The notes beneath the pieces are model-generated. The model did not search any database, was not told the DNA's origin, and saw only the letters and a list, made by a program, of their open reading frames with translations. Below are positions 1 through 64,000 of a stretch of DNA of 64,000 nucleotides, piece by piece. Both the position numbers and the translations under genes were made by a program. The DNA comes from Candidatus Bathyarchaeota archaeon (GTDB lineage Archaea; Thermoproteota; Bathyarchaeia; 40CM-2-53-6): assembly GCA_963733055.1 (NCBI GenBank), contig CAVTBR010000003.1, forward strand, positions 224,001 through 288,000. The letters are read 5' to 3'. The first letter of the stretch is position 1; every line of letters begins with the position of its first letter.

Positions 1-1739
1 TGCACCGTCACACCGCTTGTCCCAGCGATCACTATCGTGTAGTTGCCGGGCGTTGCAGTTGGCGCCGGGCATACTTTGAGAAGGGACTGAACAGTGCCGC
101 CGGCTGGAGGCGTTATAGGATTCGAGGTGAATTGAGCGGATACATGCGCAGGGAGGCCGGTTATCGTGAGATTAACCGACGAACTGAACGTACCAATGGA
201 ATTCGCAGTGATGGTGAAGTTGCCGCATTGGCCTTGGTTGACGAAGAGCTGGCTGGGCGATATTGCGAGGCCGAAGTCGCTGGGTGGCGTTGTGACAACG
301 AGTTTCACAACAACGCTGTGGACGATCAAAGGCTGGCTTGTGCTGCCTGTTATGGTTAAGTTGTAACTGCCAAGAGGAGTACTCGAAGTTGTGAGGACGC
401 TAAGCGTCTCCGTCACTGATTGACCTTGGCCCAGTGAAACTGATCCCGAGGGAGCAAAGACTGCTTGCGCACCAGGAGGCAGACCAGTGACCTGAAGGTT
501 GACGGTTCCCGAGAAACTGCTGATCGAACCAACCGTAACTTGGTATGTGGCGCTTTGAGTTTTTGATACAGTTATCGAGGGCGGTGAGGCTGTAAGCGAA
601 AAGTCGGCTGAAAGCCCTTCCACGAATTTGTTTCCATATATCTGGTAGACAGCGTAGTACCCGTTGTAGTCCGCGTAGGTCGGGTACAGTTGTTCATAGG
701 GTTGAAGCGCGAGCCCTTCAACTATACCGTTTCCGTACGGAAAGTAGAAAGCGAGAATTGCGTATGGAACCTTCGGTATTCCGTAATTAGTACTGTCCAT
801 TAGGATTCGTACGTCGCTAGTATGGCCGGGCTGAACGCCATTGGGGACCCAATTTCCAACGCCCTCCTCAGTGAATATGGTGACCGCGTTCGGAGTTGGG
901 CCCGGGTTATAGTATTGACTTGGAAACTCAGAGTCGAAACCGGAGTCACCCTTGGAGGGGTTGTTCATTGTGCTCTTCCATGAACCGGTCTCGCCAGGAT
1001 TTCCTAATTTAACGTATCCTGGAAAAGTAGAATTCAAGTCGAATATCGCTGCATCGGTATACATGACCTCATTTCCGGCTGAAACTCGGGATTGAATCGT
1101 GTTGTAAACGGCAGTGATCTGCGACCTGTGCAGCGGCGTATATGCTGATGGATTCCCATACCAGCCGGGGCTATCTAGTACGATTAGCGTGTAGTTATTG
1201 ATCATTGAAGGATTTACCATTACGGCAGCGGTCGAAACCTGTGTGTAACTGATACCCATCCTCCCAAGCGTGAGGTAGGTCTTGCCCCAATACCCGTCGC
1301 TGATTACTAGAATCCTCGTGGGTTGCCTCACGAAGAAAATGCGATTCGACGTGAATGTTGTCGAGAGGCGGGTGGTTGTTACCTTTGAGAAAGTCGAATT
1401 AGCCAACATCTTGTTTACAGCAGAAGTGAAGCTGGAATCGATAAGGAAGGGGCCTCCTTGGTAGAGCACTCCCGCGGGAGTCAAATCTGTTTGAAGAACA
1501 ACGTTAGGCGGTTCGATAACACGAGCGACTGCGCTTCCTGGGTTGTTTCTCAAGAATTCGTGAATGAACCCGTAAACATGAATCCTGTCAACCTGCTTGT
1601 CATCCATCGGAACTACGATTGTGCCCGGAGAAAATGTGCCCGCGGCGAGGGGAGGAAGTGCAAATGCGATTTGCGTCGCGGGCATACTAAGAGCTAGCAA
1701 AAGGACGAGGCATACGAATAATTGTCGAGATCGTTTCAT
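1..1739 (-). CDS. Secreted/cell-surface protein with tandem Ig-like repeats; partial, runs off the left edge and is absent from the ORF track
   Basis: ATG at 1739 after GAGG; signal peptide MKRSRQLFVCLVLLLALSMPATQIAFA; open frame to the window edge; repeats of type DFSLTASPPSITV...TPLGSYNLTITG and DFGLAISPSQLFV...TPGNYTIVIAG. Confidence 0.85.
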   Translation of the reverse strand, partial: MKRSRQLFVCLVLLLALSMPATQIAFALPPLAAGTFSPGTIVVPMDDKQVDRIHVYGFIHEFLRNNPGSAVARVIEPPNVVLQTDLTPAGVLYQGGPFLIDSSFTSAVNKMLANSTFSKVTTTRLSTTFTSNRIFFVRQPTRILVISDGYWGKTYLTLGRMGISYTQVSTAAVMVNPSMINNYTLIVLDSPGWYGNPSAYTPLHRSQITAVYNTIQSRVSAGNEVMYTDAAIFDLNSTFPGYVKLGNPGETGSWKSTMNNPSKGDSGFDSEFPSQYYNPGPTPNAVTIFTEEGVGNWVPNGVQPGHTSDVRILMDSTNYGIPKVPYAILAFYFPYGNGIVEGLALQPYEQLYPTYADYNGYYAVYQIYGNKFVEGLSADFSLTASPPSITVSKTQSATYQVTVGSISSFSGTVNLQVTGLPPGAQAVFAPSGSVSLGQGQSVTETLSVLTTSSTPLGSYNLTITGSTSQPLIVHSVVVKLVVTTPPSDFGLAISPSQLFVNQGQCGNFTITANSIGTFSSSVNLTITGLPAHVSAQFTSNPITPPAGGTVQSLLKVCPAPTATPGNYTIVIAGTSGVTV

Positions 1740-2008
1740 CGAATACTGCCTCAATTCAGTTTCATATTCAACCGATTTTCAGCTTTCCGAAATGCTCCTA
1801 AGTTAACCGGTCCGTTGGTTACTTAAGACTTAACACAATTCTCCAAACGCGGACTATTTAACAACTCAATGGCGTAAACACGAACATGGCAGAACAGTAC
1901 AACTTGTTTGTCGCAATTTCAGCCCTAAAATAGGCCGCCATTTGCACGAAATTGCATCGTGCGATTACGGGGCACCTTCCATGGCCTCCGGGGGGCCAAA
2001 CCTCACCA

Positions 2009-2919
2009 TTACCCTCCATTAACAGCCTTCAGGTAGCGAATGAACCCCTGAACGCTGACCCTGATCGACACTGAGAGATAGTCCGGCATCTCACTAGGGG
2101 ATTGGCCCACGCGACCAGCGGTTTCGTTAGTGAGAATCCTGACAATCTCTTCCTGCACCGTTCCATGCTCGAGCATATTGCAAATTTTGGCGTTCCAGTC
2201 GTTCAATGCTTGAATGTTATCGTCAATCAAATTCGTCGCCTCATCCATCACGCCATAATGGGGAGTCAAGAGTTTTGTTGGCCGGACCTCTTTGATCCGT
2301 TCCAGTGAACCAACCGCTAAGGGGAGGCTGAAGCTTGTGGGAGGAGTTGTCGGAACCAGCACTGGGAAAGTTGGATAGATTATGCCGACCGCGTCCCCGT
2401 CGCAACAATGCCGGTTCCTTCCAAGTCATAGCTTAGGTGGTGGGAAGCGTGCCCCGGCGTCCAGAGCGCTCGTAACGTCAAACCGCGTCCGAGCGAAATC
2501 TCTTCACTATCGCTAACCTCCCTCATACGAGTCCTCTCGACTGGTTGAGGCTTTCCGAATTTTTCCATTAGTTGTCCTCCAAATAACTCCCCCGCGCCCA
2601 CCCACAATCTAGTTGGGTCGGCTAGGTGGGGCAGACCTTTTGGATGGACTCGGATTGAGGCGTTGAGGTATTTTTCCGCAAGGGTACCGCATGCTCCGGA
2701 ATGGTCTAAGTGCACGTGAGTGGGTAGAAGATAATCGATACCGTCCGTTCCAATTCCATTCTCATCCAAGTCATTGGCAATTGCCTGAGCTGAGGAACCG
2801 TAGCCCATGTCGATCAGTGCCCTTTCCTTTCCTGTTACAAGATAGGCTGCGACGGTTCCAGGATTCCCTAGAGCCATGGTGTCGATGATTGAAACGCGGT
2901 CATCGATTTTTCGTAGCAA
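2009..2919 (-). CDS. Metallo-beta-lactamase-fold hydrolase, split by an apparent 1-nt deletion at 2395-2398
   Basis: THVHLDHSG and TPGHASHH motifs; adding one G restores ATGDAVGIIYP and joins ORFs 2380-3147 and 2009-2362 (PHYG motif); likely TTG start at 2919. Confidence 0.85.
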
Positions 2920-2996
2920 CTCTGGCCCACGTCCTTGGATAACGAGACAAGTATATTCGTGTGTCCCACGTTGAAGTCGGGTAGGTTTGATTAAGG

Positions 2997-3341
2997 ATGA
3001 GCCGACCGGAGCTGCCAGACGATCTCGAAGTCTACGTCGACACTTTAGACGAGCAGGGTAGGGTGACATACATTTCTGGATATTTCGACTACAAAGGAAA
3101 TCGTTTGAAGTTTGGCGCGATCGGCATGGAAGGCTATGGAGGCCCAAACATCAATGCGACGCTCTCGGAAGAGACATTGGCAGAGCTGAGAAAAATGAAC
3201 CTGAATGATGAGGGCATTGATGAATTGATTACTACCCTACAAAGAAAGATCATGGAAGGGCAAGCGCACATCCAGCTACGCGAGGAACCACCCGAAACCC
3301 CGAAACCCACAGAGGAAAAGAAAGACAGCCAATCTACTTAA
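2997..3341 (+). CDS. Hypothetical acidic protein
   Basis: 114-aa ORF with protein-like composition filling the gap between genes. Confidence 0.7.
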   Translation: MSRPELPDDLEVYVDTLDEQGRVTYISGYFDYKGNRLKFGAIGMEGYGGPNINATLSEETLAELRKMNLNDEGIDELITTLQRKIMEGQAHIQLREEPPETPKPTEEKKDSQST

Positions 3342-3356
3342 CACAAGTTTACGGTA

Positions 3357-3635
3357 TCAATCACTTGCATCATGCTGTGGTAAACTGCACTCCGGGCAAA
3401 TCTCTGCTTCCTTAGGAATCTGCTTCATGCAGTACCAACAGAACTTCTTACCCGGCTCAGGCTCCAGTGGTTTTGGTTCCGCGCGTAGCATGCCAACAAC
3501 AACCATGATTCCACCCGTCACTGAAATAGGGAGACCGAAAAGCGACACTCCCAGCGGGACGTACAGGTCAGTGAAAACCAAGAATACCCCGAATACTGCG
3601 AGGATGGCTCCTGAAACAACCAACCCCCTGTACAA
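3357..3635 (-). CDS. Two-TM membrane protein with C-terminal zinc ribbon
   Basis: Two hydrophobic helices then CWYC-x10-CPEC; start uncertain (TTG at 3635 preferred). Confidence 0.75.
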   Translation of the reverse strand: MYRGLVVSGAILAVFGVFLVFTDLYVPLGVSLFGLPISVTGGIMVVVGMLRAEPKPLEPEPGKKFCWYCMKQIPKEAEICPECSLPQHDASD

Positions 3636-3700
3636 GGCGATCGGACCGGATTGATTATACCGAAGAATATGGGTTTTCGCCCCGAGGCGCATGATGAAGC

Positions 3701-4570
3701 TTGATCACTCGAGTCGAAAAATGTTCTTCCGATGTCCTACGGTCTGTTGCGAATTTTGTCTTACAAGATCCCGAGTTCACGAAGCAAGAATTCCCCAATA
3801 CAACTAATGCCAAAGAAGTGGGCACGGCCCTTGCATCGTTGGGAAATTCCTGGCAGGTCCTCACGTCAGACCAACCAATCGCGTTATTCAAAGGAGAGCT
3901 ATCGACACCCACCGCATCCTTATCCCGACTATGTTATGATCACAGCGCATCGTTTGACACCCTTATCGCGAAGCTACGAGAAGATCTGCGACGGATCGGC
4001 ATAACAAACGTCCAAGCGAGCGTCTTGCCCGACGAGGTCGATACATTTCTGGCTAACGGTTTCGAAAAGCGTTCAGTCCTAGACAGACTATCACGTTCCC
4101 CGATAGAGACGAAGATGATGCCAATCCTTCCCCTCATGAATCCAACCCGGAAGGAGATTCCGACTTTATCGAATTTGATGTACGAGGCATATGTGAAGAG
4201 CAAGGGTACTTACTCCGATGCTGAAGTAACGCAGAGCGTGATTCGGAATATAATCTCAAGCGTGGACTACCTGCCAAATGCTTCTTTCGCGAGTGGCGCT
4301 TTCCCAAACCTCGTGAGCGCGTGTCTGGTTACCAGAGCATCATCCTCCGAAGCTACTGTTTCGCAAGTGTTTACGCATCCACTTTACAGGGCGCGTGGGC
4401 TTGCAACCACTGAGATAGCATCTGCAATGAATTTCCTGGTGAGGGAAGGAAAAGGAGTGACGACGTTAGCGGTGTGGAGTCCAGAGACTAATGAGGTTAT
4501 GAAACGCCTTCTCGGCAAAATGGGTTTTATTCAGGACAGAAGTTTAGTGGACATGACTTTGAGGATTTAA
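3701..4570 (+). CDS. Tandem GNAT-fold acetyltransferase-like protein
   Basis: VFTHPLYRARGLAT acetyl-CoA motif A and N..MKRLLGKMGF motif B; degenerate N-terminal copy (FLANGF). Confidence 0.7.
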   Translation: MITRVEKCSSDVLRSVANFVLQDPEFTKQEFPNTTNAKEVGTALASLGNSWQVLTSDQPIALFKGELSTPTASLSRLCYDHSASFDTLIAKLREDLRRIGITNVQASVLPDEVDTFLANGFEKRSVLDRLSRSPIETKMMPILPLMNPTRKEIPTLSNLMYEAYVKSKGTYSDAEVTQSVIRNIISSVDYLPNASFASGAFPNLVSACLVTRASSSEATVSQVFTHPLYRARGLATTEIASAMNFLVREGKGVTTLAVWSPETNEVMKRLLGKMGFIQDRSLVDMTLRI

Positions 4571-4595
4571 CTCCGCGTGGAGTACAAGGCACGGT

Positions 4596-5153
4596 TCAAG
4601 CTTTGAACCATCGGAATACCAAGTAATCGACCTTGCTGCGTCGGTTTGGCACGGCTATGGTGAACTGTTTGCGGACGGTTGTTGCGAGGCGTCCCGCAAG
4701 AACTACCTCGAATGGGCCCATAGTTTCCTGTTCCTTCTTCACGGTCACTATAAACGGCGCATGGTCGATCCCTGGGCCATGCTCATAGATTGCGAAATCT
4801 GAACCGAACCTGATTCCTGGCGTCACGATGAGTCCCTTCTCGCGAAGGTTCTCGTAAGCGCTGTAACCTAAGTTGAACTGTTTGTAAGTGTGATTAGCGA
4901 GTTTGAGTAGTTTCGCCCTAGGAACTGACTTGCCCGTCTCTGCATCGGTTACTCGAATGATCTTACGGTCGAGGAGATACAAGCCCTCCATTAGATCGAG
5001 AATGAGAGGGGCTTTGAATTCCTGTTCAGGTTTCGGTTTTGGGATTCCTACGGGTTTCCCGAAGAAACCCATGCGGTAGAGATGTACCGCTTCTGTAAAG
5101 TTCCATACGACGAGCCTAGTGCCGATTAGTTCGGCTGAAGTCACGTCTGCCAT
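4596..5153 (-). CDS. endA: tRNA/RNA splicing endonuclease, catalytic alpha subunit, with crenarchaeal-specific-loop-like insertion
   Basis: GIRFGSDFAIYEHGPGIDHAPF and GRLATTVRK (catalytic Tyr/His/Lys); GFFGKPVGIPKPKPEQEFKAPL loop. Confidence 0.95.
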   Translation of the reverse strand: MADVTSAELIGTRLVVWNFTEAVHLYRMGFFGKPVGIPKPKPEQEFKAPLILDLMEGLYLLDRKIIRVTDAETGKSVPRAKLLKLANHTYKQFNLGYSAYENLREKGLIVTPGIRFGSDFAIYEHGPGIDHAPFIVTVKKEQETMGPFEVVLAGRLATTVRKQFTIAVPNRRSKVDYLVFRWFKA

Positions 5154-5165
5154 TCGTGAGTCTAC

Positions 5166-5825
5166 CTAGGCGGTTAGCGCGAGTACTCGGATATGGTCGA
5201 CAACGTCTACACCGATATCAGCAATCCTTTCTGCTCTATCGACTAAGTCCCGGAAGAATAACACGGATGCGATAGGCATCTTGCTAGCCATGAGTTCCAT
5301 ATCTAGGTTACGAGACTCAGCGTCGATTTCACGCTCCAAATCCTCGACGGATTTCGCAATATCAACGGCCTTGTCTGCATCAAACGAGAGTGAGTGAAGG
5401 GTTTCTCTGACCTTTGATATCTCCTTCAAAACTGATCCCATAAGATGCGAAACCTGTTCCAGCCTCTTCGTTTCCAATTTCCATTTCAAATCAACAACGC
5501 CCATCAGCCTGAAGCCCATCGCCTCGCAATATTCAGCGACCTCACCAAGCCGGAAGAGGAGGCGGAGAAAATCCTCTCTACTGATGAGTAGGCTTCCGAC
5601 TGAGGCTACCTCAGTCAGGAAGGTTGCTTTGTTCTTCTCGTTCTCTTCGAGAGCCTTTAACATCGCTTGGTAGTTTTCTTTAGCGAGCTTCGCCTTCTTC
5701 TCACTAATGTTGTCCATGAGAACTACAAGCTGCCTCGTTATCTCGACGACATTTCTGGCGTGGACCTGACAGAGATCCAGCATCCTACGACGAATGTTAG
5801 CTTCTGTCTCGATCGGGAATGCCAC
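5166..5825 (-). CDS. DUF47/PhoU-like phosphate transport regulator family protein
   Basis: Helical repeats, REDFLRL, VEDLEREID, DRAERIAD motifs. Confidence 0.75.
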   Translation of the reverse strand: MAFPIETEANIRRRMLDLCQVHARNVVEITRQLVVLMDNISEKKAKLAKENYQAMLKALEENEKNKATFLTEVASVGSLLISREDFLRLLFRLGEVAEYCEAMGFRLMGVVDLKWKLETKRLEQVSHLMGSVLKEISKVRETLHSLSFDADKAVDIAKSVEDLEREIDAESRNLDMELMASKMPIASVLFFRDLVDRAERIADIGVDVVDHIRVLALTA

Positions 5826-5902
5826 CTAGATACACCGCAATTTCTTTCCGACACGAATAGTGTGCATCAGAACTTAAACCATACCCAGCTGACAGGTTTT
5901 CC

Positions 5903-7666
5903 CTACTCATAATTGCTCTCAACCGGCATTCCGAGCGCCTCAAATTCTGTCTCACCCTGGAAGAACCGCAACACAGCCTCCGGCAGTTTCTCCCAGTCTC
6001 CTCGAACTTGCGCCCACGTATCGCGATCTCGGATCGTTACGGTCTTGTCGTCCTTCGACTTGTAATCGACGGTAATCGACAAAGGAACGCCGACTTCGTC
6101 GGCTCGAGCGTAGCGTCTGCCAATGGTTCCCGATTCGTCGTATTCTACTTCAAATCCATTCTTAGATAGCAGCCTCTGAATTTCAGATGCTAGTTCGGGA
6201 AGCCCATCTTTTGCCATTAGGGGAAAAACCATGATTTGAATTGGGACTAGGTTTTTGGGGAGTTTTAGCACGACTCGATCTTTAGACCGTGTATACGCGT
6301 GTTCTAACGTTGAATACACTAATCTCTCGGCGCCGAAGCTGGGTTCCACCACATATGGGACGACCCGGCGGCCCGCCTCCCGTTCGGTTCGCTCCTCGAC
6401 ACGCACGTGTGTCGGGAGAATCTTGAAGCCCTGCACTACGAAGAAGCCGAATTTCTCGAATGCCTTCGAAACCTCGTCCGGATTGCTCGACTTTAGCGCA
6501 TCAATCACCGCCTTGCTCTTTTCCCTCAACAGTGGGCCTAGAACGGAATCGATCGGTACAATGCTCTTGACGCTTTTTGAGATGGGTTTGTCATATGGTT
6601 TGAAGATTGAGAGGTCGGCGCCTGAGGATTTCATGTGGGCGGTTAAATCGAAGTCCGTGCGGTAGGCATGGCCAGCGATTTCTACCCAGCCCCACCTGTC
6701 GAGTCGAATCTGATGGTCGAAAGTCTGGCTGGAGTAGTGCGACCTCTCTGCTACCATTTTCTCCTCGAACCTTTGCTCCTCCGCAGCTATGCCGAGGCTC
6801 TTCACGAACTCCACTGAAAGAGCCATGAAGTAAGCCATCCATTCAGTAAGTACCATGCCCTTACTCACCGACTCCTGTGGAGTGACATGCGTGATCTGTG
6901 AGCCTTTTTGTTCGCGCTCTTTCGCTAGAAGAATTGGCAACAGTGTTCCTTTGACCTGATCCAAATACGGGCATTTGACCTCGTTCGGATCGAAGAACAA
7001 TTCCATTTCCATTATCGTAAATTCTCTCAACCGAATTGGGCCTTGTCTGGGGGAGATCTCGTTTCTCATGACTGTACCGACCTGCGCGATGCCCAGCGGA
7101 AGTCTTTCACGGCTCGCTTCATAGACACGTTTGAAATCTACGAATATTCCTTGAGCCGCTTCGGGACGGCCGTATCCCGTTACGTCGCCGTATGGGCCGA
7201 TGTTCGTCTTGAACATGGTTGAATAGAATTCCGCCTTGCTCAAGACGCCGCCGCATTCCGGGCAACGGATGATATTTTCAGTGATGAAAGCGTCAATTTC
7301 GGGGGCAGCCATGGCTTCGGTAGCGATGTCGGTTCTGGCGGGCATCGCTTCTGTTATCACGTAGTCGGCTCTGAAGTGTCTCTTGCATTGAAGGCAGTTT
7401 ACCATTAGATCTTTGAAGTGTTCAACGTGCCCCGACGCCTTGAAGACTTTCTCAGGGGTAATGACTGGGGTTGATACAGCTGCGTATCCATGTCGGTTAA
7501 CGAAAAATTGGAGCCATGTGTCCTCTATGCGTCGTCTTAATTTCCAGCCTAAGGGGCCAAGGTCAAGATAACCGCTTATTCCTCCGTAGATTTCAAAGGA
7601 TGGCCAAAAGAACCCTCGACGCTTTGCCAGGTCCGAGAGCAATTCGTATTTGTCTATTCCTGCCAA
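5903..7666 (-). CDS. glyS: Glycine--tRNA ligase (archaeal/eukaryal alpha2 type)
   Basis: KRRGFFWPSFEIYGG, RPEAAQGIF, RNEISPRQG..RLREF, EPSFGAER, IGRRYARADEVG. Confidence 0.97.
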   Translation of the reverse strand: MAGIDKYELLSDLAKRRGFFWPSFEIYGGISGYLDLGPLGWKLRRRIEDTWLQFFVNRHGYAAVSTPVITPEKVFKASGHVEHFKDLMVNCLQCKRHFRADYVITEAMPARTDIATEAMAAPEIDAFITENIIRCPECGGVLSKAEFYSTMFKTNIGPYGDVTGYGRPEAAQGIFVDFKRVYEASRERLPLGIAQVGTVMRNEISPRQGPIRLREFTIMEMELFFDPNEVKCPYLDQVKGTLLPILLAKEREQKGSQITHVTPQESVSKGMVLTEWMAYFMALSVEFVKSLGIAAEEQRFEEKMVAERSHYSSQTFDHQIRLDRWGWVEIAGHAYRTDFDLTAHMKSSGADLSIFKPYDKPISKSVKSIVPIDSVLGPLLREKSKAVIDALKSSNPDEVSKAFEKFGFFVVQGFKILPTHVRVEERTEREAGRRVVPYVVEPSFGAERLVYSTLEHAYTRSKDRVVLKLPKNLVPIQIMVFPLMAKDGLPELASEIQRLLSKNGFEVEYDESGTIGRRYARADEVGVPLSITVDYKSKDDKTVTIRDRDTWAQVRGDWEKLPEAVLRFFQGETEFEALGMPVESNYE

Positions 7667-7788
7667 GGCAAAACAACCATTCGACTAGAGTTATGATACG
7701 GCCTCTTTTGCGTCTCGCAGCAAATCTACTCTGACTCCTTTAAAGAAGCACTTGGTTCTCTTTGGCAGTGAGTTGCCTTACGGAGACG

Positions 7789-7983
7789 TCAGAATAGCTC
7801 AGTGTCGTAATCGGTAGGTAGGACGTCTACGTACGATTTGCAAGTTTCGCAGAAGGGCCAGACCTCGCCCGCTGAAGCAATCGAGTTGATGAATACGTCG
7901 ATCTTGCTGCCGCACACTGCACATTTTACGATCATTGACGCTAATTTGTTATCCTTCTTCAGGAAGGCTGAATCGACACCCAT
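7789..7983 (-). CDS. Small zinc-finger protein
   Basis: CAVC...CETC; starts 6 nt after the sdhB stop. Confidence 0.6.
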   Translation of the reverse strand: MGVDSAFLKKDNKLASMIVKCAVCGSKIDVFINSIASAGEVWPFCETCKSYVDVLPTDYDTELF

Positions 7984-7989
7984 CGTGCG

Positions 7990-8763
7990 TCAACCCGTAG
8001 TAGTCTTCACGGGCATGAGCGCAGTACCAATTCTGTTCGCGGAGCCCTTGGAAAGGGTAAGTCCTCTCAGCTTCTGAATCGCTAATGCGGGGTCAACACC
8101 CTTCGGGCAGACGAAACTGCACGACCCTGCAAAATGGCACCTCCAAATTCCATGCTCTCGATCTACGGCCTTCAGGCGTTGTATCGCGCCTTCGTCTCGT
8201 GAATCCGCGACGTAGCGGAAAGCCTGTCCGAGCGCTTGTGGCCCCACGAATCTGGAGTCGTTGGCCATCGTTGGACATGCCGCATTACAGAGGCCACATT
8301 TTATGCAGTACGAGAATTGAAGAAACCGGTCCAGCTCATCACTGCTTTGATAATATTCTGATTTTGATGTCTCCTGTTCGGTGGTATTCCGTCGCAGAAG
8401 GAACGGGGATACGGACTTGTGCTTATCGAAGAACCCCTGAAAGTCAGTAACTAGATCTCGAACGAGCGGGTAATGGTCCAGTGGTCCTACAGTTACGGTC
8501 TTCCCGGAGATTTCGTTGATTTGCGTATAGCACGCCAGTCTTGGCAGACCGTTGATGAGCATTCCGCATGAGCCACATGATGCCATTCTGCATGAGAAAC
8601 GGATAGCGATTGAATGGTCGAAACGTTCCTTTGTGCGCAAAAGCGCTTCGAGCACGGTCAGTCCCGGTTCGTACGGTATATCAAACTCTTGAAACGCTCG
8701 CCCCGTGTTAGCTGCTGGGTTCTCGCGTTGAACTCTCAGCTTGAAGGTTTCTCCAGCTCGCAT
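7990..8763 (-). CDS. sdhB: Succinate dehydrogenase/fumarate reductase iron-sulfur subunit
   Basis: SCRMASCGSC..C (2Fe-2S), CIKCGLCNAACP, CHFAGSCSFVCPKG. Confidence 0.95.
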   Translation of the reverse strand: MRAGETFKLRVQRENPAANTGRAFQEFDIPYEPGLTVLEALLRTKERFDHSIAIRFSCRMASCGSCGMLINGLPRLACYTQINEISGKTVTVGPLDHYPLVRDLVTDFQGFFDKHKSVSPFLLRRNTTEQETSKSEYYQSSDELDRFLQFSYCIKCGLCNAACPTMANDSRFVGPQALGQAFRYVADSRDEGAIQRLKAVDREHGIWRCHFAGSCSFVCPKGVDPALAIQKLRGLTLSKGSANRIGTALMPVKTTTG

Positions 8764-8774
8764 TCATTCATCCC

Positions 8775-10490
8775 TCAGTAATGTCGCTCGGTTGGCTGGT
8801 AGCTGGTGATTGTAACAGGCGCGTAGTCCAGCCCGGCTTCCTCCCCCGTGTAGTACGCTAGAGTATGCTTCAGCCAATGTTCATCGTCTCTCTTGGGGTA
8901 GTCGGTGCGCGAATGGGCGCCTCGGGATTCTGTCCGGTTGAGGCCGCCGACCAAAATTACTTCGGAAATTTCGAACATCGACTCCAATTCGAGCACGTTA
9001 ATGAAGTTGCTATTATATTCCTTAGCCTGATCCTCAACATGCCTGAAGGCTCTTTTGTGAAGAGTGCGCAATTCTTGCAAACCCTGCTCGAGGCCTGTTC
9101 CAGTTCGGTAGACATAAGCGTACTTGTCCATAATCGTTTGTGCCTGGTCACGAATTTCGTAGGGATTTTCAGAGCCGCTTCCGTGTAGGATTTCGTCGAA
9201 GATCCGTTTTTCATCCCGTCCCACGGACTGCATGTCTAGCCTTCTCTCTGGATGAGTCGACGCGTATTTCGCAGCGCCTGCACCGCTTTTTGCGCCAAAC
9301 ACAAGGCATTCGGCTGTTGAGTTCGCGCCGAGGCGGTTGGCTCCGTTTATACTCACGCAGGCTGCTTCGCCTGAAGCCCAAAGGCCAGCTATTGGAGTTT
9401 CCGCGCTGATGTTCGTTTTGACTCCGCCCATCATGTAATGGCATACGGGACGTATCGGCAGAGGTTCGTTAATTGGATCGATTCCTTTGAACTTTAGAGC
9501 GATTTCCCTTATGCCAGAGAGCCGTTCGTTGATCTTTTCGGCGCCTAAATGACGAAGGTCGAGCAGCACATAATCCATCCCACTCGCAGAATCCTTGAGC
9601 CCCCGCCCTTCCAGAATCTCGGTAATGACTGCCCGTGATACGACATCGTGCGAGGCTAGATCCAATTTCTGCGGTGCATACTTCTTCATGAACCTCTCGC
9701 CGTCCTTGTTGACCAAAACTGCGCCGTCGCCGCGTGCGCCTTCGGTGATTAGTATACCCGACGGGATTAGCCCGGTTGGATGGAATTGCACGAATTCCAT
9801 GTCCATAATGGGCGCCCCGGCTCGGTAGGCTAGGGATAGTCCGTCTGGAGTTGATGAGTACCCGAAAGTGGCGAATCTGTATAGCCTTCCGGCACCACCC
9901 GTTGCGATAATTCCCGTTTTTGCATTGATTGGGTGGAAGTCACCCGTCTTCATGTCTATTGCCGTCAAGCCTCTGAATGTACCATGATCCACGATAAGTG
10001 ACGTGACGAACCATTCCTGAAAGAATTGAATGTTGTCAAATTTGCGGGTGGTGTCGTAGAGGGTCTGCATTTCGAAAAATCCCACGCGATCGGCTGCAAA
10101 GGTTGCTCGTGGAAAGTTGTATCCGCCGAAGTTACGTTGTGCTATCCTGCCGTCTTCGGTTCGGGACCAAGGCATTCCCCAATGCTCAAGTTGGTATATC
10201 TCCCCGGGCATAGCTCGAACGAAGAAATCTACCGCGTCTTGATCCGCGAGGAAATCGCTTCCCTTGATTGTGTCATAGATGTGGGATTCGAATGTGTCGC
10301 CCTTGTCAGGGTATAACACCGCCGCGGTTCCGCCCTCGGCCGAAACGGAATGTGACCTCATGGCTTGAACTTTTGTTACTACGGCGATGCTGATCTTGCC
10401 GTCTGACACTCGTGCGGCTTCGATCGCCGCGCGGAGGCCCGCGAGTCCAGAGCCCACGATAACGACGTCGAATGTCAGCGTTTCACTCAC
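8775..10490 (-). CDS. sdhA: Succinate dehydrogenase/fumarate reductase flavoprotein subunit
   Basis: GSGLAG, RSHSVSAEGG (FAD-binding His), QFHPTG, TEGARGDG, HYMMGG, GANRLGANS, ESRGAH. Confidence 0.95.
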   Translation of the reverse strand: MSETLTFDVVIVGSGLAGLRAAIEAARVSDGKISIAVVTKVQAMRSHSVSAEGGTAAVLYPDKGDTFESHIYDTIKGSDFLADQDAVDFFVRAMPGEIYQLEHWGMPWSRTEDGRIAQRNFGGYNFPRATFAADRVGFFEMQTLYDTTRKFDNIQFFQEWFVTSLIVDHGTFRGLTAIDMKTGDFHPINAKTGIIATGGAGRLYRFATFGYSSTPDGLSLAYRAGAPIMDMEFVQFHPTGLIPSGILITEGARGDGAVLVNKDGERFMKKYAPQKLDLASHDVVSRAVITEILEGRGLKDSASGMDYVLLDLRHLGAEKINERLSGIREIALKFKGIDPINEPLPIRPVCHYMMGGVKTNISAETPIAGLWASGEAACVSINGANRLGANSTAECLVFGAKSGAGAAKYASTHPERRLDMQSVGRDEKRIFDEILHGSGSENPYEIRDQAQTIMDKYAYVYRTGTGLEQGLQELRTLHKRAFRHVEDQAKEYNSNFINVLELESMFEISEVILVGGLNRTESRGAHSRTDYPKRDDEHWLKHTLAYYTGEEAGLDYAPVTITSYQPTERHY

Positions 10491-10599
10491 GCCATTCGAC
10501 CCCTAATTTTCTCGTGTCTTTGCATGCGCGACGGTCGATGCATATAAGTGTGGATGAGTACCGAGGCGTATTCGAAACGTTTCAGGAGGCGCACTCGGT

Positions 10600-11634
10600 T
10601 TGCCGACTAAAAGAGAAACGGTGGGTCGCCTCGCTGGTTTCGTGGTTGGATTTGGGGTTCTCCTCGGCTTCCTCTATTATGTCGGAATCGACACTGTGGT
10701 GAGAATCCTACTCAGCGTCAATCCAATCGTCATACTTCTAATGGTAGGGCTCCAATTGTTGGGGTTTGGATTTTACGCGACGGCGTGGTATTTGTTGATT
10801 TTAGCCGCAGGTTACCGTATGCGTTTCTTAACCTGCTTAGGGATAAGTCTCGCGAGCATTTTTGTGGTATACACTATGCCAAGCGGAGTCTTCCTTGAAG
10901 TGGCTAGATGTGTTTTCGGTTCAAGGGAGACCGGCATGCAATTGGGCGAATCCACCTCCACGGTTGTCCTTCATAGAATTCTTTACGTTCTTGGTTTCCT
11001 AGCCACGACCGCATTCGCGCTCTTCGCTCTTCTTAGCGGCGGCATGAACTCGGTTGGCTTGATCGAGTTGGCCTCCATTCCCTTCGTGACGGTGGCTGGA
11101 TTGGTTGTGTTACTCTATCTGTCCTTCGATCCAAAGAAAATCGCGCCAATTCTAAACCGAATCTTGAAGCTAGTACGACCGGTCATTAAGCTGATCCAGA
11201 AAGAAGCGGTCGTTGAGGGGAAGGCCGACCAATTTCTAGCTGAATACAACATAGGCTTCAGGAAGATGATATCGTCAAAACTCCATTTGGTGTTGTCATT
11301 TCTTGCAAGCCTAGGCGATTGGATCTGCTCCGTTGCAATACTTTGGATAGTTCTGGTCTCGCTGGACACGGGTGCATCACTTTGGGCAGTTATGATAACT
11401 GTCTCGATCGGTAAGATGATACAGATGACGCCTGTCGCGATTCCGGGTATGATCGGAGTCTACGAAACAGCCATAACTACTGTCCTCGCGCTCTTTGCCA
11501 TACCCGTTTCGATCGGGGCTTCCGCCGCCATATTATCCCGACTGGTGACCGTTTGGTTGGAACTTCCGATAACCGGGGTCGCCGCATACCATTACGGATT
11601 CAAACTTCTTAACAAATCGGCCTTTCACACTTGA
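10600..11634 (+). CDS. Lysylphosphatidylglycerol synthase TM / UPF0104 flippase-like membrane protein
   Basis: Multi-TM; TPVAIPGMIGVYE and AILSRLVTVW motifs. Confidence 0.8.
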   Translation: MPTKRETVGRLAGFVVGFGVLLGFLYYVGIDTVVRILLSVNPIVILLMVGLQLLGFGFYATAWYLLILAAGYRMRFLTCLGISLASIFVVYTMPSGVFLEVARCVFGSRETGMQLGESTSTVVLHRILYVLGFLATTAFALFALLSGGMNSVGLIELASIPFVTVAGLVVLLYLSFDPKKIAPILNRILKLVRPVIKLIQKEAVVEGKADQFLAEYNIGFRKMISSKLHLVLSFLASLGDWICSVAILWIVLVSLDTGASLWAVMITVSIGKMIQMTPVAIPGMIGVYETAITTVLALFAIPVSIGASAAILSRLVTVWLELPITGVAAYHYGFKLLNKSAFHT

Positions 11635-12429
11635 GTTCTAGTCGCAGGCTGTGAGTTTTGCTCGATCACTGAGATAACTTTCCTTACATAATCGAAGAAC
11701 TCTTGCGTCATAGCGACCTTTTCGCGGGGGCGCGGTAATTCCACTGCAATGTCGGCAACGATGCTTCCGGGCCTGGCCCGCAGGATAATGATTCTGTCAG
11801 CCATGAAAACAGCTTCATGCACATTGTGGGTTACCATTACGAAAGTGTCTGTGACTTTGGTGGGTTCTCGCCAAATCTCAAGAACCTCCTTGCGAAGAGC
11901 GTTGGCGGTCAATTCGTCAAGAGATGAGAACGGTTCATCCATCAATAGAACCTCGGGTTCGACTGCTAGCGCACGGGCTATGCCCACCCTTTGCTTCATT
12001 CCTCCAGAGAGCTCTCGCGGATAAGACTCCTCGAAGCCACTGAGCCCCACCAAGTCTATGTACTTCGCGGCTTTTTCCCGTCGGGCACGCAATGGTATCC
12101 CTTGAGCCTCAAGCCCTAGCTCGACGTTCTCCCGAACATTCTTCCATGGCAGTAACGCGAAAGTTTGGAAAATCATTGAGATCTTCGGCGAGGGCATGGT
12201 TACCTGTTCCCCCTTGGCAAAGACTTGCCCGGAGGTTGGCAGATCCAATCCATCTAGGATCCTCAGGAGAGTTGATTTTCCGCATCCCGAAGGGCCTACG
12301 ATGCAGAGAAATTCGTGTGGAAATACGTCAAAGGTTACCGACTCCAGCGCACGTATCTTCTGGTTACCCGCTTCGAAGGTTTTGGAAACACCCTGTACCT
12401 GAAGTACTGCAGATGCTGCCGTCGCTCAC
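11625..12429 (-). CDS. ABC transporter ATP-binding protein, NitT/TauT family (apparent 1-nt insertion just after the GTG start)
   Basis: Walker A GPSGCGKST lies upstream of the listed ORF in the same frame; LSGGMKQRV and LLMDEPF present; GTG at 12429 overlaps the permease stop and is in frame if one base is removed from CG[A]CG. Confidence 0.9.
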
Positions 12430-14189
12430 GCCTCGAATTTGTATTTATCGACCTGTTTGAGGGAGTAATGCCAAACAGTTCGGTTCATGAGAAAGACGAT
12501 CCCGGCCATCAAGCCTATCGCCACAAGAACCAACTGCGTGTCACCCGTACCAACCGAGATATCAAGAAGATACCCTAACCCTGCAACATGATAGGTTTTA
12601 GTTCCTAGGTTAATGTACTCGGAAGCTATTGTCGCATTCCAACCGCCGCCCCATGCTTGGATACTTCCTAAAATAATCGCGGGCAGAATCGAAGGCAATA
12701 CAACGTTTCTGATGTAGCCCAAACCTCGCAACCCGAAGCAACGGGAGGCTTCAATCACGTCTGAAGGTATTGCCTTAACTGCACCGATTATGTTGAAGAG
12801 AAGGTACCACTGCATGCCCGTAAGCACGAGAACTACTGAGGCCAATTCAAGCCCAAACTCAGAACCGTGGAAGTAGTTAATCACGACGCTGATCACGATT
12901 GGAAACAACGCCAATGCCGGAACGGATTGTGCGATATCGAAGACGGGTAGAAGTGCGTTGAATAGTCTCTCGCTTCGGGCAATTCCTATACCTGCGACTA
13001 ATGTCCAACTCAACGCTATGAGATAGCCAACTAGCAACCGAGCGACCGAACCGAGTGCGTAGCTTGGAAGAAGCGCAAGCTCGTGTCTCAGAACAAATTC
13101 GTGCAAAGCCTCTGGAAGTTTCGGAGGTACAAGAACTCTGAAGATCACGATGGCGAGAACGATTCCGATTACGGTCCCTATCAAACGTGCGAAGCGAGAA
13201 TGCTTGTGCCAGGCAGTTCGAATGTTAAAGTGCGTGAGTGTGTTCGCGTGACGAAATCGAAGTAGGTGTGGGTAGTACCGATGCTCGATCGTTACCACCG
13301 GTTCGACAACGGTCGCGAGTCCATTAGAAACCTTCCTGAGCTCCGTTACAAGCAAATGTGTAGCTCGTGACTGGACTCGTCTATGGCCGGGCAGGACGGA
13401 AGTTTCGTACTTAAATTTTTCCGCATGATCCATTAAGGGATGCCATACGAGACGGTTGATGATCCCAACTATTACGACCAATATTAGTAGACCAAAGATT
13501 GAGGCTGTGATGTTGCCATCAAGCGCCGCCTTGAATATGTAGAATCCCAAACCTGGAAGTTCGTATACTTTGTTAGCAAAGCTAAGGTACTCGCACGCAA
13601 TCAGGAAATACCAACCGCCTCCCCAAGCTAGAATGCTTCCTGAAATGAAGGGAGGATATATCGCAGGAAGCACAACGTCCCGGAGATATTTCGTTCTACG
13701 AATGCCGAAACTGTGAGCTGCCTCCGAAATATCCCGCGGAATGGTCTTCACTCCACCGTAAACTCCGAAGGTAACCGCCCACACCATGCCCGTGAAGATA
13801 AGAATCACTGAAGCGAGTTCTTGTCCAATTACGTTTCCGTTGAAAAGAGAAAGGAAGAGAATGATTACTCCTGGGAGATAGCCCAAAACAGGTATGGATT
13901 GAAGTATGTCGAGAATCGGTATGAGAAATTGTTCCGCACGCTTACTCATCGCGGCTGTAATCCCATAAACAAGTGCGAACGCAACGGACAGTCCATATGC
14001 TAGAACCATTCGGATCATAGTTCGAATGATGAAATTATCCTCATTCAACTGAAACAGGTCAGCAGTGTAACGATAGGAAAAGATCGAATGGAGGCTGGGG
14101 CCCAGAATTGGAATTTGAGCCAACAAATAAAATGATAAGGGGACACCGGCGAGGATGAAGTAGTCTGGCCGAAGACGAAAACCGCCCAC
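12426..14189 (-). CDS. ABC transporter permease with two fused NitT/TauT-type membrane domains
   Basis: Internally duplicated LQSIPVL/AQSVPAL and EAA-loop (ISEAAHSFG, VIEASRCFG) motifs, GGGW motifs. Confidence 0.9.
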   Translation of the reverse strand: MGGFRLRPDYFILAGVPLSFYLLAQIPILGPSLHSIFSYRYTADLFQLNEDNFIIRTMIRMVLAYGLSVAFALVYGITAAMSKRAEQFLIPILDILQSIPVLGYLPGVIILFLSLFNGNVIGQELASVILIFTGMVWAVTFGVYGGVKTIPRDISEAAHSFGIRRTKYLRDVVLPAIYPPFISGSILAWGGGWYFLIACEYLSFANKVYELPGLGFYIFKAALDGNITASIFGLLILVVIVGIINRLVWHPLMDHAEKFKYETSVLPGHRRVQSRATHLLVTELRKVSNGLATVVEPVVTIEHRYYPHLLRFRHANTLTHFNIRTAWHKHSRFARLIGTVIGIVLAIVIFRVLVPPKLPEALHEFVLRHELALLPSYALGSVARLLVGYLIALSWTLVAGIGIARSERLFNALLPVFDIAQSVPALALFPIVISVVINYFHGSEFGLELASVVLVLTGMQWYLLFNIIGAVKAIPSDVIEASRCFGLRGLGYIRNVVLPSILPAIILGSIQAWGGGWNATIASEYINLGTKTYHVAGLGYLLDISVGTGDTQLVLVAIGLMAGIVFLMNRTVWHYSLKQVDKYKFEA

Positions 14190-14346
14190 AAACGTCCCAG
14201 CCCACCTCTGTTGCGCTTTTGGAGTTCTTTACCGAGGCGAACCTATGAACCTTAAATCTATTCCGCAAGGAGTTTGCGTGTAAGAACCGAAGAATTGCTC
14301 ACCATTCTTATATTAAACGGAAAACATGCCTTCCTTGTGAATCGAC

Positions 14347-14631
14347 TTGGCACTGGTAGGCTATGAGTGGCTGGTTATAGTAGGAATTTTACTAGTCATA
14401 TTCTTATGGGGGCCGCAGAAGTTACCTGAACTGGCAAGGTCAATCGGGATAGCCAAGAAGGAATTTGAAAAAGCAGCAAAGGACTCATCATCACCAGGCG
14501 GTACGGCATCTACTTCGCAGCCCTCTACAGATCCTTTGCTTGTTGCAGCGAAGAATCTAGGCATCGCCACCGAGGGCAAGACAAAAGAAGAGATCGCAAG
14601 GGAAATAGCCGACAAGACCTCGCCTAAATGA
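14347..14631 (+). CDS. tatA: Twin-arginine translocase subunit TatA
   Basis: TM + WGPQKLPELARSIGIAKKEF. Confidence 0.93.
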   Translation: MALVGYEWLVIVGILLVIFLWGPQKLPELARSIGIAKKEFEKAAKDSSSPGGTASTSQPSTDPLLVAAKNLGIATEGKTKEEIAREIADKTSPK

Positions 14632-14800
14632 AACCGATTACCCGGCTTCGCTTCCAAGCACTGAGGCGCACAACCGACTACAACGAGCCCATCATTAGAC
14701 TTCAATCAGAAGAGTTTTCTTCACCTTAAAGGCAATGCTGCGCGAGCTCTGGCGTGTAACCAAACCCACATCAAAGTACGTTGCACCTGTGGCGTGAATT

Positions 14801-15697
14801 TTGTCTGAAAAACCGGATGGTGAGAAGACAGGAACGATCTGGGAACATTTATCGGAGCTAACCAAACGTCTGAAGATCATAATTATCGTCCTTGCGGTGA
14901 CCTGCTCCATCGGCTTCTTGCCATCTGATCTCCAGGGCTACTCGGATCCGTTGCATGGATACAAGCCAGTAGTATCGATAATGATGCAGAAGATGAAACA
15001 TGACTTTCTACCTAGCGGGGCCACTCTCATAGCATCAGGTCTCGTGGACACGCTTTTTGTTTACATGTACCTTACCCTGCTCATCGGTGTCGTGCTGGCT
15101 TCGCCGGTTATCGCGTATGAAATCTATGCATATGTGAAGCCGGCTCTTTACCCGAACGAACGCAGATACATCTCGTGGTTCGTGGCGTCTTTTGTCGGGC
15201 TCTTCACTCTTGGGCTTGTAATGGCCTACGTCGTAATAATACCGATTACGTTTCAAATTCTGGTATGGTTCATAACTAATGGAGGAGCAGTTCCGTTCAT
15301 TGGCATAAAGGACTTCTACAACTGGATCTTCACGCTTCTTCTCGCATCTGGCATTTTCTATACTATCCCTGTATTCATCGTACTTCTCGTGCAGTTCGGA
15401 ATCATCTCGACAAAAGTTCTCTCGGGCAAAACGAAAATTGCAATCTATGTTGCATTGGAAATGATTATCTGGACTTTCGGTCCCGACCCGACTCCAATTA
15501 CAGCTACTATCATAATGATTCCCTTTGCAGCAATCTTCGAAATAGCCGCATATGTAGCAAGAAGAATCGAGAGAAATCGCCCAACGACTGATACTTATGC
15601 CTCGCCAAGGGTTCGGCTAGGTACAGTGGCATGCAGATTCTGTGGCGGCGACGTATCCTCATCCTTCTGCGTAGCATGCGGCAAATCCCAAGTCTAA
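14801..15697 (+). CDS. tatC: Twin-arginine translocase subunit TatC with C-terminal zinc ribbon
   Basis: WEHLSELTKRL, YVKPALYPNE, GPDPTP; tail CRFC-x8-CVAC. Confidence 0.93.
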   Translation: MSEKPDGEKTGTIWEHLSELTKRLKIIIIVLAVTCSIGFLPSDLQGYSDPLHGYKPVVSIMMQKMKHDFLPSGATLIASGLVDTLFVYMYLTLLIGVVLASPVIAYEIYAYVKPALYPNERRYISWFVASFVGLFTLGLVMAYVVIIPITFQILVWFITNGGAVPFIGIKDFYNWIFTLLLASGIFYTIPVFIVLLVQFGIISTKVLSGKTKIAIYVALEMIIWTFGPDPTPITATIIMIPFAAIFEIAAYVARRIERNRPTTDTYASPRVRLGTVACRFCGGDVSSSFCVACGKSQV

Positions 15698-15856
15698 TCG
15701 AAAGGCCACCGTAAAGACATGCTGAACTTCCGGGATCTTGAATGATGAATCTGAGCAATGGTCAAGGTGACGGAGTCGTGCCTCTGATTTTCAGACTCCG
15801 TGGGCACTTCAGTACTCTTATAGGGCGCAAAAGGCTGCCCAAGTATGTGAAATGAA

Positions 15857-16216
15857 TTGCCACTCTTTGGACTTGACGGATTAGCCATAGTCGCAATACT
15901 CTTAGTGGTCTTCCTCTGGGGTCCGTCGAAAGTTCCCGAAATGGCCAGAGTAATAGGCCAGGCAAAGAGAGAGTTCGATAAAGCAGCCAAAGAGGTCACG
16001 TCACTTGCGGAAGTGAAGTCCATAACGGAACCTGTCACAGGCATTAACAAAACTGTCATCAACCAAGCAACGAGCGCATCAGAGGTTAATCATACAATCA
16101 CCCAGCCTGCGCAAGACCCGATCATAGTTGCCGCAAAGAGTCTGGGCATCACCACCTTAGGAAAGACGAGGCAAGAACTCGCAACGGAAATTACCAATCT
16201 AACCGCCAAGAAGTGA
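15857..16216 (+). CDS. tatA: Second TatA/TatB-family protein
   Basis: WGPSKVPEMARVIGQAKREF. Confidence 0.88.
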   Translation: MPLFGLDGLAIVAILLVVFLWGPSKVPEMARVIGQAKREFDKAAKEVTSLAEVKSITEPVTGINKTVINQATSASEVNHTITQPAQDPIIVAAKSLGITTLGKTRQELATEITNLTAKK

Positions 16217-16339
16217 GCGCCAGGTCGCACTGTAGGCTCAGCATCACACTGAATGCGGATTTAGCGAGGTATATTGCCCGGCCTCTTACCGATCGGGATG
16301 TTTTCTATCCCGAAAGTGGCAAGTCTAGAATTTAGGAGC

Positions 16340-16516
16340 CTAACGGGCTTTTACTCGTTTTACGATTGGTGGTCTTGACTTTCTTAGAACTCTGTAGCCG
16401 CAGAAGGGGCATTTGATTTCGGGCGTCATGGCTAGTTGATCGGCGGTTAGATGTTGGCCGCAGCTTATGCACTCATACATTATGCCCGTTGGCTGCTCGC
16501 TGGTTACATCAGACAT
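16340..16516 (-). CDS. rpoP: DNA-directed RNA polymerase subunit P (Rpo12)
   Basis: YECISCG...IKCPFCGYRVLRKSRPPIVKRVKAR. Confidence 0.93.
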   Translation of the reverse strand: MSDVTSEQPTGIMYECISCGQHLTADQLAMTPEIKCPFCGYRVLRKSRPPIVKRVKAR

Positions 16517-16572
16517 CGACACGAACCACGAAACCACCCTGCTTCAGCCTGAATTAAACCTTTACAGAACAA

Positions 16573-17784
16573 TCACGAATGACGTTTCATGAAGCCCTCG
16601 ATCAAATCGAAGGCCTCAGACATCATTGATTCCTCCGGAAGGAAGACAGACCTGAAATGACCGCTACCATAGACTGGGTCGAAGCCAGAACCATGAACCA
16701 CGAGCACGCCCGTATCTTCTAACAGTTCAGTCACGAATTCGTTGTCATTCTTCCATTTTGTGCCTTGTAATTGAATCTTGGGAAAAAGGTAGAAGGCTCC
16801 CCGCGGTTTTGCGGCGGTTAACCCTGGTATTCCGCTCAATCGTTTCAATGCGAATTCACGCCGACGTTTTAGGGTTGAGACCATTTGTGTGATGTGGTCC
16901 TGAGGACCGGTCAAGGCTGCTATTCCGCCATACTGTGCGGGGGTACTCGCGCAAAGACGGACACGTGACATTTTCTCAATCGACTCCCAAACATATTTCA
17001 GCTTGCCGTTTGGATCCTGTACGTAGATGTATCCGAGCCGCCACCCCGTCATCAGGTAAGCCTTGGAAAACCCGTTAAGGCAAAAGATTGGGAGTTCTTT
17101 GGCGGTGGAAGCTAGGGAAGTAAATTTGCCGTCGAAAACTATTCTGTCATATATTTCGTCCGCTGCGACTGGGATATTGTGTGCCCTTGCTATTTCGAGA
17201 ATCTTCAACACGTCTTTTTCTGAGTACACTGACCCTGTTGGGTTGCTAGGATTCATCACTACGATGAGTCGTGTGCGCTCGGTAACTTTCCTTTCAAGAT
17301 CAATGAGGTCGGGCGCCCAATCGTTCTCTTCAATGGTCCTGTAAGTTATCGGTTTTCCTTCGAAGAATTTTGTGTAGGTGAGGTACGGGGAGTAACATGG
17401 GCCGGGCATTAGCACTTCGTCACCTGGGTTGACCAAGGAGGCCATCAGGAACATGATTGCTTCGGAGATACCTTGGGTTACGACGACGTTGCGTGCTTCG
17501 ATTTGAGCGCGGTTTACGATGTTCTCCTTCTCGGCGATCGCCTCCCGCAGCTCCTTCAGACCCTCGGATGCAGAGTAATGATTCGCGCCTGTATCGATCG
17601 CTTTCTTGGTTGCTTCTTTAATGTGCAGTGGGGTGTCGAACCCATATTTTACAGGATCCCCGATGTTTAGGTGAATGATCCTCTTTCCTTTACGGCTCAC
17701 TTCCTCAGCCTTGGAGATAACGTCACGAATAGCGTACTCGACGCCCTCGGCTCTTCTCGAGGGCTTTACCGTTTCCTGCAGCAT
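16573..17784 (-). CDS. PLP-dependent class I/II aminotransferase (alanine aminotransferase-like)
   Basis: VEYAIRD, LNIGDP, NPSNPTG, DEIYD, GFSKAYLMTGWRLG. Confidence 0.9.
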   Translation of the reverse strand: MLQETVKPSRRAEGVEYAIRDVISKAEEVSRKGKRIIHLNIGDPVKYGFDTPLHIKEATKKAIDTGANHYSASEGLKELREAIAEKENIVNRAQIEARNVVVTQGISEAIMFLMASLVNPGDEVLMPGPCYSPYLTYTKFFEGKPITYRTIEENDWAPDLIDLERKVTERTRLIVVMNPSNPTGSVYSEKDVLKILEIARAHNIPVAADEIYDRIVFDGKFTSLASTAKELPIFCLNGFSKAYLMTGWRLGYIYVQDPNGKLKYVWESIEKMSRVRLCASTPAQYGGIAALTGPQDHITQMVSTLKRRREFALKRLSGIPGLTAAKPRGAFYLFPKIQLQGTKWKNDNEFVTELLEDTGVLVVHGSGFDPVYGSGHFRSVFLPEESMMSEAFDLIEGFMKRHS

Positions 17785-17867
17785 TGCAACCCGAGCCGCT
17801 ATCCCATACCGGGATTATTAGCGTTCCTTATCCAAGTTCAGCGGGGACGGGAACCTCAGTCCTTGAA

Positions 17868-19947
17868 CTAGTGAAGTAACGCGTAGATGAAGAGCGGTGC
17901 TAGTGCAAGGGTTATCGTGTTCAACAGTTTAACAACAACATGCAGTGACGGGCCGGCAGTATCCTTGAGTGGGTCCCCAAGCGTGTCTCCTATAACGGTC
18001 GCTGCGTGAACTGGTGACCCCTTTCCTCCTAGGTGTCCTGCTTCTACGTACTTCTTCGCATTGTCGAGTGCGGCTCCAACATTGTTCATAAACAATGCCA
18101 TGAGCACGCCGACGACTGTTCCAACCATGAGTAGCCCTCCGGCGGCCTCAGCCCCCAACAATACGCCAACTAGGATTGGTCCTACTACGATGAGAAGGCT
18201 CGGATACACCATGTTTCTCAGAGCGGCCTTGGTACTGATGTCGATGCAACGCGAATAATCGGGTTTTGCCTTGCCTTTCATGATTCCTGGGATTGCTTTG
18301 AATTGACGTCTGATCTCACGAATCATTACGGCCGACGTATTTCCTACTGCTTTGATTGCCAAGGAGCTGAAGAAGAAAATTAGCATTGCTCCGATAAAGG
18401 CGCCTACGAAAACTCCCGGCTTCGATAAGTCCACACCTTTTAGTCCAGCCACCTCCAGGAACGCGCTGAAGAGTAGGAAAGCTGAGAGGGCAGCGGATGC
18501 GACGCCGTAACCCTTCGTAAGGGCTTTGGTAGTATTTCCGACTGAGTCTAACTCGTCCGAGACGACCCGAGCTCTTGCAGGTACACCTGACATCTCCAAG
18601 ATCCCGCCCGCATTGTCAGTGATGGGCCCGAATCCATCCATGGCTAACACCATCGGAGTGACAGAGAGCATACCCATCGTTGCAATCGCAGTTCCATACA
18701 GGCCTTTCTGGAACGCTGGGCTTGTAAGATCCAAATTACCGCCCAGCGAAGCGAATCCGTTGCCTAACCAGAATGCAAGCAGAATTGCAGCCCCGATAAC
18801 GATTATGAAGAGTCCGGTAGACGACATACCGACTGCGAGGCCATTGACTATACCCGGAGCAGCGCCACTCTCAGAAGCCAGAGCAATTCCCAAGGTAGGG
18901 CTTCTGTGGTATGATGTGTAATAGTCGGTGATCAATGCAACGGCCAACGCTGCGACTATGCCCACAAGCGAGGCGAAGAAGTAGTCAATATCTCCGTTGA
19001 GAAGAATCATCGTAAGCACGTAAAATCCTAAACGCGCTGATTACGCCTGCAACCACAAGCCCTCGTATTAGTGATGAGAACGGGTTCTCCTTCTTGCGGT
19101 GGTACACGAAGAAAGCCCCAACGATAGTTCCAATCAGACCAAAAGCACGAGCCATCAGCGGAAAAATCAGGCCATTTACTCCAAACATCACATAAACCGC
19201 CGGTGCGATGCCGAGGATCATCGCTCCAATGTTTTCGGCGGTTATGGATTCGAAAAGATCGGCACCACGTCCTGCAATATCACCAACATTGTCGCCCACT
19301 AAGTCGGCTATGACCGCGGGGTTACGAGGGTCATCCTCAGGAATACCCGCCTCGACTTTCCCAACCAAATCGGCCGACATGTCCGCTGCTTTCGTGTAAA
19401 TTCCCCCACCAAGCTGAGCGAATAGTGCGGCGAAACTTGCGCCGAAACCGAATCCAACCATAAGCCGGGGATCTCCATGAAATACTAAGAACAAGGACGA
19501 GATACCAAGTAGGCTCAGGGACACAACGGCCAATCCGAAGACTACTCCACCTCGGAAAGCTATCTTCAACGCCCGGTCTAGGCTGGTCATCGCCCCTCTC
19601 GCCGCGCAAACGTTTGACCTCACCGAGATGAACATGGCAATGTACCCGGCCAAATTGGAAGCAAGCGCACCCAACATGAAACCTGCAGCCGTATCGACGC
19701 CAAGCCAGGGGTTCGATGCGTCGCGGATAGCAACCGCCAGAAGAACGGTGGTAATGACAGCGATTATGCTAATGGTTCGATATTGACGAGCCAAGTACGC
19801 CTCTGCTCCAGTTTTGATTGCGGCGGAAATTTCCCTCATTCGATCAGTCCCGGTGTCCTGCTTCAAGATCCAATTGGCCAGGATTCCTGCAACGGCGAGT
19901 GATAGGAAACTTGCTGCGAATACGTATTCGATTGTCATTCCTTTCAA
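17868..19947 (-). CDS. hppA: Membrane H+-translocating pyrophosphatase, K+-independent type (apparent 1-nt insertion at 19030-19032)
   Basis: GGIYTKAADMSADLVGKVEAGIPEDDPRN, GDNVGD, GNTTKA (Lys, K+-independent signature), GDPLKDTAGP; removing one T restores ISALGFYVLTM. Confidence 0.93.
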
Positions 19948-19986
19948 CTCTCTAGGTGAACGCGACGTGCGTAGGAATGCAAGTCG

Positions 19987-19994
19987 TTATTTAA
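19987..19994 (-). promoter_or_regulatory. Putative TATA box of hppA
   Basis: TTAAATAA on the minus strand about 40-50 nt upstream of the start. Confidence 0.5.
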
Positions 19995-20262
19995 GTGAAA
20001 CGTCTGCTTTCGGCTGCGAATATGTGAAACGTCCTACTTGGTTGGTTGAGAAGTTTTTTTATTATGAGTTTTGCTTCCTCTCAACTCTACGCCACTCGCA
20101 GTCCCGGGCCCGTTACGTCACAGCCAGATATCGCGGAGAGAGGTCGCTAAGGGCAGGTGAGTTTCCCGTCTCTGAGGCTGGCAGTCGCCGGCATTTCGCA
20201 CCTTATTTAAGCGTGAGCTAGTAGTTGCGCCCCGAGAATCTCGATCAATTGAGGAAGGGAAG

Positions 20263-21030
20263 TTGGTGCGGACGCTCACCATATTCGGATTGGAGAAGTT
20301 TGGATCAATTAGGCCTGGTGACAACGTTGCTCAACTAATCTTCGAGAAGACAAAGGAGGAAGGCATCTCCCTTTCGGACGGGGACTTGGTTGTCATCTCC
20401 CAGAAAATCGTCTCCAAGGCAAACGGACTCTTAGTCGACACGTCAGAAATCAAACCCGGGCAGAAAGCCAAAGCCTTGGCAAAGCGAACGAGGAAAGATC
20501 CCCGCGTCATTGAGCTGATACTTCAGGACTCAACAGCCGTTCTACGCGCCGACGCCCAAGCCTTTGTGGTTCGTAGAAAAGACGGGCTAGTTTGCTTGAA
20601 TGCGGGCGTAGACAAATCAAATGTGGAAGGTCGATTCATTTACAGTCGCTTGCCTCCAAACTCCGATGTTGCCGCAAGTGAAGTTCTAACCCGACTCGAA
20701 CGACTCTTCGGAAAACGGCTCGCCGTAATAATCGCCGACACATACAGCCGCCCCCTGCGCGTAGGGCAAGTGGAGTTCGCGATTGGGGTGGCGGGCATCG
20801 AACCGATCGTCGATTACCGAGGGCTTGAGGATATGTTCGGGTACAGTCTCAGGTACAAGTATGTTGCCATAGCGGACGAAGCCGCTGCGGCCGCTGAGCT
20901 CGTCATGGGACAAGGAACAGAACGCACCCCCGTAGCCATAATACGAGGACTTGACCGAATGAAACTGAGTACGGGCAGAAACCTATCAAAGAAACTTCTC
21001 CTAGGTAGAAGGCTCGACCTATTCCGTTAA
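20263..21030 (+). CDS. cofE: Coenzyme F420-0:L-glutamate ligase
   Basis: VVISQKIVSKA, NAGVDKSN, IIADTYSRPLRVG, ADEAAAAAELVMGQ..PVAIIRG. Confidence 0.92.
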   Translation: MVRTLTIFGLEKFGSIRPGDNVAQLIFEKTKEEGISLSDGDLVVISQKIVSKANGLLVDTSEIKPGQKAKALAKRTRKDPRVIELILQDSTAVLRADAQAFVVRRKDGLVCLNAGVDKSNVEGRFIYSRLPPNSDVAASEVLTRLERLFGKRLAVIIADTYSRPLRVGQVEFAIGVAGIEPIVDYRGLEDMFGYSLRYKYVAIADEAAAAAELVMGQGTERTPVAIIRGLDRMKLSTGRNLSKKLLLGRRLDLFR

Positions 21031-21148
21031 ATCCTATAGATTCAGCCGAATATCGATATTCATACAAGGCCTGTGGCTGCTTCCTCACGGAGTTGTCAGA
21101 AAGGCATTTATGGATTCACATGGAGCCCTTCACCAAGCGTGAGGCCTG

Positions 21149-21448
21149 ATGACTGCACCCACACCAGTGAACGAGCCCAATCCACCTGAAGTTCAACTGG
21201 GAGCTGATGACAAGTACCTAGTCGACATCTTCGCCCCACCCAAGGCCATACCAAGCCCCAAGGAATCCCTGGAGGCCATCAAGGGTGCGGTTAAGGGCAA
21301 GATGCTTGCGAAGATGAAGAAGGAAGCAGTGGATTGTCCAGTAAAGCTGAAGAAAGTCTCGTTCGTAGAATGTTTCACATGCCCGAACTTTAACCGTAGG
21401 GTTCGCGGAAAGGTGGGATGTAAGGGACTCCCTCTACCGACACCTTAG
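21149..21448 (+). CDS. Small basic Cys-containing hypothetical protein
   Basis: CPV...CFTC...C metal-binding-like C-terminus. Confidence 0.65.
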   Translation: MTAPTPVNEPNPPEVQLGADDKYLVDIFAPPKAIPSPKESLEAIKGAVKGKMLAKMKKEAVDCPVKLKKVSFVECFTCPNFNRRVRGKVGCKGLPLPTP

Positions 21449-21449
21449 G

Positions 21450-23015
21450 TTACCTCTTGCTCGAAACGCCCGCTATTCTCGCGACCACCGTAACGAGCGG
21501 ATGGAGTTTGGCGGGTGCGATATCTCGGATGAATTCGATGTCATCCCTCTGAAGAAGCCGTAGAACACGCAAGCATCCAAGGTACACCAAAGCGCCCACA
21601 GCAACGAAGACGGGCATCATTACCAGTTTCGTCAGGAACGTCTGGAACAGGGACAGCCCAAGGAACACAACGGCGCCCATCAGCATTGAACTCAGAGCAG
21701 CACAGACAAACGCCCTGACATCTAACTCAAAGTACCCACTTCTCAGGGCCGCGTAACCATAGACTAGGGCCGCGAGAATCATGAGGCTCGCGCGACCCAA
21801 TGCAGGCCCTGATAAACCAAGTACAGGCGTGGCCAGGTATGCGACAACGGCTAAACTAAGGAGCCCCAAGAGGTTGGCCCCCGTATACCACTTTAGCTCG
21901 CCCACAGCCAATAACACCGCTGCATACACCGCCCCCACCGCCGTTAAACCGGTCACTAGGGAAACTATCACTGAAGGCAGGAGACCGCTCACGTACGCAG
22001 GGCCAAAAATCCTGAGAAGAACACTGGTAATAGATGCAAAGCCTACGGCAACCGGAATAACAATGATCGACACATATCTGCTATAATGTCGCACCAAGTC
22101 CCTGATCTCCTTCACCTCATTCGCCGCATGCAGCGACGACAACGCAGGCAAGAGGACGGTCATCAATGCGTAGGGCGCGAAGCCTGAGAAACTGGCAGCA
22201 ACAATGGCTACGTTGTAAATCGCCAATTGTGGTAGGCCTTGTTGCGCGAGTGTGAATAATTTGTCTGCTTGATTTATCGCGTATCCAATTAGAGCACTCA
22301 CAAAAGTAATCGATGAATACTTCACGAACTCCGGCATCGAGAACTCTGCCTTCCCGCCTCGGGCCCCGAAAGTTCCGATCGACGTTCGGAAGGCTAGTGC
22401 GAGCAACACGGCGTCTCCTAAAATCCATCCCCCGAGAACCCCTGTGATGGAGTAGTAGTAGAGAAAAACAGAAGCCAGAAGATAACGAACCACGCTCCAC
22501 AATATGATGTAGATCGTAGCCTTCCGCATCTCGCCGACGGCAATGAGGGAGGCAATGCAAACTTGGCCCAGGGAGAGAAAGATCACATCAACTGCGGCCA
22601 GCTGGATAAACATCGGCAGAACACCAGCCCCACCCAACAGTGCCGCCACAACGTTTGGCAACAAGATGAACACGGCGCCAATGCCGAGAGCGATAACCGC
22701 GGCAATCCCGAGCGACAGGATGAATATTCTTGCAGCACCAGCACGCGCATTCCGCGCAATCAAGTCCGGAATGAATTTCAGAACGGCAAGCGGCGCCGGT
22801 ATCGGCGACTGCATCGTCACCGGCTGCGCAAAAATGCATATGGTGACAAGAAACCAGATCATTAGGTTCAAGGCCGTTACAATACCAACGCCCAATGTCG
22901 AGCGCAGAACGTTGGTCAAAATGAGAAAGTACAGTGTGTTGGCTACCAGAACAACGACATTTGCAATGTAGAGGGACGTCGCACCCCTAGCAACAGCTAC
23001 TCGTGAATGAGCCAT
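21450..23015 (-). CDS. Oligosaccharide flippase (Wzx/AglR, MOP superfamily)
   Basis: About 14 TMs; VARGAT.LY, NQADK, AIYNVA, LLPALS motifs. Confidence 0.85.
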   Translation of the reverse strand: MAHSRVAVARGATSLYIANVVVLVANTLYFLILTNVLRSTLGVGIVTALNLMIWFLVTICIFAQPVTMQSPIPAPLAVLKFIPDLIARNARAGAARIFILSLGIAAVIALGIGAVFILLPNVVAALLGGAGVLPMFIQLAAVDVIFLSLGQVCIASLIAVGEMRKATIYIILWSVVRYLLASVFLYYYSITGVLGGWILGDAVLLALAFRTSIGTFGARGGKAEFSMPEFVKYSSITFVSALIGYAINQADKLFTLAQQGLPQLAIYNVAIVAASFSGFAPYALMTVLLPALSSLHAANEVKEIRDLVRHYSRYVSIIVIPVAVGFASITSVLLRIFGPAYVSGLLPSVIVSLVTGLTAVGAVYAAVLLAVGELKWYTGANLLGLLSLAVVAYLATPVLGLSGPALGRASLMILAALVYGYAALRSGYFELDVRAFVCAALSSMLMGAVVFLGLSLFQTFLTKLVMMPVFVAVGALVYLGCLRVLRLLQRDDIEFIRDIAPAKLHPLVTVVARIAGVSSKR

Positions 23016-23202
23016 GCTCAGTTTCCTGCTTGCTGCAACCTAGCGCTTCGGATACCAGCCCTTCCCCTAATAAGCGGAATCCACCGCAGGCGTTCTCAAC
23101 ATTTTGATTGGTCGCGATTAGAGAAATCGTTCAACCCGCAGGCCGATGAAAGCCTTTTTACTTAAGGACCAGCCTGCCTGAAATTGACTGGGAGAATTCG
23201 GG

Positions 23203-23910
23203 TTGAAGGCGGCGATTCTTGCCGGTGGTGCTGGCACCCGTCTCTATCCTATCACGGCGTATGTTCCTAAATCCTTGATACCGATCGGTAGCCGCTATGT
23301 CATAGAACACATTCTGGAGTACTTGAAGCATTACGACGTTCTCGATATTGTGATGTTGATCTCCGAGAAGGAGTCGGACCTACTCCGGAATCACCTTGGC
23401 GACGGAAAGCGATTGGGAGTCAATATCGAATATTCCGTGGCTGAACGGATTGGGACCGCGGGCGCCCTGGTCGCCGCGTCGAATCTTCTCGGCGATAGGT
23501 TCCTCGTCTATTATGGTGACGTTCTGACTGATATGAATCTTGCAGATATGATACGATTTCACGAGGGCAAGAAAGCAACTTGCACGATTGCGATGAGTAC
23601 TTCGGTCCCGACGGAGTATGGCGTTGCAAGAGTCACGCCGGACGGAAGAGTAACTTACTTCGAAGAGAAGCCCATAATCAAAGAATACCCGGTGAGCATG
23701 GGAATACTCATCTGCGAAAGAGAAGTTCTACAATACTGTAAACCGAACACGGACATCTCACACGAAGTTGTTCCACAACTCCTTGCCTCAGGCAAACCCG
23801 TCTTCGCATATCTAACAAGCAAGAGACACTACGACATTGGAACCTTCAAGAACCTTGAAGAAGCACGAACCCTCGTGGAACACTCTAAGGGTTCCTTCCA
23901 ACTCGCATAG
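23203..23910 (+). CDS. Sugar-1-phosphate nucleotidyltransferase
   Basis: ILAGGAGTRLYPIT..PK, GTAGAL, YGD, FEEKP, DIGT. Confidence 0.9.
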   Translation: MKAAILAGGAGTRLYPITAYVPKSLIPIGSRYVIEHILEYLKHYDVLDIVMLISEKESDLLRNHLGDGKRLGVNIEYSVAERIGTAGALVAASNLLGDRFLVYYGDVLTDMNLADMIRFHEGKKATCTIAMSTSVPTEYGVARVTPDGRVTYFEEKPIIKEYPVSMGILICEREVLQYCKPNTDISHEVVPQLLASGKPVFAYLTSKRHYDIGTFKNLEEARTLVEHSKGSFQLA

Positions 23911-23989
23911 AGCCTGAGTTACTGTGCTTGAGGAACGACTAGGATCAGAGTGGGGCAAGGTTGGGCTATGCGCAGAAGAACTGTTATCG

Positions 23990-24735
23990 TCACATGAATC
24001 TTCCTGAAAGGAAAATGTCTGTAGATGATTTCGCCCATTTTGGATGTACAGGCCAAGATTTTAGACCACACTCACTAAACCATGCAGAGACCTCCCGCAC
24101 AGAATGCTCAGACGCAATTGGTGGACTAAAGGCATCGAAAATTCCGTCAACGGTTTGCAACGGCATTTTCCTGGCAATGAGTTTTGCAAGGCTAACACGG
24201 TGATCAAAGCTTACGCGATTAAAGATGAAGCGCAAAACATGCGTGCGCAACGCTCTCTTCCCGTAAACATAGACATGCAGGACTCCACTATCCTTCAAGA
24301 AAGGCGTAAGATTTCTTAACGCTGTTCCTGGATCACCGGTATGGTGTAATGCTCCCCAGCACCAAACAACATCAAAGAACTTCTGTGGATAGAGAGAGCT
24401 TAACGAGTCATGGTCTAGGAGGTTAGCTCTTTCAAAGTGCCCTCTTGGGACTGCAGTTCTAGCTGCGTTAACAGCACTGGGAGAAGTATCAAACCCGAAT
24501 ACCTCGCAACCAAGCCGATCGAAGCCATATGACCACCGACCAATACCACAAGCCGCGTCAAGCACTTTCTTGCCTTTCAGATCCAATTCCGAACATTCGA
24601 GTTCATCGAGAATGTAAGAGGGCACTTCGTTGCGTTTCCATGTGCGAGAACTATCTGACAGATGACCCCATTGGTATTCAAAAGACGCAATAGTTCTTGC
24701 TTGTTTGTTCGTTGCCTTTCACTCACTCGTTGCAT
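23990..24735 (-). CDS. Class I SAM-dependent methyltransferase; start anomalous
   Basis: VLDAACGIGRW, FDVVWCWGALHHT; the frame extends upstream (NKQARTIASFEYQW) with no ATG/GTG/TTG, so the start is either ACG at 24712 or ATG 24735/GTG plus an indel near 24717-24719. Confidence 0.8.
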
Positions 24736-24962
24736 GAGAATCTCGCCCCAACGGATATTTCTCCTTATTGGCACAGTTAGAATTCGCAATTCAAATGATT
24801 AAGCGCACCCTCTTTGAACCGACGGCAACCATGCAGTACTCTTGGCAAAGATGAGTCCTGACGATACCCCGTAGGAGCATACCCCCTCTGATGATTCCTT
24901 ACAAAACTATTTCCAGATTTCTGATGCGAATCATGCTTATAATTTGCTTGAGAATCCTTGTG

Positions 24963-24970
24963 GGAGGTGA
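24963..24970 (+). promoter_or_regulatory. Shine-Dalgarno site for the GT4 gene
   Basis: Perfect GGAGGTGA 9 nt upstream of ATG 24980. Confidence 0.8.
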
Positions 24971-24979
24971 TGATCAAAG

Positions 24980-26153
24980 ATGGGAATCAAAAATCTGCGC
25001 ATAGCCCATGTTTTCAATCTGGCGAAAGAGCCGACACGGCTCCGTTAATGATGGATATTCCGTTTGCAAGGGTTTGCGCAAACTTGGGGTTGACTCAGAC
25101 CTCATCATAGAGAGGCCCTCGCACGTAGCCAGCCTTCCGCAGTGGGAAGATGGCGAGGTTGACCTAAGCCGTCTTGGGGACCCGTATGACCCAAATTGGG
25201 ACGCATTTGAATGGCCCCAGCCAGACTGGATCCGAGTTTGGGATGACAGAAAGTTATGGTTCCCGTACTCCAGAACTCTTCGATGGTCGTCCCTCCTGCT
25301 TATGCTTCGAGACTACGACCTGATAATCGGGCACGCGCCCTTCGCAAAGACAGCCGGCCTGTACAGCAAGCTCTACCGCAAGCGCTACATTATCTTTGAG
25401 GCAGGGTGGATCAGATACCTTCCAATGAAATGGAGAGGATATGCCGCAGCTAGAAAGGGTTACCGCGACGCAGCGATGATCCTCTTCACTAACGTGGATA
25501 CAGAACCGATGCTCATCGAACAGGGCTACTCGAAGATTGCGTACACCCCCTTCGCTATAGACACAGACAAGTACACTCCTTCACAATCTCCCCCACCCGA
25601 TACGCCCACGTTCTTTCACCCGTCTCGCCAGGACTGGCCTGAGAAAGGAAATGACCGACTCTTGAGAGGCTTCGCAAAGTACGTTCAACGGAACCGAAGG
25701 GCGAAACTTGTCGCCGTGGAATGGTACCAGTCCCCAGAGGACCTGGGAAAAAGCAAGCAACTTGTCTCGGAACTCGGAATACAGGAAAACGTCACATGGG
25801 TGCCTGTGATGCCCAAGGGCAAACTGATAGAGTTCTATCAAAAGTCTACGGCCGTCTTCGACCAATTTCTTTTCGGAGCCTTTGGAACGACGACCCCAGA
25901 GGCCATGAGCTGCGGTAGGCCGGTGGTTGGTTACGTGGAGAACAAATATTGGCAGAAGTACCATGCGGAACCACCACCTGTACTAAACGCATCTTCAGCG
26001 GTCGAAATCTTTGATGCAATGGTGAAATTGGAAGACCAGCAACTGCAAGTCGATCAGGGAAGACGTGGACGGGAATGGATAATGCGGAATTGTGATTGCT
26101 CGCTCGTAGCGTCTCAGCAACTTGAGGTATACAAGAAAGTTCTCGAACAGTGA
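24980..26153 (+). CDS. Family 4 glycosyltransferase, join(24980..25026,25049..26153), 383 aa after splicing
   Basis: Spliced N-terminus MGIKNLRIAHVFNLANDGYSVCKGLRKLG fits a GT-B beta1/alpha1; HPSRQDWPEKGND and FGTTTPEAMSCGRPV motifs. Confidence 0.85.
25027..25048 (+). other. Putative 22-nt bulge-helix-bulge mRNA intron
   Basis: Central helix GGCG(25021-24)/CGUU(25043-46); bulges AA^A and AA^U; intron stem GAGCCG/CGGCUC; excision restores the frame and removes TAA. Confidence 0.75.
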
Positions 26154-26263
26154 CTAGCTCTCGTAGATGGAGTCCGTTGCAAGAACAAGGCTTAGGCAAA
26201 CAACTCATGCTAGAATCAGCGTAGATAATAATAGTCCCCACGAGTTCATCAGTCGCGATACTG

Positions 26264-26746
26264 ATGGTAAAGTTACGCTTTGTGGCTAGACTCTGGTTCT
26301 ACTTCAGGATGGGGTATTCAACATATCTTACCTTTCTCTTAGGATACGTCTCCACACTGATTACAGTCTATTACCTCGCTATCAAGAACATCCCTGCCCT
26401 GCTCGATATCTTCCCCAAGTTTGTCCCGTTTGCTCTGCTTTCAACTGTGATCGGTGTTCCATTTGCGATTGTAATAGGATGGTTGCATCTCAAAAGAAGT
26501 CTAGCTTACAGTTCCGAGATGGACATAGGAGTGGAGTCAAACCCGTATTACTACAAGTTCCCCCCAGGGTACACCTTAGAGGTGTGGGGCCCAGTCTATC
26601 TCGAACTGCTCCTACAGATGAAGAAGCTTCTAGCCGCGAACAAACTACTCAACGATGAAGAAAGAAAACGTATTGAAAACCTCGAGGAGAAACTACGAAT
26701 ATTAAATGAGGGAGGATACATCGGGCAACCGAGAAGACGTCTATAA
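26264..26746 (+). CDS. Conserved hypothetical membrane protein
   Basis: Two TMs, WFYFRMGYSTY, ESNPYYYK; resembles proteins I recall from TACK glycosylation loci. Confidence 0.75.
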   Translation: MVKLRFVARLWFYFRMGYSTYLTFLLGYVSTLITVYYLAIKNIPALLDIFPKFVPFALLSTVIGVPFAIVIGWLHLKRSLAYSSEMDIGVESNPYYYKFPPGYTLEVWGPVYLELLLQMKKLLAANKLLNDEERKRIENLEEKLRILNEGGYIGQPRRRL

Positions 26747-26868
26747 TCACCCACCTTTCTAGGAGACGGATAGCACATCTGCTGAGATGAACGAACCGTT
26801 AACAGAGTGTTTCTCACAACACCTCTCGACCATTTCCGTTTCGCCGGTGCGATGGGTTCGCAAAGAAA

Positions 26869-28638
26869 CTATAGGCTGTTCCATGTAGGAGATACGATGG
26901 GCGGCGAATCGTTGAAGTACAACCGAAGGAAGACTTCCAAAGCCAGGCAATCCCAAATCTTGTTGTATTCTGCGTTCAGATCCGGGGAGATACTCTTCGA
27001 AAGGACACCTCTAATCCAGTCTGGGTTGATTAGCCCCATGGAGACACAACTGCCCTTGGGTAGGTATTCTTCAGCATAGCTACGCAATTCCCTCTTGTAG
27101 ACTTCGAACGGGTTGGGCCCGAAGCCTTGTTTCTTTTTCTCGAACACTCTTTTGGGTAAGTCATTCGAGAGTGCATGCCGTAAGGAAGCTTTCCCCATTC
27201 CGTCCTTGAACTTGGAGGAGAAGGTCATTGAAAAGGCAAGACCTACCAACTCATTGTCTAGAAATGGCACCCTGGTCTCAACGCTGTGAGCCATACTTGT
27301 GGCATCGTCGACAGGAAGGAAATCATATGTCATCTTCGCGCCGAAATCTGCAAACAGAACCTGTTCCATATAAGGTAAAGAGTTGGAGAAGAAAGGCGTA
27401 AGGAATTCTTGAGAACGATGATGTATCCCTTCTGGAATGGACTGACCGTACACATCAGCCTGATCCGGTGGAACATCCCTCGCTTGCGTGCTCAAATACA
27501 ACTGAACTTTATCAGCAACGTTTACAGGCCGTTTGGAATCAAGCGCTCTATATCTGAAATCGTATCCCGCGAAGAGTTCGTCGCCTCCTAGGCCACTCAA
27601 AACCACCTTGACATACTTCCTTGCCAATTTAGCCAGATAGTAGGGGTAGAGGTTCCGTTTCGGGAAGTCCATGTGCCATATCATGTCCGGAAAAGCATCG
27701 AGCAGATTCTCTTTCACAACGGTTTCGTGATGGTTACAACCAAAGTAGTCGGCGATCGCCTTGGCATCCTGAACTTCATCAGTTTGCTCTCCAAATCCCA
27801 TGCAGAATGTGTTCAGCGGTTTGTCGGAGAATTTTGAAGCGAACGCAACCATTGACGCGCTGTCGATCCCTCCCGAAAGATAGACGCCCACAGGAACGTC
27901 ACTGATCATGTGACGCTCAACGCTGCGACTGAGTACGTTCTTCAGCTCACCATCGGGCAGGGTTTCGAGCTTGGGCTGGGGTTGTAAGGTCCAATACTCG
28001 GTTTCCCTAAGGCCCGAATCATCAAACACCGCGTAATGTCCTGGCAAGATCTTCTTAATCCCGGTAAACATGGTTGAGGAAAGTGGAACGTAGCGAAGTG
28101 AGAGGAAGTATGCAAGTGCGTCCTTGTCGAGCTCACGACGTACGCCGGGGTATTTGAGAAGCGACTTGATTTCTGAAGCGAAAACAAGTTGGCCGTTGAC
28201 GTGCGTGTAGTAGAGGGGTTTGATGCCTTGTCTATCCCGTGCGAGTATGAGTCGCTTGGTCTTGGAATCGTACATCGCCAGAGCAAACATTCCGTTGAAC
28301 ATCTCAAATGCTTTCAGTCCATACTCTTCGTAGGCGTGTATCGTCGTCTCTGTGTCTGAGTTGGTTGAGAACCTGTGCCCCTTTGCCTCGAGATCACGTC
28401 TTAGTTCTCTGAAATTGTAGATCTCACCATTGTACATGACTACGATCGTTTCGTCCTCGTTGTAGATTGGTTGTTTTCCCGTTTTCAAATCAATTATGCT
28501 TAGGCGGCACTGGCCGAGCATGATGTGATCGTCGACGTAGAACCCAAGATCGTCTGGCCCCCTGTGGCGCAAAATGTCGGTCATGTCGCGGAGTAGGGTT
28601 TGGTCTGGGACCCCAGTTGCGCCGCAGATTCCGCACAT
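26869..28638 (-). CDS. asnB: Asparagine synthase (glutamine-hydrolysing) family amidotransferase, paralog 1
   Basis: MCGI, HRGPDD, NGEIYN, LSGGIDS, SGLGGDELF, RVPFLD. Confidence 0.9.
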   Translation of the reverse strand: MCGICGATGVPDQTLLRDMTDILRHRGPDDLGFYVDDHIMLGQCRLSIIDLKTGKQPIYNEDETIVVMYNGEIYNFRELRRDLEAKGHRFSTNSDTETTIHAYEEYGLKAFEMFNGMFALAMYDSKTKRLILARDRQGIKPLYYTHVNGQLVFASEIKSLLKYPGVRRELDKDALAYFLSLRYVPLSSTMFTGIKKILPGHYAVFDDSGLRETEYWTLQPQPKLETLPDGELKNVLSRSVERHMISDVPVGVYLSGGIDSASMVAFASKFSDKPLNTFCMGFGEQTDEVQDAKAIADYFGCNHHETVVKENLLDAFPDMIWHMDFPKRNLYPYYLAKLARKYVKVVLSGLGGDELFAGYDFRYRALDSKRPVNVADKVQLYLSTQARDVPPDQADVYGQSIPEGIHHRSQEFLTPFFSNSLPYMEQVLFADFGAKMTYDFLPVDDATSMAHSVETRVPFLDNELVGLAFSMTFSSKFKDGMGKASLRHALSNDLPKRVFEKKKQGFGPNPFEVYKRELRSYAEEYLPKGSCVSMGLINPDWIRGVLSKSISPDLNAEYNKIWDCLALEVFLRLYFNDSPPIVSPTWNSL

Positions 28639-28710
28639 GTCCCTTCCAACGCAGAGAGTCGCCTTAATTCCTTATGGCATTTTCCTTGCGGTATGGACTG
28701 CTAACTGATC

Positions 28711-29637
28711 TCAGTTCTTCGACTTGTACCATTGAATGTACTCGGTCAAAGCAGAATCGAGAGGGTAGTGGATTTCGAAGTTGAAGGCCTGCTTCGCCTT
28801 ATCAATCCCCAAACACATTCGACGGAGATCGCCGACACTTGGCGGGCCATAGGTTGGGTGGACTGGTTTGTTAAGGCCTCGTCCCACTTTCTCTAGCAGG
28901 GTGTTGATTGATGTTTCAACTCCCGTGCCGAGATTGAATGTCTCGCCTTCTGCCTGTCTTGAGTTGAAAGCAGCCATTAGTCCTTGAGCCACGTCTTTCA
29001 CGTAAATCAAATCTCTCGTCTGTTCGCCGTCGCCGAAGACGGTTGGCTGCTTGGCTTTCATGAGTTGCTCTATGAAGGAAGCCACCACCGGCCGCCAGCC
29101 CAGTTTTTCATTTACTCTCTGTCTCGGTCCGTAGACTGTTGCAAGTCGGCACACGACCGTCTTTATCCCGTATTGCTTGCGATACGCCCGCATGTGAAGT
29201 TCTGATGAGTATTTGTTAACATCATATGGGGTTTTGCAGTTGATGGGATGTTTCTCGTCCATGGGCAGATATTCAGGATCGCCATAGATTCCAGAGTTCG
29301 ACGTGAACACCATTTTCGCATCAGTTTTACGTGCGAGCTCCAGCATGTTTAGGGTCGCGCGTACATTCACATCCACGTCGCGGGCTGGGTTGTTAAAGCT
29401 GAACGATCGGGGATGACATGCAAAATGAAAGATCCCGTCGACTGTCCGTTGCTTAGCGACGGCTGATTCTTTGGATATGTCGACGCGGAGTAACTTGATT
29501 TTTCTTCTGACTCCCCGGAGATTGGACAGTGAACCGTTGCTCAGGTCGTCTAGAACGCGAATCTCATGATCCCCTGAGTAAAGATCTGTGAAGTGAGAGC
29601 CAACGAATCCGGCTCCTCCCGTGACGAGTAGCTTCAA
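28711..29637 (-). CDS. NAD-dependent nucleotide-sugar epimerase/dehydratase
   Basis: TGGAGFVGS, YDVNK, VYGPRQ, GDGEQTRD. Confidence 0.9.
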   Translation of the reverse strand: MKLLVTGGAGFVGSHFTDLYSGDHEIRVLDDLSNGSLSNLRGVRRKIKLLRVDISKESAVAKQRTVDGIFHFACHPRSFSFNNPARDVDVNVRATLNMLELARKTDAKMVFTSNSGIYGDPEYLPMDEKHPINCKTPYDVNKYSSELHMRAYRKQYGIKTVVCRLATVYGPRQRVNEKLGWRPVVASFIEQLMKAKQPTVFGDGEQTRDLIYVKDVAQGLMAAFNSRQAEGETFNLGTGVETSINTLLEKVGRGLNKPVHPTYGPPSVGDLRRMCLGIDKAKQAFNFEIHYPLDSALTEYIQWYKSKN

Positions 29638-29756
29638 GTGTTCTCAGCTCGAATCCGGTATCTAAGTCGCCCAATATAATTGGTTCTCGGACGATTTTGG
29701 AGTAAGGGCCTCCTTGCACTCCTAATTGGTGCGACAATGTACACCGATATGATGTG

Positions 29757-30720
29757 TTAGCTGTCTCCTCGAACCTTCTGGTTTAAGATTGGTCTAGTTG
29801 ACTCTGACAATCTCATCGTGGAGGAGAGAATCCACCCGAGACCTAGAACAAACTTTGTCATACCGCTGAGGTATAGTCGGGCGGTTAGGAGTTCATGGCG
29901 CCTGATACGGACAAGAGAAAAGTGAGCAAGAGTTAGCCAAGTCATAATCAACGGTAATATCCCGAGGTTCGTAAGAGTGTGCGCCAGATTGTTCCTCACC
30001 ATGATGGGCATGACCTTCGTGGCGGAGGGATCCTCTGTGTATGTAGCGTGTATTTCGTGCCTTACAATTGCACTCGGGCAAGTCCATATTTCCCATCCAA
30101 GTTTACGTATCCTCTCGGCGAGGTCGGTGCTTTCTGCGCCTGCGAAATAGGTCGGGTTAAACAGGAAAGTTCTGGACAATAGGTCTCTACGAAACATAAA
30201 TGCGGCGCCATCGAAAGCTTCTACGATAGTGGGTTTGTCAAACTGGCCCTTATCCACCTCTAGGTAACCGATATTTGCATATAGATTGGCATTTTTGCTG
30301 AACCTCCTCATTCCCACCGAATTAATTGAATTAGAATCTTTGATGAGCACTTTTGGCACAACCACTTTGCAGCGGTCCCCGTGGCTGTTGAGAGCGCAGT
30401 ATGAGTTCGGATATCGTGTTTGATGCCAGCCTAGTGTCAGGGTTGAGGACGAATATGACCTGACCCGTAGATCGAGCCACACCGAGATTGTTTCCTCCTG
30501 TATACCCTAGGTTCGACCCACTGCGGAAGTACCGAGCTAGGCTTTCCTCAGCAATTGCGCGCACTTCGTCGTTACCTGCGTTGTCGACGATCACCACTTC
30601 AAAGCTGGCAAAGTCTTGTGTCCTCAACGACGCTAACAGTTTCTTGATTAATCGTGCGTCGTTGTAACTAACTATTATTAGGCTCACGAGTGGGAGTTTC
30701 GACAACCCTATCTCATTCAA
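29757..30720 (-). CDS. Family 2 glycosyltransferase (apparent 1-nt insertion at 30398)
   Basis: IIVSYN, VDNA, NLGYTGGNN, LNPD then GAAFMFRR and AESTDL; removing one T gives SELIRALNSHG. Confidence 0.85.
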
Positions 30721-30982
30721 GTTGGCCCAATCCGCATAGCTGGATGCCCATTTCGAACATACCTCTCGACCGATTTCAGTCTATCCTGAACTGATCTGTT
30801 TTCCTCAACAATTCGAAAGGCCCAATTCTAAATCTAACGCTGTACAGTCGAGCGCTTCAGGATACTTCCAAGCTACACTTCTCTCCATCACTCATGGCGT
30901 ACATCTGAACTTGTCCCCTTCCACTTTGTCCACATACAGCCCTTCTCTTAGACAATAAATAATGGAGGAACGGGAGCCGTAC

Positions 30983-31705
30983 ATGTGTAAATATCCGAAC
31001 GCCTCGAGTTATGAACGAGTTCAGATGCAACTCGGAATCTTGGAGTTCTTCATTAACCACACAGAGCCCTCCGATTTCAACGACAAACGTATCCTCGAGG
31101 TAGGCAGCAGATATGTGAACGGCAGCGTTCGTCCTTACATCCTCAAATTCTCCCGACCGGAATCGTACGTTGGCGTCGACATTGAGGAAGGAAAATTCGT
31201 TGACATCGTATTGGATGCCGAAAAGCTTGTCGAACGCTTCGGTGAGAACTCGTTCGATGTTGTGATCTCCTGCGAGACCGTTGAGCACGTCGAGAATTGG
31301 AGATTCGTATTTGAGAACCTCAAACGTGTCTTAAAACCAGGTGGGCGCCTACTTCTTACGACTGTCACCCCAGGATTCCATCTTCACGGATATCCCAATG
31401 ATTATTGGCGTTATGAACGAGGCGACATGAATCAGATTTTTTCTGATTTTCAAATTTCGGTACTCCTTACCGATCCAGAAACCTATGGAATTTATCTTAA
31501 GGCTTTGAAACCCACGACGTGGAAGCCCAATGACTTATCCAAGATTCACCTTTACTCGATGGACCGTGAGAAAGAATTCGCCCAAGAGTTTCACGTGATT
31601 AGCATTCGAGTGAGAGAGAGATACCTACGTATAGTGCGGCCCCTGTATCGACTCGTGATCCCAAGAAAGAGGAAGCGAGAAAAGCGCGTAGGCGAACACG
31701 CTTGA
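30983..31705 (+). CDS. Class I SAM-dependent methyltransferase (possible in-frame intron near start)
   Basis: ILEVGSRYVNGSVR, GVDIEEG, FDVVISCETVEHV, LKPGG, HGYPNDYWRY. Confidence 0.88.
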   Translation: MCKYPNASSYERVQMQLGILEFFINHTEPSDFNDKRILEVGSRYVNGSVRPYILKFSRPESYVGVDIEEGKFVDIVLDAEKLVERFGENSFDVVISCETVEHVENWRFVFENLKRVLKPGGRLLLTTVTPGFHLHGYPNDYWRYERGDMNQIFSDFQISVLLTDPETYGIYLKALKPTTWKPNDLSKIHLYSMDREKEFAQEFHVISIRVRERYLRIVRPLYRLVIPRKRKREKRVGEHA

Positions 31706-31717
31706 ATGTTGAGGGAA

Positions 31718-33019
31718 TCAAGCAAAGTCATTAGTTCGGAAATGAACAGTGCGTGGAACTAACCGTATGATCAGTAGGGTTATCACAGCACTGAAGACAC
31801 TTCTGATCGGCACCGAAAGGCCTCCGGTTAAAACCATTCCGAAGAGGTTTAGGCATTGATTGCTTAGCCCCTGAAGCGTTACGTTGTATAGGGGAATGAA
31901 CAAGAATGCGACATTCTCCTTACAAATATACGCTCCCTCCTGAACCAGTATCCAGAGAAGCCCAGATAGGGTAAGCACTATCGTCAGTATCCTGTAACCC
32001 TTGCCGCGAGCAATCTGAATTAATGCCAGCGCGATTCCATATATCAGCATAGACGGCCACACCCACGAGAACGCGGTGTACACCAAGAGTGGAGCTGATA
32101 CCAGACCGGGAAAACGTGACTCATTTGAGCGACCAGTTATCAGTGCAAGGATTACAACGTATGCCAACGTTGTCAGAGCAATAGCGTTTTCAGGGTACTC
32201 AGTTCCATGCAGTTGAAGCACTGAGCCGAAAACGTCCAGAGCCTCAGGAACATATAGACCGGGCCTACCTTGAAACAACGCAATCGCGTCTGGCCGAAAG
32301 ACAGTCAACCAAGTTAGAAGTGGTATGAATACAACAGCGATTGGTACGGTTGTGGCTAGTACCGCCGTCCATTCCCTCGCTCTCACTGCTCTTACGACCA
32401 GAAACGGTAGAGCGATGAAGGCCAACAGCCGCATCAGACCCGCGACTATTAACGAAAATGCTGCCGCGCCGTACTTCTTTCTCTCAGCCAAAAATGCCGA
32501 AAATACCACAAACATGAGCGGAATAGTGTCGACGTCATTCACATTACCAAGTATCAACGTAAGCGGATTGAATAGCCACGCTGAAACTGCGAAGTATATT
32601 CTGTTCTTGCTAGCACCTGATTGAAGGAGCATTTTGTAAAATAATATGGCGATGACCGCGTCGGCGATTAGAGAGGGTAGTTTCATGATGAGAACGAAAA
32701 GGATTGCACCAGGCGTGGGTTGGAAGTATGGGGGCACTCCATATGGAGGGAATGTTACGAAGCTTAACGGATCTGGGTGTGATATCGGCAAATGCAGCCA
32801 AAGGGTGTAGAGTGCCGTAAACATGAATGGAGGGAGGGTGTAGATTCCGAGTATTTGGCCGGGTTGGTAATAGAAATTGATTCCAATGAGGTACCAGCTG
32901 TGCCAATCCGGGGACAAGGGAGCAGCCACCGCATATGCAATGCGCACAACCATTCCGCCGACGAGGACAGCAAGTAGACGCGGATCGAATTCTCTTATGG
33001 TGGCAAAATTCATTCTCAT
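31718..33019 (-). CDS. Polytopic GT-C-like (lipid-linked sugar) glycosyltransferase
   Basis: MKLPSLIAD, WLFNPL, DVDTIP motifs, many TMs. Confidence 0.7.
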   Translation of the reverse strand: MRMNFATIREFDPRLLAVLVGGMVVRIAYAVAAPLSPDWHSWYLIGINFYYQPGQILGIYTLPPFMFTALYTLWLHLPISHPDPLSFVTFPPYGVPPYFQPTPGAILFVLIMKLPSLIADAVIAILFYKMLLQSGASKNRIYFAVSAWLFNPLTLILGNVNDVDTIPLMFVVFSAFLAERKKYGAAAFSLIVAGLMRLLAFIALPFLVVRAVRAREWTAVLATTVPIAVVFIPLLTWLTVFRPDAIALFQGRPGLYVPEALDVFGSVLQLHGTEYPENAIALTTLAYVVILALITGRSNESRFPGLVSAPLLVYTAFSWVWPSMLIYGIALALIQIARGKGYRILTIVLTLSGLLWILVQEGAYICKENVAFLFIPLYNVTLQGLSNQCLNLFGMVLTGGLSVPIRSVFSAVITLLIIRLVPRTVHFRTNDFA

Positions 33020-34266
33020 GCCGCCACCAGCGAATCCGCTGAATCGGCAGAGTCTCGATGGAGACTTTCAACTTTAGAAGACCACAACAAGAGCATCGAC
33101 AATAACATGAATCCCGTAAGCAAGGTGCGGAGTGTTGGTCTCAGAACTAAGTCGATGAACTGACTTGAAAGCAGAACGTTAGCCCATTCTGTACTTCGGT
33201 TGAAGAAGAGCAGACTCCACCCACTTGAAGTAGTAAATCCATCCGCGGTAAGGAACCCCAAAGTGAATGATGTGAGAAGAATCAAGATGAATAACGGAAG
33301 GGTCCTTTTGTGTTCTATGTTTGCGATTACGAAGAGAGGGATTAGCCAGAGTATGTATTCGACTTGGAAGTCTAGGAATGCTACGTATGCGAGGAGAGCG
33401 AAAAGAGCAATCGTCAGGGGCCGTCGGTATAGTTGGGGTCGAAATTCGTACGCTAGAAGATAGGAGATGACGACCGCGAAGGTTGCTAGCCCGATGAAGT
33501 CCGGCGTCACGGCTATACCATACAAGCTTTGAGTACCGAGTATAAACTCGGTCGTGGCCTGCGTGTAATAGGCCTCCGAGAACGGAAACTGAGACCAGAT
33601 TACGTAAGCGACGAGGCCCAACACAGCGAACACGGAGGAGATCAAGATTGCCACCCGCCTAGAGCCTGCAATTCGACTGGAATACAGAAGCGCGGGAATT
33701 GTGACGAGTGGGAACAGTTTCAGAGCGATCCCGGCGGCCACTGAAGCCGCGCCGAGAACATGTTTCCGCTTAATCACAAGCAGAAGACCAAGCATTATGG
33801 CTGCTACGGGAATCACGTCAACGGCTCCCATCATCTCGGTGACGAAGATCGCGTAAGGGTTTGCGAACCACAGCAGCGCAACGACGTATGGCCGACTCGT
33901 CATCGGCCACAAGAGTTTACCGAGCTTAAACAGGATGAACGCGATCAGCATGTCGGCTGCAATTAGTGGGAGTTTCACCAACAGTACGAGCAGTTGGAGA
34001 GAAAACGGAAGCAGAACTGCTCTATTTGTCAAAAAAGTTTCGAGGTCGGGATGATCAATTGGCAGGGAATACCACAGGCCGAGAGTTGCATTGTTGAATC
34101 TCCCCCAGGGGTTGCTTGAGTCAGGCGATCGAGAATAGCTCTGCACTTCGAGATAGTATACGACGGGCATACTGGGCGGGGTTGCCATAGCAAGAATCAC
34201 TTTGATGGCGACCAGAGCAACGAAGAGCACGACTATGAGCCTGGTTTTTCGCGGTAAAATCAACAA
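33016..34266 (-). CDS. Polytopic GT-C-like glycosyltransferase, paralog of the neighbouring gene
   Basis: VKLPLIAAD, WFANPY, GAVDVIP, ALKLFP, EYILWLIP; shares LW..LPI.HPD with the neighbour. Confidence 0.7.
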   Translation of the reverse strand: MLILPRKTRLIVVLFVALVAIKVILAMATPPSMPVVYYLEVQSYSRSPDSSNPWGRFNNATLGLWYSLPIDHPDLETFLTNRAVLLPFSLQLLVLLVKLPLIAADMLIAFILFKLGKLLWPMTSRPYVVALLWFANPYAIFVTEMMGAVDVIPVAAIMLGLLLVIKRKHVLGAASVAAGIALKLFPLVTIPALLYSSRIAGSRRVAILISSVFAVLGLVAYVIWSQFPFSEAYYTQATTEFILGTQSLYGIAVTPDFIGLATFAVVISYLLAYEFRPQLYRRPLTIALFALLAYVAFLDFQVEYILWLIPLFVIANIEHKRTLPLFILILLTSFTLGFLTADGFTTSSGWSLLFFNRSTEWANVLLSSQFIDLVLRPTLRTLLTGFMLLSMLLLWSSKVESLHRDSADSADSLVAA

Positions 34267-34343
34267 GATCGCCTTCTAAATGCCGCTGAAAGTCGTCTTA
34301 GTTGTACGTATTTTAAACTAATGCGCAATAGGAGAGGCTATCC

Positions 34344-34496
34344 GCCCGCCCAGGTGTTCCTCAGCACCTGCACCTGTTCGACCACCAAGCCGAAGGTGCG
34401 GCCGACCCATCTTCCAGGATATGTACCTGTTCCCGGCGGGATATGGTCATATCCCCTGTCGGCTGAATTCCAGAACGCGGGAGCGATTGGGACGGC
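34344..34496 (+). ncRNA. Candidate structured RNA / nadE leader
   Basis: Begins about 25 nt after TTTTAAAC (34311-18); three strong hairpins inside a possible closing helix. Confidence 0.45.
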
Positions 34497-34538
34497 AAAA
34501 CCTTTCTTGCAACAGGGTAGGTAATCGCGTCGATTGCA

Positions 34539-36221
34539 TTGCCTCGAGTCGCGATGGCTCAGATCAATTCTACCGTTGGGGATCTTGAAGGCAATTCTCA
34601 AATCATTCTTGAATATGCAAGGAAGGCTGCTGAAGCGGGCGCCGACCTTGTGGCATTTCCCGAGATGGCCATAACGGGTTATCCGCCGCTTGACCTTCTG
34701 CCTCCTCGAGAGACCCGCCCTCCAGGAGGTAAAAGGAAACCAGAGCAGGAGGATTTCGTTCGCCTCAACAAACAACACATGCTTGAGTTATCAAAGGAAA
34801 TTCGATCAATTACAGCCGTCGTGGGATTCGTTGATTACGACGAATCTAACCTATTCAACGCCGCGGCGGTGATCAATCAGGGCGAGCTGACGGCGGTTAT
34901 TCACAAGAGCCTGCTCCCAACGTATGACGTGTTCGACGAGCAACGTTACTTCACCCCCGCCTTTGTGAACGAACCGGTGACTGTCGAGATCCAAAGCCGA
35001 CAAGTGTCATTGGGAGTGTCGGTTTGTGAAGACCTCTGGGATGAGGAAGTGGGCTATGGGGTCAAGGTCGTTGATGCTCTCGCTGAGCGGGGTGCACGGA
35101 TGGTCGTGAACATTAACGCATCCCCGTTTCACGTCGGTATGCGCGAGACAAGATTGAATATTATGAGGCGAAAGGCAAGGCGTCTAGGCGTTCCGATCTT
35201 CTATGTGAACATGGTCGGTGGACAGGATGAGTTGGTTTTCGATGGGGAAAGCCTCGTCGTCGACGGCAGAGGTCGTCTGATAGGGGTTGGTAGGCAGTTC
35301 GAAGAAGACCTTGTCATAGTCGAAATTCCCACAGACCGCGAACCCATCGAGCTTCAACCACCGGCACGAGTGGCTGAGCAGGAAATGTTCGATGCACTGG
35401 TGCTTGGCGTAAGAGACTATTTCCGAAAGACCGGGTTCGGCACCGCGTATACTGGGCTCAGCGGCGGTATTGACTCGTCACTCGTAGCTGTGATCGCTGT
35501 TACGGCGTTAGGTAATGAGAACGTAACCGGTGTTTCAATGCCCTCACGCTACTCCAGTAGCCACAGCAAGAACGACGTGCGGGTGCTTGCCGAAAATCTA
35601 GGAATAGAGTTTCTCACGATACCCATCGAACCGATATTCGCTGCCTACCTTGGCCAATTGAGGGAGCCGTTCAAAGACCGCGCTCCTGACGTGACCGAAG
35701 AAAATCTCCAGTCACGGATTAGGGGGACTCTGTTGATGGGTCTGTCCAACAAATTTGGCGGGCTCGTCTTGGCTACCGGAAACAAGACTGAGCTTGCGCT
35801 AGGCTATGCGACATTGTATGGCGATATGAGCGGCGGCCTCGAAGTAATCGGCGACGTGAGCAAGATCGAAGTTTACGCGCTAGCACGATACTACAACGAG
35901 AAGAGCGACCGTGCAGTGATCCCTGAAAATTGCTTTAGCAAGACTCCATCTGCAGAACTGAAACCCGACCAGTTTGACCCATTCGACTATTCGGCAGTAT
36001 CGCCGCTCGCCGACGACATTATCGAGAACCGACTATCCAGAGGTGAATTGATCAAGAAAGGCTACGATGAGAAGGTGGTCGATGACTGCTTGCGCAGAGT
36101 CAGATTAGCCGAATACAAACGGCGTCAAGCTCCACCGGTCATTAAGATAACTAAGAAGGCGTTCGGCTTAGGATGGAAGATGCCGATCGTGAACAAACTT
36201 CCAGTGGACAAGCCTGTTTAA
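34539..36221 (+). CDS. nadE: Glutamine-dependent NAD+ synthetase
   Basis: Nitrilase domain (FPEM, HKSLLP, VCEDLW) + LSGGIDS, ENLQSRIRG, TGNKTE, TLYGDM, PSAELKPDQ. Confidence 0.95.
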   Translation: MPRVAMAQINSTVGDLEGNSQIILEYARKAAEAGADLVAFPEMAITGYPPLDLLPPRETRPPGGKRKPEQEDFVRLNKQHMLELSKEIRSITAVVGFVDYDESNLFNAAAVINQGELTAVIHKSLLPTYDVFDEQRYFTPAFVNEPVTVEIQSRQVSLGVSVCEDLWDEEVGYGVKVVDALAERGARMVVNINASPFHVGMRETRLNIMRRKARRLGVPIFYVNMVGGQDELVFDGESLVVDGRGRLIGVGRQFEEDLVIVEIPTDREPIELQPPARVAEQEMFDALVLGVRDYFRKTGFGTAYTGLSGGIDSSLVAVIAVTALGNENVTGVSMPSRYSSSHSKNDVRVLAENLGIEFLTIPIEPIFAAYLGQLREPFKDRAPDVTEENLQSRIRGTLLMGLSNKFGGLVLATGNKTELALGYATLYGDMSGGLEVIGDVSKIEVYALARYYNEKSDRAVIPENCFSKTPSAELKPDQFDPFDYSAVSPLADDIIENRLSRGELIKKGYDEKVVDDCLRRVRLAEYKRRQAPPVIKITKKAFGLGWKMPIVNKLPVDKPV

Positions 36222-36261
36222 TCAAGAAATAAGAAAGAAAGGGTGAGAGCGTTTCGCTCTC
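36222..36261 (-). terminator. Hairpin plus U-rich tract terminator
   Basis: GAGAGCG/CGCTCTC stem (36245-36261) followed on the minus strand by TTTCTTTCTTATTTCTT, between convergent genes. Confidence 0.55.
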
Positions 36262-36285
36262 CAGACGATTAGGCTCTTACAGGTT

Positions 36286-37038
36286 TCAGCGGTGGTCGTG
36301 CGAGTACCACTCGTAGCAGCTTACGTAGTAGTAATTTCCGTTGTAGTAAACGATGGCTTGGCCGTTGTAGCAGCCGCTAACTTGCTGGTAGCTCGGATAG
36401 TACGAGTAATAGTATGATGGATAATAGTAGTAGTAATACCCGTTGGAGTAGTAATAGTACATCGGATAACCATTGTAGTAAGACGGGTAAGATTGGTAAT
36501 AGTTAGACGGGTAGGAGGGGTAAGTCGGCGAATTATTGTACGGGTATGAGGGAGTTGAGTAGCTGTTCGAGTGTATTGTTACCGTTTGCGAAGTAGAGCC
36601 CACAGCTGAGCCATACTGTCCGTTGTTGTAGTTGTTGTAGACCGTGATTGATATTTGCAGGGTATGTTCCACCACCGATGATGGAAGCGTGAACACTAGT
36701 TGGCCGCCATTGTAACCGCCGTTCGCGTTGACTACGCCGCTCGCGGAGCCTACGTTCGTGTTAGCTACTGTATCGTACGCGTTGCCAACCGCCCATAGTG
36801 ATCCGCCCGCATTCTGACAGCTTGCTGAGATTGGTAATGTCAGCTGTATGTTCCAGGAACTAGAGGAACCATATGAGTTCGATCCATTGTTCTGTGTTGT
36901 TGCGCTCGCAGAACCAACTTGCAATGAGCAATATGACTGAGCGAAGACTGAGCCGCTTGCACCTAAGGCAGCTAATGGGAGAAGAAGAGCCAATGCTAGG
37001 AGTACACCATATCGCGTTTTCAAGATTCGCTTTGTCAC
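36286..37038 (-). CDS. Secreted protein with beta-sandwich domain and tyrosine-rich low-complexity tail
   Basis: Signal peptide ending VFA-QS; tail with YYYYSNGYYYYYYPSYYYSYY. Confidence 0.8.
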   Translation of the reverse strand: MTKRILKTRYGVLLALALLLPLAALGASGSVFAQSYCSLQVGSASATTQNNGSNSYGSSSSWNIQLTLPISASCQNAGGSLWAVGNAYDTVANTNVGSASGVVNANGGYNGGQLVFTLPSSVVEHTLQISITVYNNYNNGQYGSAVGSTSQTVTIHSNSYSTPSYPYNNSPTYPSYPSNYYQSYPSYYNGYPMYYYYSNGYYYYYYPSYYYSYYPSYQQVSGCYNGQAIVYYNGNYYYVSCYEWYSHDHR

Positions 37039-37190
37039 CTCACGGGCGCTACTCCAAGTAGCATCCCGTAATGCGCGCTTCATACGGGCGGTTAAACGTC
37101 GTTCCACCAGTTCCACCTCTAGTCAGTATTGTCGCTGAGGTAGAAGGAGCTTGCGCGACAACGACTCTCATAATCACCGAATGGCGACCG

Positions 37191-38036
37191 CTACAAGAGT
37201 CTCGCTGCGATCATTTGGATTCTACGACTTTGTTCTCTCATGACGAATTCTCTAAGAGGTGGGTCGAATGGGGAAATGAACGGGTCCTCTGACCCTATTT
37301 GTGACTGAACGTACCCTCGCAGCATGTTGACTGAACCTTTTACTCCAATCGATCTGACCAGGGCGTTCTTTGAGATTCGGCCTAACGCATAGAGGGGATG
37401 GTAGCCGAGGGTACCCATGGCCGCACCCCAATACGCAAACTGGTGGGTAGTCCCTCTCGGGCGAACATGTTGGTATTGTAGATCGTTGAAAGGCCGAGTC
37501 TCCAGGCCCTTCATCGCGGCGGTGTACAACAGCCAAGTTTCCCACCCTGCCCTGACCGGATACTGACCGCCCACATCGACCCAGAAACTGCTCTTGATCA
37601 TTCGGCCGCTCCCTGAAACCGCGTGTTCCCGAGTACGGGCACCAGCGGATGAGGGTAGGCCACTGGCGACAACGAGTCGCTCGTTTGATTGCATCCTTGA
37701 AATTAGCGCTTCGGCGTAACTGGTGGGATAGGAGCAATCGTCTCCGCTTATCATGAAGAAGCCTGTTCGGAGGCCGGTTTCGGCGTTTTGTTTCCATGCT
37801 AAGTTGATGTTGGATGGGACGCGCCTGATGTCGTATCCCCTGTTCGGCAAGGTCAACATGTTAATCGTATTATAACGCTCTTTGTAGTTCAGGGCAATTC
37901 GTCCGGTTCCGTCCGTCGAGCCGTCATCAACGACAATTACGCGCTCGGGTGAAATGGTCTGTCGCAGCAGTGAATCGAGAGTAGGGGGAAGGTGTTGGTT
38001 GGCGTTTCTGGCGACTACGATGACCCAGTAGCTCAA
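37191..38036 (-). CDS. Family 2 glycosyltransferase
   Basis: VVARN, VVDDGSTD, SGDD, GSGR, GWE motifs. Confidence 0.85.
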   Translation of the reverse strand: MSYWVIVVARNANQHLPPTLDSLLRQTISPERVIVVDDGSTDGTGRIALNYKERYNTINMLTLPNRGYDIRRVPSNINLAWKQNAETGLRTGFFMISGDDCSYPTSYAEALISRMQSNERLVVASGLPSSAGARTREHAVSGSGRMIKSSFWVDVGGQYPVRAGWETWLLYTAAMKGLETRPFNDLQYQHVRPRGTTHQFAYWGAAMGTLGYHPLYALGRISKNALVRSIGVKGSVNMLRGYVQSQIGSEDPFISPFDPPLREFVMREQSRRIQMIAARLL

Positions 38037-38039
38037 ACC

Positions 38040-39914
38040 CTAAGCCACCAACGCCTCAACCTGAAGCTTGGCGGCATCGACATGCTCGCTTTCAATGAAG
38101 ATTTTGTGCCAGAAATGAAAGCCCAGTAGTTGCCAGAGAAGGACTTGCAATCGCCGATCCCTGACCGTCCCAGTCGTCTCCTCGATGATATGCTGGACCG
38201 TTTTCGTTTTGAAGTATCTGGGGAGGACATCTGAATCGGGTAGGATTTGGCGAATCAGTTCTCCTAATTCCCCGTTATACCATGCGCGTACGTCCACGCT
38301 GAATCCCCATTTTGGTTTGCGCATACTCTCCTCAGGAAGCACCTTCCGGACAACTTTCCTTAACAGCAATTTACCAAATGTCCCGGGGGCAAATTTCAGC
38401 TTCCAAGGGATCGCAGTCATTAGATCCACGATTCTGTTATCCAGTAGGGGAACTCTAAGTTCAAGTGAACTTGCCATACTCATTGAATCGTCGACCGCCA
38501 GCAGATCATCGACCAGCTTCGTGCGCAGCTCGGCATTCATAACGCCCTGAACGAAATCGACCCCTTCAAAGAACGATGCGTAATGCTCCTCTAGATTGGG
38601 GACTGAATCCCTTTCCTTGAATAACTTCTCGTCAAAAGAATCGGGAAGTGTTCCCGCCAGAATCAAGTATTCGCCCGCATTATCGCCGAGCGATTGTAGA
38701 ACCCTGAAACGGTTTTGTGTCTTGATGCCTAGCGGTATCGCCTGTATGAGACGGCTTGGCACTCTTAACGCCCCTCCAATTCCTTTTCTAGAAAGTTCTT
38801 GGATTCTCAGGGCATTCTGGTACCTGGAGTAGTACCCGCCGAAGACTTCGTCTCCCCCGTTTCCGCTCAGGCACACTTTCACGTATTTGTGGACCAGTTC
38901 GCACACGAACCATGGGTATAGATTGTATTTGGGTGCTTCCATGTGCCAAATCATTTTTGGATACAGTTTCATGGCCTGCGAGCTGTCGACTGTGATTTCA
39001 TGGTGGTCTGTTCCGAAATGTTCCGCGATCAGTCTCGCGTCCCTGAACTCGTCGGTTTCTTCTCCGAAGCCCATGCAGAAAGTCTTCAACGGTTCACGTG
39101 ATGCCTTTGCGGCATAAGCAACCAGCGCGGAAGTGTCCAATCCCCCGGAGAGGAAACAGCCAACGGGCACATCCGCGACGAGCTGGTCGCGCACAGATTC
39201 TGCGAGTGCGATTTGAAGCTCCTCCACCAACTGATCTTCATTGGCTGAAGCTTCGATTGATGGAATTGTCCAGTAGTGCTCAATCCTGACCGACTTGTTT
39301 TGGTAGACGAGATAACTGGACGGGGGCAGTTTTCGTATGCCTTGAAGTAGTGTCCGATCCCCTGGTATGTATCCTAGATTGAGGATTGTGTACAGAGACT
39401 GACGGTCTACCGTTCGATCAACGGGGGCTTGCAGAATGGCTTTCATTTCAGAGGCGAAGAGCAACACCTCGCTCTTGAGAAGGTAGTAAAGTGGCTTGAT
39501 GCCCATACGGTCCCGTGCAAGGATCAGCATGTTCTTGGTTGAATCCCACAACGCGATTGCGAACATGCCATTGAGTTTACTTACGAAAGACTCTCCGTAC
39601 TGCTCGTAACCGTGGACAATCACCTCCGTATCTGATTGGGTTCTGAATTCGTGACCTAACTGCTGGAGTTCCAGCCGTAGCTGGCGGTAGTTGTAGATTT
39701 CACCGTTGTAGGTTACATGCACGGTTCCGTTCTCGTTGTGGATAGGTTGGTGTCCGCCCTCGATGTCGATTATGCTTAGGCGGGCGTTAGCCAGTCCAAC
39801 GCTACTGTCCAGGTAGAAGCCAGTATCGTCTGGCCCACGATGGTGTAGGACTTCGATCATGCGGCGGAGAAGAGCCTCATCGTTGAGGCCGGAAAAGCCA
39901 GCTATGCCACACGT
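38040..39914 (-). CDS. asnB: Asparagine synthase family amidotransferase, paralog 2; start codon reads ACG
   Basis: ACG-TGT-GGC-ATA-GCT-GGC (x-CGIAG) 8 nt after GGAGG; HRGPDD, NGEIYN, LSGGLD, GGDEVF. Confidence 0.88.
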   Translation of the reverse strand, partial: TCGIAGFSGLNDEALLRRMIEVLHHRGPDDTGFYLDSSVGLANARLSIIDIEGGHQPIHNENGTVHVTYNGEIYNYRQLRLELQQLGHEFRTQSDTEVIVHGYEQYGESFVSKLNGMFAIALWDSTKNMLILARDRMGIKPLYYLLKSEVLLFASEMKAILQAPVDRTVDRQSLYTILNLGYIPGDRTLLQGIRKLPPSSYLVYQNKSVRIEHYWTIPSIEASANEDQLVEELQIALAESVRDQLVADVPVGCFLSGGLDTSALVAYAAKASREPLKTFCMGFGEETDEFRDARLIAEHFGTDHHEITVDSSQAMKLYPKMIWHMEAPKYNLYPWFVCELVHKYVKVCLSGNGGDEVFGGYYSRYQNALRIQELSRKGIGGALRVPSRLIQAIPLGIKTQNRFRVLQSLGDNAGEYLILAGTLPDSFDEKLFKERDSVPNLEEHYASFFEGVDFVQGVMNAELRTKLVDDLLAVDDSMSMASSLELRVPLLDNRIVDLMTAIPWKLKFAPGTFGKLLLRKVVRKVLPEESMRKPKWGFSVDVRAWYNGELGELIRQILPDSDVLPRYFKTKTVQHIIEETTGTVRDRRLQVLLWQLLGFHFWHKIFIESEHVDAAKLQVEALVA

Positions 39915-40129
39915 GGGTATTGCCTCCTTAGACAGGTTTGAGTCTTTGAGAGGGTGTGGGCTTTATCAAATTCTTGGTTCCGTGAACAGCAGTCTGAGAT
40001 ACCGTATTCGTTGCTAAGAGACAGTATTGGCTGGGAAATCAGCGAGTATCCATGAGGATCACTCGTAGAATCAGCCTCAACTCTCTGGGCGTCCCTTGTT
40101 TCTCTCCGGTTTAGCCTGCAAGGATCAAT

Positions 40130-41710
40130 CTATCGAGCTATGACCCTTGCTGGCGACGCTTTCGCCTCAGCTGCTTTCAGCAATGCTTTCGTTCGGAAGA
40201 CGGGCCTGTAGACGGGTCCGTAGATTATCAGGCCGGATTTGCCTTCATCATCTAACCGTCTGATGACCGTTTCGAGTTCCATTCCCGGTTTCAGTTCGCT
40301 CGCCATCGCGTCGACTATGAGCACTTTCCCTTGTTTCAGAAGTTCGAAGTTCGATTCGAATCGTTCTCGCATTGTGGGTTTGTCGATGGAGAGGAGTCGT
40401 GCGTTGAGCGGCATCGTATGCTGTTCGACTGGTCCCTTGCAATCAAATTCTAAGCACCTGTCTCTCGTTGGATAGAACACGCGGCCGCAGCCATTGCAGA
40501 GAGTATAGGTTATGGAGTTGCCGTTGTATGGTTCGACTTCGGCGATTATTCGTGGTATTTCTAATTTGCTCCTTATCGAGTGTTGCTTGAACCGGATTAA
40601 CCTGCGGTACGACTCTAAGCTGATGTCGCGCCTCCTATTCAGATAGTCCTTGACGCTGGGAGTTCTACCCCTCTTCCTCAGGATTGCATCCTCAACGTGC
40701 AACCACGTCGCGATAGTATACGCGCCTGAACCGTAAGACACAGCTAGAACATCTTCCCCGGGCTTAGCGTGGTCAAGGATGTCGCAGGTCGCGATTAGCG
40801 TGGAAGCCGCGTATGTGTTCCCCGTATCGAGCACCCTGAGCCAGGGTCGTATTCTTTCCTCAATGAATTCAGGCGTCAACCTGATGCGATCTTCAAGTTC
40901 CGGGTAGTCGAGTATGGGGATCTTTTCTTGTGCTAGAGTCTTGCATGTTTTCATAGGCATGTATCCGGATGGTTGATGGAAGGTGACGTAATCGAAGTCT
41001 TGCAGCGAAATTTCTGGGTGTTTCATGAGCAAGCCTTCGATGGCCCCAATCACATGTTTGATGTACGCCTCAACCGTGGTTCTACCGAAGTGGCTCGGGA
41101 CATGAACTCCATCCCTTCGCCAGAAGTCAAGTGTTAAGCTCGAATAAGCGGCGGTGTCCTCGATCGTGGCTACTCGATCAGCACTGCCGAGAAGAAATGC
41201 ACCCGCCCCAGCGCCACACGCGTACTCTAATGGGTCGCCTACTGGGGCTTGAGCGACATCGGAGCCAACTGCTAGCCCATACTTGATTCTGCCGCTCAGG
41301 ATTTGACTTTCCACAAATGAGGTCGATTGCATGCCAGAGTTGCAAGCCCCTTCTAGGTCTGCGATGTATACGCGGTTCCCCATTCCAAGGAATGATGCAA
41401 CATGGCGTGCTATCGTGCCCACTGCGTAGGGTTTCGATTCGGACCCGACGGCCACGGTTTCAATCTCGCTTGGATCTACTCCGGCCATATCTACTGCGTT
41501 CTGCGCGGCTTCAGTTGCAATCGTGATCGAGTCTTCCGATATGCCCGCCACCGATTTGTCGCGAAGGAGGAGACCATTCTTTACTTTCTCAAGAAATTCA
41601 GGGAGGTCTTCTCGCTTGCCCTCCCTTTCCCTAACGATGAGTTCGCTTTGGATACGTTGCAGGGGAACGTAAGCGCCGTATCCTACTATTCCGACCCTGT
41701 CGTTCGCCAT
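40130..41710 (-). CDS. Archaeal HMG-CoA synthase fused to a DUF35-like Zn-ribbon/OB domain
   Basis: GSESKPYAV, EGACNSG, DFWRRDG, FHQP, GNTY, VSYGSGA; C-terminal CNGCGRVFYPTRDRC...GMELETVIRRL...GLIIYG. Confidence 0.88.
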   Translation of the reverse strand: MANDRVGIVGYGAYVPLQRIQSELIVREREGKREDLPEFLEKVKNGLLLRDKSVAGISEDSITIATEAAQNAVDMAGVDPSEIETVAVGSESKPYAVGTIARHVASFLGMGNRVYIADLEGACNSGMQSTSFVESQILSGRIKYGLAVGSDVAQAPVGDPLEYACGAGAGAFLLGSADRVATIEDTAAYSSLTLDFWRRDGVHVPSHFGRTTVEAYIKHVIGAIEGLLMKHPEISLQDFDYVTFHQPSGYMPMKTCKTLAQEKIPILDYPELEDRIRLTPEFIEERIRPWLRVLDTGNTYAASTLIATCDILDHAKPGEDVLAVSYGSGAYTIATWLHVEDAILRKRGRTPSVKDYLNRRRDISLESYRRLIRFKQHSIRSKLEIPRIIAEVEPYNGNSITYTLCNGCGRVFYPTRDRCLEFDCKGPVEQHTMPLNARLLSIDKPTMRERFESNFELLKQGKVLIVDAMASELKPGMELETVIRRLDDEGKSGLIIYGPVYRPVFRTKALLKAAEAKASPARVIAR

Positions 41711-41816
41711 GGAAAACTCCTCTAGTTGCGAGGGTTAAAAGTATGGTAGCCGGATGGCGTCCGTATTTAAGAGGACATTGCCAAGGTCAAATTGAAGTGC
41801 AACATCCTCAAGACCT

Positions 41817-42128
41817 CTATTGTCTCACTCCGCACAAATCACAGAAGATCGCCGCTGCAGGAATCTCGGCCTGGCAATCTCTGCATCTCTTCGTGACGAC
41901 GGTGGTCACTACGGTATCCGTAACCTCTACAGGAGACGCGAGCGTGAGGGGAGGCGCATTCAATCTGAGAGGTGGCGGGTTCTTGAGGTTGTTCTCCCTG
42001 ATGTACTTGTGGAGTCCCTTGGATAGCTGGGCATAACTTACGTGATCTCCCTCCGTTACACCTAACATTGTTGCCAGTATCTTATCCGCGTAAACTGACT
42101 TCTTGGTAAGCCCATTCAAGTCAGACAC
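41817..42128 (-). CDS. SWIB/MDM2-like domain plus zinc ribbon protein
   Basis: LATMLG...SYAQLSKGLHKYIRENNLKNP; CRDC-x10-CDLC. Confidence 0.65.
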   Translation of the reverse strand: MSDLNGLTKKSVYADKILATMLGVTEGDHVSYAQLSKGLHKYIRENNLKNPPPLRLNAPPLTLASPVEVTDTVVTTVVTKRCRDCQAEIPAAAIFCDLCGVRQ

Positions 42129-42222
42129 GTCAAAAGTTTAGGTTTGCGGCGGTAATTAGTACTTTCGACCGATTCCGACATCTTATCTTCGCATACACGG
42201 TCGTTGAGGTAGACGGACCAGT

Positions 42223-42783
42223 TTAAGACCAAGGGATCGGGGGTTTTCTAACCAATCCGTAGGCGAGAAGGACTATCCCTACTACGCTGAGGCCCCAACC
42301 CACGTAGGGTGTTCTCGGGTCTGGTTGTCGACTAGTCGACACCTCATTGTAACTTACCGATAATGTCACATATTTCTTGAAGAGAGAGGCTCTGTTGTCG
42401 AAGACGAAGTGGTACACGCCGGCGTTGTTCGAGTTGAAGGTGAAGTTGGAGTGCCCCTGTTCATCTCCGGAAAATACGAAGCTTGACTGTTGGCCCGCGG
42501 CCCAATTCTGGTAATTGGTGCTGTCGAAAACTAGGAATTGAACATCGCTTGAACTATTTGAGGGGGCTTGGGTAACGTCGACCGTGCCGAAAACGGTTAC
42601 GCCGGCAGGTAATGAGTATGGCCTGTCCGCTACATCGCCCACTAAGAATCCAGCTCGCGATTCCACATCGTGCCTCTGCACGATCTGAACTTCGACGGTA
42701 ATGTATTGACCGGCAATGGTAAGCACCAGGATGCCCGCAAGAAGGAGGATGGCCCCGATTAGGGTCGTTTTCAGTAGAACCAT
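42223..42783 (-). CDS. Membrane-anchored emp24/GOLD-like beta-sandwich protein
   Basis: N- and C-terminal TMs; GVYHFVFDNRASLFKKYVTL. Confidence 0.65.
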   Translation of the reverse strand: MVLLKTTLIGAILLLAGILVLTIAGQYITVEVQIVQRHDVESRAGFLVGDVADRPYSLPAGVTVFGTVDVTQAPSNSSSDVQFLVFDSTNYQNWAAGQQSSFVFSGDEQGHSNFTFNSNNAGVYHFVFDNRASLFKKYVTLSVSYNEVSTSRQPDPRTPYVGWGLSVVGIVLLAYGLVRKPPIPWS

Positions 42784-42903
42784 TCTGTAATCGCTAAGAA
42801 TCAGCCATAGGGACCCATGTTATCTGGTTTGGAAACGCCATTGCGTCCAATTGAACGACGTACCGCAAATCAGATTTATGTGAATGTGTTTCTGGCCGAG
42901 CAG

Positions 42904-43278
42904 ATGGTTTCCATGCCAAAAGACCCAAGCAAATCCCTGCCCGTGGAACAGTTCATCAGTTTACAGGTAATCGACACAAAGGGTTCGCTGGTTGGGACTG
43001 TGAAAGACATCTTGGTAGATTTCGCGAATAGAGAGATCTCAATTCGAGTCTCGACGAAGAATAAGGGAGATATGGACTTCGGGTGGGACGATGTGCAATC
43101 TGTTGAAGATGTTGTCCTACTCAAGAAGGAGGTCGATATCTCATCCCAGGAAGAAACAGAGGCGGATGCTACTAAGGCGCGGACAGTTAAGGCGGCCTTA
43201 ATTTGCCCCAACTGTGGCGCGTCGATGCCGGCACGGGCGAAGTTCTGTTCAAAGTGCGGGTCGGACCTTACGTCGTAA
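42904..43278 (+). CDS. PRC-barrel plus zinc ribbon protein
   Basis: QVIDTKGSLVGTVKDILVD...WDDVQSVEDVVLL; CPNC-x10-CSKC. Confidence 0.8.
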   Translation: MVSMPKDPSKSLPVEQFISLQVIDTKGSLVGTVKDILVDFANREISIRVSTKNKGDMDFGWDDVQSVEDVVLLKKEVDISSQEETEADATKARTVKAALICPNCGASMPARAKFCSKCGSDLTS

Positions 43279-44149
43279 GCAAGGGTTGCTTCGGTTTCGC
43301 CTTGCTACCATGGGCCTCGATATCTTGGAGTGATTGAAGCTCCTTTATTCCTCTGAGCTTATGCCGAATCAGAGTGTTCTCCAATTCCTCCTTCAACAGA
43401 TGCAATATGTCCTTGTGCATGTGAACGAACATGGAGTGGGTTCGATCCCTTGGACGATCTAAGGATACGGGCATGACTTTCTTGACTCTCGCTGGCCTTG
43501 AGGATAGGACGACGACTTTGTCCGCCATCTCAATGGCTTCGGAAAGGTTGTGAGTGACAAGAACGAACGTCTTCCCGGTTTGCTTGTGTATATCGGTTAC
43601 TTCTTCACGAAGCACTTCAGCGGTAACTTCGTCGATTGCGCTGAACGCTTCATCCATTAGAACGACCTCAGGTTCGACTGCAAGTGCGCGTGCGATTCCG
43701 ACGCGTTGCCTCATTCCGCCGGATAGTTGCTTAGGGTACATGTGTTCGTATCCCCCGAGACCCACCATCTCTAGGTATTGCTCCGACAATTCTCGTCGTT
43801 CCTTTTTTGGCACCTTCTGCATTTCCAACCCATATTCGACGTTCTCCAAAACGTTTCTCCACGGGAACAAGCCGAAGGCCTGAAAGACCATGCTGATCTT
43901 TTCATGTGGGCCTCGAACGGCTCCACCGTTAAAGCGAACTTCTCCCGACGAAGGTCTATCTAGTCCGGCAATGATCTTTAGCAAAGTTGACTTTCCGCAC
44001 CCGCTAGGGCCGACGATGGATACGAATTCTCCAAGACCGATACCGAAACTCACTTCGTGCAGTGCGTGCAGTTTTCTTTCAACGTCGTAGAATTTGCTGA
44101 CGTTGTCTAATTCGACGTGATTATCCATTATGCCCACTTCTTCGCCCAT
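43268..44149 (-). CDS. ABC transporter ATP-binding protein, NitT/TauT family
   Basis: GPSGCGKST, LSGGMRQRV, LMDEAF. Confidence 0.92.
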   Translation of the reverse strand: MGEEVGIMDNHVELDNVSKFYDVERKLHALHEVSFGIGLGEFVSIVGPSGCGKSTLLKIIAGLDRPSSGEVRFNGGAVRGPHEKISMVFQAFGLFPWRNVLENVEYGLEMQKVPKKERRELSEQYLEMVGLGGYEHMYPKQLSGGMRQRVGIARALAVEPEVVLMDEAFSAIDEVTAEVLREEVTDIHKQTGKTFVLVTHNLSEAIEMADKVVVLSSRPARVKKVMPVSLDRPRDRTHSMFVHMHKDILHLLKEELENTLIRHKLRGIKELQSLQDIEAHGSKAKPKQPLLTT

Positions 44150-44934
44150 GACTCCAACGAGCCGAAAAACGCCCTATCAACAGCGATCGCCACCAAAGCG
44201 ATTGCCAATATTGCGGCAAATCCGCTCTGCAACGAACCCGACGTGATATTACCGTCGATGAAGTTGCCTACCCCCGCCATTCGCGTGGCGATCTCAATTG
44301 CAATTATGATCTCCCATGCGAAATCGTACGCTAACCTCAACCCGCTGAACATGTGCGGGGAGATGGCGGGTAGAACCATCTTTGTAAAGGTCGAGAGACG
44401 TCCTGATTTGAAGATGGTCGTGACGTCGAACAGCTCGCGCGGAATATTCCTGGTTCCCTCGCGCACAGTGAAGTAGATCGGAAAGAAACCGGCTGTCGAC
44501 GCCATTATCACAGCAGCGACGTTGCCTGGGCCGAACCACAGTACGAGGAGCGGCAGAAAGGATAGATCCGGAAGCGCACCGAAGAGCATGATCAGCGGCG
44601 TGAAGGTTAGATCAAACTTATGCTTGCTGCCGGCCGCGAAAGCCAGTGGAAGAGCGATAGCGAATCCTAGGAGAAGCCCGAAGACTAGATTCAGAAAGCT
44701 GTGGGCTATTCGAAACAGAAACGTTTCGCTCTGAATGGATGAAATGAAGACAACTAGCACGCTGGAAAATGTCGGCAGACTATTTCTGGGTACAAGGCCA
44801 AGCCTGGTCGTTAGTTCCCACACCGTAAAACCCAATGCGAGCGGTGCGACCCACAGATAATTTGAAAATCTGTTACCTCCAAACACCGATGCAGTCAGGG
44901 ATAGCGCGAGGGCCTTCTGTTTCTCTACAGACAC
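44128..44934 (-). CDS. ABC transporter permease, NitT/TauT (SsuC/TauC) family
   Basis: WE....G..P...LP, FFPIYF...G...IP, VLPAISP...SGLRLA. Confidence 0.88.
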   Translation of the reverse strand: MSVEKQKALALSLTASVFGGNRFSNYLWVAPLALGFTVWELTTRLGLVPRNSLPTFSSVLVVFISSIQSETFLFRIAHSFLNLVFGLLLGFAIALPLAFAAGSKHKFDLTFTPLIMLFGALPDLSFLPLLVLWFGPGNVAAVIMASTAGFFPIYFTVREGTRNIPRELFDVTTIFKSGRLSTFTKMVLPAISPHMFSGLRLAYDFAWEIIIAIEIATRMAGVGNFIDGNITSGSLQSGFAAILAIALVAIAVDRAFFGSLESWAKKWA

Positions 44935-45293
44935 TTGATTGCGACCTCAGAATGCGATAAGCAAGTAGATGTCATGCTAACTGTCAAATTAAGGTTGGAA
45001 CGTTTTCTTTACGCAACTTGCTTCGAAAATGTGTCGTACCGACGAAATAATCTCGTTGAAAATCAACCGCAAATCGTTAATTGAAAACGATGACCATGAA
45101 GTGATTTACAGTCGGGTGTTAACAATAGTCCTCGTTGTGAAGCTGGGAACGCGTATTCCCGAGCTTCACCTACTTTTCTATGTGCAGCATCGCACATTCT
45201 TAATAGAAGATAGGCATATTCCTCGTTGCGAGTTGTGGAAACATAGAGAATAGTCGGCGGATCGACAAAGAAACATTAAGCGTTGATTAATCC

Positions 45294-46070
45294 TTGGGCG
45301 AATTCACAACATTTCCAGAATTCGAGAAGGAGATTCGACGAATAATCTTCGAAGCCGAAAACCGAAAGATCCCACTCCGGATCATGGGTGGAGCCGCCAT
45401 ACGAATGCACTGCCCCGACCACAAAGACTTGTACGACCGACTCAAACGCACACCCAAACACGACATGGATTTCGTTACATACAGCAAATATCGGCCTCTA
45501 ACGAAGAAATTGTTCACGGACTTTGGGTACGAACCTTACATCTCCATGGCGCTCACCGGCGCGACTGGGATGCATAGACAAATCTTCAACGATAAGGAAG
45601 GAAACAGGGCCATAGACGTCTTCCTGGACAAGCTGCAAATGTCTCACGTGATTGACTTTACCGGCAGGCTTCAGGTTGATTCGCCCACTGTGCCATTGGC
45701 AGAGCTTCTGCTGCAGAAGCTTCAGATTGTTCAGACGAACGAGAAAGACATCCAAGATGCGATAATACTTCTGAGCGAACACGACGTCGGGAATGGAGAT
45801 GCGGAGCAAGTAAATGGGGAATACATCGCTGAGATCTTGGGTAATGAATGGGGGTTCAACTATACGGTATCAGAGAACCTCGCGAAACTAAAGGAGTTCC
45901 TGGGCAAGTACAACCTCAGCAAGAAAGACAGCGAGGCGGTTTCACTAAGCATTGATAGGCTCAAAGCTATGGCCGAGAAGCAACCGAAAACCCTGAGATG
46001 GAAGCTGCGCGCTAAAGTCGGAACTTCGACCAAATGGTATAATGACGTTGAGGAAGTCCAACGCGGCTAA
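45294..46070 (+). CDS. Conserved hypothetical nucleotidyltransferase-fold protein
   Basis: LRIMGGAAI...HDMDF (GG..DxD), IDVFLD, LLLQKLQIV..NEKD..D. Confidence 0.65.
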   Translation: MGEFTTFPEFEKEIRRIIFEAENRKIPLRIMGGAAIRMHCPDHKDLYDRLKRTPKHDMDFVTYSKYRPLTKKLFTDFGYEPYISMALTGATGMHRQIFNDKEGNRAIDVFLDKLQMSHVIDFTGRLQVDSPTVPLAELLLQKLQIVQTNEKDIQDAIILLSEHDVGNGDAEQVNGEYIAEILGNEWGFNYTVSENLAKLKEFLGKYNLSKKDSEAVSLSIDRLKAMAEKQPKTLRWKLRAKVGTSTKWYNDVEEVQRG

Positions 46071-46104
46071 CCAAGATCGGAGATTCCTTGGTTCCCTGAA
46101 TCGA

Positions 46105-46323
46105 TTACCGTCGCATCAGGAACAGAACAAGGAAGAGTACAGGGAACATTATCAACATCGGAATTAACAGCTGGTACTTTCGTTTCTTTTCCAAGCGCTT
46201 GAATTGGTCTTCACAATCTGAGCTGCAAAACTCCTTCTCAACAGCGATAGGGGTGGAGCAGACGATGCAGTGCCTGTGGCGAGGGACGCTGACTTTTTCG
46301 GCTTGCTTGAGGTACTTTGACAT
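46105..46323 (-). CDS. DUF2116-type Zn-ribbon membrane protein
   Basis: PRHRHCIVCSTPI....FCSSDC plus C-terminal TM. Confidence 0.8.
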   Translation of the reverse strand: MSKYLKQAEKVSVPRHRHCIVCSTPIAVEKEFCSSDCEDQFKRLEKKRKYQLLIPMLIMFPVLFLVLFLMRR

Positions 46324-46400
46324 CGGGTTCTTATTGTAGACGATTTCGATTCGCTAATAAACTATCGCTTACTCTTGCATGACCAATTCGGTTTCCGGCT

Positions 46401-46580
46401 CTATTCCGGTGAATCCCTTCGTCTTCTCCACAGCTTGCCTTCGTCCTCCGCGATTCCGGCGTGGCGGAGTTCGGACGCCATGTGCGTTGGATAATCCTCC
46501 GTACAGAATAGGTTGTTGCAATACTCGCACTTTTCGAGTTTTGGAAATTCCCTGCCACACGTTGCGCATTTAGGCAACAT
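46401..46580 (-). CDS. 59-aa AN1-like zinc-finger microprotein (below the ORF-track cutoff)
   Basis: MLPKCATCGREFPKLEKCEYCNNLFCTEDYPTH...WRRRRDSPE*. Confidence 0.75.
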   Translation of the reverse strand: MLPKCATCGREFPKLEKCEYCNNLFCTEDYPTHMASELRHAGIAEDEGKLWRRRRDSPE

Positions 46581-46664
46581 TTACCACGTCAACAATCAAA
46601 GAAGGTGCCAAGATTAAAAGTGAGAAGTAGGGACATACTTCCCGCCGCCAGGGAGCCTCACTTT

Positions 46665-47456
46665 GTGAAATGTGCTACGTGTGGGTCAGAAGTCGATCTT
46701 CCGTTCAAATGCAACTATTGCGGAAACTATTACTGCCCAGACCACAGGCTGCCCGAGAACCATGACTGCAGCGAAAACTGGCGTGTCAAAGCCCTCAAAT
46801 CCGCCCGAGCGATGACCGGCCCTATTCAAGTGGGTACCGGTGCCCGTAGCATGCTATTGCCACTCCGAACCCGTAGTCTTCGATTCAGCCCCACCGAAAT
46901 ACGACACCTACTCCTTGGGACAGTCTTGGTGACCGCCGCGGGCGTTTCATTTCTAATGGGCAATTCGTTCTCGCTACTTGCCTTGGTCGTGGCGACAGTG
47001 ATATTCGCTATGGGATTCATTCTGCATGAACTCGCTCACAAGTATGTGGCGCAACGGTATGGGCTGTGGGCTGAGTTCCGCGTCAACACCATGGGGGTAC
47101 TATTGACTGCGATCTCCATCGTCTCCCCCCTCAAGTTCATTGCGCCTGGGGCGGTGGTGATCTCTGGATTTGCCGACAAGGATCGAATGGGCTTGACAGC
47201 AATCGCTGGACCAATCGTCAATGTCGTAATTACATTGAGCATTCTTGTCACTGTTCCCGTGCTTGGCCACACGTCAATTGGTTTGGCTGTCCTTTATGGC
47301 GCGGCGATCAACGCTTTCCTCGCATTGTTCAATATGATTCCGTTCGCGATTTTTGATGGACGGAAAGTGTACGCGTGGAATCGACGCTACTGGGCTATAC
47401 TGTTCATCGTCGCGTTGGCGCTCACTGCGTATACGTATATTTTGCTGGGACTGTAA
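46665..47456 (+). CDS. AN1 zinc finger fused to M50 (site-2 protease) intramembrane metalloprotease
   Basis: CATC...LPFKCNYCGNYYCPDHRLPENHDC; HELAH, AGPIVN, FNMIPFAIFDG. Confidence 0.88.
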   Translation: MKCATCGSEVDLPFKCNYCGNYYCPDHRLPENHDCSENWRVKALKSARAMTGPIQVGTGARSMLLPLRTRSLRFSPTEIRHLLLGTVLVTAAGVSFLMGNSFSLLALVVATVIFAMGFILHELAHKYVAQRYGLWAEFRVNTMGVLLTAISIVSPLKFIAPGAVVISGFADKDRMGLTAIAGPIVNVVITLSILVTVPVLGHTSIGLAVLYGAAINAFLALFNMIPFAIFDGRKVYAWNRRYWAILFIVALALTAYTYILLGL

Positions 47457-47467
47457 TGGAACCTTGG

Positions 47468-47626
47468 TTACTCTTTGAGTAGGTTTACGATAAGAAAGGC
47501 TCCAACTAGGAACATTACGAGTGCGACTAGGGCGACGATTGAAATGCTCAATCCCCCGTGCCTCATTAGGTAATACCCAACATAGCTCGGCGAAACTATC
47601 AGAGCCGCGGCAACTAGAATCAACAT
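47468..47626 (-). CDS. Small two-TM membrane protein
   Basis: Two hydrophobic helices; start uncertain. Confidence 0.55.
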   Translation of the reverse strand: MLILVAAALIVSPSYVGYYLMRHGGLSISIVALVALVMFLVGAFLIVNLLKE

Positions 47627-47787
47627 GACATTAAGGGGACCGCGTTCTTTCTGGGACGGTTTTTCTGCCAGCGTTCTACACCTGTGTCTTCGCTGTCTTC
47701 TTATTTCGTGAAATAAAAGCTTCCCACAGGCTTTATACATAATGATTGTTTGCCGCCTCCTCAACCCGAAATGGAATGTGAATGTGA

Positions 47788-49150
<1,363 letters not shown>

Positions 49151-49177
49151 ACACAACACCAACAGACGACTAATTTC

Positions 49178-49209
49178 ACGGGGGGCTTTCAAGCCCCCGT
49201 CAACTTTTT
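49178..49209 (+). terminator. GC hairpin plus T-tract terminator after gdhA
   Basis: GGGGGCT-TTCA-AGCCCCC stem-loop followed by ACTTTTT. Confidence 0.65.
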
Positions 49210-49245
49210 CTGCTTCTTCTCTTATCGCTCCTAAGGTATCAGCCT

Positions 49246-49623
49246 GTGAGAATTCTCCACACCTGCTTGAACGTTTCGAATATTGACCGCTCGATCGAGT
49301 TCTACACGAAACATATCGGCTTGCAATTTGTTAGGCGCCGCGAGGTCAAGCAAAACAACGCCGAGATCGCTTTCTTAGAGGATAAAGATGGCGGAGCAAT
49401 CGAGTTGACTTACTGGCGTGACAAGAAAGAGTTGAAGGAAGGCGACAACTTCGACCATATAGCATTCGGAGTCAACAACATAGATTCATCTATCCAAGAC
49501 CTGAGAAAACAGGGGGTAACGATTGCTATGGAACCATTCTCACTTCAGGGCTCAACATCGAAAATAGCATTCATTAAAGACCCCGATGGAAATTGGTTAG
49601 AACTAATCGAATCTCACAACTGA
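49246..49623 (+). CDS. VOC family / lactoylglutathione lyase-like protein
   Basis: LHTCLNV, IELTY, DHIAFGV, FIKDPDGNWLELIE. Confidence 0.88.
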   Translation: MRILHTCLNVSNIDRSIEFYTKHIGLQFVRRREVKQNNAEIAFLEDKDGGAIELTYWRDKKELKEGDNFDHIAFGVNNIDSSIQDLRKQGVTIAMEPFSLQGSTSKIAFIKDPDGNWLELIESHN

Positions 49624-49703
49624 AAATGGCTGAGTCAGGCAGTTATGTCGTCGAATAGTTCCCGTTAACGTTAATTAGCGGGGCTTTGAGCGTACACGCG
49701 CTC

Positions 49704-51476
49704 ATGCGCCATGTGACCTTCCTTCTCATCGCGTTTCTCGTTCTATCATCTAACTCCCTTCTCACGCCCTCATCATATCGAGCTACATCGCAAGCTGATA
49801 GCAGTTTTGCGTCAAGTAATGCCGGTATCGCGAACACCCAAGTTACGCTTCCCCTTGTTGGATCCGCCACGGATTGGGCTACGGGCAAGTGTGTTCAGAA
49901 TGCAAGTTTGCGTGCAAGTTTGGAGTCAATGATGGCGATTGACCCCAAGAACGCAGACCATCTCGTGGACGCGGCCAACTTCATTTACCAGTGGACTGGC
50001 CCAACATTTTCAGCGTCAATCGGTACGATATCTTCCACTGACGGTGGGCAATCTTGGAAAAGACAATTGATAACAGCAGCTGATTGTACCAAGCCCAATT
50101 TCAAGACGCTTCTTGGCCTGCTTGATCCTTCTATCGCAATTGATGAATCTTCAAACCTATACGCGAGTTTCTTAGCGGTTTCAGCAAAGTCGCGACCCAT
50201 TTACGTGACCCAATCAAGGGATGGAGGGCTGACGTGGACAATCTCCAACCATGGGAATCCTATCTTCGATTCGGGCATCTCAACAACAGTCGGAAATGAG
50301 CCCACGGTGTTAGTTGATAATTACGCATCAAGCCCCAACTATGGAACGATCTATGTAGTCTGGGAAAGACTTTCCATCAAAGACAGCTCCGCGATCGGTA
50401 ACGTAATGCTTTCACGATCAAGCAATAACGGCGACACCTTCTCTCAAGCGGTTCCCGTAAGTCCACAAGGCAACGCTAGTGTAAGCTATGTGAACCCCGT
50501 CCCAGCGATAGGCCCCGGCGGAACGCTCTATGTGAGTTTCGCGTCTGCCGCAGGTAGTTTGATTCCGGCGGCTAATTCGAAGAAGATCGTGTATGTTGTG
50601 AGGTCGCAGAATGGAGGCCAAACCTTCAGCGCTCCTCGCGAAGTTGCGGAAACCGTCCAGCATGGATACGTGAACACGCAGTTCATCTCCAATAGGTACC
50701 AAGCAATAGCCGTCAACCCCTCCAACGGCCACTTGCTACTCGCCTTCCAACACGCGGCTGACGTAGAAAGCCTGCCTGTCGGCAACATCACGTTAACACT
50801 AGCCACGAAAACCGACATCTTACTTTACGAATCAGCAGACGGAGGCTGAACGTGGAACAAACCGTTAACGGTTAACGATAACCCACCAGCTGAAAACGAA
50901 ACGCCCTTTCAACCCACCCTAGCAACCTCCTCGAAGGGTTTGGTCGCAGTCGCTTTCTACGATAGAAGACTCCCCTGCCCGAATTCCGGGTGGATCATGA
51001 CTAATGACACCGGAAAAACGAACCTCTGCATCGACACCGCCCTGCAACTCTACACCGACAAATCCGAATTAAGTCCGGTCGGGAACAACAACAGGGTGAC
51101 GAAGTATAGCTGGGACCCCATGAACCCAGGAGACATGGGCGGAACACAAGGTTTGCGAGCATTATGGTTCATCGGCGATTACTTCGGCTCGGCATTAACA
51201 AATGACACAGCGTACACATCCTTCACCGCTAACTTCGACCTTGGCCAAAACCCAGGACAAAACCCGCAGGTCTTCATCGCTCATTTCACATTGAACCAAA
51301 CCGAAGGCCAAACGCAGTCCCAAACGGCACTTCGCTCGCAAACCGCATCAAGCGTCGAGCAAACCTCACCTTTGTGGCAAGGCGGCGTGACAATTGTTGC
51401 TGTTCTAATAGTCGCGGTTGCTGTCTTGGCTGCTTGGATCGGAGTCCGGAGAAGAAAACGCTCACTCAAACCATAG
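49704..51476 (+). pseudogene. Secreted Asp-box (BNR) beta-propeller/sialidase-like surface protein with C-terminal TM anchor, interrupted by in-frame TGA at 50847-50849
   Basis: STDGGQSW, SRDGGLTW, SSNNGDTF, SQNGGQTF, SADGG*TW repeats; same frame continues to FIGDY and TM-RRRKR; may be intact in vivo. Confidence 0.7.
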
Positions 51477-51489
51477 GGTTCGTTGTCGT

Positions 51490-52257
51490 CTATGGAGTTA
51501 CCTTCTGAGCGAACGTCAGGTATCCCGTATGGCCGACCATCATTGTTGCAGGCCTCGTCTTTCCGGTTTCGGCCCTGATTTCTCGAATGAAAGATTCGAG
51601 GGTGTGCACGTTGACGAATCCAACACTCCGAAATGTCTCAGTGGTCTTCTCGACTTGGTTCATGGTCGGACTGAATGAAACGACTGGAGCGCCACCCGAC
51701 AAAGCTTTGTGAACATGAGGAATCAGAGGCCAAGGATCCCCGACGTCGATTATGGCGGCGTCAAAATCGTTTCCTTCAACTCCCCCGCCAGCGTCGGCCC
51801 TATGAAGCGTGACGTAGTCCGAGACGGAGGCTCTTCTCAGATTACGTTCGGCGATGTCCGCGAATTCATTGCGGGCTTCATAGGTGTGCACATGGCCTCC
51901 CGGCTTCACGGCTGTCGCTGTGGCGACCGTCATAGCCCCGCTCCCCGTCCCAATCTCAAGCACTTTCATACCCGAGGTTAGTGATAGTTTCAGGAGGATA
52001 ATGCCGATGTCTTTTGGGTACATTATCTGAGTCTGTCGGGCTGTGTGCATGATGAAATCGTGGGTGGTCGGTTTGAGAACCCAGAAGACCTCGCCTAATG
52101 AGCTCTTCACCGAGGTTCCAAATTCTCTTCCAATGATTTCGTCCACGTTAATGAAGCCCTTGTGGGTGTGAAACTGTTTGCCTTTCTCGACTCTGAGAAG
52201 CCATTGCCGTCTGAGATCCCAGTAAAGAAGAACCAATGAACTCTCTGAAATTGTCAA
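51490..52257 (-). CDS. trmI: tRNA (adenine-N1)-methyltransferase (m1A57/58)
   Basis: FHTHKG, RQTQIMYPKD, LEIGTGSG, DVGDPW, FSPTMNQV, TRP...MVGHTGYL. Confidence 0.93.
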   Translation of the reverse strand: MTISESSLVLLYWDLRRQWLLRVEKGKQFHTHKGFINVDEIIGREFGTSVKSSLGEVFWVLKPTTHDFIMHTARQTQIMYPKDIGIILLKLSLTSGMKVLEIGTGSGAMTVATATAVKPGGHVHTYEARNEFADIAERNLRRASVSDYVTLHRADAGGGVEGNDFDAAIIDVGDPWPLIPHVHKALSGGAPVVSFSPTMNQVEKTTETFRSVGFVNVHTLESFIREIRAETGKTRPATMMVGHTGYLTFAQKVTP

Positions 52258-52262
52258 TCTTG

Positions 52263-52709
52263 TCAGCTCATTGAAGATAGTTCCCGAAACCGTCTAGCCA
52301 AATGCTTTGCTCTCCGAACGAGCACAAATCTTAAGATCATTGCGTTCGCCTCTCCTTCGGAACGTACCAGGACGTTTACGAATAAGAGACGAAACAACGT
52401 CGGTATTGCGCATACCACCGCAGCAAACACGCCGGCCGTGGTGACTAGAAGAGTCTGTTGTTGCGTGAGATTGAATAGAAACCAGAAAGGGTTGTCCGCG
52501 GCTACAGCAGTAATCGCGGCAGCGAGTAAAGTCAAGATTGCGAACGGGATCACACCCTTGCGTTCGACCACCACAGCCGTGATTTTGTTGAGGGGTAATT
52601 CGCGGAACTGAACCAAACCGAAGCCTTCGCTGCGAACTACCATTTTGTCCTTGGATAAACTGATCGAACCGTTGACCCCGCGACAGTCAACCTCGTCAGC
52701 GTCGGGCAA
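52263..52709 (-). CDS. Hypothetical two-TM membrane protein
   Basis: 148-aa ORF in operon with trmI. Confidence 0.65.
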   Translation of the reverse strand: MPDADEVDCRGVNGSISLSKDKMVVRSEGFGLVQFRELPLNKITAVVVERKGVIPFAILTLLAAAITAVAADNPFWFLFNLTQQQTLLVTTAGVFAAVVCAIPTLFRLLFVNVLVRSEGEANAMILRFVLVRRAKHLARRFRELSSMS

Positions 52710-52757
52710 AGGCTGAATCCTCTTTATGAATCGTAGACAGGGTTGCAGCGTACCGCT

Positions 52758-53450
52758 TCAGATAAGGTATTGGAGGATAGCTCGCATATCATCATCCTCG
52801 ACTACAAAGTCTGCTTCTCGTCTTGCAATGTCGTCCTTTGGTTTGTAGGCGATCTTCAAACACCGTTCGTTTGCGAGGTCGAACGCCCGATCTCCAACGA
52901 GAGCCACGTCCCGCAAAGGGACATCCAGCTCGAAGGCAAGGCGTTCTATAATCTCCTGTTTGCCAGTAACCGCGACTTTCACAACGACCTCGCCAGTTAG
53001 GCGTCCGTTCTCAGTTCGCAGTTCGTTGGCGATCGCAATGTCGGCCCCAAGTTCTTCTGCTGCTTTCTCAGCCAGGATGGATAGGCCCGCGCTCAATATG
53101 ACAGTTTTTATTTCCCTTTTTCTCAGCTCCTTGAAAACCTCCCTCACCCCCTCGCGGTATGGAATTTGTGCGAGAATACTCCTCATTTGAGTCAGCGGAG
53201 TCCCAGCCCAGTAACGAGCATCCCTTTCGGCCCAGTCCTTGTAGGAGATTTCTCCTTTTCGATACAGCTGCTCTGCACCCTTGGCCCGATCCCAGGTTCC
53301 AAACGAATCATGTAGGTACCTCCAGAGACTGTCGATGGGCGTTAGGGTACCGTCCAGATCAAACACAACTATGCGAGGCCTGCGCGGCCTTTGATCTCCG
53401 TCACCTAGTTCGGTCCGACCATTTCGAGTGGGATTCGACTGTGGGGTCAC
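52758..53450 (-). CDS. HAD-IB (SerB-like) phosphatase
   Basis: FDLDGTL, LSAG, K, VGDRAFD; GTG overlaps the upstream stop. Confidence 0.85.
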   Translation of the reverse strand: MTPQSNPTRNGRTELGDGDQRPRRPRIVVFDLDGTLTPIDSLWRYLHDSFGTWDRAKGAEQLYRKGEISYKDWAERDARYWAGTPLTQMRSILAQIPYREGVREVFKELRKREIKTVILSAGLSILAEKAAEELGADIAIANELRTENGRLTGEVVVKVAVTGKQEIIERLAFELDVPLRDVALVGDRAFDLANERCLKIAYKPKDDIARREADFVVEDDDMRAILQYLI

Positions 53451-55093
53451 CGGGTTTCTCGAAGTATTCTGGATATTTCCAGGATTATCGGTGCGGGCGT
53501 CCATATTGAAAATGCTTTTGCGAATCTTACCGCCGTGGCCTTCCGTAATTCGATAGGATCTCCTCTATGAGAATAGCCAGTTGCTATTGCTTCGACTATT
53601 CCTCTGAGGCCTCCGGTTATGGTGGGGGAGATTCGGTAGTGGCCTATGTAGAATAGCAACTCGGCGATGTCCCAAGCGTATTCCTTCCGTTTACCGGCCT
53701 GTTCCAGGTCTACTACGAATATCTTCTCATCTTTGACCACAAAGTTCTCAGGTTTGGTGTCTCCGACCGACACGCCTGTCCGATGGATATCTGCGAGCGT
53801 TTCTCCGAGCGATACGGCTAGCTTGAATTGAGTTTCAGTCAGCTTCGGCTGGTTGACCGCTTCCTTCGCGATATCGGCGAAGGAAGGGCCTGAAAGGTAC
53901 CGCTCCACCAAGATGCGTTGCCTGATACTCAGGTACACTATGCTCGGGACCTTCAAGCCCCGTTTTGCAAGGTACCGATTCATTCCGTACTCGTTCGTCA
54001 TCCGCGCTTTTCCCGAGACGGCAAACAGCTTACTTCCTAAGGACACTAAGTTTAGGGTGAACCATTTGAAGCCGTGCCAATCGGTGAATTTCTTGACAAC
54101 AAGCTGATCCCTGCCCGCGGTTACCAAGAATACTTCGTTGAGTACGCCTGCCAACGGGGTAATGGTGATCGGTCCTCCGAGTTTCAGGTTGGCAATAACT
54201 TCGTCAAGCGACAGCTTTTCACCCATAGGAACTAGGCCCGCGGATGTTCGCACGTACAAGTAGTTCTTTGGGTCCTCAGGTTCCATTCTATCCAGTTCTG
54301 TATCGAGGGTCAGTTTCAGCGGGTTATACAGTTCGCGCGCTAGAAGGTCGGGGCTTAGGTATACCGCGCGTCCCTTTGTGAGAAATGAATACAGAGCCCT
54401 CTGACTCTGCCTCAGAACGTTAACAACCTGTTCGGACACTCTATCTTTTAGCCAACGGTCTACGGCAGTGTCCTCGAGCGATACATACTCGCCGTCAACG
54501 TTCAGGACATCACCTTTTGTTGCGTTTATCGCAGACTTGAAGGAGCTTCTCAGAGCGGCGAGGTTCCGTTCTCGGACGGGTTCCTCAAGAAGCCGTAGAT
54601 ATGCGGTCATGCTTGGAACTGATACTCGGGCGAGTTTTCTCATTCGCGAAATACCAAAAAACTCTGGGAGCGCTACGAGCCCTCGACACATTTCGCGGTA
54701 TTCAATGACGAGGTCTCTCGCCTCCTCCTCCGAGGCCCGGATTCTTGCTTTCTCAGCCATCTTCTCCAGATACTCAACGTTCAGGAGAGGATGATATGGG
54801 TAAAGGAATTGCTCGGTCAGATAATCTCCAAGCGTGCCTCTTTCGACATCAGACTCTATTAGAGCCCTATCAGCGATTAGGAACCTGAACTCTTCGCCAT
54901 CGTAGACTCTGAGAAGCGCCCTCAAACCGTTTGCGTAACTTTCGCATAAGACCAACAGGTCCTGGCCGCGTGTCACTCCGGGTTTTGCGAATACACCGGG
55001 ACCGTAGGCGCACACGGCTACTCGTTCGGCTGGGGCTACCAAGTCGTCAAGCATGCCTAATGCGTTCTCGGCACTGTGTACGAACGCGGTCAA
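53447..55093 (-). CDS. Degenerate nucleotidyltransferase-fold domain fused to an atypical (Kdo/RIO/APH-like) kinase domain
   Basis: AYGPG...QDLLVL N-terminus; LAGVLNEVF, VVKKF, GDTKPENF, VDLEQ, WDIAELL. Confidence 0.7.
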   Translation of the reverse strand: MTAFVHSAENALGMLDDLVAPAERVAVCAYGPGVFAKPGVTRGQDLLVLCESYANGLRALLRVYDGEEFRFLIADRALIESDVERGTLGDYLTEQFLYPYHPLLNVEYLEKMAEKARIRASEEEARDLVIEYREMCRGLVALPEFFGISRMRKLARVSVPSMTAYLRLLEEPVRERNLAALRSSFKSAINATKGDVLNVDGEYVSLEDTAVDRWLKDRVSEQVVNVLRQSQRALYSFLTKGRAVYLSPDLLARELYNPLKLTLDTELDRMEPEDPKNYLYVRTSAGLVPMGEKLSLDEVIANLKLGGPITITPLAGVLNEVFLVTAGRDQLVVKKFTDWHGFKWFTLNLVSLGSKLFAVSGKARMTNEYGMNRYLAKRGLKVPSIVYLSIRQRILVERYLSGPSFADIAKEAVNQPKLTETQFKLAVSLGETLADIHRTGVSVGDTKPENFVVKDEKIFVVDLEQAGKRKEYAWDIAELLFYIGHYRISPTITGGLRGIVEAIATGYSHRGDPIELRKATAVRFAKAFSIWTPAPIILEISRILRETR

Positions 55094-55136
55094 CTGAAAA
55101 ACACCTTCTGAGTTCCTGCTTCTTTCAGGGCATTGG

Positions 55137-55898
55137 TTAGCGTGACTTAGATAGGTTGCGACCCATTTTGGTGAAATGGATTCGCCAAAAGAGAGTGAGC
55201 ATGCCGATTCCGTGAAGCCACATGTCTTTCAAGAGTCGCTTTAAGGGGGTTCTGCCGCCCTTTTTTTCAGTCCAATGAATTGGGATTTCCTTGAGAGTGA
55301 AACCCAACTTTCTAGCCAGGACTATCACCTCTGTATCCCAGAACCAAGAATCGCTCTTAGCTTCCACATCCAATTGTTCGACGAGCTTTCGTGAGAAAGA
55401 CTTGAAGCCGCATTGGTGATCGTGGACACCGGTGTTGAATAATATACGAACCATTCCGTTGTATGCAATTGAGCTCGCTCTCCTAAGGAGAGGTCGATTC
55501 GTGATTGATCCTTGGAGATACCTTGAGCCCGTGACAAGATCAAACTGCTTACCCATCTCAATCAAATTACGATAGGCATCGAATTTATCCAGGTCTGTAG
55601 CCAAATCCACATCAACGTATAGGTACATTTCACCCGGCACTTTTCTCCAGGCTTCGCGCAAGGCCTTTCCGCGACCTAGGCGACGGTCGTTCTGTAGGTG
55701 AATAATGTTCGGGTACTTCCATTTCAACTCGTCAACGGTGGCGGATGAATTAGATCCGTCCTCTGCGATCAGTAAGGTGAAATTCGGATTAATTGCCGCA
55801 GTGGCTTCCTCTAGTCTGACCGAAGTCGCCCCAAGGAACTTAGTGTCCTTGTAAACCGGAAGGGTTACTACAATTTGGCGTGCGTTGTTTCGGGACAA
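55137..55898 (-). CDS. Family 2 glycosyltransferase (dolichyl-phosphate glycosyltransferase-like)
   Basis: AEDGS, GRGKAL, DVDLATD, GSRY, DHQCGFK, WFWDTE. Confidence 0.88.
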   Translation of the reverse strand: MSRNNARQIVVTLPVYKDTKFLGATSVRLEEATAAINPNFTLLIAEDGSNSSATVDELKWKYPNIIHLQNDRRLGRGKALREAWRKVPGEMYLYVDVDLATDLDKFDAYRNLIEMGKQFDLVTGSRYLQGSITNRPLLRRASSIAYNGMVRILFNTGVHDHQCGFKSFSRKLVEQLDVEAKSDSWFWDTEVIVLARKLGFTLKEIPIHWTEKKGGRTPLKRLLKDMWLHGIGMLTLFWRIHFTKMGRNLSKSR

Positions 55899-55908
55899 TG
55901 AACTCGCC

Positions 55909-56875
55909 TTACGCTACTTCTGCCACGAGCTCCTTGGCTGCGGCTCGGATTGCTCCCTCGCTGTTGAGCTTAGGGTTCCAACCGAGTTTCATCAATTTCG
56001 CGACTGAGAGATGCATGACTTTCACATCTCCGAACCAGCCGCGCCCCCCATCAACACCCCCAGTCACTTTCATCTTTACCTCCCGCAGGCCCATTTCTTT
56101 AACGACGACCTCCGCGATCCGTTTCACACTTACCTGGTCGGGTGAACTGAGGTTGTAGACTTCAACCCTCTTATCTGAGCGCAGAAAAGACTCAGTCGAA
56201 ATCGAGATCGCGTCTTAGGCAATCGGTGATGTGGACGTACGACTTTGTCTGGGTACCGTCGCCCAGAATTTCAATTTCGTTAGGGTTTGTTTTCAGCTTT
56301 TGGATGAAGTCCCATAGAATACCGTGCCGCGAACGGGATCCAACACAGTTTCCCAATCGGAGTATCAACCCCCTCATCGCATGAGTGTAGGCGTATGCGG
56401 AAATGAGTGATTCACAACCAAGTTTGGAGGCGCCGTAGGTGGATATTGGAAGCATAGGCCCATAGGTTTCTGGCGTGGGTAACTGTGCCGCTTCGCCGTA
56501 AACGGTTGATGTCGATCCAAACACAATGGTTTTGGCATCATGACTGACGCGCATACCCTCAAGAAGCTTGAACGTTGCGAGGAGGTTCTCCTCAAAATGT
56601 ACGGAAGGGTCCACCTCACCTACTCGCACTTCGGGGTTTGCTGCCAAATGGTAGACAACCGACACACCGTGCAGAACCTCTTGAATATTCGGAATTGCCT
56701 TAAGATCAGCTTCAACGAACCGGAAACGTTCCCTGCTTTTGGCCTGACGAAGGTTTTCCATTCTTCCGCTGCTGAGGTTGTCGAGGACGACCACCTCATC
56801 TTCGTGCGCCAGGAGAGCGTCGACTAGATGGCTGCCTATGAACCCGGCGCCCCCGGTTACAAGTACCTTCCTCAA
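55909..56875 (-). CDS. UDP-glucose 4-epimerase-like SDR (apparent 1-nt insertion at 56215-56216)
   Basis: TGGAGFIGS, HLAANPEV, YGASK, GDGTQTKSY, GRGWFGDV; removing one A gives DCLDAISISTESF...VYNL. Confidence 0.88.
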
Positions 56876-56953
56876 TCCTAGCCATTCCCTCGATATTTCT
56901 AAATTCGCGGTTCTGGGCGTGAAATTATATCGCTAAAGTAGGGAGTACGCCTA

Positions 56954-57706
56954 ATGACCATTATGGCAACGTGGCCGTCTAGCGCTAGTTCACGTGCGGG
57001 CCTTGTTTCTGTAGTGTTGTCCACCTATAATGAGCGCCAGAATCTCTCCAACCTTATCCCGTTGATCGAGAGTATCTTAACAAGCAGCGGGATTGACGGT
57101 GAGATCGTTGTGGTTGACGATAATTCTCCTGATGGGACTTCAGAGGTTGCAAGAGCGTTCGGTAGGCAGTATGGAAACGTTAGGCTTCTGTGGCGGCCGG
57201 GTAAGTTAGGACCTGGTTCCGCGCATGCCGACGGATACCGGTTTGCTGCCGGTGAGATAATCGTCGGTATGGACACGGACTTCTCACATGATCCACATGA
57301 TATTCCCAGGTTCGTTGCGAAGATTAGAGACGGATTCGACGTGGTAGCTGGGGCACGTTACATACGCGGCGGCCAGTACCAGGTTAACTCCCTTCAGACT
57401 TTGAAGAAGAGCGTTGCGAGTAGGTTAGGTAATATCATGATCCACTTGCTCTCGGGTGTGCCTGTGCACGACTTCACGACCGCGCTTCGAGCAGTTAGGA
57501 GAGAGGTCGTGCAAAATGTTGAGACGGAATCGAAAGGGAATTCGTTCTTCATGGAATTCATAATCAAAGCGTACCGCGAGGGTTACAGGACGACGGAGAT
57601 CCCCATCATCTTCAGGGATAGAATTGCTGGAAAATCAAAGCTTAGCCTCGGAAAACAGTCTCTGAAAATGATACTCGACCTGCTCAAACTTACCAGAAAC
57701 CGATGA
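56954..57706 (+). CDS. Polyprenol-phosphate mannose synthase (DPM1-like)
   Basis: TYNE, VDDNSPDGT, MDTDFSHDP, GARY..GG, EIPIIFRDR..GKSKL. Confidence 0.88.
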   Translation: MTIMATWPSSASSRAGLVSVVLSTYNERQNLSNLIPLIESILTSSGIDGEIVVVDDNSPDGTSEVARAFGRQYGNVRLLWRPGKLGPGSAHADGYRFAAGEIIVGMDTDFSHDPHDIPRFVAKIRDGFDVVAGARYIRGGQYQVNSLQTLKKSVASRLGNIMIHLLSGVPVHDFTTALRAVRREVVQNVETESKGNSFFMEFIIKAYREGYRTTEIPIIFRDRIAGKSKLSLGKQSLKMILDLLKLTRNR

Positions 57707-57864
57707 ACTCCTACCCGCCCCTTCAATTCTAATCCGTTGGGTATTCCATTTCCGCGGATCATGAAACTCGATGCCGTAGTAATTCGGACGATTCTGTTGG
57801 CCATAGGACTGAGAGAAACGCGTTGCGCTGAGGTTACGAAAATTCAACCGCGAGCATTGACCTG

Positions 57865-59160
57865 TCAGGGAGCTACCCAGATCCGCCGGTGGCAAGTTGC
57901 ACAATACCATTGGCCGTCGACAGGAGAGAGTGGGTTTCCGCAGATAGGGCATGGTACAATTTGGGGAGCTACAGGAACTCCAAATGGAGGCGGGGGAACT
58001 GCTGGGACTACAGCGACCGCCGGTCCAGGTCGAAGGAAGAAGAAGAGCAGGGGAATTAGGAGCAATAACCCTACTAGGCCAGCGATTATGTATGGGAGAA
58101 TATTGAACGTCGCAGAACATGCGCTTACGCTAACATTGAAGACAGCTTGGCGTACAATTCCGCCGCCGTTGCCTTGAACAGTTATTGCGTACGATCCTGG
58201 CGTTACGCTGCACGGCGTAACGATCGTAATCAAGGACGTAGCCTGCCCATTCGGCGGGGGTGTGATCGATGGCAGAGAGAAGGTTAACGACATTCCATTC
58301 GGAACGCCTGAGGCGGTGAGCGCAACGGCGTTGTTGAAACCGTTGAGTGATTGAACGGTTACCGTGGTCGTGTTTGTTTGTCCTGGTTGAGTATCCGGTT
58401 GAGGGGGTACTGAGATGAAGTTGGGGTTCACGGTTAAGGTGAATGACGGAGTAAGTACGACGAGGGTTACCGTGGCTGTGTGTGCGAATTTTGAACTAGA
58501 CCCGACCACGGTTATGGTGTACGTTCCGTTTGGTGTGTTTGTTGAAGTCTGGACTTGGAGCGTTGAGGTGAATGGAGTTTGTCCGGAAGGTGGGTTTAGA
58601 TTCCACGTGACTCCTGTTGGCGGAGATGAGGAGATGACTAAATTTACTGGTACGGGGCTGCTGCAGGCTAACGATGCTGCAACCGCAACGTTGTAGGACG
58701 TCGAACCGCCCGGTATGACGTTCTGTGTCGAAGGCGTCGCTGTTAACGTGAAATCGTAGTTCGGCATGAGAGGGATACTCACCACGGCCGTGTTGCCGGC
58801 GCTGTCGTAGGCGGTAACGGTTACGCAGTAGTTGGCTTGGGTCGCGTATTGGTGCGCCCGAATATCGCTGACCTGACTTTGAGCGGAGAATGGAACATCT
58901 AGCGTGGCTCCGTCCCCGAAGTCCCAGTGTAGGCTCGTTATCCAGAGCCCGTTTGCGGTCTTAGCTGCTACGTTGAATAGGTATGCCGGAGGATAGGCGA
59001 TTGTGAGCTGGGGAGCGGCATCGAACCATACCGTTAACACCTGAGCACTCTCGACCCCAAAACCTGCTGCGAGCCTGGCGGAAGAAGCGCGGGCAGGGGT
59101 AGAAGGAGCGTAGAACGGAAGAATGATGACGAGCATGGCCAATAGGACTAAAGACTTCAT
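57865..59160 (-). CDS. Surface protein: PKD domain, two Ig-like repeats, TM, Pro-rich linker and cytoplasmic zinc ribbon
   Basis: Signal peptide; WDFGDG; DFTLTATP and SFTLTVNP repeats; CPIC-x12-CATC. Confidence 0.85.
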   Translation of the reverse strand: MKSLVLLAMLVIILPFYAPSTPARASSARLAAGFGVESAQVLTVWFDAAPQLTIAYPPAYLFNVAAKTANGLWITSLHWDFGDGATLDVPFSAQSQVSDIRAHQYATQANYCVTVTAYDSAGNTAVVSIPLMPNYDFTLTATPSTQNVIPGGSTSYNVAVAASLACSSPVPVNLVISSSPPTGVTWNLNPPSGQTPFTSTLQVQTSTNTPNGTYTITVVGSSSKFAHTATVTLVVLTPSFTLTVNPNFISVPPQPDTQPGQTNTTTVTVQSLNGFNNAVALTASGVPNGMSLTFSLPSITPPPNGQATSLITIVTPCSVTPGSYAITVQGNGGGIVRQAVFNVSVSACSATFNILPYIIAGLVGLLLLIPLLFFFLRPGPAVAVVPAVPPPPFGVPVAPQIVPCPICGNPLSPVDGQWYCATCHRRIWVAP

Positions 59161-59339
59161 ATGATTCCATCCAGACTGAGCCGTGAACGAAGACTCAGCC
59201 TAGAGCTGGTCAGTTAAGCAGTCTTTACGCAAGACAGTTCAATTTCGGCGAATAAGCGGTCGATTCTTGATTCTACTATGAATTAGAATGATAGCGACGC
59301 TACTTGGCTCTCTTTCGACCCAGCGAATCCAAAAGTCGT

Positions 59340-59603
59340 TCAATCAGGCGACGATTCGTCGATTTCCAAGAGTTCGACTGCGGTAATGTCGTTGGTTTCG
59401 GTGTCTCTGAAAACATGAACTCGCGGGTGTACTGGTTCCCCAAGCTCGCCTCTGGAGGGTTTCTTGAACCTTATGCACAGGGTGTTGAGCACGGGCTCAA
59501 GAGTCCCTTCTACTACTTCGCTAGGAAGCTTGCTTCCAGCGAGACGTTCCGCTCTGCGAAGCATCCGCTGAATGTCTAAGTCGAGTAGAGACGAGGTAGC
59601 CAT
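59340..59603 (-). CDS. DUF2283-like putative antitoxin
   Basis: TLCIRFKK...GEP...HVFRD...ITAVELLE; overlaps the upstream small gene. Confidence 0.55.
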   Translation of the reverse strand: MATSSLLDLDIQRMLRRAERLAGSKLPSEVVEGTLEPVLNTLCIRFKKPSRGELGEPVHPRVHVFRDTETNDITAVELLEIDESSPD

Positions 59604-59891
59604 CTCGCCTTCCTCATCCTTACATAAGGACGGTCGCCCATTAAATACGCTGTCTTAACCGACTCCCCAATCACAATTACATTCAGGTACAATTCGCTGA
59701 TGTTCAGGACGAAGTGTCTGGAACCTAGCGAGTCAAGAAACACCTCATTCGGATTCTCCAATGCTTGAATCAGGCATCGAAGAACGTCCTCTTGGGAAAA
59801 CCCAATCGCAGAGATGCTTTCGAAGAATAGGATCGATTACCTCAGGCCTAAGAACCACCGAGGATCCATCGTAAACCCTGAGCCGCCGCAT
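59576..59891 (-). CDS. Putative RelE/DUF4258-like toxin (apparent 1-nt insertion at 59810)
   Basis: Removing one T joins MRRLRVYDG...ILRKH to LAIGF...ALENPNEVF...VKTAYL. Confidence 0.55.
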
Positions 59892-59915
59892 CTCGTTCTG
59901 CTCCGAGAACTCAAC

Positions 59916-61217
59916 TTAACTCGAACTCGATTTCCGTCGCCCCACGGTTTTTGCTTCGGGCTTTGAAGTGGTCGCGCCAAGTGGAGATGCGAGCCGCCCC
60001 GCGATTCGTTTAAGCGCACTTTGGAGCTTGGGATTGAAGCACACGAAGTAACCGGACAAGAAGATCAACTGTCGTATCGCGGCCTCAACGTTCGTTAGGC
60101 CAAAGGGCGTGAGCTGATCCGTCAAGTAGCGTGGGAGTTCTGGATGGCTGCTGCCTATGAAGTAGAACATTATGATGAATGCGTTCAGGACGTCGGCGAT
60201 TCGATATATGAGGAAGTTGAAGTTCGGTGTTAAGATTACGATTGGAATCAGCTGGACCATCATCTGCGGGTCGAAGAGATACACCACTCCATACCACGCG
60301 TACCACGTCATCAATATTTTTTCGAGGGGGGTATGTTTCGTGAGTAGCGCGTAGATCATGAGGAAGAAGAAAATCCCGAGGCTCAGTATCTGGCCCGCCC
60401 TCGCGCCCGAGATTATGTCTCCTAGCCCCGTCGCTGAAATCGCCATGGAGATCCATGTGTTTTGTAGTTGATGGTTCGGGCCGCTATAGCCTACGAAGAG
60501 TTTTACCCAGACATCGAAGTTCGCGACAGCGAACGGAAGATTTACCGCTAGCCAGACGATCGCGGCGGTCAGGGTGAAGTTGATTCGCATCCTCCAGTTC
60601 TGCAGCCCAGCGAGCATTGGGAAGAGCATTATGCCGGGCGTGAACTTCGTGAGTACGCCTAAGGCTAGCGTTACGGCCGCCCATTCGAAGCGTTGATCCA
60701 AGTATAGCCAAATCGAGAGGGTTACGAAATATGCGACGAGGAAATCCCAGTTGTAAAATCCGTACACGACGAAGGTTAAGGTGGTGAGCATGTAGAGGAG
60801 GATTCGGGTTTTGCTTAGGTTTAGTTTCGTGCAGAGCATGTAGAGGGTGTAGATAGTGCCGATCATGAACGGGTATTCGAGTAGGCCTTCGACAACTACG
60901 AAGGTGTTGTAGGAATCGATAACGAATGGGAAGTAGGTCGAGATGGCTTGGCCTAGGTAGATGAGTAGGCCTATCATCTGTGGGTATTCAAGCTCGTACT
61001 GGACATATGGAATCTCTAGGTTGTGATGCCCCGTGTAGACGTCACGAATCCACAGCCAACCGACATCGCTGTAGTGGCTCGGAACGATGAACGGAACCTT
61101 GCTGAGAGCGCTGAGGATCCATATGGTTGTGGCTATGATTATTATGATTCTAAATTCGGTATCCCGTTGGAGTAGGGATCCGAAACCGCGCAAGCCGTAA
61201 CCTGACATGCGATGCAC
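59916..61217 (-). CDS. GT87/PIG-M-like polytopic glycosyltransferase
   Basis: HYSDV..LW, PY...LEYP, NWD, LGVLTKF.P, VNLPF, PQ motifs. Confidence 0.8.
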   Translation of the reverse strand: MHRMSGYGLRGFGSLLQRDTEFRIIIIIATTIWILSALSKVPFIVPSHYSDVGWLWIRDVYTGHHNLEIPYVQYELEYPQMIGLLIYLGQAISTYFPFVIDSYNTFVVVEGLLEYPFMIGTIYTLYMLCTKLNLSKTRILLYMLTTLTFVVYGFYNWDFLVAYFVTLSIWLYLDQRFEWAAVTLALGVLTKFTPGIMLFPMLAGLQNWRMRINFTLTAAIVWLAVNLPFAVANFDVWVKLFVGYSGPNHQLQNTWISMAISATGLGDIISGARAGQILSLGIFFFLMIYALLTKHTPLEKILMTWYAWYGVVYLFDPQMMVQLIPIVILTPNFNFLIYRIADVLNAFIIMFYFIGSSHPELPRYLTDQLTPFGLTNVEAAIRQLIFLSGYFVCFNPKLQSALKRIAGRLASPLGATTSKPEAKTVGRRKSSSS

Positions 61218-62387
61218 TCAACCCACGTCTGAGCGGGAACCATCTTTAGAAACTTTCTTTCCAGCCGACGCTTCCGGAGGTTTAGCTGCCGAGCCTGGGA
61301 ATCGTTTCCTCGCGTTTGCGTTTTCCAAGTGTATGACGAGAATTAGGTAGATGAAAATCCAAGCGATAAAGAGGATTTCGCCAATCGATCCGTGGAATGC
61401 TTCAAAGTCAAGGCTGATGTACGTGATGTACAATACTATTAGAGTGATGCGGATTACGTTCACGAAATAAGTTCCCGCCGCCCCAATCACGGCATAGATG
61501 ATTTTGCGGGTTCTGGACGCGTCAAGTTTTACCATGAGGACCAGAATTACGAGGCTGTAGACCACCATGCTAACCACGCCCGAGGAAGGCCAGTAGATGA
61601 CGAGGGGCATGGGGCCCTTCAGCCCGTAGATGGTAAGCCGGTTCCCGCGGAGCCACAGGCTGGGAGGTTTGATGGTCCCATTCAATGGGACGGAGCTTCT
61701 ATTCACTTGGTAGCCGGCCAAGCCCAGTATGAAAACGACCACGTTCCAAATCAGGTAGACCCAGACCTGCAGGAACGCTAGGGAGTCTTCGGGAAAGAAG
61801 GCATCCATCATATCGAGGATTGCGCTGCCGATAGTGTAGATGACGGGTGTCGCCATGAGGAGGATTGAGCTCGTTGAGTAGAGTACGCCGGTCGCGAATA
61901 TGCAGTAAACCGCGTACGTGAGATAATCCATGGCTAATAGAAAACTCAGCGGCGCGCTCTGTGAAACGCCAAGTTGACTCGTCACATAGACTCGTATATA
62001 CGTCGTGAAATTCGTGTCCATTGGCGTATTGTTGATCGGGTTGATTGGAGGGCGAACGAAGAACCCGTTGAAGATTCTAAAGTAGTAGTAGACGAGCAGG
62101 GCGATGAGGATTAGTCCCATGATTAGGTAGCGTCGTTTGTCGCGTGTAGCCTCGAATCTTTTGCGTGAGTCATGAAAGTCCCAGGCTACTAGGAAGAAGA
62201 TGAAGGCCATTCCGGCCCTTCCCACTTGTTGTCCCACGAACCATACAAGTGTGAAGGAGGCTGGGTCGGCTATGATTAGGAATATTATTGGAAATATGAT
62301 GAAGAGCAGCGGGTATGCGTCTCGTGTCTTGAATTCACGGTAGATGCTCGCGAAGAAGTTTCTAACCTGTCCTTTGACTAGCGGCAT
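61218..62387 (-). CDS. Archaeosortase/exosortase family protein with Ser at the nucleophile position (thaumarchaeosortase-like)
   Basis: YWPSSGVVS, VNVIRI (Arg), FHGSIGEILF (His). Confidence 0.82.
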   Translation of the reverse strand: MPLVKGQVRNFFASIYREFKTRDAYPLLFIIFPIIFLIIADPASFTLVWFVGQQVGRAGMAFIFFLVAWDFHDSRKRFEATRDKRRYLIMGLILIALLVYYYFRIFNGFFVRPPINPINNTPMDTNFTTYIRVYVTSQLGVSQSAPLSFLLAMDYLTYAVYCIFATGVLYSTSSILLMATPVIYTIGSAILDMMDAFFPEDSLAFLQVWVYLIWNVVVFILGLAGYQVNRSSVPLNGTIKPPSLWLRGNRLTIYGLKGPMPLVIYWPSSGVVSMVVYSLVILVLMVKLDASRTRKIIYAVIGAAGTYFVNVIRITLIVLYITYISLDFEAFHGSIGEILFIAWIFIYLILVIHLENANARKRFPGSAAKPPEASAGKKVSKDGSRSDVG

Positions 62388-62433
62388 TGGTGATGATCGT
62401 CCTGTTTGGGCTAAGTAATCATCATGCGTGGGC

Positions 62434-62979
62434 TTACTTGTCTTTTAGAAGTCTCTCTACCAATCTGGTGTCATGTTGTGTTCGGTCTATTCTGTGGATA
62501 TAGTCGATGAGGAAGGCGGACATGAAGAATATTGCTACGATTACTTTCGACGCGAAGACTACGTTGATGGGGGTTGGGTTTACTGAGATTGGAAAGGGGT
62601 TTGCGATAACGTCTGGGTTCGCTAAACCCTGTACAGCTAACGCCGCTGACCAGAGGACCATTTGGTAGATTATTTCGAAACCGCTCGCCATGGCGACCAG
62701 CCATGCGCCTATGTACATTGTTCTAAGCACGCTCGGCCGTGCCGAGAGCATCCTTCGACGGGTTAAAGGAGTATAGAGTCCGAAGGCAAATGATAGAAAC
62801 ATTGTAAACTGGAAGAAGGTTATTGGCTTCATGTAGAAGCCTGGAAGAATCGGTACCTCGATCAGTACTAGGCTTTGGCCGATAATTTGTCCTGCGGGCG
62901 TAAGGGTTGCGCCCAGAATCATAGCTAGGGCGGCTACTCCGAACCCGATTGATAGGATTGAGAATAGGTTCTGTTTCAC
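62434..62979 (-). CDS. Conserved hypothetical four-TM protein upstream of the archaeosortase
   Basis: YMKPIT, NPD.IANPFP...INVVFASK. Confidence 0.7.
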   Translation of the reverse strand: MKQNLFSILSIGFGVAALAMILGATLTPAGQIIGQSLVLIEVPILPGFYMKPITFFQFTMFLSFAFGLYTPLTRRRMLSARPSVLRTMYIGAWLVAMASGFEIIYQMVLWSAALAVQGLANPDVIANPFPISVNPTPINVVFASKVIVAIFFMSAFLIDYIHRIDRTQHDTRLVERLLKDK

Positions 62980-63049
62980 GAATTCAAGGGTTGAGAGTGC
63001 AGGCTTTACGGCGTTCTTTACGCGAGGTGACTTTCTATCCGTTTCTAAT

Positions 63050-63892
63050 TCACCTTTTTTGTGGTTTTTCCGATTTCTTACGTTTTTGGCTCACTGCCAC
63101 TGTGATGCTTAGGAGTATGATGACTACTGCGTCAATGGATAGTACGGTTAGGGTTTGTGTTTGTGATAGGCTTTGGGTCTGAACCGGAGCCACGTTGACC
63201 GTTAGCCCGGTGAAGTAGCCAACCCAATCGCCTGGATGAAGCCATGTGGTCCCGAGGATCAGGGTGAATGAGATGGATTGTGGCATCTTCCACCCTGCGG
63301 CCTCGAATTGAGTTGAGATGTCAATCTCCCTAGTTGACCAAGTGTTGAGGGGCGTTTGTGTTAGAATGATTCTGTGGTGGGGTAGCTGGAATACTTGGTT
63401 CGGTTGGTCTGCGAATATGTACCAAAGTAGGTTTGTTCCGTCATTTATTTCGACTCCAAACGCGGTTTCTGGATTGTTTGAGGCGTTGTTATACAAGTAT
63501 GGAAAGGTTGGATAGACGTCAATCGTAATTTTGGAACGAAAGATCTCTTCTAATGCTTGCCCTCGCAGATCCTGGCGTACGTGGACCGTGGTCCACACTT
63601 GAGAGTTGTTTGTGTTGGTTCGCTGAACCCTCAATGCGGTGGTTGGGCGATCTGCGACTTGGGTTTGGTAGACTGTGACGTTGTCTGTGGGTCCCTGGAT
63701 TAAGTCGATTGTCCATAGGTACGGGGTAAGAATATTCTTGGTCGGATCCACGGTCCAGAATTTCATGTTCGTGTTGAGGAGCGGGGGAGGCTGGAAAACT
63801 TGACCGTAGAAAACTATGAAAGCAGAGCTTACCGCGAGAATGCAGAAAGCGATGGCGGCGACACCCACTGCGAGCTTAAACTTTTCTGACAA
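63050..63892 (-). CDS. Membrane-anchored beta-rich extracellular protein
   Basis: N-terminal TM, TPLNTWS..EID, C-terminal TM plus KRKK. Confidence 0.7.
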   Translation of the reverse strand: MSEKFKLAVGVAAIAFCILAVSSAFIVFYGQVFQPPPLLNTNMKFWTVDPTKNILTPYLWTIDLIQGPTDNVTVYQTQVADRPTTALRVQRTNTNNSQVWTTVHVRQDLRGQALEEIFRSKITIDVYPTFPYLYNNASNNPETAFGVEINDGTNLLWYIFADQPNQVFQLPHHRIILTQTPLNTWSTREIDISTQFEAAGWKMPQSISFTLILGTTWLHPGDWVGYFTGLTVNVAPVQTQSLSQTQTLTVLSIDAVVIILLSITVAVSQKRKKSEKPQKR

Positions 63893-64000
63893 GAAAACTC
63901 CGCCTGTATAGCATCACAGCCGACATCACAAGTAACGGCGTCCAGAAGATGAAGTAGTTCTGTAAGCCGCAGGTACGAAAACCAAAGGATTATCGCAGGA
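63876..64000 (-). CDS. 3' end of a polytopic membrane protein, likely GT-C-like (partial; apparent 1-nt insertion at 63971)
   Basis: PAIILWFSY-RGLQNYFIFWTPLL...RKV* after removing one T from C[T]GCG. Confidence 0.55.

Follow-up and report, generated by a model that had tools for sequence, protein, structure and literature searches.

The gene for a GT4 glycosyltransferase of an uncultured soil archaeon is split by a 22-nt insert that occupies positions 25027 to 25048 of the window, by which we mean the whole 64,000-nucleotide stretch of DNA that was analyzed. [quoted passage not shown] This reading, which was put forward in the original prediction, passed the tests that were run on it with homologues, independent assemblies and cbf5, but the accompanying ideas of intron mobility and glycan variation did not hold up.

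The description of the locus on which the prediction was built, with a Shine-Dalgarno motif, a start codon at 24980 and the body of the gene in another frame, was borne out when the window was reread. All features of the locus lie on the forward strand. The Shine-Dalgarno motif GGAGGTGA (24963 to 24970), read from the sequence, is located 9 nt 5' of the ATG at 24980, from which the frame runs for 22 codons to a TAA stop at 25046 to 25048. The GT4 body is found in an open reading frame (ORF) from 25008 to 26153, which is in the +1 frame relative to that of exon 1. Excision of the predicted intron would join exon 1 (24980 to 25026), comprising 15 codons (MGIKNLRIAHVFNLA) and the AA of an Asn codon, to exon 2 (25049 to 26153), which supplies the rest of the glycosyltransferase and the stop codon; because of an AA repeat, removal of 25025 to 25046 or of 25026 to 25047 would give an identical product. 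Membership of the body in the GT4 family is indicated by its match to Pfam family PF00534 (Glycos_transf_1; 43.4 bits, cut-off 26.4). The body also matches PF13692 (29.9 bits, cut-off 27) and has 85 homologues, and the N-terminal domain PF13439 scores 17.2 bits on the protein, under its cut-off of 28.5. The gene sits within a surface-glycan gene cluster. An Rfam search with the 22-nt insert returned no match.

Homologues that lack the insert encode the proposed junction directly. The contiguous motif HVFNLANDGY, which the original prediction led one to expect, was found without a seven-residue insertion, and removal of 25027 to 25048 thus matches the codons of the homologues. The contiguous N-terminal motif is present in 11 of the 20 homologues fetched (MRIAHVFNLANDGY in P0013), and the exon-1 peptide is identical at 9 of 10 residues to the N-terminus of P0013, which is uninterrupted. 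At the DNA level, where the window has GCGAA, the 22 nt and TGATGG, each of the 10 uninterrupted homologous loci, which comprise 6 distinct sequences, has GCGAATGATGG or a synonymous version of it. The insert is restricted to one orthologue clade, and paralogues and more distant homologues are free of it.

Diverged copies on contigs of independent assemblies establish that the insert is real rather than a feature of a single assembly. On an independent 262-kb metagenome contig (L017; 84% identity), the orthologue is interrupted at this very position by 22 nt, of which 16 match those of the window, and another contig (L018) begins within the insert and holds a partial copy. For four orthologous proteins (P0006, P0095, P0100 and P0102; identity 66-84%), the gene call continues across the insert in the body frame, with a prefix of 17 residues in each. 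Full insert DNA therefore comes from two orthologues, the window and L017, together with the partial copy in L018, while the inserts of these four are deduced from protein. Across orthologues of 66% to 100% identity, the length and site of the insert are constant. In alignment A2, all 12 other proteins (63-84% identical) are gene calls that lack the N-terminus, except for P0006, in which the insert is read through. Every orthologue-clade database entry examined is either truncated or has a false N-terminus, and gene callers mis-annotate such genes. A metagenome scan for the close clade recovered L017 and L018 only, no orthologue of more than 60% identity came from two protein-based scans of genome contigs, 401 genomes searched at class level gave nothing above 53%, and a scan of viral contigs found no relative. 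Of three DNA runs from one study, one yielded three short contigs, over 25295 to 25487 and 25827 to 26227 and thus outside the insert, and the other two yielded none.

Comparison of the window with L017 also extends to the flanks of the insert. Exon 1 agrees at 43 of 47 nt, and the differences include a synonymous change of CTG to TTG. Farther upstream, a 16-nt promoter-like element (24932 to 24947) with a TTATAA box at 24937 to 24942, about 40 nt 5' of the ATG, is identical in the two sequences, and the remaining upstream bases do not align (26 identities over 100 positions compared without gaps). This element may serve as the promoter of the gene.

The helices that the original prediction named in the insert are all present in the sequence. 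In the computed fold, an outer helix (h) pairs AUC (25017 to 25019) with GAU (25050 to 25052), a central 4-bp helix (H) pairs GGCG of exon 1 (25021 to 25024) with CGUU of the intron (25043 to 25046), and an inner hairpin (h'; 25028 to 25042) has a 6-bp stem, GAGCCG/CGGCUC (25028 to 25033 with 25037 to 25042), and an ACA loop. The 5' bulge is AAA (25025 to 25027), with a predicted cut after 25026, and the 3' bulge is AAU (25047 to 25049), with a predicted cut after 25048, which leaves T25049 as the last base of the Asn codon. This canonical form, a 4-bp helix with 3-nt bulges, has U25020 unpaired across from the 3' bulge. In the minimum-energy fold, however, an additional U25020-A25047 pair extends the helix to 5 bp and reduces the 3' bulge to 2 nt, and the canonical form is an alternative to it. 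Two 3-nt bulges on opposite strands with a 4-bp helix between them, the definition of a BHB, are thus found in relaxed form, as the central helix has two G-U pairs and the 3' bulge is closed only by a 3-bp helix after an unpaired U.

The energy of this fold, taken alone, is within chance (z-scores against shuffled sequences of -1.6 for 61 nt, -2.1 for 151 nt and -1.9 for 47 nt; overall range -0.5 to -2.1). The position of the BHB-like fold at the insert exceeds chance. When the place is fixed and the length set to 22, a 4-bp helix together with an inner stem of 3 bp or more is found at a rate of 1.1e-3 over 5.77 million genome positions, and the same motif with a 6-bp inner stem at a rate of 6.9e-5, where the AA repeat permits three registers. 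The predicted cut sites coincide with the borders of the insert as defined independently from the homologues, and cutting after the second base of each bulge restores the frame. Among the window, L017 and L018, a small set of two full DNA copies and one partial copy, four of five changes at paired positions keep the pairing (two C-G pairs become U-G and G-U becomes G-C, and the loop-closing pair is lost once). C25019 is replaced by U in L017, which retains a U-G pair in the outer helix, and U25046 is replaced by C in both L017 and L018, where the G-U pair of the central helix becomes G-C. The inner hairpin of L017 retains 5 bp. P0100, known from protein alone, must carry G-C in place of A25029-U25041, and P0006, as we read its protein-derived sequence, cannot have the complete set of six inner pairs in the same register. 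With so few DNA copies, the covariation at the GT4 insert rests on few events.

It is possible, if improbable, that the insert is retained. The protein would then have a different or truncated N-terminus, starting at ATG 25008 or at an internal TTG before RKLG, or the gene would be a pseudogene, and the hairpin would be a neutral scar or a translational regulator. Gene calls do give such products (359 aa from L/MRKLG and 380-383 aa from MFSIW/MCSIW), the assembly has many broken genes, and neither the window nor four orthologues have a stop codon in the body frame within the insert; in these orthologues an unspliced protein with another N-terminus that starts at an ATG is formally possible. 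In L017, however, the body frame is closed by a TAG within the insert, as it is throughout the L017 cluster (8 members, 6 of which are the 359-aa calls from L/MRKLG), and the exon-1 frame stops at a TGA just 3' of the insert; no single ORF therefore explains the gene. A pseudogene is excluded by the dN/dS of 0.12 (at a dS of 0.64) between the window and L017. The nine codons from the junction to the internal TTG differ from those of L017 by synonymous changes only, and in the spliced frame the protein sequence of these codons and of exon 1 is conserved, which points to purifying selection on both exons. The peptide that the insert would encode is not conserved (SRHGSV, SLSASA, GFSSPV), whereas the base pairing is. 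A start at RKLG would also drop the conserved N-terminal residues found in the 11 homologues mentioned above, which presumably include the first strand of the GT-B N-terminal domain.

The cbf5 gene of the same genome provides an internal control for a BHB intron in the GT4 gene. In this gene, 19 nt separate the first base of the catalytic Asp codon from the second, at the site given for the crenarchaeal cbf5 intron in PMC2738675. The architecture is that of the GT4 insert, down to the base left unpaired across from the 3' bulge, and the EndA cut rule restores the Asp codon. An insert is present at this site in all 30 of the relatives' loci examined. In 19 same-genus sequences, 99.4% of cells in the alignment of the fold pair and three pairs are changed on both sides, and the score was reached by none of 500 shuffles. 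The cbf5 intron is thereby extended to a lineage outside the Desulfurococcales and Sulfolobales.

This control also bears on the possibility of translational recoding, in which the ribosome would either make a programmed +1 frameshift or hop across the hairpin in the manner known from phage T4 gene 60. The body of the GT4 gene is in the +1 frame, and exon 1 is followed by a stable hairpin and a stop codon, features that stimulate recoding elsewhere. The equivalent interruption in cbf5, however, falls in a catalytic codon, and Asp is given only by exact removal of the 19 nt. In addition, a conserved slippery site is absent, the exon-1 frame of the window stops at TAA and that of L017 at a TGA three bases farther on, and no matching take-off and landing codons are found around the 22 nt. 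A frameshift would moreover insert about seven residues that are absent from every homologue, and we judge recoding to be very unlikely.

The host encodes the enzymes presumed for BHB splicing. Two EndA paralogues (PF01974 genes) are present in the genome. One of these, for a catalytic-type subunit that is presumed to be the cutting enzyme, lies in the same window but outside the locus, at 4596 to 5153 on the reverse strand (PF01974, 82.1 bits; PF02778, 49.7 bits). Its best solved relatives are 3p1z_B, 2cv8_A, 3ajv_B and 2zyz_B, which we take to be subunits of crenarchaeal heterotetrameric EndA. The second paralogue, on C1 near 1,338,756, is divergent, and since there are two paralogues, EndA is probably heteromeric and tolerant of relaxed motifs. 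RtcB is intact (576.8 bits, with an open frame of 507 aa), and the genome, as judged from its genes, thus encodes an EndA that is probably of the relaxed-motif type and the RtcB ligase. Introns are abundant in its tRNA genes (29 of the 33 called by aragorn, with some doubtful calls among them).

In the proposed mechanism, the GT4 gene would be transcribed from the promoter about 40 nt upstream of the ATG at 24980, and RNA at the exon-intron borders would fold into a 3-bp outer helix, an unpaired U, a 4-bp helix with two 3-nt bulges and a 6-bp intron hairpin. EndA, probably heteromeric and accepting relaxed motifs, would cut after the second base of each bulge, and RtcB would join the exons. 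The joined message would read ...HVFNLA-N-DGY..., as encoded directly in the uninterrupted homologues. No evidence of a function of the intron itself was seen, and it is most likely a tolerated, long-fixed insertion.

An alternative with a similarly small chance to that of recoding is an event at the DNA level, in which the insert is the footprint of a small mobile element with an AA duplication, perhaps excised precisely from the DNA in part of the population as an on/off switch. The insert is a hairpin flanked by a 2-nt direct repeat (AA), and the surface-glycan cluster is a type of locus that is often variable. Orthologues of as little as 66% identity, however, carry the insert at an unchanged site and length, which indicates an age far greater than a switching element predicts, and neither a transposase gene nor a homing endonuclease gene adjoins the insert. 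A blastn-short search of the insert against its own genome found nothing longer than 17 nt and hence no second copy, and the five matches to the insert pattern in species-representative genomes are all from bacteria and were taken as chance, which leaves no related copy in either set. These searches, together with genome scans in which there was no excess over controls, also gave no support to the idea that the lineage has mobile micro-introns. The suggestion that splicing controls glycan variation found no support and is pure speculation; the insert is fixed at a constant length in the orthologues.

Scanning the genome for frame-restoring BHB motifs, as the original prediction proposed, gave no excess over shifted controls, and just cbf5 and the GT4 gene stood out. 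A relaxed BHB motif combined with an ORF-joining filter gave 38,529 hits versus 37,739-38,988 in the shifted controls, and a stricter filter gave 849 versus 885-963. Adding coding potential left 104 ORF pairs; the Pfam test was applied to the 47 junctions without a Shine-Dalgarno start, the other candidates being dropped as likely gene boundaries, and cbf5 was the only convincing case. For the epimerase and lactamase candidates the second piece has no family match, and the test is therefore uninformative for both. GGT (L077) and ParB (L089) were rejected as mRNA introns since they look like plain frameshifts. A scan for short first exons recovered the GT4 gene among 9 hits, versus 3-8 in controls. 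As the filters are crude, further mRNA introns may exist. A PF00534 search for other GT4 genes gave 12 matches, of which one is broken (C1:661807), and this was rejected as an insert-bearing gene because it seems to be disrupted by a 1-nt shift close to a GCGC.

Broken genes are common in the assembly because it is rich in frameshifts. At least six genes in the 64-kb window are split by frame changes, and CGCG or GCGC occurs in the shift region of all five that were read. As the original prediction noted, the break in the GT4 gene is unlike these, being 22 nt rather than 1 nt, and an artefact of long-read assembly or sequencing, which we consider already refuted, has practically no chance of accounting for an insert that recurs in diverged form on contigs of other assemblies, with read-through proteins from JGI and Logan and cluster members from ENA and NCBI.

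The available part of PMC7714728 (2020) gives cbf5 as the sole archaeal protein-coding sequence reported with a BHB intron ("only one example"). We found no later reports in the literature of BHB introns in other coding regions and none of cbf5 introns in Bathyarchaeia. If the GT4 intron is a true second gene family, ordinary protein genes can survive insertions with the help of the tRNA-splicing machinery, and mRNA introns of this kind can persist for long periods. The cbf5 and glycosyltransferase introns are a clean pair of in vitro substrates from one organism. A broader proposal, which we offer tentatively and regard as doubtful, is that Bathyarchaeia and related archaea regularly rely on EndA and RtcB to splice mRNAs when they express their genes, with the cbf5 intron ancient and order-wide and new mini-introns still able to become fixed in accessory genes. 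Were that the case, some of the genes that pass as 'frameshifted' or 'N-terminally truncated' in archaeal metagenome assemblies would be intron-bearing. In a bolder form, which is pure speculation, the efficiency of splicing would gate the amount of surface-glycan enzyme that is made.

The closest known system is the BHB intron in the cbf5 pre-mRNA of Crenarchaeota, reportedly described by Watanabe in 2002 and Yoshinari in 2006. Splicing of this intron has been shown according to the authors of a later study (Yokobori 2009, PMC2738675), and its hosts have hetero-oligomeric EndA and exact removal is required for a working protein. The genome with the GT4 insert carries the same cbf5 intron at the same codon position. 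The two differ in that cbf5 encodes a core RNA-modification enzyme whereas the GT4 product is an accessory glycosyltransferase, and the lineage here is of the Bathyarchaeia type. Unlike the crenarchaeal cbf5 intron, the GT4 insert lies 15 codons into the gene, where it interrupts an Asn codon in phase 2, and is confined to one orthologue clade. The splicing of crenarchaeal cbf5 is reported as shown in PMC2738675, whereas that of the GT4 message is what we infer. A BHB intron is also described (Schwarz 2020, PMC7714728) in the 5' UTR of the HVO_1309 mRNA of Haloferax volcanii, where it is needed for normal expression. As proposed for the GT4 message, an mRNA rather than a tRNA or rRNA is here the target of the archaeal splicing endonuclease, but the intron lies in the untranslated leader of a euryarchaeal mRNA, leaves the reading frame uninterrupted and was confirmed in vitro and by knock-down (PMC7714728).

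The BHB motif of archaeal tRNA and rRNA introns has two 3-nt bulges with a 4-bp helix between them, with relaxed forms termed hBH and HBh' in PMC6379350. The GT4 insert resembles these introns in motif, size range and the presumed enzymes, EndA and RtcB. It differs from them in that the substrate is an mRNA, which lacks a tRNA body, and its exons encode protein. In eukaryotes, the HAC1 and XBP1 messages have a short, frame-changing intron that is bounded by stem-loops, cut by an endonuclease and ligated by an RtcB-type ligase with no spliceosome. XBP1 and RtcB are both mentioned in PMC8718801. The splicing predicted for the GT4 message would likewise remove a short, frame-changing mRNA intron by endonuclease cleavage and RtcB-type ligation. 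The endonuclease of HAC1 and XBP1, however, is IRE1 and not EndA, and their splicing is regulated by stress, whereas the GT4 insert shows no sign of regulation.

The gene at issue, a GT4 glycosyltransferase (GT), is divided between two frames. A Shine-Dalgarno sequence, GGAGGTGA (24963-24970, forward strand), precedes ATG 24980, from which a 22-codon frame runs to TAA 25046, and the 381-codon body (25008-26153, forward strand) lies one base off that frame and matches PF00534 at 43.4 bits (cut-off 26.4). Its neighbors are sugar-nucleotide and glycan genes, including a nucleotidyltransferase, epimerases, GT2s, asparagine synthase paralogues, and methyltransferases. The two asparagine-synthase-like paralogues inside this cluster (26872-28638 and 38043-39860, both reverse strand; 589 and 606 amino acids) adjoin epimerase, GT2, and methyltransferase genes, and may have a role in sugar amidation instead of asparagine synthesis. 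The assembly amounts to 2.88 Mb in three contigs, the window being 224001-288000 of contig C3, and relatives and homologues bear Bathyarchaeia titles.

Homologues indicate what separates the two frames. Among the 20 proteins fetched out of 85 found, which fall into four N-terminal groups, 11 have a complete N-terminus and the contiguous motif (e.g., MRIAHVFNLANDGY in P0013), two start at MAND, six start at L/MRKLG, and one (P0006) starts with an out-of-frame prefix resembling the window ORF. None of the 20 carries at this site the seven-residue insertion that the original prediction had named as the outcome speaking against an intron. At the DNA level, GCGAATGATGG or a synonymous form of it stands at all 10 uninterrupted loci (six distinct sequences), and the counterpart in the window is GCGAA, 22 additional nucleotides (25027-25048), and TGATGG. 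The homologous DNA thus sets the borders of the insert independently of any fold, to within a 2-nt ambiguity left by an AA repeat. Same-genus paralogues of the GT gene match the motif at four of seven loci, and all four are intact there. The paralogue in the same-genus genome G006 (contig C18, 155153-156410) is broken between query residues 87 and 108, leaving one open frame of 165 amino acids and another of 306, and its counterpart in G010 is a single 438-residue frame. An uninterrupted homologue with 60% identity lies on a contig labeled Candidatus Woesebacteria, a bacterium (LBWB01000003.1; loci L014, L024, and L069), which could reflect horizontal transfer or a mis-binned contig; the remaining closest relatives are archaeal or unlabeled.

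Could the insert be an assembly error? The assembly is rich in frame breaks, and Pfam matches revealed that no fewer than six further genes in the window are split. Five of these, encoding an H+-pyrophosphatase (17871-19947), an ABC ATPase (11628-12460), a GT2 (29760-30720), an epimerase (55898-56875), and a metallo-beta-lactamase (2012-3147), all on the reverse strand, have a CGCG or GCGC motif in the region of the shift, as does a broken GT4 gene near 661,700 on contig C1; glutamate dehydrogenase (47788-49147, forward strand) is the sole one of the six without a located break. These CGCG/GCGC breaks look like systematic 1-nt long-read assembly errors at a methylated motif. The GT insert is different in kind, being 22 nt long and present in other assemblies, and diverged versions of it in the metagenome loci L017 and L018, together with read-through protein calls, rule out an artefact.

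L017, a locus on a 262-kb contig from another metagenome whose protein is 84% identical, has an insert of equal length at the same site, and the sequence of L018 begins within the insert. Identity between the window and L017 is 16/22 nt in the insert, 43/47 in exon 1, and 930/1105 in exon 2. The gene calls of P0095, P0100, P0102, and P0006 (84%, 69%, 66%, and 74% identical to the window protein past the prefix) read the body frame through the insert, and the 17-residue prefix that results in each implies an insert of the same length as that in the window. In a protein alignment, all 12 other proteins with 63-84% identity either lack the true N-terminus or, in the case of P0006, read through the insert, whereas the true N-terminus is mostly present in homologues with 60% identity or less. 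The gene itself is under strong selection: dN/dS between the window and L017 is 0.12 (dS 0.64), the nine codons from the junction to an internal TTG differ only synonymously, and the exon-1 peptide is identical to that of P0013 at nine of 10 residues. Every single frame of L017 is nonetheless closed: the body frame stops at a TAG within the insert, while the exon-1 frame reaches a TGA just past it. The insert must therefore be disposed of. We put at about four in five the probability that this occurs at the RNA level through the tRNA-splicing endonuclease EndA and the ligase RtcB.

The helices and bulges of the predicted bulge-helix-bulge (BHB) motif are all found in the window sequence, and ViennaRNA recovered the inner hairpin, the AAA bulge, and the central helix; the 3' bulge was recovered in altered form, since the minimum-energy fold gains a U25020-A25047 pair that reduces it to two bases. 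Fold energies are unremarkable relative to shuffled sequences (z -0.5 to -2.1), and the fold by itself therefore proves nothing. When position and length are fixed, however, 1.1e-3 of genome positions can form a 4-bp helix plus an inner stem of 3 bp or more, and 6.9e-5 can do so with a 6-bp stem. Moreover, cutting after the second base of each bulge, as the BHB rule dictates, predicts exactly the removal that the homologues imply. At paired positions, four of five changes from the window retain pairing: C25019 and C25032 both become U in the comparison with L017 and L018 (C-G to U-G), U25046 becomes C in both loci (G-U to G-C), and C25037 becomes U in L018 (G-C to G-U, provided the opposite strand is unchanged). 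G25033 to A costs the loop-closing pair, and the remaining changes fall in the loop or at the second base of the 3' bulge. The P0100 protein forces G-C at the second inner-stem pair, which is A-U in the window, so both sides have changed there; in P0006 the six inner pairs are impossible together in the window register. These pairing-preserving changes are suggestive, the sequences being too few for statistics.

The RNA-modification gene cbf5 provides an internal control. One frame reads up to ...GHGGTL and another resumes at PKVTG..., the two being separated by a 19-nt insert between the first and second bases of the catalytic Asp codon (reverse strand of contig C2, 202833-202851; loci L038, 1740-1900, and L039, 2248-2296). 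In the excerpted text of Yokobori et al. (PMC2738675), the crenarchaeal cbf5 intron is at exactly this site. The insert folds with an outer helix and an inner stem of 3 bp each; between them lie an unpaired A and the 4-bp helix CCCU/GGGG, flanked by the bulges AGA and CAA. The GT insert shares this layout, even to the single unpaired base that faces the 3' bulge. With cuts placed behind the second base of each bulge, the Asp codon is recovered, a check on the rule in the same organism. A cbf5 match was found in 56 of 61 related genomes, and each of the 30 loci fetched, all from relatives within the order, has an insert at the Asp codon (17-21 nt in the 24 that were measured; six were judged by eye). 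Across 19 same-genus sequences (18 distinct), standard pairs fill 99.4% of pair cells, three pairs have changed on both sides, and the covariation score was reached by none of 500 shuffles; sliding the pair partners lowers pairing to 27-60%. We therefore infer strongly that mRNAs of this lineage are routinely spliced at relaxed BHB motifs.

The machinery for such splicing is encoded in the genome. Of two EndA genes, one lies in the window (4596-5153, reverse strand), 20 kb from the GT gene, and is of the catalytic type; its closest solved relatives, 3p1z_B, 2cv8_A, 3ajv_B, and 2zyz_B, we take to be catalytic subunits of crenarchaeal heterotetramers. The second paralogue (contig C1; locus L016, 1474-2040) is divergent, as a structural subunit would be, and the RtcB gene is intact. 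Aragorn found only 33 tRNA genes and called introns in 29, several of implausible length (up to 2476 nt); probably, many tRNA genes of this organism have more than one intron, or introns at unusual places, and are missed by standard detection.

The broader proposals fared less well. There is no sign of mobile micro-introns: the genome has no second copy of the insert, no related copy was found in species-representative genomes, no viral relatives of the GT gene were found, and the surroundings of the insert contain neither a homing endonuclease gene nor a transposase gene. Genome-wide scans for frame-restoring BHB candidates yielded no excess over shifted controls, and once candidates had been filtered for coding potential and 47 junctions tested against Pfam, cbf5 alone stood out. 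A scan for short first exons gave nine matches, the GT gene among them, versus three to eight in controls. All of these scans are coarse and may have overlooked introns. Nothing favors regulated splicing or glycan variation.

Known BHB introns of archaeal pre-mRNA are those of cbf5 in Desulfurococcales and Sulfolobales, and the excerpted text of Schwarz et al. 2020 (PMC7714728) gives cbf5 as the sole additional example beside a Haloferax 5' UTR case. In the portions of articles covered by our literature search, we found neither a later coding-region BHB intron besides cbf5 nor a cbf5 intron in Bathyarchaeia. Taken with the cbf5 control, the comparative and structural evidence supports the view that the GT insert is very probably a tRNA-type intron, which would extend such introns to a second archaeal protein gene family.
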